From Octopus vulgaris (lineage: Eukaryota): a stretch of 64,000 nt of DNA. The translations under genes and the position numbers were made by a program. Below are positions 1-64,000 of the stretch, one piece after another. The DNA lies in NCBI GenBank assembly GCA_951406725.2, contig OX597816.1, forward strand, positions 110,484,001-110,548,000. Direction: 5' to 3'. The notes beneath the pieces were generated by a model. That model was not told where the DNA came from. It ran no database searches and saw only the letters and a program-made list of their open reading frames with translations. The stretch's first letter is position 1; every line of letters starts with the position of its first letter.

Positions 1-1470
1 TAATGTTCAGTTGGTAAGAGATCGATAGAAGATCGGATGATGTATGTGTATAATGGTTATTGTATAATTTCGTATTCCCTCGGTACAGTTATATCATAAA
101 TTCGAATTACTAGCTTTGGGTAAAGTTGGTTATCGCAGGTAGAATCTAAAGATGGATTAGAAGAATGGATGAAGAGAGGAAGAATGTGTACAGATATTCA
201 CTTACAGCTGCTTCAAGAATACATGAACTGGTTCTTCAATTTCCTGTAAATTATCGGCTGTCAACATTGTAGCTGCGACTAGATACACAGGTAGTTTATT
301 TCCCTGCAAACAATCAACTAATAATACTAATAAGTATGAGAGGCTCTATATGGAAAAGGATGAAGTTCTGGCGAACGGAATTGACATCAGGGAATCAAGT
401 ATTAGGAGAGGTGAAAATCAATAGAAAAATTTTCCAGGGGAAAATATGTCCCCACTGGTCTTCGTGCTGCAACTAATCCCCTTAAGTGAAATGCAAAAGA
501 AAACAAATTTGGGGTGTGATCTGGGAAGAGTTAATAGATAACTGGACCATTTGCTATTCATGAATGACATGAAGCTGTTCACAAAAAGAAAAACCGAGGA
601 AAAAATGGACAACCTAGTCCAGTCTGAATATTTTCTCCCATGATATTAAGATGGAGTTTGGACTTTCAAATGTGGTACGATAGTGATGAGACGAGGAAAG
701 CTTGTCATGTCAGAAGGCATATGGTTGCCTATTGGTGAAGGCGCAATTCAACCTCAATTGAGCGTGAAATACTTAGGAATACTTCAGGCTGATGGAATCA
801 AACACAACATGAAGGAAAATACGAAAAGAGAGTACCTGCAATGTGAGAGATATTAGCTATAAAGGTGAATGCTAGAAATATAATTTCGGCAATAAACTCG
901 CATGTTGTTGGAGCAGTCCTGTATGGCCCCGAAATCTTGAAATGGACATAGGATGAGCTGAAGGAGATAGACATGATACCAAGACCACTCCCAATGATGC
1001 ATCGAGCCCATCATCCACGTGCAGATTATTATCGCCTAGACATGAAGTGAGCAAGTGGAGGAAGAAGACTGATAAGTGTGGAAGACTCTGTGCATATCGA
1101 ACTAGAGAGATTAACGAGAATCCTAGCCCACAATAAGGTAACTTTGCTAGCGTAAGTTAGGAACGTGTGAGTATTCAAATCAGAGAAAAAAGATAAAAGA
1201 AGGGAAGAATACAAAATGAACATGAAGAAGAATTACACACGAAGGGACAACGCAATCAGTTCTATAGAGCGACAACAGAGGTTACTGAAAAAGTAGGTGG
1301 GATTGGCTGATGAAAGGAACACTAATAAAAGAAACCGAGAGCAATATACTCGATGAGATTTCTAAAGGATTATATGTCAAAATAAGAATGGTTAGGGAAC
1401 CTAAGTAATAATATAAAGGCAAAGATCTTCTAATCCTCCTTGCAACTGCGGAACTGTCATCACATTGTAG
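1..1470 (+). mobile_element. Highly degraded RLE-type non-LTR retrotransposon (R4/Dong-like): RT and thumb region
   Basis: Broken frames give FPGENMSPLVFVLQLIPLS (~430-487), NDMKLF (~563-580), IKMEFGLSNV and KYLGILQADGI. These are collinear with the intact RT motifs at 6290-6670. Many stops and frameshifts. Confidence 0.75.
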
Positions 1471-1499
1471 ATAGGTAAAATCCTAACGGCTAAAATGGT

Positions 1500-2620
1500 A
1501 TGATAAACAAAGCAGAAGTAAGAGGTGAAAGGAGCACCAAAGATTTATGAAGTGAAACTGTTTTGGAAGCATATAGGATATGGAGCAAAGAAAAATAGTT
1601 TAATGCTGAAGTTGACTGGATAGAACACGAGAAAGAAGAAATGAATTTAATTGAAGAATAGGCGCTGGATTCAATAGAAGAGCTATTGTGTGATTTTAGA
1701 TATGTCTGCAAATGGCAATTCCCAAGGTTGTACCAGATTCGTATCTTCTGGCGGAGATAGTTGACAGAAACACGCGGAATTCGTGCTGAATCTCAAACTT
1801 ATATCATTTAGAATCTGCCTGCCTGACAGAAGCAACTACCTACGCAATACCAAAAAACGTATGATACACAAAACTCGCAGAATTACCGCCAATAACATTT
1901 TAATACTATATACAAGGTCCTCATACCCATAATACCTGAAAGAATGTACAGTTTCCTTGGATAGAACTCAATCTGTCAATAAAAGTGAAACGGGTGTAAA
2001 TGAGATTCCTGTGTGCAAAGAATTTGAAGGATTTTAGAAACTTACTGAAGCATAAACAAAACCTGAGTACGGCATTGAGAATTTACTAGAAATCACTTAA
2101 CAGTGATCCACATAATAAATAGGCCATCTTGTTTCGGACTGTTCAAAGCTAACATCAAAGGAAAATAAAATTGAACCCGATGGTGTAGGGTATTGGAAAA
2201 TATGTTAGCATTATCAAATAAACTCTCCTGCCTACTGGTAAGTACAATGTTCTGAGCGAATAGTTGAATGTAAAAATATCACCATCATCTGGTATTTCCA
2301 GCCAACAGAAAAATCTAGGTTAATGAACCAAACATAATCAGGGAAAACACGCGAGAGAATATTGTAAACGGACAGATATATGTCCCGAATGATAAGAATA
2401 TATTTGTTAAGCAATTTGACACAGTTGGTGAATAGAAAGACCTGGAAATTGAAATATAAAATACGTTGCATTTTAAAGTGAAAACCGTCTGTTATTATAG
2501 ATTCTTTTGCATGTATAATAACAGAAGGTTATTCATAACATACCAGGAGAAACATATCTCCAAAGAAATTCAAAAGACATTGTTGAAATATAGCGCCCAG
2601 ATCCTTTGAAAATGTTTTAT
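1500..2620 (+). mobile_element. Second degraded, internally deleted R4/Dong-like copy
   Basis: AATTACCGCCAATAACA (NYRPIT-like) at ~1881, then residual endonuclease-region motifs (KDLEIEI at ~2437-2457) matching the 3' ends of the neighbouring copies. Confidence 0.55.
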
Positions 2621-2772
2621 GTCATGTTGTATTACATGAATGTATATCTGTACTGTTTACACCACTTGCCCTCCCCAAAGTTTGGATTGAACCTTAATAT
2701 AAATCTTTACTTTCCATAAGGCGCTGCGTATGACCAGGCAAATACTTGTCACAATCACGCAGATTAAAAGCA

Positions 2773-2957
<185 letters not shown>

Positions 2958-2984
2958 AGGAATATATTCACAGACATGACAGAG

Positions 2985-3550
2985 TTGGAACCTACATACA
3001 TTGGAAGCTATGCCAACATTATGGAATAACAACAGAAAAAAGATGGTATAGGCACACACCAGAAAAGGTCACAGAAAACGAGAAAGCAACCATACTCTGG
3101 GATATGCCGATACACACAGATAGAGAAATTAAGGCCAACAGACCAGATATAGTTGTCAGAGACCATGAAGAAAAAAATGCTTTCTAATTGATGTATCAAT
3201 ACCGGCAGATGACAACGTGTCTCTAAAAGAAATGGAGAAACTCTCAAAATACAAAGACCTGGAAATAGAGGTAACTAGAATGTGGAACCTGAAAACAGAA
3301 ACAATTCCTATCATAGTAGGTGCACTAGGCATGATAAAAACATATTCAGACAAATACATAACAAAAACACCAGGACTTACAAACACATATAACATACAGA
3401 AAATTGCACTACTAGGCACTGCACACATCCTATGCAGAACACTTTCCATACAATAACCATCAGAGCATCACAACAAATCACAGCACATACCCAAGGCACA
3501 CAGAGCTGCGCTCGGTAGTGAAGTGAAAGCACGCTATAAAAATAAAACTA

Positions 3551-3553
<3 letters not shown>
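2985..3553 (+). mobile_element. 3' end of R4/Dong-like LINE: restriction-like endonuclease plus 3'UTR
   Basis: Translates as TILWDMPIHTDREIKANRPDIVVRD / KCFLIDVSIP..KEMEKLSKYKDLEIEV..IPIIVGALG..IQKIALLGTAHIL (PD..D..K RLE motifs). Stop at 3456, then UTR and (AAT)n tail. Confidence 0.9.

Positions 3554-3645
<92 letters not shown>
3554..3645. repeat. (AAT)n microsatellite tail/target
   Basis: Directly visible immediately 3' of the LINE end. Confidence 0.97.
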
Positions 3646-3647
<2 letters not shown>

Positions 3648-3689
3648 GGTATATTGGGTTTCGATTATTTGAACTCCAGTGTCAATTTG

Positions 3690-4587
3690 TAGACATGTGC
3701 TGCTCTCTAACAAAAAAATAATAATGATGATGATGATGTTGTTGAAACTTACAAAAAAAGCCGGCGTCCTTAAATCTGATAATTGTGTAATTAAAGAAAA
3801 ACTTAAAGATTCAAAGAACACAAAAAGAGCTCGCGTGGGAAAAAAATGTACGGTCGTTTTGAAAAATTACGAAGTTCAAGCTAGATATAGAAAACCGGTG
3901 GCTACAGAAGAGGAGTGACCAGGAGATACAGACAGAAGCACTTATATGCATAGATCAAGATGAAGGGTTAAATACAAACTTGCTGAAGTGCAGAATCTAC
4001 AACATTACCGACAACGACAAAGGAAGAATACGTGGTATGAAAGATGAAATGGGATGACACATCGTTAGCAAATGCCAGAAACTGACATTACGCGAATACA
4101 AAAAAGTCATGAAAATGTGGAAAGAATGTTCCATTGGGAACTCTGTGGAAATCGCGGCCTAGAAAGAGAAATTCTGTGAGATATAATGATTCAGTGCGAT
4201 CACCTGACCAGAAATCGAAAACCGGATAGTATCGTGATAAACACAAAGGAATAGCATGCATGATAATCGACTTAGCGTAACAGGATTAGAGAGAAAGAAG
4301 AAAAACTTATAAATATGACGATTTGAAGTAGGAAATACGAATATTTTGCTCAATGAGAACAGTACACGTGGTACCAATAGTAACTGGCGCACTCAACTAT
4401 CATTACGGCTGAAAAAGATTGATATGAAGGCAGAACACCTACAAAAATTCCCATTCCTTGGAGTTACAAGAATTCTTCACAGGGCTCTTGAAGCATAACC
4501 TGTTAACAAGTGTTGCCTCAATCTGCTGGCTGCGGAGAGCTGATACTTTCCATCATACCCAGAAAAATAAGCTGTGAGTTTTCATCA
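3690..4587 (+). mobile_element. Degraded 3' portion of another R4/Dong-like family
   Basis: KCRI...HIVSKC zinc-knuckle remnant (~3986-4075), MFHWELC, KPDS.. and VVPIVTGAL endonuclease remnants. Ends in TCATCAAAT(AAT)n. Confidence 0.65.
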
Positions 4588-4706
<119 letters not shown>

Positions 4707-4714
4707 ACATTATT

Positions 4715-7700
4715 AAAAAAATTATTACTGACTGAAGTAGAGATTGATCAAGTTAGACAAGCAATATCGGATAAAATGAACGAAGCTGCAGCTAGAGAAG
4801 ATAATACAGAGGAAATAATTATAGACCAGCCCAGGGCTGATAAAAACGAATTGAGGATTGAAAGAGTTAGTATAAGTGATAGGCAAAGTGAAATACTGCC
4901 TGAACCAATCATAAACACTAAGACAGATGAGCATCAAATAGATAAAGAAAGTCACACAAATATTGACCCAACAGAACTACATGAGCTAAAAAATCAAATC
5001 ATGATTGAATGGCTGAAAATTAAAGAAACCAGCATGAATGAACGTGATACACTTCCTAAAATCCGCAACTCTAACAAAAACATGAAAATAATTGGTAAAA
5101 TCCGGCTTGCACTTAAGGATATAATTTCAGCTATGGTGTTGATATCACAAACCTCAACCACCTATACTATGCATCCGCGAAATTCTCAACGATCCTATGT
5201 GGTGTAAAGATTAGAAAACGGCAACATTCCCACAAAAAGCCTTCTTGGCAAGAGCGTCTGCAACAACAAATTAAAATATTTAGATCTGACATTGAATATT
5301 TGAAAAACCTTAAGGCTCACAAGACTACCAAACCTACAAAAACCCCAAAATTACTGAAAAAATACAATATGAAAACTATACTTGATATTGATACCACCAT
5401 AGAAACCATCAAACAAAAGGTATCTGCCAAAGCTGAAAAGCGTGTTAGATTTTTCAAGGACAACAACATGTTCAAAAATAACACCAAGAATTTTTACAGG
5501 AAGATAGGAAAAACAGCGTTTACTGCAAGGTCTCTACCATCAAAAGAAGAAGTGCAGGGATTTTGGAATAAAATCTGGGCAGAAGAAAAAAACACACAAC
5601 GAAAAGGCCCCCTGGATTGACAGAATATCTACAGAACTGGACCCCTTAGAAGAGCCAAAGTGGGAGGGTGTCAAGGTAGAAGATATAAGATCTGCTCTCA
5701 GGAGGTCAAGCAAATGGAAGTCTCCAGGAAAGGATAAAATTCCTAACTTCTGGCTGAATGCCTTCCCAGAGAGCCATGAACTGCTAACAGAACTGTATAA
5801 TGATGTTTTGCAACACCCTAGTAGGATGCCTCCTTGGCTAGTTAATGGGTTAACATTCCTGCTTCCAAAAAGTGAAGAAACAAATGAACCAAAAAACTAT
5901 AGACCCATAACCTGCTTAACAACTATGTACAAAACGCTAACATCTGTCCTGACGGAATATACCTATAGTTTTTTAACAGAGAGCAGCATATTCCCTAATG
6001 AACAGAAAGGATGTAAACGTGGATCCTACGGCTGTAAAGACCAACTACTCATCAATAAGATGATCTTAGAAGATTGTCACAAACGACACATAAACTTATC
6101 AATAGCCTGGATAGACTATAAAAAGGCTTTTGATAGCCTACCACATAGCTGGATTAGGAAATGCATGGAAATGTACAAGATAGCACCTACTCTGCGAAAC
6201 TTCTTGACTGTAAGTATGAGATCATGGAGAACCACACTAACTCTGGACAGTGACAATGAATCCCTATATGCTGGTGATGTAAAAATTTCGTGTGGCATTT
6301 TCCAGGGTGACTCACTGCCACCACTCCTCTTTTGTTTATCCTTAATACCTCTCTCAAAGCTGCTCAATGACGCGCAGTACGAGTATAAAATGTTTGATAA
6401 AAATATAAATCATCTCATTTACATGGATGATTTAAAGCTTTTTGCAAAAAATGACCAACAACTCAAGGGCTTACTAGCGATAGTCAAACAATTCAGTGAC
6501 GACATGGTAATGCAATTCGGCCTCGATAAATGTGCAAAAGCTACCTTTATCAAAGGAAAAATGACAGAAACATCTAACGTTGACCTTGACCAGCAGAATG
6601 TCATAAAAGAACTAGACCCAGCAGAGAGCTACAAGTACCTAGGGGTAATTGAAGGGAACGGAATAAGGCATTCAGAGATGAAGAAAGGATCAGGAGAGAA
6701 TGCTATCGAAGAGTGAGAGCAATACTCAAGACAGAGCTGAATGCAAGAAACAGGATCGAAGTGATCAATGCATTAGCCATACCAGTCGTGACTTACAGTT
6801 TCAATATTGTTAACTGGTCAATTACTGAAATATGTCAGCTCGACAGAAAAATAAGGAAACTGCTGACAATGCATAGAATGCACCACCCTAAGGCAGATAC
6901 AGAACGACTCTATCTGCCAAGAAAAGAGGGAGGCCGTGGTCTTTTGCAACTGGCAATAACAATGAAGATTGCTACAATTGGCCTAGACACCTACCTGAAA
7001 AACTCTGAGGACTGGATGTTAAAACTTGTCTCAAAACATGAAAACAAGAAAGCATCATACTCAGTCACAAAACAGGCAAAGGAATATCTAAGTGAATTCC
7101 GAATACAACCAATTTCGGAATTAGAGATAGACATACAAGAAACAAGCACAGAAAAAGCTAAGCGCATGAAAACTCGTGCCAAAACTGCGGCCTTAGATAT
7201 TCCGAATAATAAATGGCAAGAAAAACCTCTCTATGGCAAATACCCAAAGAGAGCGAATAATGCAGATATTGACAAAGCCCTGACCCATCAATGGCTAATG
7301 GCCTCTGGCTTAAAATCTGAAACATAGGGGTTTATCATAGCAGCTCAAGATCAATGCCTACCAACAAGAAACTACCAGGCCAACATATTAAAGAACGGCA
7401 GTAGGCCAACATGTCGTGTATGGTGACAACAAAATGAAACCATTGACCATGTTGTCTCCAAATGCAGTCTTCTAGCGCCTACAGAGTACCTCAACAGGCA
7501 TGATAGAGCTGCACAATATATTCACTGGGTAATTTGCAAAAACCTGGATTTGCCCCATGAAAAAAACTGGTGGGAACACAATCCACCTCCAGTGCTTGAA
7601 AATGACCACATCTCACTCCTCTGGAACTTCACCATTCAAACTGACAGGAAGATAGATGCAAATAGGCCAGATATCATATTGAAAGACTTCAGACAAAGAA

Positions 7701-8192
7701 AATTGCCTCCTCATTGATATGACTGTCCCAATCGATATAAACGTATCTGTCAAGACCTACCAAAACTGAGCAAATATAAAGATCTTGAAATAGAAATCAG
7801 CAAAATGTGGAAGCTGAAGACTAAAACAATACCTGTTGTCATAGGTGCCCTGGGAATGATAGCGAAAGGGACTGATTGCTATCTAACTCAGATACCAGGA
7901 AACCCCAAAATGGCAGAAATTCAAAAGATAGTGCTCATGGGAACTGCTCATATCCTACGCAAAATACTCTCTATGTAATCCCAAGTTTTAAAACAAACTT
8001 TTTATTTATTTATTTATTTATTTATTTTTTTATGTATTAGACATTCACTAGTACAGCACCAAAAAAAAACAAATATATGGCACAGAACTTCCAACCTGTT
8101 GTCTCTTGAGGTCTCTGGGTGAGACTTGGAGCCAACTTGTACAGGCATAAAGCAAAAGTCAAACATAGAATAATAATAATAATGATAATAAT
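4715..8192 (+). mobile_element. Near-complete (5'-truncated) R4/Dong-clade non-LTR retrotransposon: single RT + zinc knuckle + RLE ORF, disrupted
   Basis: ORF pieces 4776-5207, 5300-5620, 5808-6716 and 6713-7327 contain NYRPITCL, IDYKKAFDS, GIFQGDSLPPLLF, YMDDLKLF and YKYLG. Knuckle CRVW*QQNETIDHVVSKC at ~7412-7464; RPDIILKD/LIDMTVP/KLSKYKDL endonuclease; stop at 7976-7978; 3'UTR; (TAA)n tail at 8168-8192. Several frameshifts and nonsense codons. Confidence 0.93.
5808..6716 (+). pseudogene. Reverse transcriptase domain of the R4/Dong-like element (longest intact frame)
   Basis: 302-aa ORF with the conserved non-LTR RT motifs including YMDD. It frameshifts near 6690 into ORF 6713-7327. Confidence 0.9.
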
Positions 8193-8329
8193 TATAGGAC
8201 ACTAGTCTCGACCTCGTCTGGACGTCTTCTTCGCTGCGCTGATCAGTTAGTAGCCGAAGACACAGAAACACGAATACAACCCAGGAGAGCAACTGAAAAA
8301 TAAATTTCAAAAACTGGAACATCTACAAT

Positions 8330-8810
8330 CTCCTATAAATATTTTTAAAATCCCCACTCCCTCCAAATATGAATCTTATATATCTACAATTTTCTCTGGA
8401 CGAACACACAAACGATAATCTTTTAAAATTGTAAGAAATTTTGATATCTACAATTTCTGTGAATACCTATCCTTTCCTTTCTGCCTGAATATTTGAAGAT
8501 GTAAACACATTTTATAATAAGAACGCTACAGTTTCTCTGTTCGGGCATACAAACGATCATCTTTAAAAAATTTAAGAACTTTAACATCTTCAATTTTCTA
8601 TGAAAGTTTTACTCTTCTTTTCTGTCGTTTTAGTTCTCTTTCAATATACTAGATTGTAAACATCATTGTAATTGCAAGAACAATACAGCTTTCTCTGGCC
8701 GGTCAAACAAACGATCGTCTTTACAAAATTTAAAACTTTAATATCTACAACTTTCTGTGGAAATTTACCCTTCTTTTCTCCCTCAATATTCGAATACGTA
8801 AACATAGCTC
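8330..8810. repeat. Degenerate tandem repeat, ~3 copies of a ~145-160 bp unit
   Basis: TACA.TTTCTCTG..CG..CA.ACAAACGAT.ATCTTT..AAA.TT.AAGAA.TTT.ATATCTACAA recurs at ~8385, ~8527 and ~8685. Confidence 0.75.
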
Positions 8811-9148
8811 TTTTGTTGCATCATATTAAACGTGGGATAGAAATTCACAAGCTAAGCATCTGCCGATATATATACAAACTGCACAATTACAAAAACTGAA
8901 AACCGCAGCAAAACCTATAATAAGAAAAGGAAAATTTAAAATCCTCAAAAAAAAAAAAAAACAACCCAAATTTCAGACATTGAAAGATGTAAACATCAGT
9001 ATATATATTATTATCTTTCTATTAGTAATTAAAATCAGAACAAGGTGAATTGGTTCTTTCCAAGGCCAAGGTCAGCGCCCTCATTGATCGCTAGTAGTAG
9101 TAAACACATTTGACTACTGCTGACTGCTTGATCGGAATTTTTCGATGT

Positions 9149-9164
9149 TGTTATTATTATTCTT

Positions 9165-9195
<31 letters not shown>

Positions 9196-9215
9196 TTATT
9201 ATTATTATTATTATT
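9149..9215. repeat. (TTA)n(CTT)n(TTA)n microsatellite
   Basis: Directly visible. Confidence 0.95.
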
Positions 9216-10292
9216 GCACTAAAATCAGATTTAGTTAGTTACAAAAAGATGGATAGAACCACATGGGCAGTTAAGGATAAAAAAAAAGCTATACAATAAC
9301 AGATAGATAACAGATTGAAAATCACAAACAGCTTAGGTACTTCTTGTTATCAATAGCAGTTGATTAGCAGTCTTCATCGAGCACTGACATAATCAAATTG
9401 GTTCCAGTCGTAACCGTCCCGTGTTGCTGTATAGCAGGAATGATGTAACCTTATGTGTATTTCTATTTTAATGCAGTTGATAGATTTGGTTGCAATATCT
9501 AATACAAAACACACACACACACAAACAAAAATGTAGAAACGTTTTTCGATTGTAAATTGAATACTTCTCAAACGGATCAAAACTGCAATCTTGCCGTTAT
9601 TTTCGGTGTATATGTACTTTGATGAAAATAGTGAGCATATACTTTCATTGAAAATTGCATTAAATTATTTTCCTCGAAGACTAAAATCTACCTTTAGTTC
9701 AAATTATTTTCGGACAGTATAGTAAATGACAAATTTGAAATACATGACAGGAGACATTTTGGAGCCGAGTGTGAATGTGATTTTACCGCTCGATACAAGC
9801 AGGTGTTTTATGTAGGAATATAAACAGGTTCTAAAACTCTAAGTACACTATTCAAATGATATAAAACTATCACTGCTCTTGCGTTGACATACTCTTCATA
9901 AAAATCCTGCAGCTTCATGTCGTGTTTTATATTAGTTTTGTTTATTCTTCTCCCAATGCATTTCCTGCATTACGAGAGTTAGCAACATATGTGTGAAATG
10001 GACGAATTAATAAAAAGCGGATAGAATGTAAACTGTTGAAAACAGTGATGTAATCTATATTTCAAAAGCTCGTTGCTCATACATCATATAATTACATTAA
10101 AAGCAAGTACACATACGCGCGAATGCGAAGATCGCATACGCACACACCGTACACTCACACGCGAAATAGGGCTTACGAAAACCATTTTTACTAATGTAAT
10201 TCCCGCAAAATCATTATAAGCTCAGATACTAAGGTGTTTTTATGCATGCGTGCAGTTAAATAAAAAACATTCACATATTTATATATGAATAA

Positions 10293-10393
<101 letters not shown>

Positions 10394-11639
10394 AATATAC
10401 GCATATATGCACATCCACAAACATATATATTTATATAAATATATATACATATATATATCTATATGTATATATATATAAAATGAGAATATCATGTTTGTGT
10501 ATGTGGTTTTGTGTGTGTATTCATATATATATACATATATATATATTATTTATAGTGGTGTGTGCACATGCCTTACATTTATCATCGTCACCATCGTCAT
10601 CGTCATCTTAATCATTCTGATCGTCAATACCATTAAACAGTTTCACGCTTATTTTCCACGTTTCATTTCTGACGATTTTTACCTGCTTGGTATCAAGTTT
10701 CACCTTTTAATGGAATTTGATCAAAGTACGTCAACGAGCATGAATATAATGGTGTGAGACATTTAAAAAGATTCTGTGACCAAAAGTCAGAATAGAACTA
10801 TAAAATATGTATAGAATTAAATACCACATTAAAAAAAATAGTATCAAGGAAATAATCATAAAATTTATAGACGAATGAGTCTCTTCTCTTTTATTTTCTG
10901 TATTTGGAAATTCTATTTCCTTCCAAAGATAGGTTATGATGTAATAAAATATTTCTAAAAACAACTATTGCTAAAAGCTTCCTTTGACTACTCAGACTGA
11001 AGCTTTATCACACACAAAAACACACTCACGTACGCAGGCACATACACAAATACACACGTACATACACACACATACATACATACACACACACATATATATA
11101 TGCGTATAGATATATGTATGAATGCATACATATGAATATACATTTATATGTTTGTATGTATACATGTATATATGTGTGAGTATATATACATAAATAGGTG
11201 TGTCTTTCGTGATAATGCAACATACATCGTTTTAAACTTATATATGTATTCCTAAATGTATGTGTGCATGTTTAGATGGGTGGATAATAACAAATTAATT
11301 TCTTGAAACACTTTTACAAATAACTTCTGGCATGTTGAAGCCTTGTGATGTACCAATGTGTTCAGCTGTAGGATGAATAATTATGACACTGACGATAACG
11401 ACAAATGAACATCAGTTGATATTGGAATTCTTAACAAAAATATCGAAATATACGCATGAGAACCAATTTTCAACTACATTAATTTCATTTGAAGCATAAC
11501 CTCAAATAACTGCATTGCGTTGTGTAGGGGAGAAATATGAAGTAATTATTGCAACTGCTTTCATCTAAGTTTCAGATATATAATGAAAGAGGATAAGACT
11601 ATGGCGAAGCAAATGATAACTTCAGTCTACTATAAAGCT

Positions 11640-12065
11640 TGAGGGTGAGGTCTAAATACTACCATATTTGCAGAGTCTAAAATATAACTGAAAATGGTAT
11701 TCTTTCTCCGGAATGTGGCCATACCAATATACTGTGGAGGGAAGATCGTTTTTCTAGCAAATTTCCCTCTACACTCTAAGGGCGAACATACTATATGAAA
11801 CATCTGTAACATTTATGTGCTAATCGTGGGCAGTAACCGATAAAGTGGTGCACACTCTCACTATCCCATCCACACATTCTGCACAATGGTGACAGATGGC
11901 TGGTTGATATGTTACTTGAAAGAATTTGTTGTCAAATCCTGCTCTTGGGCACAAAAATCATCCCTTGGCTACATTTCGTCAGCTACCCATTCCACTATCT
12001 TCCTTCAACAACACATTCCGCTATCTTTCTTCAATTACCCGTTCTGCGCTTTGTGCGAAAACCCT
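11640..12065 (-). mobile_element. Degraded R4/Dong-like fragment with CCHC zinc knuckle
   Basis: Minus strand reads PLCRMCGWDSESVHHFIGYC (~11830-11890) and further on WYGHIPEK (~11703-11726), the same motif order as in RLE LINE C-termini. Confidence 0.65.
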
Positions 12066-12074
12066 GCGTGCAAG

Positions 12075-12200
12075 TATTATTATTACTGAGTGAGAGGGCA
12101 GTGCATGCATAAAAGTAACACTGGGGTAAAATATACGAAGACCAGTATGCTCATCATGACTACCCGTATGATAAAGGTACACCATGCACATGCATCACAA
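12075..12200 (-). mobile_element. 3'UTR of a LINE with (TAA)n tail
   Basis: (TAT)n at 12075-12085 adjoining a higher-GC segment (GCAGTGCATGC..GTAACACTGGGGTAAAATATACGAAG..GGTACACC) that I recognise as a recurrent LINE 3' end of this genome type. Recognition only. Confidence 0.5.
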
Positions 12201-12699
12201 TGTGGGTCTCATGGTCGGGGTTCCCACGCCCTCCGGAAAGCTCGCCCGAATTTTTTGTAGGAATCGAGCGACATTTCCACCATAAGTAAATGTATTCGAT
12301 TCGAAGCTCACCCCCACCTCTTTCAAATTCAGTGTTTAGTGCTATGAGGGCCATCAGTTCCTCGTTGTCCCTTTTGATGAATACGAAGTTGAGTGTTGTG
12401 TTTTGGTGCTGTTTAATTTGTTTGCTTGACTGTAGTCTACATGCTCTTGTTGTTTCTCATGTTTCTGTCTGCTCTGAGTGTAGTATATGCAGCTTTAAAT
12501 GTTTGTGTGAGTCTCTGTTTCTGTTTAGGTTGTTTGCGTGTGGGGGATTCTGGTTATAGCGATTATGTTGGTTGTGTCTGAGGTGGTGTTTTGGGGGAGA
12601 TGTCTGTGTGGGTGGTGTTTGTATTTTTGTTGGAGTTGTTAATAATAATGTTTTCATTGTGAGTAAGTTAATAACTTTCCAGCATTCCCTTCATCACAT

Positions 12700-12985
12700 A
12701 CGCAGTCATCACATTCGGCTAAAAAGGATTATTGAGGTTTTTCCCTATTTTTCTTTCTTTTGCCCTGATGAGAAGATCGCATTGTTTTACATAATTTTAA
12801 TCCGTCTAAAATAATACCAAAGTTTTCTTCGAAACATATTTATAACACCCGCGTTTAACTGCATTTTTTAAAATTTACCTGTTATACAAAATTATTCAAA
12901 ATTATTTCCTGGAATTTCTACCTTTTAAGTAGGCTGTAACATCTTTGGTACTTATGTGAATTTTTCCTACCCTGGTAACTGTTTA
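12700..12985 (+). mobile_element. Non-coding repeat with hammerhead-like motif (family C), same family as 55255-55950
   Basis: CTGATGA at ~12765 followed by GAAGA...TCTTC-GAAAC-ATAT. Flanks match 55780-55950 directly and 55260-55530 as reverse complement (e.g. CTACCTTTTAAGTAGGCTGT.ACATC.TTGGTAC). Confidence 0.7.
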
Positions 12986-13044
12986 TATATTTTTTCCGTA
13001 ATATTTGTACACATTAAAAAATACACAGACACACACGCGCATAC

Positions 13045-13205
<161 letters not shown>

Positions 13206-14473
13206 TATATATATAGGTATCTTTGTGCATGCGTGCGTGTGTGTGTATTTACTAATTGAATATATATATTTTATTACGTTTCCTGGTTATATAAGTAATA
13301 TTTTTCACTGCAAAACGCCTTATTCCATTTGAACAAAGCATCTTTAGTCGAAATATTAATTTTTTAAAAATTCCACATCAAAGCATCTCCATATATACGT
13401 ACCTGCTGAATTTGTCTTACATGACACTATCCTATATATATATACATGACACTATCCTATATTAACGACTCTGCTGAAAACTGTACTGCTTGCAGGTTTC
13501 GTTTCGTTTGTATATACATAACAAATTTTAAACTTTTCGCTGTTCAAGTAAATATTTTGCCCTAAGTCATTTACGTGAAACTTGTAGATCGCGACACACG
13601 TGTGTAGTTAATTACTTGGAGAAGCTATAAGATGTGCCTGTAACATAATTTATAATGCTAGATAACGTGATGTGTTTATAGAGGAAGCGTGTTCACAAGC
13701 TACATTAAGAATTATAGATTATATTGATGTGAGGCAGAGGACAAATCATTGATTAAATTTGCATGCCTACCTTCTTACAAGCGGCATTCACTATTTTGAA
13801 GTATATAGGAAATGCCTGCATTTTCACCTCCTTGTCATGTGTTTTGAATAATGATACAGTATTGATTATAACATGTTGTTTGGGAAGTATCATGATTATA
13901 TGTAGAAATTGAATAAAATGATACACTATTTTGAAATTATGTCATCTGAAGTAGGAAATGAATTTTAATGAGGATATAGTAACAGTTATCATTTACTAAG
14001 TATTGGGTTCGATTTTATTCTACTGATGTACAGCACAAGTATTGCCAAGTCTTTATATGATTAAGAGATAAATAAAAAGTTAAATACCCATAATTTTATG
14101 CTTAGCGTACCTTGTGCTGACATTTCTGTTGTGCATAACTGTCTGACACTGATATATATATATATATATATATATGCACTACAACTATAGAATAAGAACC
14201 TTATTTTGATTTCAATTAAATATACGAGTTAAGTATATTGTTATATGTTAAATACATAAAATTCCCAATTTTCTTGGGGAATTTCTGAATCGTTTTTGCA
14301 ACTGTTTTAAGGAATTCGTTATTGGTGAGGTTACTGAGGTCTACAACAGATGATTAGCAGATGCGGAAGGTTGTATACAGTCTAACAGATATTACAAAGA
14401 ACAGCCAAATTGTGTTAAATTCCCAATACATATCTTCTAATAGGAAAACATATACTGGATAAAGGAGTTCATG

Positions 14474-14513
<40 letters not shown>

Positions 14514-14994
14514 CACGGCCCGACAAACGTAATATACACATGCACACACAGCTCTCTGACAAAAATAACATACAAATACACACGCATACACAAGTACACA
14601 CGCATACACATATAACCGTGCATACGCTCACATACACATGTACACACGCACCACCCTCACAAAGGTAATACACACATACTCACGCACAAACACGCATGCA
14701 TGCACTTAAACTCAAATTCACACCATTCTTTACTTATAAGTCACACATATAAAGGAACTCAGAACGTTTTATTATCAATCGTCAACTACATTGTCACCCG
14801 TGACGATCAGCCACCCACTTTCCTTTTACATCCGAAGAAGAATACTAGATGACAATGGCATTTAAGGGATATATCCTTAACATTTATCATTTCTGTATAA
14901 GAGGAAGATTTTATACAGAAAATTGGAACTCTATTTATAACTGCCAAACTCTAGCCAGGTGCAAAACCCTTATATGTGAGATCCGAGAACTCTA

Positions 14995-15370
14995 AATAGT
15001 CTATTACACATTCTATCTTCTTGTCAAAGACTCTATTACTTCATCGGGATATATTCTTGTAAACTAGTTTTCATCTTATCATTATAAAAAAATAATATTA
15101 CCTGATCTGAATGCTTTACTATAAAATACTTCTTGACTGATCACATAGGATACACATAATTTATTCTCTTGTCAAAGACTATATTTACTTAATGAAGAAA
15201 TATTCATGTAACCTAATTTTTTCTTATTATCATTATAAAAAAATATAACTTGATCTGAATGTTTTTATATAAACTATTTTTTACTCATCACAGATGATAC
15301 ACGAAGCATCAAGACTGTTCCTATCATTGTCAAAGTCTCTATCACTTGATTTTGTAAATTAATTTTTGAC
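14995..15370. repeat. Degenerate tandem repeat, ~2.5 copies of a ~150 bp unit
   Basis: TTGTCAAAG.CT.TAT.ACTT recurs at ~15021, ~15169 and ~15327, followed in the first two by TTATCATTATAAAAAA...TGATCTGAATG...TCACA..GATACAC. Confidence 0.75.
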
Positions 15371-15891
15371 ACTACACTTTACTTTTGAAAATCTTTTTAA
15401 ATAAGTGAAGCCGGTTAAGTTAATAAATACTTTTAAGAGACTCCTGCATTTTCCGATATTTCTCCTTATATATATATTTGTGTACCTGTGCATGTATATA
15501 TATATATATATATATATATATCAACACGAACTAGTCAAAATGTGAGTCTCTTTGATCAAAGGTGTATTTGATCTGGGCAGAAAGAAAAATGAGAATATCA
15601 ACGTGGGAATTTTGTAACTGAACAGATGTATTTGCCATACCCCCTATACATAATCAAGTTATGGCAATGGATACAGTATAATTCTAAGGAAAAATAAAAT
15701 GTTTAAAAGGAAATTGTATTTTAATTCTTAGTAAGTTATCACTAACCGAATAACAGGTATTGAATTTATTCGGAATTTTTTTTTAAAGCTACCCAGTCGT
15801 TCGAAGCGATTACATTATTTTCTGAATATATAATAGTAGCTCATTTGATGCAGTTACTACCTGCCAATATATAAAACGTCCACATTTTATA

Positions 15892-16721
15892 CGATATAGT
15901 TTCAAAAGGTTCTCTGACTAGTTATATTTAATAAAAATAACTTAGTTACCTAAGTTTTAAAATCATCTCCGAAATAGTCACCTTGTGCAAACATGTACCG
16001 GACCCTACGTTCCTGCCACTTTTGGAGTCTTCATTTTCTTAAGCGTGCCGAGAAACTTCTGCTGTTCGATCTCGATCTCGACATCATGTTAAAACGGCGA
16101 CCTTTGAGCTGCCTTTTCATCTTGGGGAAGAGATGGAAGTCTGCAGGTACTACAACTGGCGAATCGGGCGGATACGGATGCCATGTTGATGTTGGCGATA
16201 AACTCATGAGTGAGGAGAGCTCGTTCATAGGGTGCATGGTCATCGTCAAGAATCCAATTCGTCGCACTCCACAGATCCGTTTGCACCGAATATCCTCCCT
16301 CAAACGTTTCAAAACGTCACGGTAAAATTATTGATTGATTTTCTGGCACGGGCGACGAATTGCCGATGCACAATACCGCGGCTGTCGAAGAAAACGATGA
16401 CTAGGTACTTCATTGAGCTGAAGCTCTCTCGTGGAGATGAATGGCTCCTCCATTGTGACGACTGCTGTTTTACCCGTAGACGTATTCCCAAGTTTAACGC
16501 AAAGTTTCTCGTTGGCTCTTTGTTTCAACTTGCTGTCGAAGGCTACAGGATAAATGTGATTACAAAAACACAAATTTCACAACTTCTGAAGTAAACACAA
16601 TGCTGTCGCTTGTTACACTGCCACATGAGGGGTTCTGCTAGCTCTTATCCCACATACACTGTGTGCTGCTATCTGTTGGCAGACTACAGAACTAGTCTGG
16701 GGACGTTTTGATAACATTTTG
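15892..16721 (-). mobile_element. Internally deleted mariner (Tc1/mariner) element
   Basis: Imperfect TIRs (TA-CGATATAGTTTCAAAAGGTTCTCTGACTAGT / ACTAGTCTGGGGACGTTTTGATAACATTTTG-TA). Transposase remnants KQQSSQWRS, VFFDSRGIVH, DDDHAP, PDSPVVVPADFHLFPKMKRQLKGRRF. Confidence 0.85.
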
Positions 16722-17097
16722 TACAATAAAATGAAATGAAATATCTAGATTGAATTGCAGTCTAATCTGGGTCAGTATATGTATGAATACAATAGATGTA
16801 AATCATGGAGGTTTCTATATTTTCTGCTCTTAAATATTCTTGAGAATGTATAGCATCTGATAATAAATATCGTTTCGATTTCAATTTATGTGTTCTTAAT
16901 ATATAATATTCAATTTGTCCTCTGCTCTTAGATTACTTTCGGGTCTAATCTTTATTCAATCAAATCATAAATTATTTAAGCAAATATTTTTTTAGCAGCT
17001 AGTTACTACACACGTCTAAGATATCAGGTTGTAGAATGAACAATTATTTTAACTAATATTTTTGTATGCAAAAATATATAGACACTTTATGGGGAAT

Positions 17098-17298
17098 ATT
17101 GGCTTCAAATTTTAGTACAAAGCCAGAAATTTCTGGGATTACATCGGTCCCAGTTCTCAACTGGTACTTATTTTCTTGACCCAGAAATGATGAAAGAAAA
17201 ACTCGACCTCGGTGGAATTTCAACTCAGAACATAAAGTCGGACGAAATATCGCTAAGTATTTTGCCCGATGTGTTAACGATTCTGCCAGTTCACCGCC
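17098..17298 (-). mobile_element. SINE (GGCGGTGAACTGGCAGAATCGTTA.. family)
   Basis: Reverse complement matches the copies at 31405 and 51000: GTTCTGAGTT.AAATTCCACCGAGGTCGA...AAGTACCA.TT..G.ACTGGG. Confidence 0.85.
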
Positions 17299-18242
17299 TT
17301 TAAATAATAAGAAATATTCCAAAGAAGTTTGATTATAAGTGATGAAAAATTGTCTAGTAAACAAAAAATTAGAGAAGACTAATTTGAAGGGAAAGAATAG
17401 CAATCACTGAAATAGATATGAAATAGGGAAAATATCCGGCATCGTCACAGTTTATATTTCGACTGATATCTTAAAAGTATACGTCATGAATTAAACATTT
17501 GCAAATGTTTTATCCAGCGATCGTTCTGTTGCTGATTGTCTTCTATTAAGGCAGTTACGCATGTTTCTTCTTAAATTATTATTCGGTATCTATATTGTGA
17601 CCATTTTCGCTATTCCCATCTTTTCTATCATTGACTCGTTCATTCTTTTATAATCACCACCATTGATGATATATTTACTCCCAATTTTATATTTTTAAGT
17701 TTTTTTTTTGCATCATACAGTGTTTTGCACAAGGACAATCTATACAGACAATACGATATTTTTGCCTCAAAGTAATGTCCAATAAATGACATTTATATAT
17801 TCCAAAAATGAGATAACAAACCCAGATTAGTGTTAAGTGGAGATTTATTTAAGAATGAAATATAAAATATCACTCATTATTTCAGTCTTGAGTACTCATT
17901 TTTTCCTTTTAATTCTCAAATGTTCAATTCACACTCACTCACACACACATACACAGACACACATATACACACACACTCACACATAAGTACACATACAGCA
18001 CATGCACTTTCGTAGAACTACACACAAACGTACACATAAATACACAAATGAAAGCGCACACTCTCACACATAAACACTCAAACACATACACATACATGCG
18101 TATATATAACAACATATGTATATATACATATGTTACATATATATATATATATACATGCGTATACACACACACATATATATATATACATGAATACATACAC
18201 ATACGCATGTATATATATATATATATATATATATACATACGC

Positions 18243-18273
<31 letters not shown>

Positions 18274-20589
18274 TGCGTATGTGTATGTAGTCATGCATAC
18301 ATATACATATATATATAGTTTATTTCATGCAAAAATACTTGAAATAGATCCTCAAAGATACTACCATGGATGATGTAAACATTTTCTAGTGAAACATACA
18401 CAAATTGAAATATAGTGAACCTTTGCCCTTGGATAAACGTGTCAAAAACGTTTGAAACATATCTCCATGCAAGCAATAATTATTTACTTTGAAGAATATT
18501 ATTAAATTACATCGAAAGAGTTCAAACGATTCCAATTGAATACTTGCATTTTTGTTTGTACATAACACTTACATTCTAGCTAATGTGAATTGAAGTAGGA
18601 AGATATAATAATGATGGAGCTCACAATGGAGCTGACAGTCATTGATGTGGTGCAGTTGGACGTGATCTTGCAGCTGTTTGAATTGATGGTGCTGGTGTAG
18701 TTGCTTGTGATATTTGTACGGGAAGAAAGGGAAAGGCATTAAATATCAATTAAGTACCAATGTATGTTACTATCATATATTGAACTAGATAAATCCAATA
18801 TGCATTTTAACTAAGGTTTCCAACTGAGCTACTACTATCCTCAACACCGATACCAACAATAAAAATTATTACTTTTATAGTCGTTCTCATATTCTCGAGA
18901 AATATGAATATCAGCCAATTGCATTTCTATCATATACAAAGCAAAAACACCACAAGAAACTACAAAAGTAAATTATAAATGCAACAGAATCTATACTGCT
19001 CGCTCTATCGATCAATATCAGTATCAAATGCTAATCGCTAACGCTACTGTGAATATTACCATCACGTCACCAAGGTGGGCATCAACAAACGAAGGAGAAC
19101 AGTATCATCAACCTCGTGATATTCATCAGCGGCGAAAATATTTCTGCTATTCGTTCAAAGAAATCTAGTCATGTTTATTTGGATGATTACGGGCCGAGAA
19201 CAACAAAGTTTCCATCCGGTCGCCGGAAGATCAATGCAATCTCGATGACCAAGGTTTTTATGAATCTGCAGCCCCAGTCTACTATTAAGTTTGAACCGAG
19301 TAAGTGATACGCAGACTTCAACGTCACCAAAGATGGGACGCGTACGAACGTGCATGTACTGGAATTCACAGTCTACCTATCATATCGAAATCTACATACG
19401 CATGTTCATTAATAATCGACAGACACTGCAGATTGTATATACGCAAAGACTTTGAAGAATAATGTAGAGAAAAATAATGGTTACTTACACAATTGGGAGT
19501 CTAGAACACGAGGTGACTCTCTCTTTCAAAACTCTTGACAGTCCTTTGGGAAATTCCCTAAGAAATTACTGCTGGTTCTTGAACTAGGCCTTCCTATCAG
19601 TCACATCTTGACATTTTGTCCTCAACGTCCACATGCAATTCCAATTGGGTTGGTGGATAAGTTTTAGCATGTATTCCACAATTTCTGTATTGATGTAAGA
19701 CCCCAAAGCGAAATTCCTTTTCATATAGTTTTGCGTCTCTCCAAGAAACACGGCCAGCAACCACTATTTATCCAAACCACGTGGAAAAACCCTCTTTCGT
19801 AAAAGAACATATGTTGTGGAGGATTTCTGCGCGCATACTTCGAATCTGAAGAGGAAGTCCATAATCCCAAAATTCTATGTCCCACGCTCTATATTAACTC
19901 CTAATTTAGGTATCTCTTACTGGTTCTGGATGTCGTGCTTTTCCCAACATACGGTGATACAGCACCATTGTATTCGATGTTGCCGCCAAAACATTGGATG
20001 TTGTGGTAAATTAGGATGTCAATACATTAACATTTACATGTTATTCTGCCTGCGCCATGCGTGCCTCCTTATTTAGCGAGAGCAAAAATATGTGTTGATT
20101 TATGATGTAAGTTCAACAAAAGATTATTTGCTGTAGAGTGAAACCCACCATTTACATGCTGTTTCTTTGTGGCCAGTGTTCTTGTTTCTGCTGTCAATAT
20201 CGGTATTGGTACTGTCGCTGCGCACGTATTTTGTCGTTTCTACGGTCGTCTTTTTAATGATTTTGTTATTGTTGCTCACACAGTTCCTGTAGTTGATCCT
20301 GGTGTCGAATTGTTACTTGTCTTCTCGTTGTCAGCACTTGGTGCTACTGTCGATACAAATGTCCATATTCTTGTTGTTGCTCTTTTTGTTAATGTTCTTC
20401 TCAATGCATCCTCTGCTTCTTGCAGCATTCTTTAGCCGTTGCAGTATTAATGCATCAGAAATGAAAAGTGTTCTCTATTATACACTATACAACGAAAATT
20501 CGTTGATGAAACCTCATAGCCTTTTATAGCAATACTACAGAAAACTAGAAAATATGTACATGAATATACACAATACATACATACACACA

Positions 20590-20623
<34 letters not shown>

Positions 20624-20630
20624 CATACAT

Positions 20631-20679
<49 letters not shown>

Positions 20680-20684
<5 letters not shown>

Positions 20685-20768
20685 AGAGTTTACGAAAAAA
20701 ACAAAAGACGAAGACAGGTGGTGTACCAAAAAAAACAGATGTATTAGTATAACGCTCAGGAATAGAAT
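20680..20768 (-). mobile_element. Fragment of HHR-associated family A repeat (ribozyme part missing)
   Basis: Reverse complement matches 56990-57070 (CTGAGCGTTATACT.ATACATCT....TACAC.ACCTGTCTTCGTC). Flanked by (TA)n. Confidence 0.75.
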
Positions 20769-21699
20769 ATATATATATATTGCGTATATGTATATGCTCA
20801 ATGTATTCTCAATAAAGATTAATATACCAGGAAGAATCAGTTGCAAGACTCAGATGAATTTATATATTATCCGTTATACAGATGCTTCACCGCAGCTATG
20901 GGAAGATGAAAATTAATTAAAAACATTGATACTATGCCAGATAAGAAAAACTGTATTAGATTTTTACACCGAATCACTCTTTAAAATGAAATGAATCATT
21001 GATCGAGAAACAATGCAAGACTTACACATGGGACGAAAGGAATGTTATGTAGATATTAGATTAAAGCTATACGTCACAAAAATAAATAGTATCTAAGGCA
21101 AACGCTTTTATGTGCAACGAACAGTAATTTTATAGTCAAGTAGTTTCTGAATAAAACTAAATGGACGAAGGTATGTCTGAACTACACTTAAAAAGTGTTG
21201 CCTAAAACCTACAAACGTTTTTAATAGTATTCACTAGAATGCATTTAGTGAAAGAGATTTAGAAGTAACTGCAAAAGAGGACCATCAAAAACTGAGTAAG
21301 GCAACTTATAATTGGGATGAGCAAAAGACCTATTTTCGTTTTCCAAACCAGAAAGTTGATGGCAAAAGGGAAAAGAAAATATAGGTAGTTTTCATCATAA
21401 GTCTAATCCACAATATAAATATGCAACGCTACTTTGCCATAGGGTACAGTAATACAACACAGCTTTGCTAAAGTAACTGAGTGAAAAATTTTACTTTACG
21501 AGGAGTAAGCAGAAAATTCCCTCCTCAACCCCGCCGAATGGAATAGAAAATCTTAACAATTTGCAGCGAAGATAAGACAAAATTAAAGGCCCCCGAATAT
21601 TAGCCAAAAACGAATACATTAACTGGTATAAGACTGGTGTAGTTTTCATAGTCTTTGTGACAGATCAACGTTATGGCATAATTTAAGGGATATTTAGCG

Positions 21700-22950
21700 C
21701 AAATACACTCAAGAGAAAACAATAGAACCATTAAGAGCAGGAATATGTCACCACATGCAGATAAATATCAAAGAAAAATGGGCATGATTTGTGTAGATCA
21801 GTCAGGACAGTTAGTTTCCCGTAACCAGAATATGAAGCAAACAAATGAAAATTTATCCCTAAAAAATTTATCAATATAATCATCATATCAATTGGACATA
21901 CATTATAAATTTTTGCGAGTTGATGATAATACTTCATAATTATCTGCTTCATAGCTGTAAAGTTGGTAAGTATGAAATACCTTTTACATCCACATGTAGA
22001 AGTAAAATGTACAACACCAAGCAGGCACAATGAAGGTGACAAAAGGAAGAGTTAAAAATGTTTTCACTTAACAGCAGCAAAACACGAAGAAACTGGCGTA
22101 TATTTCACTCACATATTTACACGCACTAAATATGGTTTTAATCTTGAACCAGAAGCAAAATTCTTCAATAGAGAAAAACAAAATCCATAAACATTTAGAT
22201 ATGGAAATACACACATCTGAAAATAGAGATAAACAGAACGTGATTGAAAATAGAATAAAATGTGCAATATAAATAATGAAAAATACTGAAAATATGGAAA
22301 TAATGAAAAAAAGAAAGTGAACCCATTGCAAAATCAAACTGTTCTTCCCCCAAAAATACAAATATATCTGTTTTAAATAAAAGTAAGATTATATAAGGAA
22401 TTTGATTCAAATGGTACTCCCAAAGCCATATAGAAATACGTAAATATTTTATAGCATAATACATCCAAGATCTTACATATTTGTTAGATATCTGCAAATG
22501 AAAGAATAGAAAGAGATTAGAAAAGCACTATTAAGAAGAATGCAAAGTAGAAGATGAGCAATAGACATTGAAAAACAAGAATGAAAATATTTTTAAAATT
22601 CTCTGTTACACTGTCTGATCAAAACTTACCATAAACAGATTTGGGGGATTGGAAAAGTTCATGTGTCGACGAACTCCAAATAGTTTGGTCGATGTCTTCT
22701 GTACTGGTCCATTTCACTGCAACCAAGTAAGTTCATCTTACATACATACTTAAAAGCACAAAACGAAAAACAAACTTCCATCGGTTTCGATCGACTGTAT
22801 GAGGTTTTTCAATACGGGCATATACGAGATTACTAAAAGAATACTGGACCGAACGAGTTTGACGAGAGAATATGGAATTCACTAGAAGAAAAGAGATCCG
22901 CTGAAATTCCGTACAATTGTGTCAAAAGAACCTAATTATGGTATCTAAAC
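21700..22950 (+). mobile_element. Possible very old CR1/L2-like RT remnant
   Basis: Only faint motif traces (SNGTPK at ~22407; ELQIV..DVFC at ~22671; WNSLEEKR at ~22873) in A-rich, strand-biased sequence. Confidence 0.3.
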
Positions 22951-23133
22951 GTACAGGAATATTTATTGAATATATGAGGAGGACATAATTTGTTATTGCT
23001 TTATAATAGTAACTTCACCAATATATAACTTGAGTGCGCGTCTGAGAGTACGCGTGTTTGCATGGATGTATAGAACTTCCACATCCTCGCATGGCCACAT
23101 GCACATATATGTATGTACACACACATACACATA

Positions 23134-23177
<44 letters not shown>

Positions 23178-23374
23178 ATTTCAACAATTGAGGGTAAAAT
23201 TAATTAATTATTAATTAATTTCACCAAGTGTTCAGTATGCAAAGGGACCATTTAAGGCGAATTCAAATTATTACAATATATAAAAGGGCTTAGTAAAATA
23301 AATTACTTTGCCGCATACTGAACTCATTAGAAATAGCAGCTAAAAAACTTTTCAAATCCAAACCAAGGAGTTTC

Positions 23375-23426
23375 TGAGCTGATGATAGAAGTGTCTTGAT
23401 GACTAATCTTGAAACGTACGTTCTCA
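23375..23426 (+). ncRNA. Minimal type I hammerhead ribozyme motif (copy 1)
   Basis: UGAG-CUGAUGA-U-AGA..GUC/GAC..UCU-U-GAAAC-GUAC-GUU-CUCA: stem I UGAG/CUCA, intact core, palindromic stem III AACGUACGUU, cleavage triplet GUU. Confidence 0.7.
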
Positions 23427-23934
23427 AATAACCTTTGCATTTGATTTTTTTATGTCTTTACCCCCAAACTTTCGTGAGTTGAGTTGACCAAACACTATAC
23501 GAGAGAGATTTTCTTTAAGTATTAGAAATGGTTTTTAAAAAGTTTTTTAGCTGCTATTTCTAATGAGTTCAGTATGCGGCAAAGTAATTTATTTTACTAA
23601 GCCCTTTTATATATTGTAAAAATTTGAATTCGCCTTAAATGGTCCCTTTGCATACTGAACACTTGGTGAAATTAATTAATAATTAATTAATTTTACCCTC
23701 AATTGTTGAAATTATAATTAATCTCCCTCTAATTAATGCTTCGGATTTTAACGAAATAAGCAGAGTGTTTGTTGATTTTAACCCACGCTGGTGGAAAGGG
23801 GAGGGCAGAAATTCTTCGCTTGCATGTTTGAGTTTGTTGGCACTGTTAGTTACGAGCAGATCTTCGAAGGCGATGAGAGGCCGAAAGAGTATGCTCTCAC
23901 TTTCAGTGTTTTCAAATCCAAACCAAGGAGTTTC

Positions 23935-23986
23935 TGAGCTGATGATAGAAGTGTCTTGATGACTAATCTTGAAACGTACGTTCTCA
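23935..23986 (+). ncRNA. Minimal type I hammerhead ribozyme motif (copy 2, identical)
   Basis: Same sequence as 23375-23426, 560 bp downstream. Confidence 0.7.
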
Positions 23987-24170
23987 AATAACCTTTGCAT
24001 TCGATTTTTTTATGTCTTTACCCCCAAACTTTCGTGAGTTGGGTTGACCAAACACTATACGACAGAGATTTTCTTTAAGTATTAGAAATGGTTTTTAAAA
24101 AAGTTTTTTAGCTGCTATTTCTAATGAGTTCAGTATGCGGCAAAGTAATTTATTTTACTAAGCCCTTTTA

Positions 24171-24204
<34 letters not shown>

Positions 24205-24208
<4 letters not shown>

Positions 24209-24247
24209 ATGTATATATATCTATATTTATCAATCTATCTATTTATC

Positions 24248-24291
<44 letters not shown>

Positions 24292-24332
24292 TCATCTATC
24301 TATCTATCAATATATATATATATATATATATA
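24205..24332. repeat. (TCTA)n/(TA)n microsatellite
   Basis: Directly visible. Confidence 0.95.
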
Positions 24333-24544
24333 GAAGCATTACATTTCTAAATATCTCAGAGAGGTATAAGCAGTATGATTATATAAAGAATTCGAGGTGG
24401 AGGTGTTTGTCTCCCCTTTGGAAACATAAGGACACAGGAAATGTGTCAAGGCCGACAGGAAGCGTTGATGCTTCCTAGCGCTAATTAGCAGTGGTGTGAT
24501 TCCCTTCATGGGACTGTCACATTACGTTGACAGTATACAACTAC

Positions 24545-25741
24545 TCTATCGTACCACTACTGCCAAGAACAGAGAGAGACCGTGGACTTTTACAACTGGC
24601 ATTAACAATGAAGGTTGCCACAATTGGCCTAGGCATCTACGTGAAAAACTACGAGGACTGGATGTTAAAACTTGTTTCAAAAGATGAAAACAAGAAATCA
24701 TCATACTCAGTAACGAAACAAGCAAGGGAATATCTAAGTTAATTCCAAATGCAACAAATTCTGGAATTAGACATACAAAAAACAAGCGCAGAAAAAGCAA
24801 AGCGCATGAAAACCCGTGCTAAAAGTGCTGCCTTAGATATTCTGACTGATAAATGGCAAGAGAAACCTCTCACTGGCAAATATCCAAAGAGAATAATGCC
24901 GATGTTGAGAAAGCCATGACACATCAATGGCTAATAGCCTCTGGCTTAAAAGCTGAAACAGAAGGGTTTATCATCGAAGCTCAAGATCAATGCCTACCTA
25001 CAAGGGACTACCAGGCCAACATATTAAAGAGCGGCAGCTCCCCAATATGTTGTGTGTTTCAACAAAATGAGACCATCGATCATGTTGTCTCCATGTAGAG
25101 TTTTCTTACGGCTACAGAGTATCTCAACAGGCATGATAGAGCTGCACAATATATTCACTGGGTGATTTGCAAAAGCCTGGAGTTTCCCCATGACAAAAAC
25201 CGGTGGGAACACAAATCACCTCCAGTGCTTGAAAAGGATAATTTCTTATTCCTCTGGAATTTCACCATTCAAACTGACAGAAAGATAGATGCGAATAGGC
25301 CAGAAAGACTTCAGACAAAAATCATGCCTCTTCATGGACATGACTGTCCCAATCGATATAAACGTATCTGTCAAGACCTACAAAAAACTGAGCAAATATA
25401 AAGATCTTGAAATAGGTGTCCTGGGAATGATAGCAAAAGGGGTTGATTGATACCGAACTCAGATACCAGGAAGCCCCAAAATGGCAGAAATTCAAAAGAT
25501 AGTGCTCATGGGAACTGCTCATATCCTACGCAAAATACTTTGTATGTGATCTCAAGTTTTAAAACAAACATAATTTTTTTACGGTTTCTTAAACATTCTC
25601 TAGAACAACACTATGTACAAAACCAAATATATGGAACCCAGGGCATAATACCAACACGAACTTCCAACTTGTTGTCTCTTGAGGTCTCTGGGTGAGACTT
25701 GGAGCCAACTTATACAAATGAAAAGCAAAAGTCAAACATAA

Positions 25742-25742
<1 letters not shown>
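24545..25742 (+). mobile_element. 5'-truncated copy of the same R4/Dong-like family as 4715-8192
   Basis: Collinear with ~6905-8167 (RGLLQLALTMKVATIGL, WLIASGLKAETEGFI, NETIDHVVS, DANRP) and the same 3'UTR (GTCTCTTGAGGTCTCTGGGTGAGACTTGGAGCCAAC). Small deletions; (AAT)n tail from 25743. Confidence 0.92.
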
Positions 25743-25823
<81 letters not shown>

Positions 25824-25869
25824 CACTCGGCGAGAAACGTGAGAAAATTTGAAGAAAGAATGAAAAAAC

Positions 25870-25930
<61 letters not shown>
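25743..25930. repeat. Two (AAT)n tracts separated by ~50 bp of unique sequence
   Basis: Directly visible. Confidence 0.95.
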
Positions 25931-25932
<2 letters not shown>

Positions 25933-28900
25933 GTATAAAAGATGGGCTACAGTAAATATTCTGCTCAGATCCACAGATTTGCTTCTCAGTTGTTTGACCT
26001 TAACCAGTTGAGCATGCCCCTTAGTGGCTGACGATATGTGCATCTCTGATCATGATAATAATAATAAATCTTTCAAACTCTGACAGAAGGTGAGCTGTAC
26101 ATGAGGAGAGGGGCAAGTCTATTGCTTCAACTCGAGCACTTGACCGTTACTTATTTTATCGTTTCCGATGGGTTGAAAAGGAAAGCTGATCCTACGTTTT
26201 TCCTCCGATGCTATCTTAATTTTGCTAGATCAGAGCCTTATATATCATAAAAGTAGTTCATCAGAGAAATAAATAGAATTTGACAGAAGTTCTTATTTCC
26301 ATACAAACAGTTAATCATGTTATTCTTTCTTCCGATTTCATTTGAAAATGATCAGAGGATATGGATGTAGGTGTGTTTTTTAGTACATAAACTTTTGGGA
26401 CTTTATGTTTAAAAAGAAAAAGCGATATTTCACTTTTGGTTTTCTGGCTTCAGGTAATGATTTTTTCTTTAAGCTGTTGTTCTGGTTGCTGTCTCAACCA
26501 GCTGCTGCGATTATTTGTATTGTTGTTGCTGCGGCTGATACTGTTTCGTCTGGGCAACTTGGAGTAAATGTTCTTCATTCATAACTGAGAACTAATTCAT
26601 TTTTGTTCTAAGCGTTACAAGATTTGCACTGCCAAAATGGTCCATACTTAATGGAAACTCGCCATACAAATCAATTAGGTCGGTATTGTTTTCCCTTTAC
26701 TATGGATGTAGGCCGTTGAAAAACACCAATATCAGCTGTATCTAATATCTACATGAAGTATGTTTTGTTCTGATATTTTCTCCATGGTTCCACCAAGATC
26801 AGATGTGACATATTTATATTGATTTCTGCTTGCTGATATTATAGCGCATGAAACAATGGCCATATATATCATAATTGCCTACTGTTTCCTTTCATGTTGG
26901 CAACAAGAAACTATTTCTATTATTTCAGCATCAGGAAGTTCAAATATTCTGCACATTTCAGATTGAGTATTAAGGAAATTTTATGTTTCTTTTTATAGGT
27001 TTTATCGACAACTCGGGTATTCTGAAGTACATTTTAAGCTAGATCATTGTCTCTCGCATACGTCAACAGTTTCGAGTTCCTCCCTGAAAAGAAATCGTCT
27101 TTATCCTGCCTTTTGTATATTTAGAGACATTTCTGGTCCCCACCTGAACATAACATTTTATATTACTATTTAGAGTTTAGCTTTTAGTTTATCATACTTT
27201 TCGTTATTGTTTTTCTATATGTTTCAAAATCCCTATGTTATCTTAGGCTGCTTATATTTGTTAGATTACCTGAAGGCAAAAATATGTTTTCTGATCTTTT
27301 TTCGAGTTGGTTCATAATTGGAGTGCTTTCGTATCATTCTTCACAATATATTGTTTGTAATCTTGCAGTAAATATTTTAAAATAATGTTCTATTTACCAA
27401 AAGTTATGCCTGCTTCTATTCATTATAAATGAAATATTCCTATGTGAACATTGGTACGGTAGTGTATTGTAAATGAAGTCATTAGTCGCCTTAGTCTTCT
27501 GTCTGGTCTTATAAATTTACTGTGTTGTCTGTTGAGAATAGCTAAGTACTGCCTTCAGCAGGAACAGCTAAACTATTGTAACTTAATACTTCATTTCTGG
27601 AGCGGAGGCGTATTTTTGTGTACTAAATATATTTCTTATGAAGCTGTAATATTCATTTCTACCTTGTGTTATCGTTTGTATTTTCTGCTATGTGATACGT
27701 TTATAAGTTCCTAAATCTTTGCAATTCTCAACTAGCTCCAATTTAATAGAATTGTAGGTATTTTGTTTTACTTCTGCCCAATACTTTCTTCATATATTTG
27801 TAGAATAGAAATCTGTATCTTATATTAATCTACTGAAAATATATATCACAATTTCCAGTTAGTTGGTTGTCCGCCTCCTACTACACAATGTCATATTGGT
27901 GCAAAACGGTTCATTGTCTTCCGCATGCATTTTTATCAGTGTCCATTCTGTCATATAACTTTGGCCAAATGTATCAAAGTGAGGTAGATGAATCATTACA
28001 ACACGCGATCCACCTAGACAAAACAATCTTTTAAGGTATTCTCTTCATATTTTTAATTCCTTTATTTTGTTTCGGAAATGAGGAAATTATAAACATATGT
28101 TCCTATTTCGTTCAATGTGTCTCTTTTGTTTTGATGCTATATTACAAGTTGCGCAATTAAACAAATGGTCAAACGACAAATTTTAATCAATTCATTTCAC
28201 ATTGAATCCCACTTTCTCGTAAAATCAAAAGTGATTGCTTTGTTTATTAGTCACTGCTATTAAAGTTATTTGGTTCTTCACATCAATTCCCCAATTATTT
28301 TGTAAGTGCAGTATTGGTTACAGGACTGCATTTTTAGTCAATGATATTTAAGATTGAGATGACGTTATTCAAAGTCTGGTTCTGTAAGCAAATTATTCCA
28401 TGATTTTGTAAGTATATTATGTATGCACCTGTTACATATATTTCTCTAAACTTTTATCACATCTTTCGCGTTTTCTAGGTGTTTGCAAACGGAAAAGTCA
28501 GCAGTATGCTAATACGCATCTCATTTGCTCAGCTGCAACATGTGTGTTGAACATACTAATTTGTAGTAATTTATTTGATATCCACTCGATCATACGTCAC
28601 TTGTTGCCAGTACGGCATTAATTTGTGTATTGTTTTTAAGTGCTTCTTTGTAGGCATGCTTTGATTTTGTGTCGAACTGTTTGTTTTGTTCAAAGAATTG
28701 CTGTTGGTTTCTGTATTGGCTGAATTTTAGACTTTTTGCTTAACCTCTTGTTTCAAATATTAAAAGAAATTATTCGTATTAACTATTCGGATAATTCGTA
28801 TATTTTTCGTCGCGACATATTTTGGTATTTATTTCTGTTTCTTATTACTTGGTTGCTTCTGTGTTGTACAATTCATTTAGTGTGGCGATCTTATTTTGCT

Positions 28901-29700
28901 TTTCTATCAATTTGGCCCTTTGCATTGTATCTTTGTTTGCTGCATTTTTGTGTGATTACATATTCCCTTATGAACAAGTGTGTGGAGCTATATACTGCAT
29001 TGACTATTAATGCTGCTATCTTTTTTTCTTTCATTAGATTATTATATAGATTATTTGCTGCCATAAAGTTTTCTTCTGTTTTCTGTCAATCTACAGAAGT
29101 TGACTTTAAATATTGAACTTTGTCACTGGAACCTTAAATTATCTAACACGTTGATCCGTTGGAAGGACTGTTGGGAGTTCTACATTTATCATTTACTCAT
29201 TATTATCCGGTTGAAAGTTACCACCTTTACATTTTAAAGTTTTTACTTATTTTGTACTCATTTTCTTTTCTTTATTTATGCAAAGTTATATATATATTTT
29301 TTATACCTTTTTGATCTACGTTGTCTGTGTTTACAGTTCTAATAGTGTAGGTCGCTTTTATCCGTTGTCATTTTCTCGTATACACCTTTCTAAAGGCATT
29401 ATTTGAATTTTGATAATTAAAATAACATATATTAACAAGGTCATTGCTGAAAATATAAACTGTGTAATTGTTTAAAAAAAGAAATTTGCCCTCATCCGAA
29501 ACAATAGGCTGAAAATGCTTAGATTAACGATGTTACTGTGTAGAGAAAAGTGTTAAGAGTAACAAAAATTCTGAAAGGTTATCTATCTATCTATATGTCT
29601 GTCTGTCCTTTTATCTATCTATCTATATATTTTTCTATCTAACTATCTATCAGTCTGTCTGTCTAGTTATCTTTCTATCTATGTATCTATCTATCTACCA

Positions 29701-29736
<36 letters not shown>

Positions 29737-29759
29737 CTTCAAAAGGATAACTACGCGTT

Positions 29760-30075
29760 GTCAGTTGGCAATATGTTCTTCTCTTTTCGATTTTTCCCTT
29801 TTCACTTTCCGACGAATATCTATGCGCGAAACTTTAAAATCTTTCCTTTCACCGAACTCAAGCTAATATATTTCGTGTGCACCTCTTCACATTTATTTGG
29901 GGTGGGGTAAATTGAACTTTACAGGAAAACAAAAAACGAAGACAGGTGAGGGGCATGAACACAAGCAAGTATATTATTTTGACGTTTTGGAAAGTGAGAC
30001 AGTTTCTTACGTTTCGAGCCTACGCTTTTCAACAGAAAGGAATATGAGGAAATAAACATAGAAAGAATAAAAATA
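29760..30075. mobile_element. Two convergent family A-type repeats with degenerate hammerhead motifs
   Basis: Plus strand CCGACGA-A-TATCTATGCGC-GAAAC (~29809-29832). Minus strand CCTTT-CTGTTGA-A-AAGCGTAGGCTC-GAAACGTA-AGAAA (30003-30040), with flank matching 56900-57070. Confidence 0.6.
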
Positions 30076-30109
30076 ATTTGTGGATTTAGCATTCAATCAT
30101 ATATATATA

Positions 30110-30146
<37 letters not shown>

Positions 30147-31404
30147 CAAATCACCTTCATTAAAATCAATTGCTTGTCGTAAGCCACTTTAAATTTGAAT
30201 GAAAATTGATTTTTATTACCGTATTCTAGGCTGTCATGCGTCTAGGGAGGTAGTGATTTGATGTCGGTATATGGGTAATAGTTAAAAGAGGAAATTGACA
30301 ACGTGAAGTACAGAAAGTAGACTACGTGTATACACACACACGCACACACACACACACACATATATATCGTCAAATGAAATAAACGAACAATAAAATTAAC
30401 ATTAACATATAAGAAGACGTTCGTAAGGAATGTATTATTTGACGATCATTAGAAAGAGAGGGATTTTGATATTACGTGCAAAGCCTCTTCGTCAAGAAAG
30501 AGAAAAGTAAAGTCGAAAGAAGGAAAAGTATTCGCCAAGAGCACATGTATAGTTTCATCTCATATATATGTGTATCTGTGTGTGTTCGTGTGTGTTCAAT
30601 GTTAATGACATTTTTCAAGATTCAAAAAGAATTTCCTAGAATATAATTTTATAAACAATTTATAATTTTCTCCGTGATGTTTTTGTGAATATCCATTTAG
30701 GTACTCGGACAAATGCCCCAATTACAAATCGGTTGCATATATTGCAAAACTATGACATAATTTCATCTGAAATGATATATTTGCATAGTTTCTCAGTGCT
30801 TTATCCTTAGTCTGAACACTTTTCTGTGCTCACAGTGAAATATTGCTTTTTATATTTTGCAGGGAAAATAGCACGCATATCGCATGACTAGATTATATAT
30901 ATATTCAAGTTTCGTAATGCTTTTACATCACTATTTTCCTAATCAGTGGGAGTCACTGTGACATTTTGTAAGACAATTGAAATTTGGTTGTTTCATGTAT
31001 GTAGCACAGCTTTGCGCATTATCATCTCCCTATGTATTTTGTCGGACGAATGATATATTGCATATGTATTCTCTCAGAAATCACAACAGGTAGACTACAA
31101 TATCTTGCTCAAAAACGCTTTTCTGATTTCTTGCAATATATCAAATTATTACTTGCTGACATTTCGCATATTATGAGGCAGTTTTGGCCCATTGAAATTC
31201 AATTTGTTGACTGAGGTGTCATTTAATATCGTGTTAGTCATATATAGATCAGTGTGATCACGCCTGGAGATAACGAAAATGAATATTCTGTTCATAATCA
31301 TTTCCAATTTCATAACGTTTAGAGGTTAACTATTTCTGTCTGCTCTAGTTGTTGTAAAGCTGGTATAGTATATTTTGTAGCACTTACAGCATTATAATCA
31401 TCAA

Positions 31405-31581
31405 TGGTGGCGAACTGGCAGAATCAGCACACAGAGCAAAATGCCTAATGGTTTTTCGTCCGTCCTTAAGTTCTGAGTTCAAATTTCACCCAGATTGGCT
31501 TCGTCTTTCATCGTTTCGGTGTCGATTCAATACGTACTACTTACGCACTGGGTCGATGTAATAGACTTACCCCCTCGATCT
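31405..31581 (+). mobile_element. SINE with 17-bp target-site duplication
   Basis: GGTGGCGAACTGGCAGAATC...GTTCTGAGTTCAAATT...CTGGGTCGATGTAATAGACT, flanked by AGCATTATAATCATCAA at 31388-31404 and 31582-31598. Confidence 0.88.
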
Positions 31582-32724
31582 AGCATTATAATCATCAAGA
31601 GAATGTATAACGCCATCTCTGGAACTGGAAAGGCAGTAACCAGCATTAACAGTTACTTTCATATAATGTTACTTAATATTTAATATCCATCCTAACTTAC
31701 CTATCTACAGATATACACTCATTGAGTGTCAGCCAGATGGCGCTGTAAATATGTAGAGTACACAAATAATATTTGAAACCAGATTATTAATTTTTTACTG
31801 ATTTTTCATTCTCGATTGCACAATTTTCTGTATATTTCCTTCACTGATTTCCGAATTATCCGCTTAACAGAACAAACTGTCTCATGCCTGTTTAACTGCA
31901 TTAGATTACCAACAGAGTTACCATCTTAAAATCTTTCTAACATAAAGTTTGCAGATCACATACAAAGAAAAAAATAAACGGTTGATATATCTACCTCTAA
32001 AACTCACTTGACATGTACTATGTTACAGTTTGGTACATAAACGTTCAAAATTTGGTGCGTGTATGTACGAAGAAAAAAGAACCTCTTCGATGACAGTCAG
32101 GAGAAAAAAAGTCGCATTTTATTCACCAAGTCTGGCAAATAAAACGAAAAACAACAAAGTTAATATGAGGAATAATGTTTTATACGACGTATATTTTACT
32201 ACAAACCCCTACTCAAAATTGAACATTTCAGAGAAATTTATTTGAATAAAGAATAGTTCTGATCTATGGAGCAACTCGAGGCCTTAGTATCTCAGCGAAA
32301 TACTTAATTCAAAAGGATATATATCAAATACAGAAGGTTTATAGTGGAAGGAAGTTGTAATAAATGCACAAAGAATGGAAAATAAAATTAACAAAAATAC
32401 AAGAACACACAATATACCACTAAAACAGCAACAGCATTTACACACAAAAGGAAATCGAAATAAGAGAAGAGTAGTAATAGAGTAGGCGGGGCATGCGTTG
32501 TAGCAACATCCACAATTTGTTGATGATACCTACTACTCTTGGCGGATGACGTTTCTGCACCACTCAAGCAACAACCATCAAACCACGTGTCTGTTTGGGT
32601 AGTCATCAATGGTGAGTGTTTTACGCGATCGGTGCGCAAATACTACCTCAACCGTTATAGTTGTTTTTTACGACGTGCAAAGGAAATTCTTGGTCTATTT
32701 TTTAGATGCTGTCCCCACACATGA

Positions 32725-32835
32725 TTATAGCAAAACGAAATGAAGTGTCTGATCAGGAACACAACATATCGCTCAGCCCGGGAATTGAACCCACGGTTTA
32801 ACGATTGTGAGAGTAACGGTCTAACAGCTAGGACA
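32725..32835 (-). mobile_element. tRNA-derived SINE head fragment
   Basis: Minus strand has a B-box-like GGGTTCAATTCCC and an A-box-like start. Shares the GCAA..GA.ATGAAGTGT..T..CAGGAACA segment with 48840-48950. Confidence 0.65.
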
Positions 32836-33082
32836 CTTATAGCAAGAGGTCCAAATGTTGAAAATTTTATATATGATATGAAGAAACTAATTGATAAAGG
32901 AGTTTAAGAATTAATACCTAAAAAATGTAAAGAAAGATGAAAGGAAAAATTAAATGTGAACATTTTGGATAATCACTTAATGCACACATCGGTAATAATT
33001 AAACTCCCAGACTGTTAAAATTATATTATTCAGAACGGAATACAATCGAATCAACATGTCTATGCAAAGTAAACAACAATAT

Positions 33083-33124
<42 letters not shown>

Positions 33125-33669
33125 AGAGAGAGAGAGAGAGAAGCAGACAGACAGACTGAGGGAGTGATAGATAGATAGATAAAAAGTGAATATGGAATAC
33201 TAGAGAATGATAGAGGGGGTGTGCATTATTAGCCATATATCTTTAAATGACTCAATTCCATACTGAAAATGTATTTTGGCTTTGTTGTTGTTTTTCACTA
33301 TTACAAACCGAATTTCTTTGAGATGACTAAATGGGAGACACGATAAATAAAATGAAGCAAATTGCAACTGAGGTGTCTACGTAGGAATTAAACAGAGGGT
33401 AAATGAGAAACGAGATTGAAATGTTCGCGTTTTACTTGGTCATAACATGAATGAAAACTATTTGAAAGGGTTTGTAAAAACGAATATTGTGAAAGAATCC
33501 AAAACTTATATAAGGGAAATCATCTCAGAAACAAAATTCTATATGTATATTGAACACATTTACAATCTAGTTATGACATAGCGCATTGAATTAGGGGATG
33601 GGATAGTGACAGAATTGAGCGGTATAGACTGCATTACACGAAGTTTGCTACGGCAACCGCTATATAGCA

Positions 33670-35335
33670 CCGTATTTGCCCCTCCCGGGGTAACTGTGCA
33701 CCCATGTAAAATGTTTTTTTTTAAATTGTCATAACACATATTAGCGATGCTGCTCTTTTCTTTATAAGTGCTGATCTGTTGACGATTGTTCCGCTGATGT
33801 TTGATGTGAAAACACAATACCTGTGAGAGACATGGAGAGACTATTGGGCAGATTTGAAACAGGAACATTGTTGTCTGATATAATGAGCATCGCGAAAGTG
33901 GAAACACTAAAGGTAAGCTACCTACGATAAAATTGATCTAGAAACTTGATCTCAGGTATATTTGTGACACATATCCAAATATAGATTGAGACTAATTTAT
34001 ATGTCTCTAGATGGAAGTATTAGTCAGCAATATCCTATTAAAATAAGGTGGGTCTTTTACAGTAGCTGCAGCCACTTGACGTTGCAGTCTATGCACCAAT
34101 AAAAGCAGCATGGAGGAAGGGTTTTGCTGAGTGCAAGGTTGGTGATGGAAAATTGCACACGTTTCTGCCAAAGACTCATTTCCCAAAGCTGCTATTCACC
34201 CTCCTGGTCAAAATGTATCACAAAAAGGAATATGCGTTGAATGATTTTCGAACAGGCAGCAGGTTCTTAGTAAGATTTCGAAGATAGAATCAACATCACA
34301 TATGGTAAGCCAGATTGTTATTGAACATCCGACGCAACTTCGAAAAACTACAGCTAGAAAACATGCGGTGGCCCGGCGAGGAAATATATGATGCACGTTT
34401 CACTACGAAAAATCATTTTCATGGATGACGTTACTGCAGATTCATATTGACCGCCAATTCCAGAGACAGCGAGACCCAAAAAGGAAGCTACGTATTGACC
34501 TAGACCACAGTTCTTCTGAAGGACCAGATGACCTTGCTTTTATTCCAAGCTCGGAAGATGAGGCGGAACCTGACGCCACTATCCCAGAGAAGTCCCAGGA
34601 AAATGCAGAACATTCCACGGGTACTAGTGACACATCTATTGGGAAGCTAGAAAAGGGATCCTATGCGATTGTAAGATTTTTGGGGAAGAAGGCAACATGC
34701 CATCATGTTGGTAAACTTTTACATGAGAATGCAGATGACTCATAGATGATTCAGTACTATAGGTGATGCTTTGAGAGGTCTGGTTCTTATCTTTCCTTTA
34801 AAGAGTCACTAAGTTACGTACCTTTTACGTACAGACAAAAAAGCAATTGCTACAATCCTTTCGAAACATTTTTTGTGCAAGACAGGTTCGGTGTCAACAA
34901 GGATGCCTTAGGTGAAACAGCAATGCGTTAAAAACATTTTTAATAAAGCTTCATATAATTGTCTTTATTATTATTAATTTTCAGTAATATACTTACCACT
35001 GTATCAATTACCACGCCAATTGGTAACTAAATGTTTTTAGGAGTATTGCTTATGCTAAGTATCATTTGCACACGTAGTATTTTATATTTCATTGTATTTA
35101 AGGTGCAAATTAAGGGATGTGCACGATTACCCCAAACCATGGTATAAACGTGAACCCATGCATTTTCTGATCATACCTATTTGTGTAATTTGTTTAGAAA
35201 TGTGGCTATATGTGGAAAAAAACTTGTACTAATAAAGAGGCTGAAAAACATATCTCAATTTTTCATTAGCCCTCAGGATCGTTGTTTTATTACGTACAAT
35301 AGCAAAAAAGAGTTGCGCATTTACCCACCTCACGG
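33670..35335 (+). mobile_element. Degraded pogo/Tigger-like (TcMar) DNA transposon remnant
   Basis: Terminal motifs CCGT...GGGGTAACTGTGCAC (33670-33701) and GCGCATTTACCCACCTCACGG-TA (35315-35337), with an internal repeat GTGCACGATTACCCC at ~35119. ORF 34425-34745 has an acidic patch followed by KGSYAIVRFLGKK..HVGKLL, resembling C-termini of pogo-like transposases. Confidence 0.55.
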
Positions 35336-36899
35336 TATATAATAATTCGGATACCGATTGTTTATATATCTTTACAAAAATGTTTGCAGTGATACACTGA
35401 GCGTCAAGTAATAATATCTAATAATAAAATCTAAGTAACCGTTGTGGACCACTGATGTTTTAAATCAGAAAGGGTCCTTCAACGGCACTTCTTTTGTCAA
35501 GTATAGTAAGAAAATTATTACACGAAACTAAATAAAGCTTCGGAAAGTTAAATATTAAACTACAATCAATAGCTACAACAAGTGCACATGTTAATCATGC
35601 AGAAGTTTCTGCGTTATTAATACAAAACAATTCGGACGAACGCATTCGGCCTTAAACTCTCATGGGAATCAAACGAACTGGCACGGCATAACTAGGCTGT
35701 CACCATCAGATAAATAGAAAGGAATATCTACAAATTCTACAGGATAGCTGGCAATTTCAGCCAATGTTATTTATTTGTTCAAGAATGCTCCTTTTGTATC
35801 TAACTACCCACTAAAATTATTGATTTACATTTATTCATATACATTATATCACGATTTGTGAAGAATATTTTTCTTGGCCACAGATTTGCAATCAGTAAAC
35901 TTCAAATTCAATGCGTGACAGGAATGTGACCGCAACATATGGAAAAAATATCTTATTCACACATTCATAAAATAGACTGTGTGAAGATACAGGATATTGT
36001 GGAACTATCCATATTTCTCCGATATACTTCCGTGAAAGTTATGCACATATATATTATATACATACAAGATTATGTGCAGGTTCCGTCTTTCAAACATTTA
36101 TCCCGAAACTATGATAAAATTCTTTATTAAGATTCCGTGAATCTAAATCAATTGCTTTATATCTAACTTATAACATCTAGTCGTGTACGACATTTGTATC
36201 GTAATAATATAACACATGATCTACATACGCCTTGCATTGCGTTCAGTTATTTAAAGCTGAGAGTTATGTGGTATTCATATTGGATCTTCCTCTCATTGAA
36301 ACTCACGGTGTGTGTGCGTGTGTGTTTATACGTGTGTGCTTCGGAACAATCATAGAGAGACATACCACCAGACAATGCACAAATGATAGCATTCTCCAAG
36401 GCAAGAATAATAATAGCATATTAATTATTGGCATGGAAATATCAAATAGTTAGAATCAATCAATAGAATGAAGCTGAAGATCTAAGAATTGTACCGACCT
36501 ATCTTTTGAATGCAGAGTATTATGGCAGTAAGGCAATATTCTCTCCATATCATTTTCATTGGTACAATTTGAATGATACACAAGCATAGTTGTAAAATAT
36601 CTTGACAGACTAAATGTGGGTGCAGACGTAGATACACGAAGTAAATAACTATACTAACGTATATAACTAATGTGATAATATTTACTCCTAGCATCGTTCA
36701 ACTCGAACGATGTATATTCCAGATATATTTCTGATATTATCAATGTATTGAAGGATAGGCCGCATTTATAGCTTCAAGTTATATACACACCACATCTCTT
36801 CCTTTTTATAATTTACAATGTGGTAAATGGTAAAGACGAAAACAATTATAACGAAATTGAAACAAACGTGGATAATTTGAAGTTTTCATAGTGTCATCT

Positions 36900-37050
36900 A
36901 TCCGTCCATCTTCTTTGCCCACTTTTCCTGGGTGACTCATGGGGGTAGAATAACCAGTCAATGTCTACATAGAATCCTGTCAGAAGCAGCCACCATTACG
37001 CTTTTTAGTTGGATTCCAAGCCTCAACAATAAAGATTATGAATATTATCT
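36900..37050 (-). mobile_element. Possible RTE-like LINE 3' end
   Basis: Minus strand reads LGIQLKSVMVAASDR, like the A.DR..W C-terminal motif of RTE ORFs, then a short UTR. Degenerate. Confidence 0.3.
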
Positions 37051-39876
37051 TGAAGAATCAGAAATGAGGAGAATGGATTAGGTACAGGAATTGGGGTTAC
37101 CTTCACAATAAAGCGCTGGTCCCGGCATTCTATTCTCGGGTGAGCAGAGTGTGATAAAAGAGCCAAATTTGTGCCTATTCTCACCTGTGCATAGAATGCT
37201 GAGCATTGACCGAAAGAGTACGATCGTAAATGGCCGAAATGAATTTCCTCATACAATGTTCGTAACTCGGAGGTCGTGTGGCAGATCACTGCATTTAGGG
37301 GTCATGATATCGTACTTATAGATATCGTTATTTATATTCCTCGCCATTATTGAATTTAAATAAATTCAATGGCTTTATATATTCAGCATTGTTATGGAAG
37401 ATGATCCTGTTGGCATTCCAACTGATTTTAAGTCTATTATTTTGCCTTCACTATTATATAGTGAATAATATATTATATAAATACCTAGTCTGGGAGACGA
37501 TAAAAGCGTTTGTGTGGAACCACAGGTATATTGTAACTCCTATCTTAAACCGGATCTGACATGCTACGTCTTATAATATTTCAATTCTGATATTTGCATG
37601 TCCATTAATTACATATTGTTAAAGGTGAAATAATATTAAGAATTAATTCCAGTTAGCTAAGTGCCTCCTTTCCTTTTCTCAAGACAGAGATTAAAATTTT
37701 TGTCCATTCACACGCAATCCCCATGTAACAAATGGTGCATGGAAATGTTCTATATTTACTTCACATGTAAAGGTATTAACTGATTAAAAATTGGTACGTT
37801 GCATTGCAGTACTTCATTATTTATGAATGTGCTTAAAATTCGAGAAAAATGGTTCTACAGAGAAACATTCTCACTTGCAAACATTATCAGTGTCTCTTAT
37901 ATCCCACCAACTGTAAAATAATCTTGTGTTCACCCAACTCTAAAATAAACACCGCGACGAGTCGGAGTAATACTTGAGGCACAACAATAATTTTACTACT
38001 TTGAAGTGTGCCATTGAATTACTGATTAATGTAGAACTATGCAAACTATTTACCCTACCTGAATCTACTTACTTCGCACTCATTAAACCATGGCCTACAA
38101 AACGAATATATTACGTGAATTCGCTATATACAACATTTCAACTGACTTTGTCTATATTTTGTGAATTGATAACCTGTGAGACCAAAGTCTTTTTACAGAT
38201 TGTTTCATGGCAACCAGGAGGAAGGTGAGACAAACCCAATACAGGCTTTCAGAGCCTCCCTGACTGGGATGGTGAAAGATATCCACTAGATTTACGTCTG
38301 GCATGAAATACCTGTAATATATTGAAATTGTCTAACGTCAGATGAAACAGAAGGGTAATATCAATTGGGGTTGAATTCGTCTGATTTCCGTATTGTTATA
38401 TTGTTTCTCTAAATATTGGGCACACTATTTTATGATGAGATTTAGCCACCATACTGCGTAATGTGTAGCTAAACCGATCAATAACCAAATACGTTTAATC
38501 AATATATTTTCGTGCGATTTTTGGACAATGCTCCCTAGAACCCAATATGTTATTTAGCTTATATACTGGATGTATATTTGAATTTTCTTAGATGCTCGTC
38601 AGGAAAATTAGAAATTGCGGTAAAAGTTTTCAGAATATATTTCTTTGCTGCAAGTTGAACTGAAAAATTATTTGTAACATTATATTTCATGAATCTGTAT
38701 GCGAATAAACCCGCATTTCATATACTTTCTAATATAATTATATAAATAACGAAGAAAAACGAGTAGGAATTATAAGAAAAGAATAAGCAATATTATGGAC
38801 ATCTGGCTCCAGTTTCTTCTGAAAACTATACAACGATAATTTTCCATTGCTGTCTATAAAATAACACGGAGATACGTAATATTCTTATAATGGGTAAGTG
38901 CATTGGAAACTAGAAAATTTAGAGATTATATATAGCATCATCCTGGTGAAAAGTTAATAAAGTACCTACAGTACATGTAAAATCAAACTTTGGGCATCGT
39001 ATTTTAGATAGTAACCTCCACAAATCCGAAGAGTACATTATAAATCATAAAGAAATGTCGAGACTACAGGCTCTTTAGCTCTTAGTTCAATAAGTTTTCT
39101 AAATACTTAAGGCATTCATAGCCTCCTTCCTAGATGAGATTCCGATCATTTACAGACGGTATTTAACCAAAATCCTGCAGGTGCTCACTTTCAGCTGAGT
39201 GGAGAAATGTTGTGGTTTGCGCATAGATACAACTTATTGTTTCTCTCTAAGAACCGAATGGACTGCTGAACGAATATGAGCGAAAAGAACCAACCTCTCG
39301 CTTACGTTCTTTCATATTCTAAAGCGCACAAGCCATACTATATAAGTATGAATGTATATTTACATGAGTCAATGAGGGGCCTGAATGTTCAGCTTGATTC
39401 TAGAAACCACACCCAGAACGCTTCCGAAGCCACTGTAATTCTTTGAAACAGGAGACACATTCTATAAATTAGTTCTATATGCCAAATATCTGTGAAATTT
39501 GTGGTCATGTTGGGAAAGATTTTGAACTTAAGTCTGATAAGTCAAGAATCAAACTATAATTAAAGAGTACTGTCTAAGATTAATTTTCATTTATATTTCT
39601 TATTTATATCAGTAATAGAAATTCAAATTCTAGATAAGGTATTCGCTTCATTAAAGCAGTAACTTGCCCAGTGACTCAATCAGACTAAATCTTTTATTAC
39701 AGAAATCGATGCCATTTCATTTTACGTTTAAAACATAAAACCCTGAAACTAAGTAAAACTAGGTGTATTACTAGTATCATCTTTAGTATTTAAACAATTC
39801 TGGTGTCTAAATTTGTGTAACAACAATATTTCTAAAGACAAAATTATAGATATTCACATCACGGGTACACCCCCCC

Positions 39877-40014
<138 letters not shown>

Positions 40015-42303
40015 GTGTATAGGTAATCTATTTCAATGCAGTTCTTTACAGACAATGACAAAACTAATATATATCAATAAAGAATGGGATAATAAATTCA
40101 ATTCTTCTTTTGCAAAATGTCCGTAGCCATAAAAGAAAAATATTAAATAAAAGGAAATGAGAGAAAATAATGAATGTTCTTTCAAAGTTTGAATTCAGTT
40201 GTATTAACGAGAAGATTTCATGTTACATATTGAGTGTTTATTGCGACACTATACATTTAGAAATAGATAAATACGGGGAAAAAATATTAAGAAGACTTAC
40301 GTTGTTTAAAATGGAAACAAAATCTTGACAGCAGGTCAAAGAGATATATGCCATTAATTACAATAAGACTTTGTTAATTTCTAATATCTATAAAGTTCAA
40401 ATAGAATTTCACCTTTCCAATATTCTCCATCAAATATGCAGAAGTGTGGTACATGAAATATTAGATTGTTGTAACATTAACTTCTACCGTATTAATTGAT
40501 CGACATTTCATTTTCTGCGTTATTACCGATTCTCATTCTTTCCTTTTTTTCAGTCTATTTTTCAATGTGTCTGCTCTGCGTATCAAATCAAATACGGATA
40601 GACACACACATTCTCTCACCCTTCCTTTCTTACACCACATAATCATAGTTATATACTTACATGTACTTTTTTATCTGTGTGTGTTTCCTTCTTTATATAT
40701 ACATACACAAATACTTGTGTGTATTACCAATTTTTAAAAACGTAACGCGGAAATCTACATGATTTCTCTCATGCTAATATCGGGCCGAAGTATTGTGATG
40801 GTGTAAATGTCAATCCTAAGAAGCGACAGGGAATAGTCAGTTAGGGTTTCAATTTAGGAGAGGTCCTGTTGAAATAATTGTTTTTTCAGTGCGTCAAAAG
40901 TTTGTGAAAAGAAAACTACACTCGTCTCTAGCAGTTCCTTTACATTTTACAACGTTTGGAAAAATACAAAAACATTATGATATATCAGTGAACGACCTCA
41001 GTTAAGTGTGTACAACATATTTTTTTTTAATGCTTCCCGCAATAAACTTGTAACTAATAATATCCTAGATTCAAATATTCCCTACCTCTCTCCAATGATG
41101 GAATGCCTAACCGATGTGAAAATCTTTACTCAATAATATAAGATCCACATGCTTCACTATTCTAGAAACATCTCTAAGAGACACTTAAAAAAAAGGCCCG
41201 GACGGTTAACGGTGTAGCATCTTGAGTATTTCATATAATTTTGTCTCTGTTGTCACGTACTGTCTCCAGTGTAAACGTTGCAATATTTTAGTAGTTTTAG
41301 TAGTGTAACTTAGCTTTACTTCTGCATCAAGTCTATCACTTCTGCATTAGCAAATCCAACAGCAGCGGCGGGTAATTACACCCAACAAACATATAGTTAA
41401 AAACATTGGACCAAGAACGTTTAGTTTTGTGACAGTGAAACATTGTCTTATTCTTATTGTGGCAATAATGGAAATGAGATGAAAAGATGAAGGACTGAGG
41501 AAGAAACAGTTCTATAAGATTACAGTTAGCTGAAGGTTCACCAGATTTTATAGACAATTCATTCCTTAACCTCAAAACTTAAATACACGCACCACACTGG
41601 CACACGAACAATCCCACACGCACACCAGTACAGATACTTATTCACATGCACACCACATGTGCGTACACACGCACTTACGCACACATACACATGCACTCAC
41701 GTGTTGGCGTGAATGCTGATATGTTTTGTAGCCAGTTGGATTCAAAAGCTGATAGCAGTGAAGATGTGGGTTCCAATGGTTTAGGTGTCATAACTTGATC
41801 TGCCCACCATCACGAACATTAGGTGTTATTTATGGTGAGCGGTTATTGTTGGTGATCTGCTAGTCATATACTTCCTAATTGTATTGTTGTAGAGGTTTAG
41901 TCTCAAGTCAATCCTCCTAGATCAAATATTAAGGACATTTCATTCCACTTTTAGAATACACTAGGCTACAACATTATATGTTTGGTTATTTTTTTTGTTT
42001 TTTCAATGCAATTGCCTTTCTACCTAACACCATATATTACTGTTGCGGTAAGTGGTTGTGATTGTGTTGGGGATAACAATTAGCACTCGCACATACATAC
42101 AAACATACATACGCATTTATACACACACACACAGACATATATATTTATACATGTGTGTATGTGTGGGCATGTATGTGTGTAATGCGATGATTGGTTTTCA
42201 AATCGTTAACTGCATAATTTGAATTTCACCAAAATGCACGTGACCATTCAGCTACCGGGAAAGTGTCAGCAATTTAAAACTACGTAATAGTTTTTAAAAA
42301 CTT

Positions 42304-43230
42304 GGATCTTTACTTTTTGACCGGCAGATTTAGAAAATAATTTTTTGTAACTAAACACTTTCCAACTTCGTATAGTGGTAGAATGTATTATATAAAACAT
42401 CTTTTACTCTCATCGTTTTTGAGGAAAGTTTATGTTTACGAAGTTATTTCGTGCTGATGTTTAAGAATTTTGGTAATATCAACCAATCAATGACGTGTAT
42501 TCAGCTGAATAAATGTACTGCTGTTGTTTGTCAACACCAACTTTGAGTGGTGTATATTTCGTTTGTCACCGTTTTTCTCTGACATATTTCATCTCAGTTA
42601 TGTTTGTATGAATAAACAAATGTATCTAAAGCATGTTTACTTCATGGCACCACCATAATCGTTCGTGCATTTCTATGGCTTGTATTTTTTTTTTCTGTTT
42701 TTCAGTTACTATTTTCGGAAAAACTTTTTGCCCCCTAACCCTACCTCGCCAATTTCTTCATTTTTCATGTTTTTCGTAACTGTAACCCTAAAACACCAAC
42801 CCTAACACTAAAATTTTAACCCTAACCCTAACTCTAAAGCCCTAACTCTAAACCCTAATCCTAACCCTATCCCTAACTCTAAAATCCTAATCCTAAAACC
42901 CTAACCCTAACCCTAAAACTTTAAAGCTAAAACAAGTACAAATGCACGAACAATGTCATAAATAACAGTGACAAACGAAATATACAGAGCCGATAGTTGT
43001 TGTTGACAAACAACGGCAGTAATTTTATTCAACTGAATACACGTCATTGATTGGTTGAAATTACCGAATACGAGAACTTTAGTACAAAATAACTGCGTAA
43101 ACATAAACCTTTCTCAAAAACGCTAAGATTAAAAGATGTTATATGACACATTCTACCAGTATACGAGGTTTGAAAGTGTTTATTTACCAAAACAATATTT
43201 TCTAAATCTGCCGGTCAAAAGATAAGATCC
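42304..43230. mobile_element. Non-autonomous TIR element (MITE/foldback) with ~270-bp inverted arms and internal (CCCTAA)n
   Basis: Termini GGATCTTTACTTTTTGACCGGCAGATTTAGAAAATA / TATTTTCTAAATCTGCCGGTCAAAAGATAAGATCC. Arms ~42304-42575 and ~42965-43230. Degenerate CCCTAA array ~42730-42916. Flanks AAAAACTT/AATAGCTT may be a decayed 8-bp TSD. Confidence 0.88.
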
Positions 43231-43673
43231 AATAGCTTCCGTAACAGTGAAATTACAAACTGAAAAATATATGATACGGTGCTAGGAATATAAAAACATA
43301 CTAGATTTGTTCTTTAATTTGCAAGTTCTGTTCGAATTACTCCCGTTTGTATAGAGGAGATACAATAATCTTCAGAATGACAACGAAGGTACTAGTTAAT
43401 TAGTAGATATCATTGCTATTAAGAAAATAACTACCAAAAATATTGAATGAATTTCTAAGGTATATAGAGCAATGAGTCTTCTTTAAATTTCATAGATTCG
43501 AACGAGAGAAAATAACATTTCCCTCGTCTGAAAGAAAGACATTCTCCATAAACTTTTTATATTTGTCTGAGCTTAGATTAATATATATCACAAAATTAGT
43601 TGCTCCAAATACTTGCGAGTAAGTAAGTATGGAAGGTGTGTAGCAATGTGTAGAAATATTCTGTCATATCTAT

Positions 43674-43724
43674 GACTGATAATTAAAAACAAATGGAGAC
43701 TGATAATTAAAAACAAATGGAGAC
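43674..43724. repeat. Perfect 24-bp tandem duplication
   Basis: GACTGATAATTAAAAACAAATGGA x2 plus GAC. Confidence 0.9.
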
Positions 43725-46700
43725 ATTTTTATCTTGCATCTAACATTATAATACGAATTTATTTGACAAAACATTAACCAAAATAAGGTTTTAAATATGT
43801 TGGCAACGGATTTTTCTATATCGATTATATTATAGAGCTAATATTTGATTATAGATGAAACAGCTATGGATATCTCGGTAGTATATGGGAAGCCTGACTT
43901 AATAATCTTTTAAGTAGAATTACTAAAATTATAGATATATAAGTGAAGGGTTATCATACAGGCTGGTAAAATATATTTACAACCCGGTGAGGTGTATCGT
44001 AAACTATAATATGTAAATAAATAAAGTTTTGTATGAAATTACAAAGAAAGTGTTTTATGGAATATGATTTATTAGTTAGTGAACATTATGTTTACAATCT
44101 TTGGATTAAAGGCAAGATCTATCCCAGTAGAGGGTAACATATTTCTACAGTCATTTGGTTTGTACTGTATTCTCAGCGGGTAATTCTATCACAATTGAAA
44201 TAACTGGGCATTATTATTAGAATACGTATCATAAAACGTTGATGAGACCAATATATATTATGGACAAACATGTGGTTATTCAGTAACACTTTTATCAATA
44301 TGCTGTGGAAAAACTGCACATTAAGTTTATTTACAAAATGATGTGATTTGGGAAGATGTAATGCGGAGGGTAAAACAATTTACGGCTACTTTAGTAGAAG
44401 TAAGAAGAGTATCAAAATATTATAGAAAGATTTCGATGATATGCAATGCATTTAGCTTAACTGAAAATATGGCGGAATTATATTATGATGTCATAAATAA
44501 AAGGAATTATGCACACAGGAACAGAACAAACCCGAGTGGAGGACTGATTTATTAAAATTTCAATAAATGACTATAATACTGTGCTGTTCAAGAAAGAAAG
44601 AGCACAAATGATAATGCCACTGTTATTAATATCTGACAGCATAGGAACGCTGATCTACATCTAAATCGTACTAATTCTGTATGATATTCTTACATACTTG
44701 TATTCAGGAATATTATTTTCTCGTGGGACTTAGACAACAGGACTGCCAATCATGTTGATTGATACACAGCAGATGGCTATTTTTACACTCCTTTCTGCTA
44801 TAATTCAACTTACATTAGGGATTTTTATTTAAAATTTCCTGTCTTAGATTTTGTACATTTACATCAAACGCATATCTCTCGAGGAAACATTCTTTCGCTC
44901 TGCTTAACAAAATCAAAAATACATAACAAATTACATTAATCTGCACAAATATTGCGGCATCATTCGGCCAATTGTGTTGACCGACATCCTTTCTATATGT
45001 TTATAGTTATAGGTAAATAACATGGTTGGCGAAATATCGAGCTGTGTTGCTACAAATGTGATATCCTTTGCAAAAAGATCGAAAACAGGAGTGACGTTCA
45101 TTAAATTCCTAATGTTATTAACTACCTCAGGTCATTAAGTTTTTCTGAAACTAAAATCTGGTGAGATGAAGGGAGAAACGTGTTTTCCTGAAGGGCTAAC
45201 ATTTGAACTTCGAATATCTTGCTGTATTTCGTCCACAACTTTGCACTTTCAGTTCAAAATGTTGAGTTCAAAACGTACTTATTTGTCTCTTTCACACACC
45301 GTTGGATAGGCTGTGAAAAGTTTGAAGGATGCCTTTCTCAGTATTTTCGATGTCAGGGACGAGAAAGTTAAGACACATAATTAAATTAATTATAAATATT
45401 CTGAGAGCGCAAACAAGTCCCCCTTATTCCAACAGTTGGAGTTTTTTAGACGATGACGATTCTGCTATTGTGTGCACCTATCACTGACATGACCAGTATT
45501 CATATCCACAATATTACCTCACAATAATTTCAATAGATATACACATATAATGGATAAAACACAAAAGAAGCAAACACTTCATACACGTAAATACACTGGA
45601 AATATGAGATTTGTACAACTTATCAACAGGTTAAAAAAAAACAATAAAGTTGTTCAGAGTTTATGTCTGAATCAACAGACTGTATCGGGTACATCAAAAA
45701 TTAATTCCATTATTGTTATCGGACTTGTTATAAAGGTAGTGGACATCGTTATGGCAAAGAAATGTTACTCTAAATACTTTCTATTATTTCTTTTCATCTC
45801 TTTATGTGTCAAGCTCAAATCCTGTGTAAATAAACGCTACTTTTTGTTTTCTCGTAATCCAAAATGTATCTATAAGTGTGTGTATATATCTGTGTTATTA
45901 TTTCCTTCTGATGAACCTAGTAATACTATTGGTGATTAGTTTTCTTTTAAATAAGATGAAATAAAAACGGAAAAACCTTCACACGAAATAAAACCAAAAA
46001 CTAGTTGAAAAGGCAATGACGTATATAAGGAAAATGAACCCGACACATATGTGAACAAATAAGTTCTGGAATTTACAATGTAAGAATTATTTGCAACGTA
46101 TATTTAATTATGGTTGTTATTGATTTATGTGTAGGTTGACACTTATAGAAATTGACACTCAGCTTATATAAATTACAATAACATACAAAACACTAGTTTC
46201 TAGCTTGCTAGATTTTCAATATAGAACTTCTGTTTGCTATGATCGCTTCAGTAATAATCAGCTTTTATACTTTATCCTCCTCGAGAAGATATATCTTCTG
46301 CCCTGTAAATGCAAGTGAATATAACGTCATTTTTATCGGATTAATTAATGTCATATGAAATTAAGACAACCTCCTTTGAATGATATCGGATCATTTTGGT
46401 GACATACAGACAAAATATATTCCTGGTCAAACCCCAGGTATATAATGATATAATAGACACACTATAGAGCGGATGTAGATATGAATTTGGTTCTTGGAGA
46501 TAAGTATTTTGTATGTCAAATCTATATTTCCTTGGATACCAAATCGAGATCGCCGTAGTAACAAAGCTAAAGATAAATAGATTGGATGAAATGGACGATA
46601 TAGTGTTGAATAGTTTTATAGCTATAAGTCAAAGCAAACGGGTGGATTATGTAGTTAGCTGCTTCAATCGCCCTGTTCAAATTTGCCTGCTGAGCTGTAA

Positions 46701-48669
46701 AAGACGATGGAAAAACACACTTGCGTTTTGTTTTCTTTCTACAGATAAATCGCTATGTTGATTATTTATGCAAGAAGGCCGGTTAGTAGAATTTGTTTGT
46801 TGCAATTTTGATCAGTTATATTACTGGCTGATGTTAACATGCTCACTTATTATGCTCATGGAAGGCGCCGAGTGTCGCTCTGTAAACTGACAAATGGGAA
46901 TACAAATCATTGTGATAAGTATACTTATGACTTGTTAAGGGAACAGCCTCTCTCACATTTTTTTTTTACTGATTCAGTAAAACTGATGTAATTAATGTCC
47001 TAAGGTAAAAATGAAATTCACAGCTACTTTTCGATTTAATGCAGTATTTTCTGACAGTTTCTTATGAATTTTCGTAGCGTTGTTTTCATTGCTATTATGA
47101 TAGGCTCTTTAAAACGTTTTCCACCGAGCTTTATAGAAGTTAGATAAGCAGTCATATGCCAAATATGAAAAGAAAACGTTCATTTATCTTTTTGTTCAAT
47201 TTGATTTAATGTGTAAACGGAGCTGCAGTGGAAATATTCCTCTTCTAGAACTTGGGAAATTATTCCATTAGATTATTTTATTTTTTCCATAGATATTTTC
47301 TCTGAAACGTCTTTCCTCGTTTTTGATTTACCTTCTAATTATTTTTTCTCTTATTTCTATTCTTCATAGATTATAGCTTTCTTTTGTAATTCCTTTTTCT
47401 GTACTTGTTGATAATAACAATGGTAATGATGATAGTGACGAACGATTTGCTGTAGTGGTAACTGCAATATTTTGTAAAGGTTTTTGGTTTCTAGCTTTGC
47501 ATGTTCTTTTCAGTTCTCTATAAATGCTTGATTAACCATGCGATTAAAAGAAAACCACGCAATTGGAAGATATCTCAAATGAATGAGTGGCGTTATGTTT
47601 AAAGGGGGAGAGAAATCGGAAGGTTTCTAAGAATATAAAAACAACGAAGAAAATAAATCGTACCGAAAAAGTGTAATGCATGAAATTGACCAAATAAATA
47701 TAGAGGAGATAAAATGTTAAGAGGCTATCTGATGCAGTAAAATATAAGATATAGTCAATGTGTAGTAAAACTGTCGTTATTATTAAATATAATTACAGAT
47801 TAAAATTTCAGCTCTGTGCCTTGCTACAATGGGCTTCACTCTAGCTATTCTGAATACTTAATATAAATATTTTAATGCAAATATTTTTAACGATTTTTAT
47901 AATACTCACCTGAATATTAAACACAGATAATACAAAGAAATTGAACAGAAGCTGGTTCCTCTACTACTATCATGCAAGTGAATCAAAGGGAAGTATTCGT
48001 GTTTCCCAGACGCCAAATGTAAGTATAAGTGTTGTTAGAGCATTATTTGAAGAGTAGTCGTCAAAAACGATAGTAAATCAAACCGTCTATATTTTATACA
48101 ATTTGTTTGATAGAGAAATCAAAATAAAATTTCTGTTTGTCACATGCCTCAATAGATTAATTCACATTTTTACAATTTCTAACTGCAACATTCGTTGATG
48201 AAATGAATTCGAACAAGTTTCTAAGCTTACAGCAATAAGTATAAAATATGTTTTATTTATCCAGTGACAGGTGTAAAAAGTTAAATATGATGATTTGTAT
48301 TTCGGTGAAACGTTATAATTTCATACCAGAATCTTTACGCAGAATGAACAGAGCCAGAAAATATCATGATTACTTTTTCAGAGATCTAAGTATTCAGAAA
48401 TATTACCTCCCTAAAAAGTATACAGATCATATAAATATGTAACCCACAAGTAAAAGCAGGACTGATCTAGGAATGACGATGTTACATTTTTAAACAGCCT
48501 GAAGTGTTACTCCTGTAAGTGTGAGGTGACAATTTGGAAACTAGTACACAAATAGGTTGAATGGAACCTATGTAAGGACCCGTGTTTTGAAGGAAGAGAA
48601 TATCTTGGGTTTGAAAGCAAAGTAGATTATTTATTGTATTCTATATAATATTATATGATGAACGCTCCC

Positions 48670-48950
48670 GTCGAAAACCACGTATGAGTGTTCAGGTTTG
48701 TGACGATCGACCTGCACAAATGATTCGTTTATAGTGATCGAATGTTCGTGCAGCACATTAGCTCACTCTCTTCATCAAGTTGACGTTGTCTGAACATTTG
48801 CATGATGTACCACACGCCAAGAGTCGAAGTGATCGCAGAGCAACATGAGATGAAGTGTTTTTCACAGGAACAGGATTCACAATCCACTCAAGGGATTGGA
48901 ACCACGACATCGCGGTCGCGGTGGCAACAACCTAACAACTGGGCCATATG
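48670..48950 (-). mobile_element. tRNA-derived SINE
   Basis: Minus-strand head TGGCCCAGTTGTTAGG (A box) ... GTGGTTCCAATCCC (B box), followed by a segment shared with 32725-32835. Confidence 0.7.
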
Positions 48951-49699
48951 CGCTCATAAAATCATTGCCAGCAAGCGCCTACGGGAATCGAAACCCTACC
49001 CCTCAGATACCGGTTGAATACTCATTCATTAAGCTAACGGTAAGTTAGTATTCGTATAATTTATGCATAATGTTAAACAGCTTCATCGAAATAAATATGC
49101 CTTAAAAATAATCAGATTTTAGTTACTGATATGAATGATATTATTTGTCGGCATGTATAGTGGGACAAACAGCATATTCTTTCGTCTCAATCCAAAATTC
49201 CATTATTGTAGATGGGAAACATACACAATGTTAGTATTGAGTTCATGATAAATATAAAAAAAACACGCGTACAATCACATATATAGTGAGAAAGGGTAAG
49301 ATAAATAAATTGATGCATACTGAAAACTGTATATATATACATACAAATGAGCGTACATATATACTTCCATACGTGTGTATGTATGTATATAGATAGATAA
49401 ATGGCTATATAGATACATACATACAAACATGCGATATTAAATATCAACAGAATAGGTATTACGTCGTCAACTTCAGTCGCTTACAGGTGTTTCTGCTATA
49501 GGTTGCAGTGCACTCAGAGTCAATGCTTTATATGTTACAACAGAAATAGCAGTAAGCTAATGAAGTTGATTACGTACTTCTTATTCCATTTTCAGTATAT
49601 ATATTACATTCGTTACTCAACTAATATACACTTTATGAAGCATATATATATTGAGTTGTAGACCGGGTTAATATGAGCAAGCGAAAACTTAATACAATC

Positions 49700-50395
49700 C
49701 AGGGGCTACTCAAAAGAAACTGGAATTTTGCAATTTTATTTTATTCACTTAATTTTATTTGTTTACACTTGTATTGCCTTCAAGGTATTCTTCATTTGAA
49801 ACACTGCATAAGTCCAGACACGTTTACCATTGTTCCAAGCAGTGCTGCAACTCTTACAAAGGGATTACTTTTAACGCCTCCGTCGTTTTTTGTTTAGCTC
49901 TCCCACATCTGCAAATTCCATAGCACCTGCTCTCGTCAGCTGTGCTGACCTTCGAAAAATAGGTCCGGGTCAATTTCCAACTGTTCTTTGCTGCAACTCT
50001 TTTCAATCGCAATTCCTCGCTCAGAATTCGTTGGCAGGAGCTCCATGACACCACAGTCGAATCAACAAGTTCCGGACAAGCTTCATGACATGTTTTGCTC
50101 ATGACAGCGTTCTTGTAAGCTTTTTGAAGTATGACAACTGTTTAGGCCGCCATTTTGTGCAGCAGGAAATAGAATTTCATGGAAGCACGCTGTTCCTTCG
50201 TTTCAACCAAAATCGATGAACAGGAGAGAAGCACTACAAAGAAAAGATGCACGTACAGTAGGACTACTCTAGACGAATCCGGTCGACAGACTGACTTCTG
50301 AGGGTCGTATCAGGGGGCTTATAGTGTCAGAAGCCTGATCTACAACGGGCATGTCCTGCAGAGAACGTTTCCTGTTACTTTCGGGTATCCCCTCG
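49700..50395 (-). mobile_element. Internally deleted mariner element
   Basis: Imperfect TIRs CAGGGGCTACTCAAAAGAAACTGGAA / TTCCTGTTACTTTCGGGTATCCCCTCG-TA. Remnants SWSSCQRILSEELRLKRVAAK and FSKVSTADESRCYG (TGDE.W motif). Confidence 0.8.
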
Positions 50396-50569
50396 TATAT
50401 GTGTGTGTGTGTGTGTATGTGTGTAAGTTGTGTGCACGTGTATGCGTGAATATGTGTGAGTGTATAAAATACCGATACATTCGGCGCTTCCAAAGTTAGT
50501 TGCTAAAGTATTCTCACATTCGAAAAGCTATTATTTAACATCAAAATTGACTGTTAACGTCCTCAGTGC

Positions 50570-50690
50570 TGTTTAGCTTAGCGGTACAGAGCACTCAGTC
50601 GGTACCTGAGAGGTAAGGGGTTGATTTCACGGCGCCGCCTACTGGTAGCTCACACCGCCTCTACTATCATCTAAGGATAAATATGCAATG
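50570..50690 (+). mobile_element. tRNA-like SINE head, degenerate
   Basis: TTAGCTTAGCGGTACAGAGCA (A-box/D-arm-like) ... GGTTGATTTC (decayed B box). No complete cloverleaf. Confidence 0.45.
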
Positions 50691-50999
50691 TTACCGGCTC
50701 TTTTCACAGATATAATGTCTTAGAAATTTTCATATAAATTGAAGTAACTGCGAACAGGGGTTATACTCAGGCTTTCACGATATTTTATTTCTTACTCCAA
50801 GGTAGACAGCAGGTAGATATTACACTATTCTTAAATATTATGTAATCTTATCGTGTTTAATCTAACTTGGATGTGTGTTCTCAAGTCAATGTATCAATAA
50901 AAGTAAGAAATAATATAAGTGTGCAAACAATTTGATATTGATATTAAAACTCCGATACATGTATTGCGAAATGTATTAGAGGTTTTAGTCTATTTAACT

Positions 51000-51385
51000 G
51001 GTTAGCTGCCAGAACCGTTAGCACGCCGGGAAAAATGTCTTAGTATTTCGATTCCGTTACGTTCTGAGTTCAAATTCCACCGAGGTCGACTTTGCCTTTC
51101 ATTCTTTCGGGTCGATAAATTAAGTACCACTTACGTACTGGGGTCGGTGTAATAGACTTAATCCGTTTGTGTGTCCTTGTTTGCTCCCTCTTTGTTTAGC
51201 CCCTTGTGGGTAGTAAAGAAATAGGTATTTCGTCTGTATTTACGTTCTGAGTTCAAATTCAGGTCGATTTTGCCTTTCATCCTTTCGATGCCGTTATAAG
51301 AATCAGCTGAGCACGGGGGTCGATGTAATTGCCTAGCCGCCCTCTCACACAACTTCAAACCCCATGTCTATAGTTGCAAATAATA
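51000..51385 (+). mobile_element. SINE with internally duplicated body (dimer-like)
   Basis: AGAACCGTTAGCACGCCGGG..TTACGTTCTGAGTTCAAATTC..AGGTCGA.TTTGCCTTTCAT.CTTTCG..GGGGTCG.TGTAAT; the body occurs twice (~51057 and ~51240). Confidence 0.85.
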
Positions 51386-51473
51386 TATTCAATTGGTAGT
51401 ATGAAAAATAAAATAGCGAAGATAAAATAATTGTTAGTCAATTAAAATACATCTATGAACTTTCGCTCGTTTA

Positions 51474-52765
51474 CGAGGGGCGTTCAATAAGTAATGCCCC
51501 TGACCCACTTCCCATAGCAGTAGAGCAACGAGACTTGGCACAGTTATTAGTCTTTTTCTACATAAGAACCACCCAGAGTTACGCGTTTCTCCCATCGTTT
51601 GATGCGGCTCTGGAGACCGTTTTTGTAGAAGAACCCAGCTTAGTCCTCCAACCTCAACGTGACTTCAGAAATCAAGGCTGCATCATCTGGGAAACGCTTT
51701 CCTTTCAAAAACAACTTCATGATTGGGAAGAGGTGAAAATCAGAGGGTGCAAGGTCAGGAAAGTAGGGGGGGCTGGGGAGGAGTTCATAGCCATACACCT
51801 GTGCTTCTGATCTGGCGACAAGCGAGTTGTGGACCGGAGCGTTGTCCTGCAGGAGGAGGATGCCTTTGCTGACCTGGCCCCGCCTCTTGATTTTGATAAC
51901 TTCTCTTAATTTCCTCAAAAGTGAAGCATAATAGGCTCCTGCAATTATGGTACCCTTTGCCAGGAAATCTGTCATCACTACTCCGTCCTGGTCCCAGAAG
52001 ACTGTGAGTATGACCTTGCCAGCGGAGGGCTGCACCCTTGTTTTCTTTGGAGGGAGTGAGTCACGGTGCTTCCACTGCATTGACTGGGCTTTGGTCTCTG
52101 GATCATCGTGATGGACCCAGGTTTCATCCTGTGTAATCAGTCTTCTGAAAAACTTTGACTCATCTTCTTGGCACATATCCAAATTCACCCTCGAGCACTC
52201 GACGCGTTCTTACTTCTGGAAAGGCGTGAGCAACTTGGGAATCCATCTGGCAGACACCTTTTGCATATGCAAATGGTCATGAATGATAGTTTCCACAGAC
52301 CCGGTACTAATCTTGACCTCATGGGCTATTTGGCGAATAATTATGCGTCGATCTTCCAAAATGGCAGCCTCAACTTGACGGACAGATGCCTCATCAATGG
52401 AAGACGGGGGCGACCAGATCTGGGAGCTGTTTCCACAGAGTTCCGACCATGTTTCAATTCACGATGCCAGCGTTTTACAAGGACATATGATGGGGCATCA
52501 TCACCATAAGTTACTTTCATTTCATCAAAAGTCTCCCGTGGTGTGCGTCCTTTCAAATACAAAAACCGGATCACTGCTCGACACTCAACAGGCTCCATCT
52601 CACACTTGACTCGGTTCAAACACCTGTAAATCAGAAACCACAATTATATCAGAGCTGTAATTTGCCCCTTACTCTATAGAGATATAAATGATTGCACATG
52701 CAAAATGTCAGCTAGATTAAACAATTGCAAGTGGGTCAGAGGCATTACTTATTGAACGTCCCTCG
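51474..52765 (-). mobile_element. Full-length mariner DNA transposon (~1292 bp) with TA TSD
   Basis: Near-perfect ~37-bp TIRs CGAGGGGCGTTCAATAAGTAATGCCCCTGACCCACTT / AAGTGGGTCAGAGGCATTACTTATTGAACGTCCCTCG, flanked by TA on both sides. Confidence 0.96.
51547..52598 (-). pseudogene. Mariner DD34D transposase pseudogene
   Basis: MEPVECRAVIRFLYLKG...PRSGRP HTH region, then a frameshift near 52390; TQDETWVH, LLQDNAPVH and PPYFPDLAPSDFHLF with exactly 34 residues between D2 and D3. Premature stop at 51640; inferred natural end ..GGSYVEKD* at 51547. Confidence 0.93.
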
Positions 52766-53538
52766 TAAATTATATCCGTATTTTACTCTTGAGCCACTTA
52801 CTAACAAATTATTGAATGATATGTAAACTTTGCAAGTGTAGAACTTTAACTTTGATGCATATCGTGTTACTAACTCTTTATTGTAAATATATCACAAAGT
52901 CCACATCTGAATCCGCAGCAAACACCTTCATTGACTTGACAAGTTAATAAATGTTTCCTGGTGTTTTGGAGTAATAAGTTTACAGTATGGTATGAGACAT
53001 TCTGCATTTATACATCATTGATATTATCAAATCTTCATTGTTGGTCATCACTCATTTAACAGTCTTGTTGTAATCATGAAACAATTTCCTATTCCTTATT
53101 ATATAATTAAGATAGTACAGACAAATGTGGACTTCATGCTATATAATACTTACATTTAACTAACATTTTCCACTTCAGATCACGTCTTACGACTCCTACT
53201 GTAATCACTGTAGCTACACGCAATATATAACTATTCTTATAACAATTCACATCGATTTTATTTTCCATTTATCCAAGCTAATATATGATGTTGAGGTACA
53301 ACGGCGGATATGAGTGTCCAATATGTGTGTCTTCTTGTGCCTACGTAATAAATGATTGATGCACCTCAATATGTCCTAGAAAATTCTAATACTAAGGTTA
53401 TAACCAAAATAATAAAGGAAAATTTTCCTTCCTGCGTCTACTGTTTTTCAGTGAGTATTATGCTTTTATGAGGGATTCTTCGGGAGAGTATGCAACACTT
53501 GACATTTGTTGCCATTCCTCCAATATTTTCCGTTTTTC

Positions 53539-53953
53539 GGATCTTTTCGGTTTGAAGGGCAGTTTTTTCTAGCGGTGTCATTTGAAATTGTCACCCATAA
53601 TTATGACCCTGTATCGATCTATTGCATTTCAATCTGTTTTAGGGTTAGGGTTAGGGTGGGGGTAAGGGTATCTTTTTTTCTTCACAAATGTAAATAAACC
53701 CAATCTGTTTCTTAAACGAGGGACATATTCATACGGCACATAATGTTTTTTAACTCAATGGACGTCATCGATTGGCTGAAATTGCAGAAACTAAAGAAAA
53801 AAGACAGCAAATATCTTACAAACTATAGAATTTTCTCAATAAAGTCAAGAGAAAAAGATGTTTTATGAACATATTCTACCAGTATACGAAGTTTAATTTT
53901 TTTTAGTTACCTAGAAATTATGTTAAAAACTGCCGTTCAAACCGAAAACATCC
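53539..53953. mobile_element. MITE with GG..CC TIRs, 8-bp TSD and internal (TTAGGG)3
   Basis: TIRs GGATCTTTTCGGTTTGAAGGGCAGTTTTT / AAAAACTGCCGTTCAAACCGAAAACATCC. TSD CGTTTTTC at 53531-53538 and 53954-53961. Right subterminal region matches 43040-43170. Confidence 0.92.
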
Positions 53954-54853
53954 CGTTTTTCTTTCAACAGTACACATTCATCTTAGGCAACTACAAGCAG
54001 TGCGGCAACAACAATCTTCTATTCAGTGTACAAAAACTCGGCATAAACACCGCTCTAAAATTTAAAATTGCGTCAATCTAATGCTGATATATTATTTTAT
54101 CGACCACATGTTGATCAAAGCCAAATGAAATTGATATGAGCGGAGCATCGACTCACAATATAGAACACAACAATGCATTCATATGCATTTCATGAACACA
54201 CTAATGATTTTGCTAAAGCACCATTTAAATATTATACAAATAGCCATTTCCTTAACAGAGGATATTAATGGTTACAATATCTTCATTATTTGCAAAAACT
54301 TTAGTTTTCCCGAGATTGTTACTAATAAATACAAGTTCCAGCTTTGTTGACGGTAAAATATTGAAGCTCAAGAAGAGAATGCATAACTCTTTAATTTCAT
54401 CTTGCTTACACAAACTACTTTGCTTATTTCATATTAATAACATAATGAGTATTAAGGCGCATAATGTACACAAAGAAGAACTGGCTATATATAAATGCGT
54501 GCATTGATTAAATAAGGGGGAATCAACATTTCAGAAAAGGGGAAAAAATAACTGATATGGAATCATCGAACATTTAGAATAACACCGAGGGAATAAATCA
54601 ATCCAAATGATAACCGAATAGTTTTGCTCTTTTGTGCTCATGTTGGATGTAATTCTTATTTCGTTTTCCTCAGACATCATTCAATGCATTATTGCAATCA
54701 TTTTGTCGATTCATTTGTCTTTTAGTTCCAATGAAATAACTCCTAAACCAGGTACATACAGAAATATTTTATTATATATAATAATTCAAAACGACTGTCC
54801 CCTTTTGTAACTGAAGTGGATGCATTATTCTTGAAATATGTACATTATGTATA

Positions 54854-54927
<74 letters not shown>

Positions 54928-54980
54928 TATGTATATATATATATACATGTATATATATGTATATACATATATGTATATAT

Positions 54981-55186
54981 ATTTATTTTATAGAAGGAGC
55001 TTCTACAGGACTAGAACTGTTTCATTCAAAAGAAAACATCAGGAAGCTCCTGAGCTTCCTGATGATTTCTTTTGAATGAAACAGTTCTAGTCCTGTAAAC
55101 TCCTTCTATAAAATAAATTAATTTACTCTGCTATGTATTGAGTACCTTATTTACTGTGGTTAACCCCGACTCAACCCGGGACTTAT
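54981..55186. mobile_element. Fold-back element (family D): ~68-bp arms, 2-nt loop, each arm a type I hammerhead motif
   Basis: 54981-55049 is the near-perfect reverse complement of 55052-55118. Arm consensus GAGCUUC-CUGAUGA-U-UUC-UUUU-GAA-U-GAAA-CAG-UUCUAGUC-CUG-UA-GAAGCUC. Embedded in (TA)n. Confidence 0.85.
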
Positions 55187-55254
55187 ATATATGTATATAT
55201 ATGTATATATCAATGGGTGTGTAATTTTTCAATGTATACAAGTCACATGGAAGA

Positions 55255-55950
55255 ACAGATAAATAGTTATAAGGGTAGCAAACATTCACATAGGTACCAA
55301 GGATGTAACAGCCTACTTAAAAAGGTAGAAAATACAGCGCTAAGTGAAATTTTTTTGAATAACATTGATAAATAAATAAATGGAGTTAAACGCAAGTGTT
55401 ATTCAAATCTTTATACTTCGGACACATGTTTCCAACAAATATTTGATATAATTCCAGAAGGAATAAAATAATGTAAACAATAATGTAAAAAATGCAATCT
55501 TCTCATAAGGGAAAATAGAAACCAAAGAGCATTGGCAAAAACATACCTTTAGTTCCTATAAGAAATTTCTCCCAACATACAGAACTAGAACTTTAACATA
55601 TCTATTTCCACGACTTTAAGCTTTATTCTTATTTAACAAACTCTCTAAATTTCTCCACTATTAGTTTTCTGCTAATTTCTTTCATCCTCCCCCTCATTCT
55701 ATAAATTGCATTTGACGTTATATTTATTAACGTTGTTTCTTTAAAAAAATAATTTGGCAGCATTCTCTTCATCATAAAGGCAGTCATCACATTCTGATAA
55801 AACATCTTGTTGATGTGTTTGGTTTCTGTTTTCCCTGATGAAAAGCGTGATTTGTTTTACATTATACTTCTGGAAAAAGTATCAATGTTTCGTTCGAAAC
55901 ATATGTTGGAAGTATAAAGATTTGAATAACACCTGCTTTTAACTCAATTT
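55255..55950. mobile_element. Divergent pair of family C repeats with extended-stem-II hammerhead motif
   Basis: ~55380-55530 is an inverted copy of ~55815-55950. Plus arm: TTCC-CTGATGA(55835)-long hairpin-GAAAC-ATAT-GTT-GGAA(55911), with palindromic AACATATGTT. Minus-arm core is mutated (CTTATGA). Confidence 0.7.
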
Positions 55951-55991
55951 ATATATATATATATATGAATTTATATATATATATATATATA

Positions 55992-56023
<32 letters not shown>

Positions 56024-56057
56024 GCATATATATGCAAATACATATATATATATATAG

Positions 56058-56110
<53 letters not shown>

Positions 56111-56402
56111 ATATATATTTATATATTTAGTACGTTGACTACTTTTTCAAATTAAGTTTCCACTGATATAAGACTACAGATAAAATATATTGAACTTTTT
56201 TTGCTTCCTAAATTGTTGAATTGTCGTAATTTTATGAATAATTTCAGATTGAATGTGGCAGTTTAAGCTTATTTACTGCTGATAAGTTTGCGTAAGAACT
56301 TACGTCAGATTGGCTTGAAAATTTTAAGACAGATATTCCGGAGTTTTTCGATACAGACGCCTGTTGTGCGTATATTTGTCTCTCTAAATTTTCTTACTGA
56401 TG

Positions 56403-56434
<32 letters not shown>

Positions 56435-56641
56435 TTAATTAATTAAGGCTAGGCATTAATCATTAAATGACACAGAAACGATGCATCGTCTATCCAAAGA
56501 TGAATTAGGGTCAAATGTCTCTTTGTCTTTCACTCTATTTCTGCTATTTGAAAACTTAAAGTGGTGTTAGAGTCGATTCATGGCTGCTATTTTCCGCATT
56601 GGTTATCTGTTGACACCTAATTTATAATGTTAATGTATATA

Positions 56642-56743
<102 letters not shown>

Positions 56744-56851
56744 GTATATATATATGTATAGATATAGATATAGATAGATAGATATTTCTATATTTCTATA
56801 TGTATATAGATATGTATATGTATATATGTGTATATATGTATACATATATAT

Positions 56852-56900
<49 letters not shown>

Positions 56901-56903
<3 letters not shown>

Positions 56904-57070
56904 TCCCATTCTTTATTTTCTCTCCTTGTTTCTTTCCGGGTTCCTTTCTGTGGTAGAGCGTAGGTTCGAAATATGAAAGACTTTTTCATTTCCCGAGCGT
57001 TATACTGATACATCTATTTGTTGTCTACACAACCTGTCTTCGTCTTTTTTTTTTATTGTGAATTCTCTGT
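56901..57070 (+). mobile_element. Family A repeat with degenerate hammerhead motif, in (TA)n
   Basis: CCTTT-CTGTGGT-A-GAGCGTAGGTTC-GAAATATG-AAAGA. Homologous to 29920-30075 (minus) and 20680-20768 (minus). Confidence 0.7.
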
Positions 57071-57349
57071 ATATATACATAAGTAAGTGTGTATGTATGT
57101 ATACCTGCATGTATGTATATAATGAATAGAATTGGCTTTCCCCATTTTAATAATTAGATATGCATAACTTATTAGTTGTTTACAAATCGCGACTTTATTG
57201 TAGGTTTCTCACTTAAAAGAGGTTTACAAATTGACAATTTGGAGCTTGTTATTCACCGAGTAAGTAGCGTTGTGCAACTACGAATATAATCACAGACGCA
57301 TACATGCGCGCACCTCACATGCACACGCTGACATATTTACATATACATG

Positions 57350-57404
<55 letters not shown>

Positions 57405-57525
57405 TTATGTAAACATTTATATTAACATGCATACATACGTACACATACAAACACGCGCATATATATATGAATACACGCACACCGACATGTATACATAGAT
57501 ACATACACACACATACACACACACA

Positions 57526-57626
<101 letters not shown>

Positions 57627-58260
57627 TTAGTTATAGGAAGAAGGAGACAGATATACATGTCTGTATTGTTAATGTATATGCTTCGAACAATGATAAATCT
57701 CTTTTCATTAAAACTATTACAGTTTTATTAAAATACTGGATCGCGTGTATTTTAATCTGCGTTTTATATAATTAATAAAAGTGAGATATAATATCAGAAT
57801 AAGTTAACAAATTTATTGATATATGTCCATTAATAATGTACTATTTGTTCATATATAATTAAAATCTCTTTCCTGTCTCTAGGACTGTTTACATATTAGA
57901 AAGGAAGCAGGCTCATATATCAAAAATGTACGTGAGCAAATTTCTTAACTCTATGTGAAAATTGCCTATCTATCTTCCTATAATCAATTTATAGGAAGGT
58001 GCAAAATATTCATCACTGTTTTTCACTATGCTGTGGGCTGCAGCTAGAGGACAGGTACATTTTCTCAGAATAGCAAATTAGCAAACTACTAAACAGCCTG
58101 TTGAGAGACTGCCTCCCCTACTCTCAGTTCATCACGCTTACAGAAACAATGTGACTACATCAGTATTCAAACCAAACGCGAGTTTTTACAATTAAACTAT
58201 GTTTCATCCTTTCGATAAACCTATGTGTAGTACGGAAATGAGAGGATTTGTGTTTCTGTA

Positions 58261-58326
<66 letters not shown>

Positions 58327-58439
58327 CATACATACATAAATATATTATATATATATATATGTATATATATACATACATACATAAATATATTATATATATA
58401 TATCTATATATATATACATACATACATAAATATATTATA

Positions 58440-58831
58440 CTAGCAGTATCGCCCGGCGTTGCTCGGGTTTGTAAGGGAAATAATTATATAAGCATTTTTA
58501 GAGATGTAAAGTATAATAGCCATCTCAATATGGCTAACCACAAAGGGGAGGGGTGTTACTGTAGCTTTTTACGTTCTGAGATTTAATAATAAATTTTAGA
58601 GAGTTACTTCCCTTATATATGTCAAAAATGGATTAACAATGGGAAAAATTGATGGTAAATTTTTTTTAATCGTAGACTCATCGTAGACGCGCGCTAATAC
58701 CCAGACGGTCTCGATATGAATCACGACTATAAGATACCCGGTTTTGGTTAAACTGCACCGCAAAATGTGGGAGTAGTTAGGAATCTAAATCGTAGGAGAC
58801 AGACCCACAACCTCACTTTTATATATAAAGA
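58440..58831 (-). mobile_element. Non-autonomous Helitron (~392 bp)
   Basis: Minus strand begins TCTTTATATATAAAA and ends with a GC hairpin (CCCGAGC-AAC-GCCGGG) ~10 nt before a terminal CTAG. Inserted between A and T with no TSD. Confidence 0.88.
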
Positions 58832-58929
58832 TTTCCTCTATTTACATAATATTGAGGTCTCTTTCTTTCTTTTGTTATCTTACTGTTTTTACCAATATAC
58901 ATATATATATATATATAAATATATATATA

Positions 58930-59252
58930 GTTACAGAGATGTACTTGCATAGCAAGTGACTTGATCTGAGATCGTGTGCTGGAACGAAAACAGTTGCAGC
59001 GTTGAAGGTGTTTATAAGCCATTTAAGAAACACACAAAAACCGTTAGATTCACTTCAACATTTAAATTTAATTTGTCAAAATATTTTCGTCGCTTTGAGA
59101 CCGCGACCTGTTAGCACGATATTTTTGTCAGTGAACAGGTCGCGGTCTCAAAGCGACGAAAATATTTTGGCAAATTAAATTTAAATGTTGAAGTGAATGT
59201 AACGGTTTTTGTGTGTTTCTTAAATGGCTTACAAACACCTTCCACGCTGCAA
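58930..59252. mobile_element. Fold-back element (family E): 119-bp inverted arms, 21-bp spacer, variant hammerhead motif
   Basis: 58994-59112 is the reverse complement of 59134-59252 (about 4 mismatches). (TA)n on both sides. Confidence 0.88.
59124..59174 (+). ncRNA. Candidate type I hammerhead ribozyme with G3/C8 variant core
   Basis: UUUGUCA-GUGAACA-G-GUCGC-GGUCUCAAA-GCGAC-GAA-AAUAUU-U-UGGCAAA: 7-bp stem I, 5-bp stem II, palindromic stem III. Confidence 0.6.
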
Positions 59253-59334
59253 TATATATATATACACACATATATATATATGTATGTATGTATGTAGTGT
59301 GTATATGTGTATGCATGTATGTGTGTGTGTGTGC

Positions 59335-59550
59335 GTGTCTGTGCTTGTGATTGTCCTCCACCACTGCTTGACAACGAATGTTGGTTTGTTTACATCCCTG
59401 TCACCTAGTGGTTTGACAAAGGAAACATATAGAATAAGTACAATGCTTACAAAAATAAAACTGGAGTTGATTCATTAAACTACAATTCTTCAAGGCATTG
59501 CCCCAGCATGGCCACAGACCAATGGCTGGAAAAAGCAGAAGAATAAAAGA
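59335..59550 (+). mobile_element. SINE 3' portion following a (TG)n tract
   Basis: GCTTGACAAC...TTTACATCCC.GT.AC.TAG.GGTT.G.CAAA...ATAGAATAAGTAC...CCAGCATGGCCACAG. Homologous to 60522-60700 and 62885-63085 (minus). Confidence 0.75.
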
Positions 59551-59618
59551 ATACATTCTCTGCTTTGGTCTTATGTTCAAGGCATGAGAAAGCTTGAGTT
59601 TACATGAGAAAGCCTAAC

Positions 59619-59880
59619 AGACCTGGTAGAAACAGCAGCCAAATCTCCCTCAAATCACACCTTACTGTCTTATGTATGTATATATATATGAGCCAATGAG
59701 GGGGACCTCTACATGGTAGCTAGACCTGGTAGAAATAGCAGCCAAATTTCCCCCAAATCACACCTTACTGTCTTATCTATGTATATATGTATGAGCCTAT
59801 GAGGGAGACCCCTACATGGCAGCTAGACATGGTAGAAATAGCAGCCAAATCTCCCTCAAATCACACCTTACTGTCTTATC
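59619..59880. repeat. Tandem triplication of a ~103-bp unit
   Basis: AGAC.TGGTAGAAA.AGCAGCCAAAT.TCCC.CAAATCACACCTTACTGTCTTAT at ~59619, ~59722 and ~59825. Confidence 0.9.
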
Positions 59881-60443
59881 TTTCTGCTACTTGGATATAG
59901 GTCTTATATTCATCGTAAAAAACTTTCCTGTCACACACTCACGCACACGCACACACACATACACACACGCACCCTCACACACACACACACGCGCACACAC
60001 ACACACACACACGCACGTTAGCTTACAATTTTATTTATATATTTGCGTATCTATGTGTGGAAAGTGGAAGTGGGAGGCAGAGTGAAAGAATCACTCACTA
60101 CAGTAAGTGAATTAGTTTCATTTTATTCGTTGCCCACTGTGTGTGTGCGTTTGCGTGTGGTGTAAACCAGACTAAGAAAAGCATTTGACACACACACCAG
60201 AATGTGAGTTTTCTGTAAATTTTGCTTAATTGGAGTTTAAATTTTGAAAACTGGACCTGGCATGACGCGATGCATTGTACTCTTAAAAATGCAAGGTAAA
60301 TTGTAATTGAAGAAATCCTATATTGTAGATTTGTATAACTCCCAAAGGGAGGCAGATAAAATCTGCCTTTTATAATAAGATATATATATATGTATATATA
60401 TACATACATACATAAATTTATATATATATATATATATACATAC

Positions 60444-60516
<73 letters not shown>

Positions 60517-60521
60517 ATTGT

Positions 60522-60700
60522 GTCTGTGTTTGTCCCCCAACATCGCTTGACAATCGTGGCTGGTGTGCTTACGTCCCCGTAACTTAGCGGTTCGGCCTAA
60601 GCGACCGATAGAATAAGTACTAGACTTACACAGAATATGATCTGGGGTCGATTTGGTCGAATAAAGGCGGTGCTCCAGCATGGCTACAATCAAATGACTT
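60522..60700 (+). mobile_element. SINE 3' portion
   Basis: CATCGCTTGACAATCG...ACGTCCCCGTAACTTAGCGGTTCGGC...GATAGAATAAGTACTAG...GGCGGTGCTCCAGCATGGCTACA. Same family as 59335-59550. Confidence 0.8.
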
Positions 60701-61569
60701 TTTCTTGCTTGCTGCAACTGCTTGACTTGACTGCTTAAATGATATAATTGATGTTTTTATTTCACTGATTAAAGCAATATATCTTAAAGCCTGTAAAAGA
60801 AAGAATAGTGCATTCATGGATTACCTCAACAACAAATAACACTACTTGAAATGTGAAACAACTTTTACTACTGTATATATTTGGCCAGAAAGTAACTTCA
60901 ATCATAAACTTCTCTAAATTTAGTAAAATAGTGTGAAGCACTAACTAATGCCGAACGTAATGTGAGTTTGACTAAGGCAAAACAAGTGTGACGCATTTGA
61001 AAATAGAAATATTAGTTGTAGTGGAGGTTTTTGAAAGTTTTAAAAAAATAAACTGCTAGTTATTATTTTATCATCATTTCTCATAGCAAGCCACCCTGGC
61101 CATGTTCAATTTTAGAAATAAATTGAAATGCCATTACCGTAATATACATACGTATATGTATAAATATATATGTATATATGCATGTACACATGCATACATA
61201 TATACGTGTGTGTATGTATATATATATGTGTGTGCGTGTTTGCGCGCGCGCGCGTGTGTGCGTGTGTGTATGTATTTATGTACGTATAATTAAATAAATT
61301 CCACAGATATAAAGATAGATCTGATTCTTTCTGAAATGAAACTGGTAGACCAGACGACTGAATATAGTTTTAGAGGTTCTGATTGTGAATTTTGCATGTT
61401 TATATAAGTAAAATTTTCAGTGAGTCCTCCAGAGGTCGTTCTCAAAATCGTTCTCAAAATCTAACCTTTATTCTATACCTAGAATTCATACTTGAAGTAA
61501 TAGAAAATATTGTGCATTCGGATACTGTTTTAAATAAAACATCAAGTTCCAATTGCTGACACCTTGATG

Positions 61570-62131
61570 TCACTCCATGTATCTCATTAGATGTCCAGCA
61601 AGAGTTAGACAAAGTTTTCTTATGGCAGTTTAAATCTTTGAAAAACGCCCATATAAAGTCATGTTAATTGAGTACGACTGCCAGGAGACATTAAGGATAG
61701 TACGTGAAATACGGGTGTAGTTAGCATCTAACGTCCTTGTCAGGATCCATAACTCTGTACCATAAAGACGGATTGATTCCACATTGCCTTTGAAAAACTT
61801 AATTTTGATGTATCGATTGATTAGGGCAGAGTAAACATTATGGATAGAGTGATTAGCGTCCATGCTTGACCGATTCGAGTAGAGACATCAATAGATGTAT
61901 TGGAGTAGCGCGCAAGAACATGATCTCAACCTTTTCAGTTTACTTTCCATCAAGTAAATATAACGGAGGAGTGATGGATGGAGTTCGGTGTATGTAATTC
62001 GATTTCGATACGTCGAAGAACATACCAAGTTTCTGGGTTGTTCTTACAAAATGGGGGCGCAAATTCTTGGCTACTAACAAATTATCTTCAAGAGGGCTGG
62101 TATCATCTGCAAAAACAAACACTTTGGAGTT
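61570..62131 (-). mobile_element. Degraded RTE-like LINE RT C-terminal fragment
   Basis: VFVFADD (~62100-62122); IKIKFFKGNVESIRLYGTELWILTRTLDANYTRISRTILNVSWQ..TLYG (ORF 61630-61863), a typical post-RT region. Confidence 0.8.
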
Positions 62132-62179
62132 ACACATACATACACACAGATAGATAGATAGATCGACTGATAGATAGAC

Positions 62180-62258
<79 letters not shown>

Positions 62259-62884
62259 CAGATAGATAGATACAGGAATAGATACATGTATGCAATACTT
62301 ATTGCGTTAAATATGCTGAAAGCCGGTGGTTAAAATTAGATGTGTCTACTAACTCTCTCATGTCAAACGACATGTGTGCTTGAAAATATATTCCTGTGAA
62401 TGGGTTAATATTGTATAACTCTAATAATTACTATGAGTCATTTATCGCTTTAATTTCTTTTTCATGTATAGTATTGATCTAAAGTTTGTTGTCCTTCGAA
62501 ACACTCCCAGGAAGTATTGCGCCTGGTGTGATCATCAAGCTGATCGGAATATTACTTATTGATAACAACGTAATCGTCCATGGAATCAAACGTCACACCT
62601 GCAAAGATATCTGAACCAGTACTTACACTTATCTATCAGAAGAACTGCCGTATTCTTAATTTTACAAACATTAGATTATTGATGAATCACGCTGTACGCA
62701 CGAACACACCTCTATAAAGGCTTTTACTTACGTTACATATGTTTGTGTTTAGGCTTATATGCATATACACTTAGATATAGTTTTTATATATATATTCGTT
62801 CGTGCGTGCCTTTGTGTGCCTATGTGAGTGTGCATGTGTGTGTGTGAGTGTGTGTTCGTGCATTATACATGTAAGCATATATCT

Positions 62885-63085
62885 TATATCTGTTTCATTC
62901 ATTGAACTACAGCCATACTGAAGACCGCATTGAAGTATTTTTACTCGAATGAATCGCCCGGGTGCTTATGCTTATGCTTATTTTACGCCTAGTGTTTATC
63001 GGACATATTTGTCAAACTCTTAAATCACGTGAACGTAAACACATCAACACTGGATGTCAAGCGGTGATAAAGGTGGGTACAGACA
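62885..63085 (-). mobile_element. Degenerate SINE 3' portion
   Basis: Reverse complement of the 59335/60522 family (CGTAAACACATCAACACTGGATGTCAAGCGGTG). Confidence 0.6.
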
Positions 63086-63115
63086 CAGACACAGAACATA
63101 CACATACAGAAACTT

Positions 63116-63153
<38 letters not shown>

Positions 63154-63228
63154 TGTATGTATGTATATATATATATATATATGTTTGTATGTATGTATGT
63201 ATATATATATGTGTGTATATATATATAT

Positions 63229-63371
63229 CGATGTTCGTGTGCAGCAACTGTACCAGGGACTGCCACTCTAGATTTGGACTGTTCAGTCACAGCAGACGCT
63301 GCTCATCATCAAAGTAGGCCCCACCCTTGGCGCGACCCATTGTCTATCAAGACAGATGGGAAAAAAAGAAG
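63229..63371 (+). mobile_element. Extreme 3' end of an RTE (BovB-like) LINE with C-terminal C2H2-like motif, inserted in (TA)n
   Basis: [23 protein letters not shown] followed by a short UTR with hairpin CCCATTGTCT..AGACAGATGGG. Confidence 0.8.
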
Positions 63372-63374
63372 ATA

Positions 63375-63423
<49 letters not shown>

Positions 63424-63444
63424 ATATGTATGTATATATATATG

Positions 63445-63475
<31 letters not shown>

Positions 63476-64000
63476 TGCTGAGACAATATCTGTATATCTC
63501 CTGAGGAAACACAACTAGATCTCGTAATGCAGGGAAACGGTTGTATAACCAAGTACCCGCAAGCCTGGTGAGCACCGTTGCATAGAAACACTTGTAGTGA
63601 TTGAAAATAAATGTCTATTCGTACACCTTCTTGTTGACTCCAGCTTTGTCAATTATCTATTCACACACAACAGAATCACAAACACAAATCTAAAATTATG
63701 TATCATGCTACTACTGAATAGCAAACTACGAAATCGGAAGGTGGACGAGTTTATATTGTACTCTACTAAGTTCTGAACAGAATATAACATAACTATATAT
63801 ATCTATGTATGTATATATGATATATGTTTATATAATATATAAACATTCACACACATATACATACACCCATATATATCTACATATATACTTTATATTATAT
63901 ATAGATATTGAATAAACATAGGTAACAAATATGAAGATAGACCATATGAAAAAAGAGGACACATTTTGTAGCAGATCTTTCAAGCTTTTATGTGTGAAAA

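What the first reader, a model, noticed from the sequence alone, without database searches (positions are those of the whole stretch)
59124..59174. Hammerhead with apparent natural C3G/G8C compensatory core (GUGAACA)
Seen: stems I (UUUGUCA/UGGCAAA; UGACAAA in the inverted arm) and II (GUCGC/GCGAC), GAAA and palindromic AAUAUU are correctly placed, but the core reads G3-U4-G5-A6-A7-C8-A9 instead of CUGANGA. Established: C3 and G8 form a tertiary Watson-Crick pair in the active hammerhead, and swapping both bases rescues activity. Inference: a double change that keeps this pair implies selection for catalysis, and CUGANGA-based searches would miss it. Caveats: the UUU triplet is a weak substrate, and the inverted arm confirms only the AACA part of the core.
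Basis: partly seen in the sequence, partly recalled or inferred. Interest (0 to 1): 0.8.

Follow-up and report, generated by a model that had tools for sequence, protein, structure and literature searches.

The report
Swapped-core hammerhead in Penelope retrotransposons
A self-cutting "hammerhead" RNA motif with two paired core letters swapped (G3-C8) is the standard form in over 5,000 copies of an animal Penelope-like jumping gene whose two sister families carry two other matching pairs, so the swap was likely kept by selection for a working ribozyme, although cutting is untested and this copy is likely an inert passenger inside a DNA transposon.

Summary
The motif is real, and G3-C8 is the family norm. 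Of 5,913 genome-wide matches, 94% have C8; only 128 lack G3; none has C3-G8. It is the type I hammerhead in the pseudo-LTR of a young RT + GIY-YIG Penelope-like element: about 1 kb behind the ORF in 29 of 30 loci, and with its cut site 57 nt before the start codon. Two sister families carry the homologous hammerhead with C3-G8 (94 of 100 listed) and U3-A8 (88 of 100), with compensated stem II: three lineages, three Watson-Crick pairs. Against strict need: a mismatched G3·G8 sub-lineage still spread (194 matches), and no cleavage evidence was obtainable. The window's copy is a truncated inverted insertion inside a 1.94-kb Helitron-like repeat with hundreds of near-identical copies; its predicted -198 kcal/mol hairpin buries the motif. 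I found no natural G3-C8 hammerhead in my searches, but could not read the key paper (Lünse 2017). Verdict: new natural variant of a known ribozyme, activity likely but unshown.

The parts
59124..59174 (+). Type I hammerhead motif with G3-C8 core, from the pseudo-LTR (pLTR) of a Penelope-like element
   Evidence: Sequence, fold, family counts
59124..59130 (+). Stem I, 5' strand
59131..59137 (+). Core G3 U4 G5 A6 A7 C8 A9; G3 = 59131, C8 = 59136
59138..59138 (+). Unpaired G between A9 and G10.1, invariant in the 15 aligned representatives
   Evidence: described for PLE hammerheads in PMC4209133
59139..59157 (+). Stem II (59139-59143 with 59153-59157) and variable 9-nt loop II
59158..59167 (+). 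G12-A15.1, palindromic short stem III (59161-59166), U17; predicted cut after 59167
   Evidence: cut site inferred from hammerhead numbering
59168..59174 (+). Stem I, 3' strand
59113..59253 (+). Inverted pLTR copy without the 3' tail; holds the whole hammerhead and the ORF start codon remnant (59224-59226)
   Evidence: 89-90% identical to parent-element pLTRs L132 and L233; start codon
58931..59112 (-). 5'-truncated pLTR copy with the ~60-nt tail, cut inside the core (AACAG only), with the first codons of the element's ORF
   Evidence: 90% identical to L132 over 182 nt; two 3' end clusters at +142-148 and +200-205
58440..60380 (-). Non-autonomous Helitron-like repeat (1.94 kb) that carries the relic: A|TC at its 5' end, CTAG|T at its 3' end
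   Evidence: 3' end found in 29 of 30 loci, 5' end in 25 of 30; median identity to the window 98.7-98.9%; Helitron end rules recalled
58452..58467 (-). GC-rich hairpin just inside the Helitron-like 3' end
   Evidence: Sequence directly
59619..59881 (.). 103-nt tandem repeat inside the Helitron-like element, variable in unit number among copies

Best explanation
This is the pseudo-LTR hammerhead of a young Penelope-like retrotransposon family whose standard core is G3-C8, a natural swap of the C3-G8 pair that was likely kept because it preserves the active fold; it would cut as a dimer after U17, 57 nt before the element's start codon, while the window's own copy is likely an inert passenger. 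Shown: the G3-C8 family norm, linkage to an RT + GIY-YIG ORF, position in the pLTR, three different Watson-Crick pairs in three related families, and carriage inside a 1.94-kb repeat with Helitron-type ends. Inferred: two RNAs pair through the AAUAUU palindrome, so each core cuts its partner; cutting is slow or helped by the element's protein, as reported for other Penelope hammerheads; it would trim the short 5' leader of the element's RNA and is not needed for every insertion.
For: C8 in 5,570 of 5,913 matches. Non-G at position 3 in 128 matches, against 5,024 matches with intact stem I. C3-G8 in 0. The hammerhead lies on the ORF strand ~1 kb behind the stop in 29 of the 30 best endonuclease loci, all GTGAACA (30 of 150 scored), and just before the ORF start in L132. 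Sister family B has C3-G8 in 94 of the first 100 of 4,406 matches; family C has U3-A8 in 88 of the first 100 of 3,380; both hand counts. RT/EN tree: A is sister to B+C, support 100. On 15 hand-picked representatives, pair 3-8 reads GC 7, CG 4, UA 3, unpaired 1; two stem II pairs change on both sides; U4, G5, A6, G12, A13, A14, A15.1 are invariant. Loop II and flanks change along the subfamily ladder while the core stays. In a lizard Penelope hammerhead the C3G/G8C double mutant partly restores cutting and single mutants lose it (PMC11167929, passages).
Against: No cleavage data: the only runs found were contigs. G8 occurs 194 times against about 42 for the other transversion A8 (28 of 100 listed of 149); 26 of 30 such loci are G3·G8. 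A G3·G8 sub-lineage made separate insertions (12 of 15 C16 loci share its loop), with both arms G8 in L171, L228, L119, L120 and L124. Among older endonuclease-linked arms 8 of 14 are G3-C8 and 4 of 14 G3·G8 (L135/L233, also G3·G8, fell under the length filter). Most listed family B copies have C9 for A9. Only three lineages carry the covariation, so it rests on about two events. Of 173 arms none begins at the cut site. The double-hammerhead dimer is only 0.6 kcal/mol better than two monomers, and a different dimer folds lower.
Confidence: 0.68

Rival explanations
1. The fold is kept for a non-catalytic job such as RNA dimer formation or binding of the element's protein; G3-C8 is a frozen ancestral compensation and the RNA no longer cuts at a useful rate.
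For: A G3·G8 sub-lineage spread. No arm begins at the cut site, and about 50 of 173 begin just upstream of the hammerhead, so templates were uncut. Hammerhead mutants do not block insertion in vitro in a lizard element (PMC11167929). Naiad elements thrive without canonical hammerheads (PMC8557442, passages). Family B mostly has C9.
Against: The 3-8 pair is described as forming in the active, tertiary-stabilised conformation (PMC3884650, passage), and it is re-made in three lineages. All catalytic core letters are invariant. The youngest endonuclease-linked arms are 40 of 40 G3-C8.
Confidence: 0.2
2. G3-C8 is a chance pairing: the core drifted in one master element, and the high copy number only reflects amplification of that master.
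For: Copies descend from few masters, so counts are not independent. With three lineages, dealing the position-8 letters at random gives all three paired 1 time in 6 (my arithmetic). Position 3 is G in only 5 of 10 relic family-D copies.
Against: Seven other core letters and stem II pairing are kept across families 47-58% identical in protein. C8 is already in 9 of 10 relic family-D copies and G3-C8 in 4 of 10, so the state is old and lasted through several subfamilies.
Confidence: 0.09
3. The window's own copy is itself a working ribozyme, selected in the Helitron-like repeat or by the host.
For: 40 of 40 scored twins are identical over 88 nt.
Against: The whole repeat is about 99% identical among copies, so identity needs no selection. 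A transcript that includes the left arm is predicted to fold into a -198 kcal/mol hairpin that covers A6 through stem I. The start of the pLTR is missing here.
Confidence: 0.03

Closest known systems
Minimal / palindromic-stem-III type I hammerheads in Penelope-like element pLTRs (Cervera and de la Peña 2014, PMC4209133; parts 1-2 of 4 of the text and part 1 of 3 of supplement 2 read)
   Same: Type I layout, extra base between 9 and 10.1, G10.1-C11.1, short palindromic stem III implying a dimer, place in the pLTR, thousands of truncated solo copies, opposite-strand pairs; U17 occurs in several of their examples.
   Different: Core pair is G3-C8. They report C3-G8 and one natural covariant, U3-A8, in Schistosoma mansoni; their consensus is CUGANGAH.
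Natural U3-A8 hammerheads (Perreault et al. 2011, PMC3088659, section 8 read)
   Same: Natural compensatory change at the 3-8 pair; family C here is such a case.
   Different: U3-A8 keeps pyrimidine-purine order by two transitions; G3-C8 inverts it and needs two transversions from C3-G8. That section lists only U3-A8.
Engineered C3G/G8C mutant of the Anolis PAc Penelope hammerhead (Frangieh et al. 2024, PMC11167929, passages read), citing Martick and Scott 2006
   Same: Same core letters in the same kind of element; partly active there and protein-assisted.
   Different: Made in the laboratory; here it is the natural wild type of a large family.
Neptune-type EN+ Penelope-like elements (Craig et al. 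2021, PMC8557442, passages read)
   Same: Single ORF with RT then C-terminal GIY-YIG, cysteine linker before the endonuclease, partial tandems, inverted 5'-truncated copy, tail at one end, insertion in TA repeats.
   Different: Clade placement not tested against reference elements; the tail here is about 60 nt rather than 30-40.
Non-autonomous Helitrons that capture host DNA (end rules recalled, no call)
   Same: A|TC ... hairpin ... CTAG|T ends, patchwork interior, near-identical dispersed copies.
   Different: No autonomous Rep/helicase partner was looked for; the cargo here is a retroelement hammerhead.

Membership tests
Hammerhead ribozyme (type I) | Three-way junction: stems I and II formed, stem III short or palindromic | tested here: met
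   stem II 100% paired with two double-sided changes in 15 representatives
Hammerhead ribozyme (type I) | Literal core consensus CUGANGA | tested here: not met
   Core is GUGAACA; 0 C3-G8 matches in this family; no Rfam hit
Hammerhead ribozyme (type I) | Watson-Crick pair between positions 3 and 8 | tested here: met
   G3-C8 in 96 of 100 listed; GC/CG/UA across families; exception: G3·G8 sub-lineage
Hammerhead ribozyme (type I) | U4 G5 A6, G12 A13 A14, A15.1-U16.1, G10.1-C11.1, NUH site | tested here: met
   UUU triplet at 59165-59167
Hammerhead ribozyme (type I) | Self-cleavage at N17 | not testable with these tools
   Only contigs were available
Hammerhead ribozyme (type I) | Loop I - loop II tertiary contact of fast hammerheads | not tested
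   Loop II varies among subfamilies, as in minimal PLE hammerheads
Penelope-like element pLTR hammerhead | Lies in the pLTR of an RT + GIY-YIG element, behind the ORF and before the next ORF start | tested here: met
   29 of 30 loci; L132; Pfam GIY-YIG E = 1.8e-5; RT motifs seen in the translation, no Pfam RT hit
Penelope-like element pLTR hammerhead | Extra base between 9 and 10.1; palindromic stem III | tested here: met
Penelope-like element pLTR hammerhead | Cuts as a dimer | tested here: inconclusive
   Computed dimer -24.2 vs two monomers -23.6 kcal/mol; a different dimer folds lower
Neptune clade of Penelope-like elements | CX2-5CxxC linker before a C-terminal GIY-YIG; TA-repeat insertion | tested here: met
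   Linker seen in L095 translation; TA flanks
Neptune clade of Penelope-like elements | RT groups with reference Neptune elements | not tested
   No reference elements in hand; tree had only own-genome and two metagenome rows
Helitron (enclosing repeat) | 5' TC, 3' hairpin + CTRR, inserted between A and T | tested here: met
   3' end in 29 of 30 loci, each next to A on the + strand; 5' end in 25 of 30; criteria recalled
Helitron (enclosing repeat) | Autonomous Rep/helicase partner sharing the ends | not tested

The most novel reading that the evidence does not exclude
One clade of Penelope-like elements in one genome has run the hammerhead 3-8 pair through C-G, U-A and G-C, and the G3-C8 form is an active wild-type ribozyme. 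Because these hammerheads cut each other as dimers, core-dead G3·G8 RNAs are cut by working partners and can spread, which opens a path across the fitness valley of a double transversion and is visible here as a living mismatch sub-lineage.
Probability: 0.2. Interest if true: 0.78.

Novelty: new variant of a known kind. Interest (0 to 1): 0.55.

Why it matters
It adds a natural G3-C8 core, so far known to me only as a laboratory rescue mutant, and gives natural three-way covariation for the tertiary pair of the active hammerhead within related elements. Standard descriptors and Rfam miss it, so thousands of motifs per genome, and some elements scored as hammerhead-free, may be overlooked. The set of wild types (G-C, C-G with C9, U-A, and mismatched G·G) in one genome makes an open question testable: whether Penelope hammerheads must cut for the element to spread, or are tolerated passengers.

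Tried and rejected
Rfam: no hit at gathering score; five unrelated weak hits at E 3-7. Identity of the 40 twins as evidence of selection: rejected, they are one DNA-level repeat family. Canonical-core members of this family: none. G3·G8 as the basal state: not shown; such copies are scattered among G3-C8 copies in a core-masked pLTR tree of 118 arms, my sample was enriched for them, the printed tree was partly cut, and relic family D has C8 in 9 of 10. Metagenome contigs: 3 loci, two short PLE fragments without a hammerhead, used only as outgroup. Sequencing runs: 24 listed, all contigs; four laid. GTGAACAG appears in loose-end consensus of runs labelled as organisms B, C and D, but no ends or expression can be read, and 64 difference rows were not shown. 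The Neptune-like ORF in L063 first looked like the partner; rejected because it is cut off at the junction and did not align for the tree. A cap-derived G at copy 5' ends: G at -3 in 10 of 29, partly explained by inverted arms, so inconclusive. Tree rows with under 200 aligned columns were dropped. Papers not held: Lünse et al. 2017, Przybilski and Hammann 2007, Martick and Scott 2006. PMC13282606 (passages) has no mention of ribozymes; PMC10085705, PMC6155905 and PMC6765202 (passages) showed no G3-C8; bioRxiv 10.64898/2026.07.22.740005 was read in part 1 of 5 only.

Full report
Observation. Stem I is 59124-59130 with 59168-59174, the core GUGAACA is 59131-59137, stem II is 59139-59143 with 59153-59157, GAAA is 59158-59161, the palindrome AAUAUU is 59161-59166 and U17 is 59167. 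Stems I and II form the minimum-energy fold (z = -2.6). Rfam finds nothing at gathering score in the window and no hammerhead at E <= 10 on this stretch.

What this copy is. The motif lies in a 119-nt inverted repeat. A search of the own genome (2.8 Gb, 227 contigs) with 59113-59200 gave 829 candidates; the 40 scored were all identical. The 30 fetched loci share about 1.95 kb of the window, not only the motif, at a median 98.7-98.9% identity. On the - strand this unit starts A|TC at 60380 and ends in a GC hairpin and CTAG|T at 58440; the 3' end was found in 29 of 30 loci and the 5' end in 25 of 30. These are Helitron ends by rules I recall. So the twins were multiplied as DNA and say nothing about RNA-level selection. 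Inside, 58931-59112 (-) and 59113-59253 (+) are two copies of a pseudo-LTR, 89-90% identical to that of the parent element: the usual truncated copy plus inverted copy, with a tail at one end only (PMC8557442). A transcript through both arms is predicted to fold into a -198 kcal/mol hairpin that buries most of the motif. This copy is therefore likely inert.

The family norm. Leaving positions 3, 7 and 8 free, the core + stem II + GAAA pattern has 5,913 matches and the reversed control 0. G8 accounts for 194 and A8 or T8 for 149, leaving 5,570 with C8. With stem I required there are 5,024 matches, and 96 of the first 100 read GTGAACA. Non-G at position 3 occurs 128 times, and C3 with G8 never. 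The copies fall into subfamilies with different loop II and flanks, inserted at separate sites.

The parent element. A locus with two inverted copies encloses a GIY-YIG fragment. Searching with it gave many open copies 94-98% identical. In 29 of the best 30 loci the G3-C8 hammerhead follows about 1 kb behind the stop codon on the same strand. L095 holds a 1,025-codon open frame (its first 26 codons come from an inverted junction) with RT motifs, a cysteine linker and GIY-YIG. In L132 the pLTR runs on into the ORF, whose start codon lies 57 nt after the predicted cut. The variant is thus the wild type of a recently active, Neptune-like element; the clade is inferred from the linker and TA-repeat targets, not from a tree with references.

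Covariation. The N-terminal search also returned related families. Family B (58% identical over aligned RT/EN columns, open 1,312-codon frame) has the homologous hammerhead in both pLTRs with C3-G8: 94 of the first 100 of 4,406 matches. Family C (47-55%) has U3-A8: 88 of the first 100 of 3,380. These fractions are my hand counts of the listed rows. A tree rooted on two metagenome fragments puts A as sister to B+C with support 100 (rows under 200 columns dropped). On 15 hand-picked representatives the 3-8 pair reads GC 7, CG 4, UA 3, unpaired 1; two stem II pairs change on both sides; U4, G5, A6, the extra G, G12, A13, A14 and A15.1 never change. The shuffle control there (0 of 500) ignores relatedness. 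The real weight is about two double changes, both paired, on top of known biochemistry: in a lizard Penelope hammerhead C3G or G8C alone abolishes cutting and the double partly restores it (PMC11167929).

Against. G8 is about 4.6 times as common as the other transversion A8 (194 against roughly 42), and 26 of 30 such loci are G3·G8. Twelve of 15 fetched C16 loci share one loop and nearly all have different flanks. Both arms carry G8 in five insertions, so a mismatched RNA served as template. Young endonuclease-linked arms are 40 of 40 G3-C8, older ones 8 of 14, with 4 G3·G8; one further old near-full copy with G3·G8 (L135/L233) fell under the filter. The mismatch is scattered, not basal, and relic family D has C8 in 9 of 10 but G3 in only 5 of 10. 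None of 173 arms starts at the cut site, while about 50 start just before the hammerhead (sample enriched for arms that hold the motif). This fits the report that uncut RNA is the insertion template. Family B mostly has C9. Public runs were contigs only, so no RNA ends could be seen.

Mechanism. Most likely the element's RNA begins, or is spliced, about 20 nt before the core (inferred). Two RNAs pair through the palindrome so that each core faces the partner's UUU site; the computed gain is small, so protein help is probably needed, as for the lizard element. A cut would remove the short leader 57 nt before the start codon, which could tune translation or RNA turnover rather than make the insertion template (inferred). 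G3-C8 keeps the tertiary pair. U17 rather than C17 may avoid a competing G3-C17 pair (inference from PMC3884650), though family C also has UUU. Cutting in trans would let G3·G8 RNAs persist; this is a hypothesis.

Novelty. Natural U3-A8 is in print (PMC3088659; PMC4209133). Searches for G3-C8, C3G/G8C, GUGANCA and related terms (with 6, 20, 26, 87) returned G3-C8 only as engineered variants. I could not read Lünse et al. 2017, the most likely place for an earlier example, nor Przybilski and Hammann 2007 or Martick and Scott 2006; supplement file 1 of PMC4209133 was not searchable, and I read part 1 of 3 of file 2 plus a term search. Earlier notes of this scan mention G3-C8 candidates in protist elements and phages; they are unchecked AI notes that I did not test, and they suggest only that the variant may recur. 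Verdict: a new natural variant of a known ribozyme with good comparative support and no activity data; interest 0.55.

Noticed in passing
window 58440-60380: A young Helitron-like repeat (829 first-look candidates for its hammerhead stretch, not all necessarily this repeat) carries a Penelope relic, a 103-nt tandem array and microsatellites. A second 5'-end-like stretch near 58831 suggests an older short Helitron that gained a new 5' end 1.55 kb away.
   Followed up: partly
G000 C16, loci L218-L232 and L171: G3·G8 copies with loop GGTCTGAAA pile up on one 59-Mb contig: 18 in its first 7 Mb against 8 on all of the 226-Mb C1. Older endonuclease hits also cluster there.
   Followed up: partly
L108, L118, L122, L220: The two arms of one insertion differ at position 8 (one C, one G), in L118 also in loop II, as if two different templates were copied in one event.
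   Followed up: no
L186 (family B): Sister element with an open 1,312-codon frame and a hammerhead in both pLTRs; most listed copies carry C at the usually fixed A9, older ones A9.
   Followed up: partly
L191, L193, L196, L198, L238-L247 (family C): About 3,400 copies of a minimal U3-A8 hammerhead with no loop III and a 3-bp stem I.
   Followed up: partly
L132 around 1180: About 50 of 173 arms begin within a few bases of an AG|ATG junction 20 nt before the core, behind a branch-point-like and pyrimidine-rich stretch: either a transcription start or a 3' splice site.
   Followed up: partly
L140, L149, L178, L183, L187, L251: Other hammerhead families with canonical C3-G8 cores occur in flanks.
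   Followed up: no
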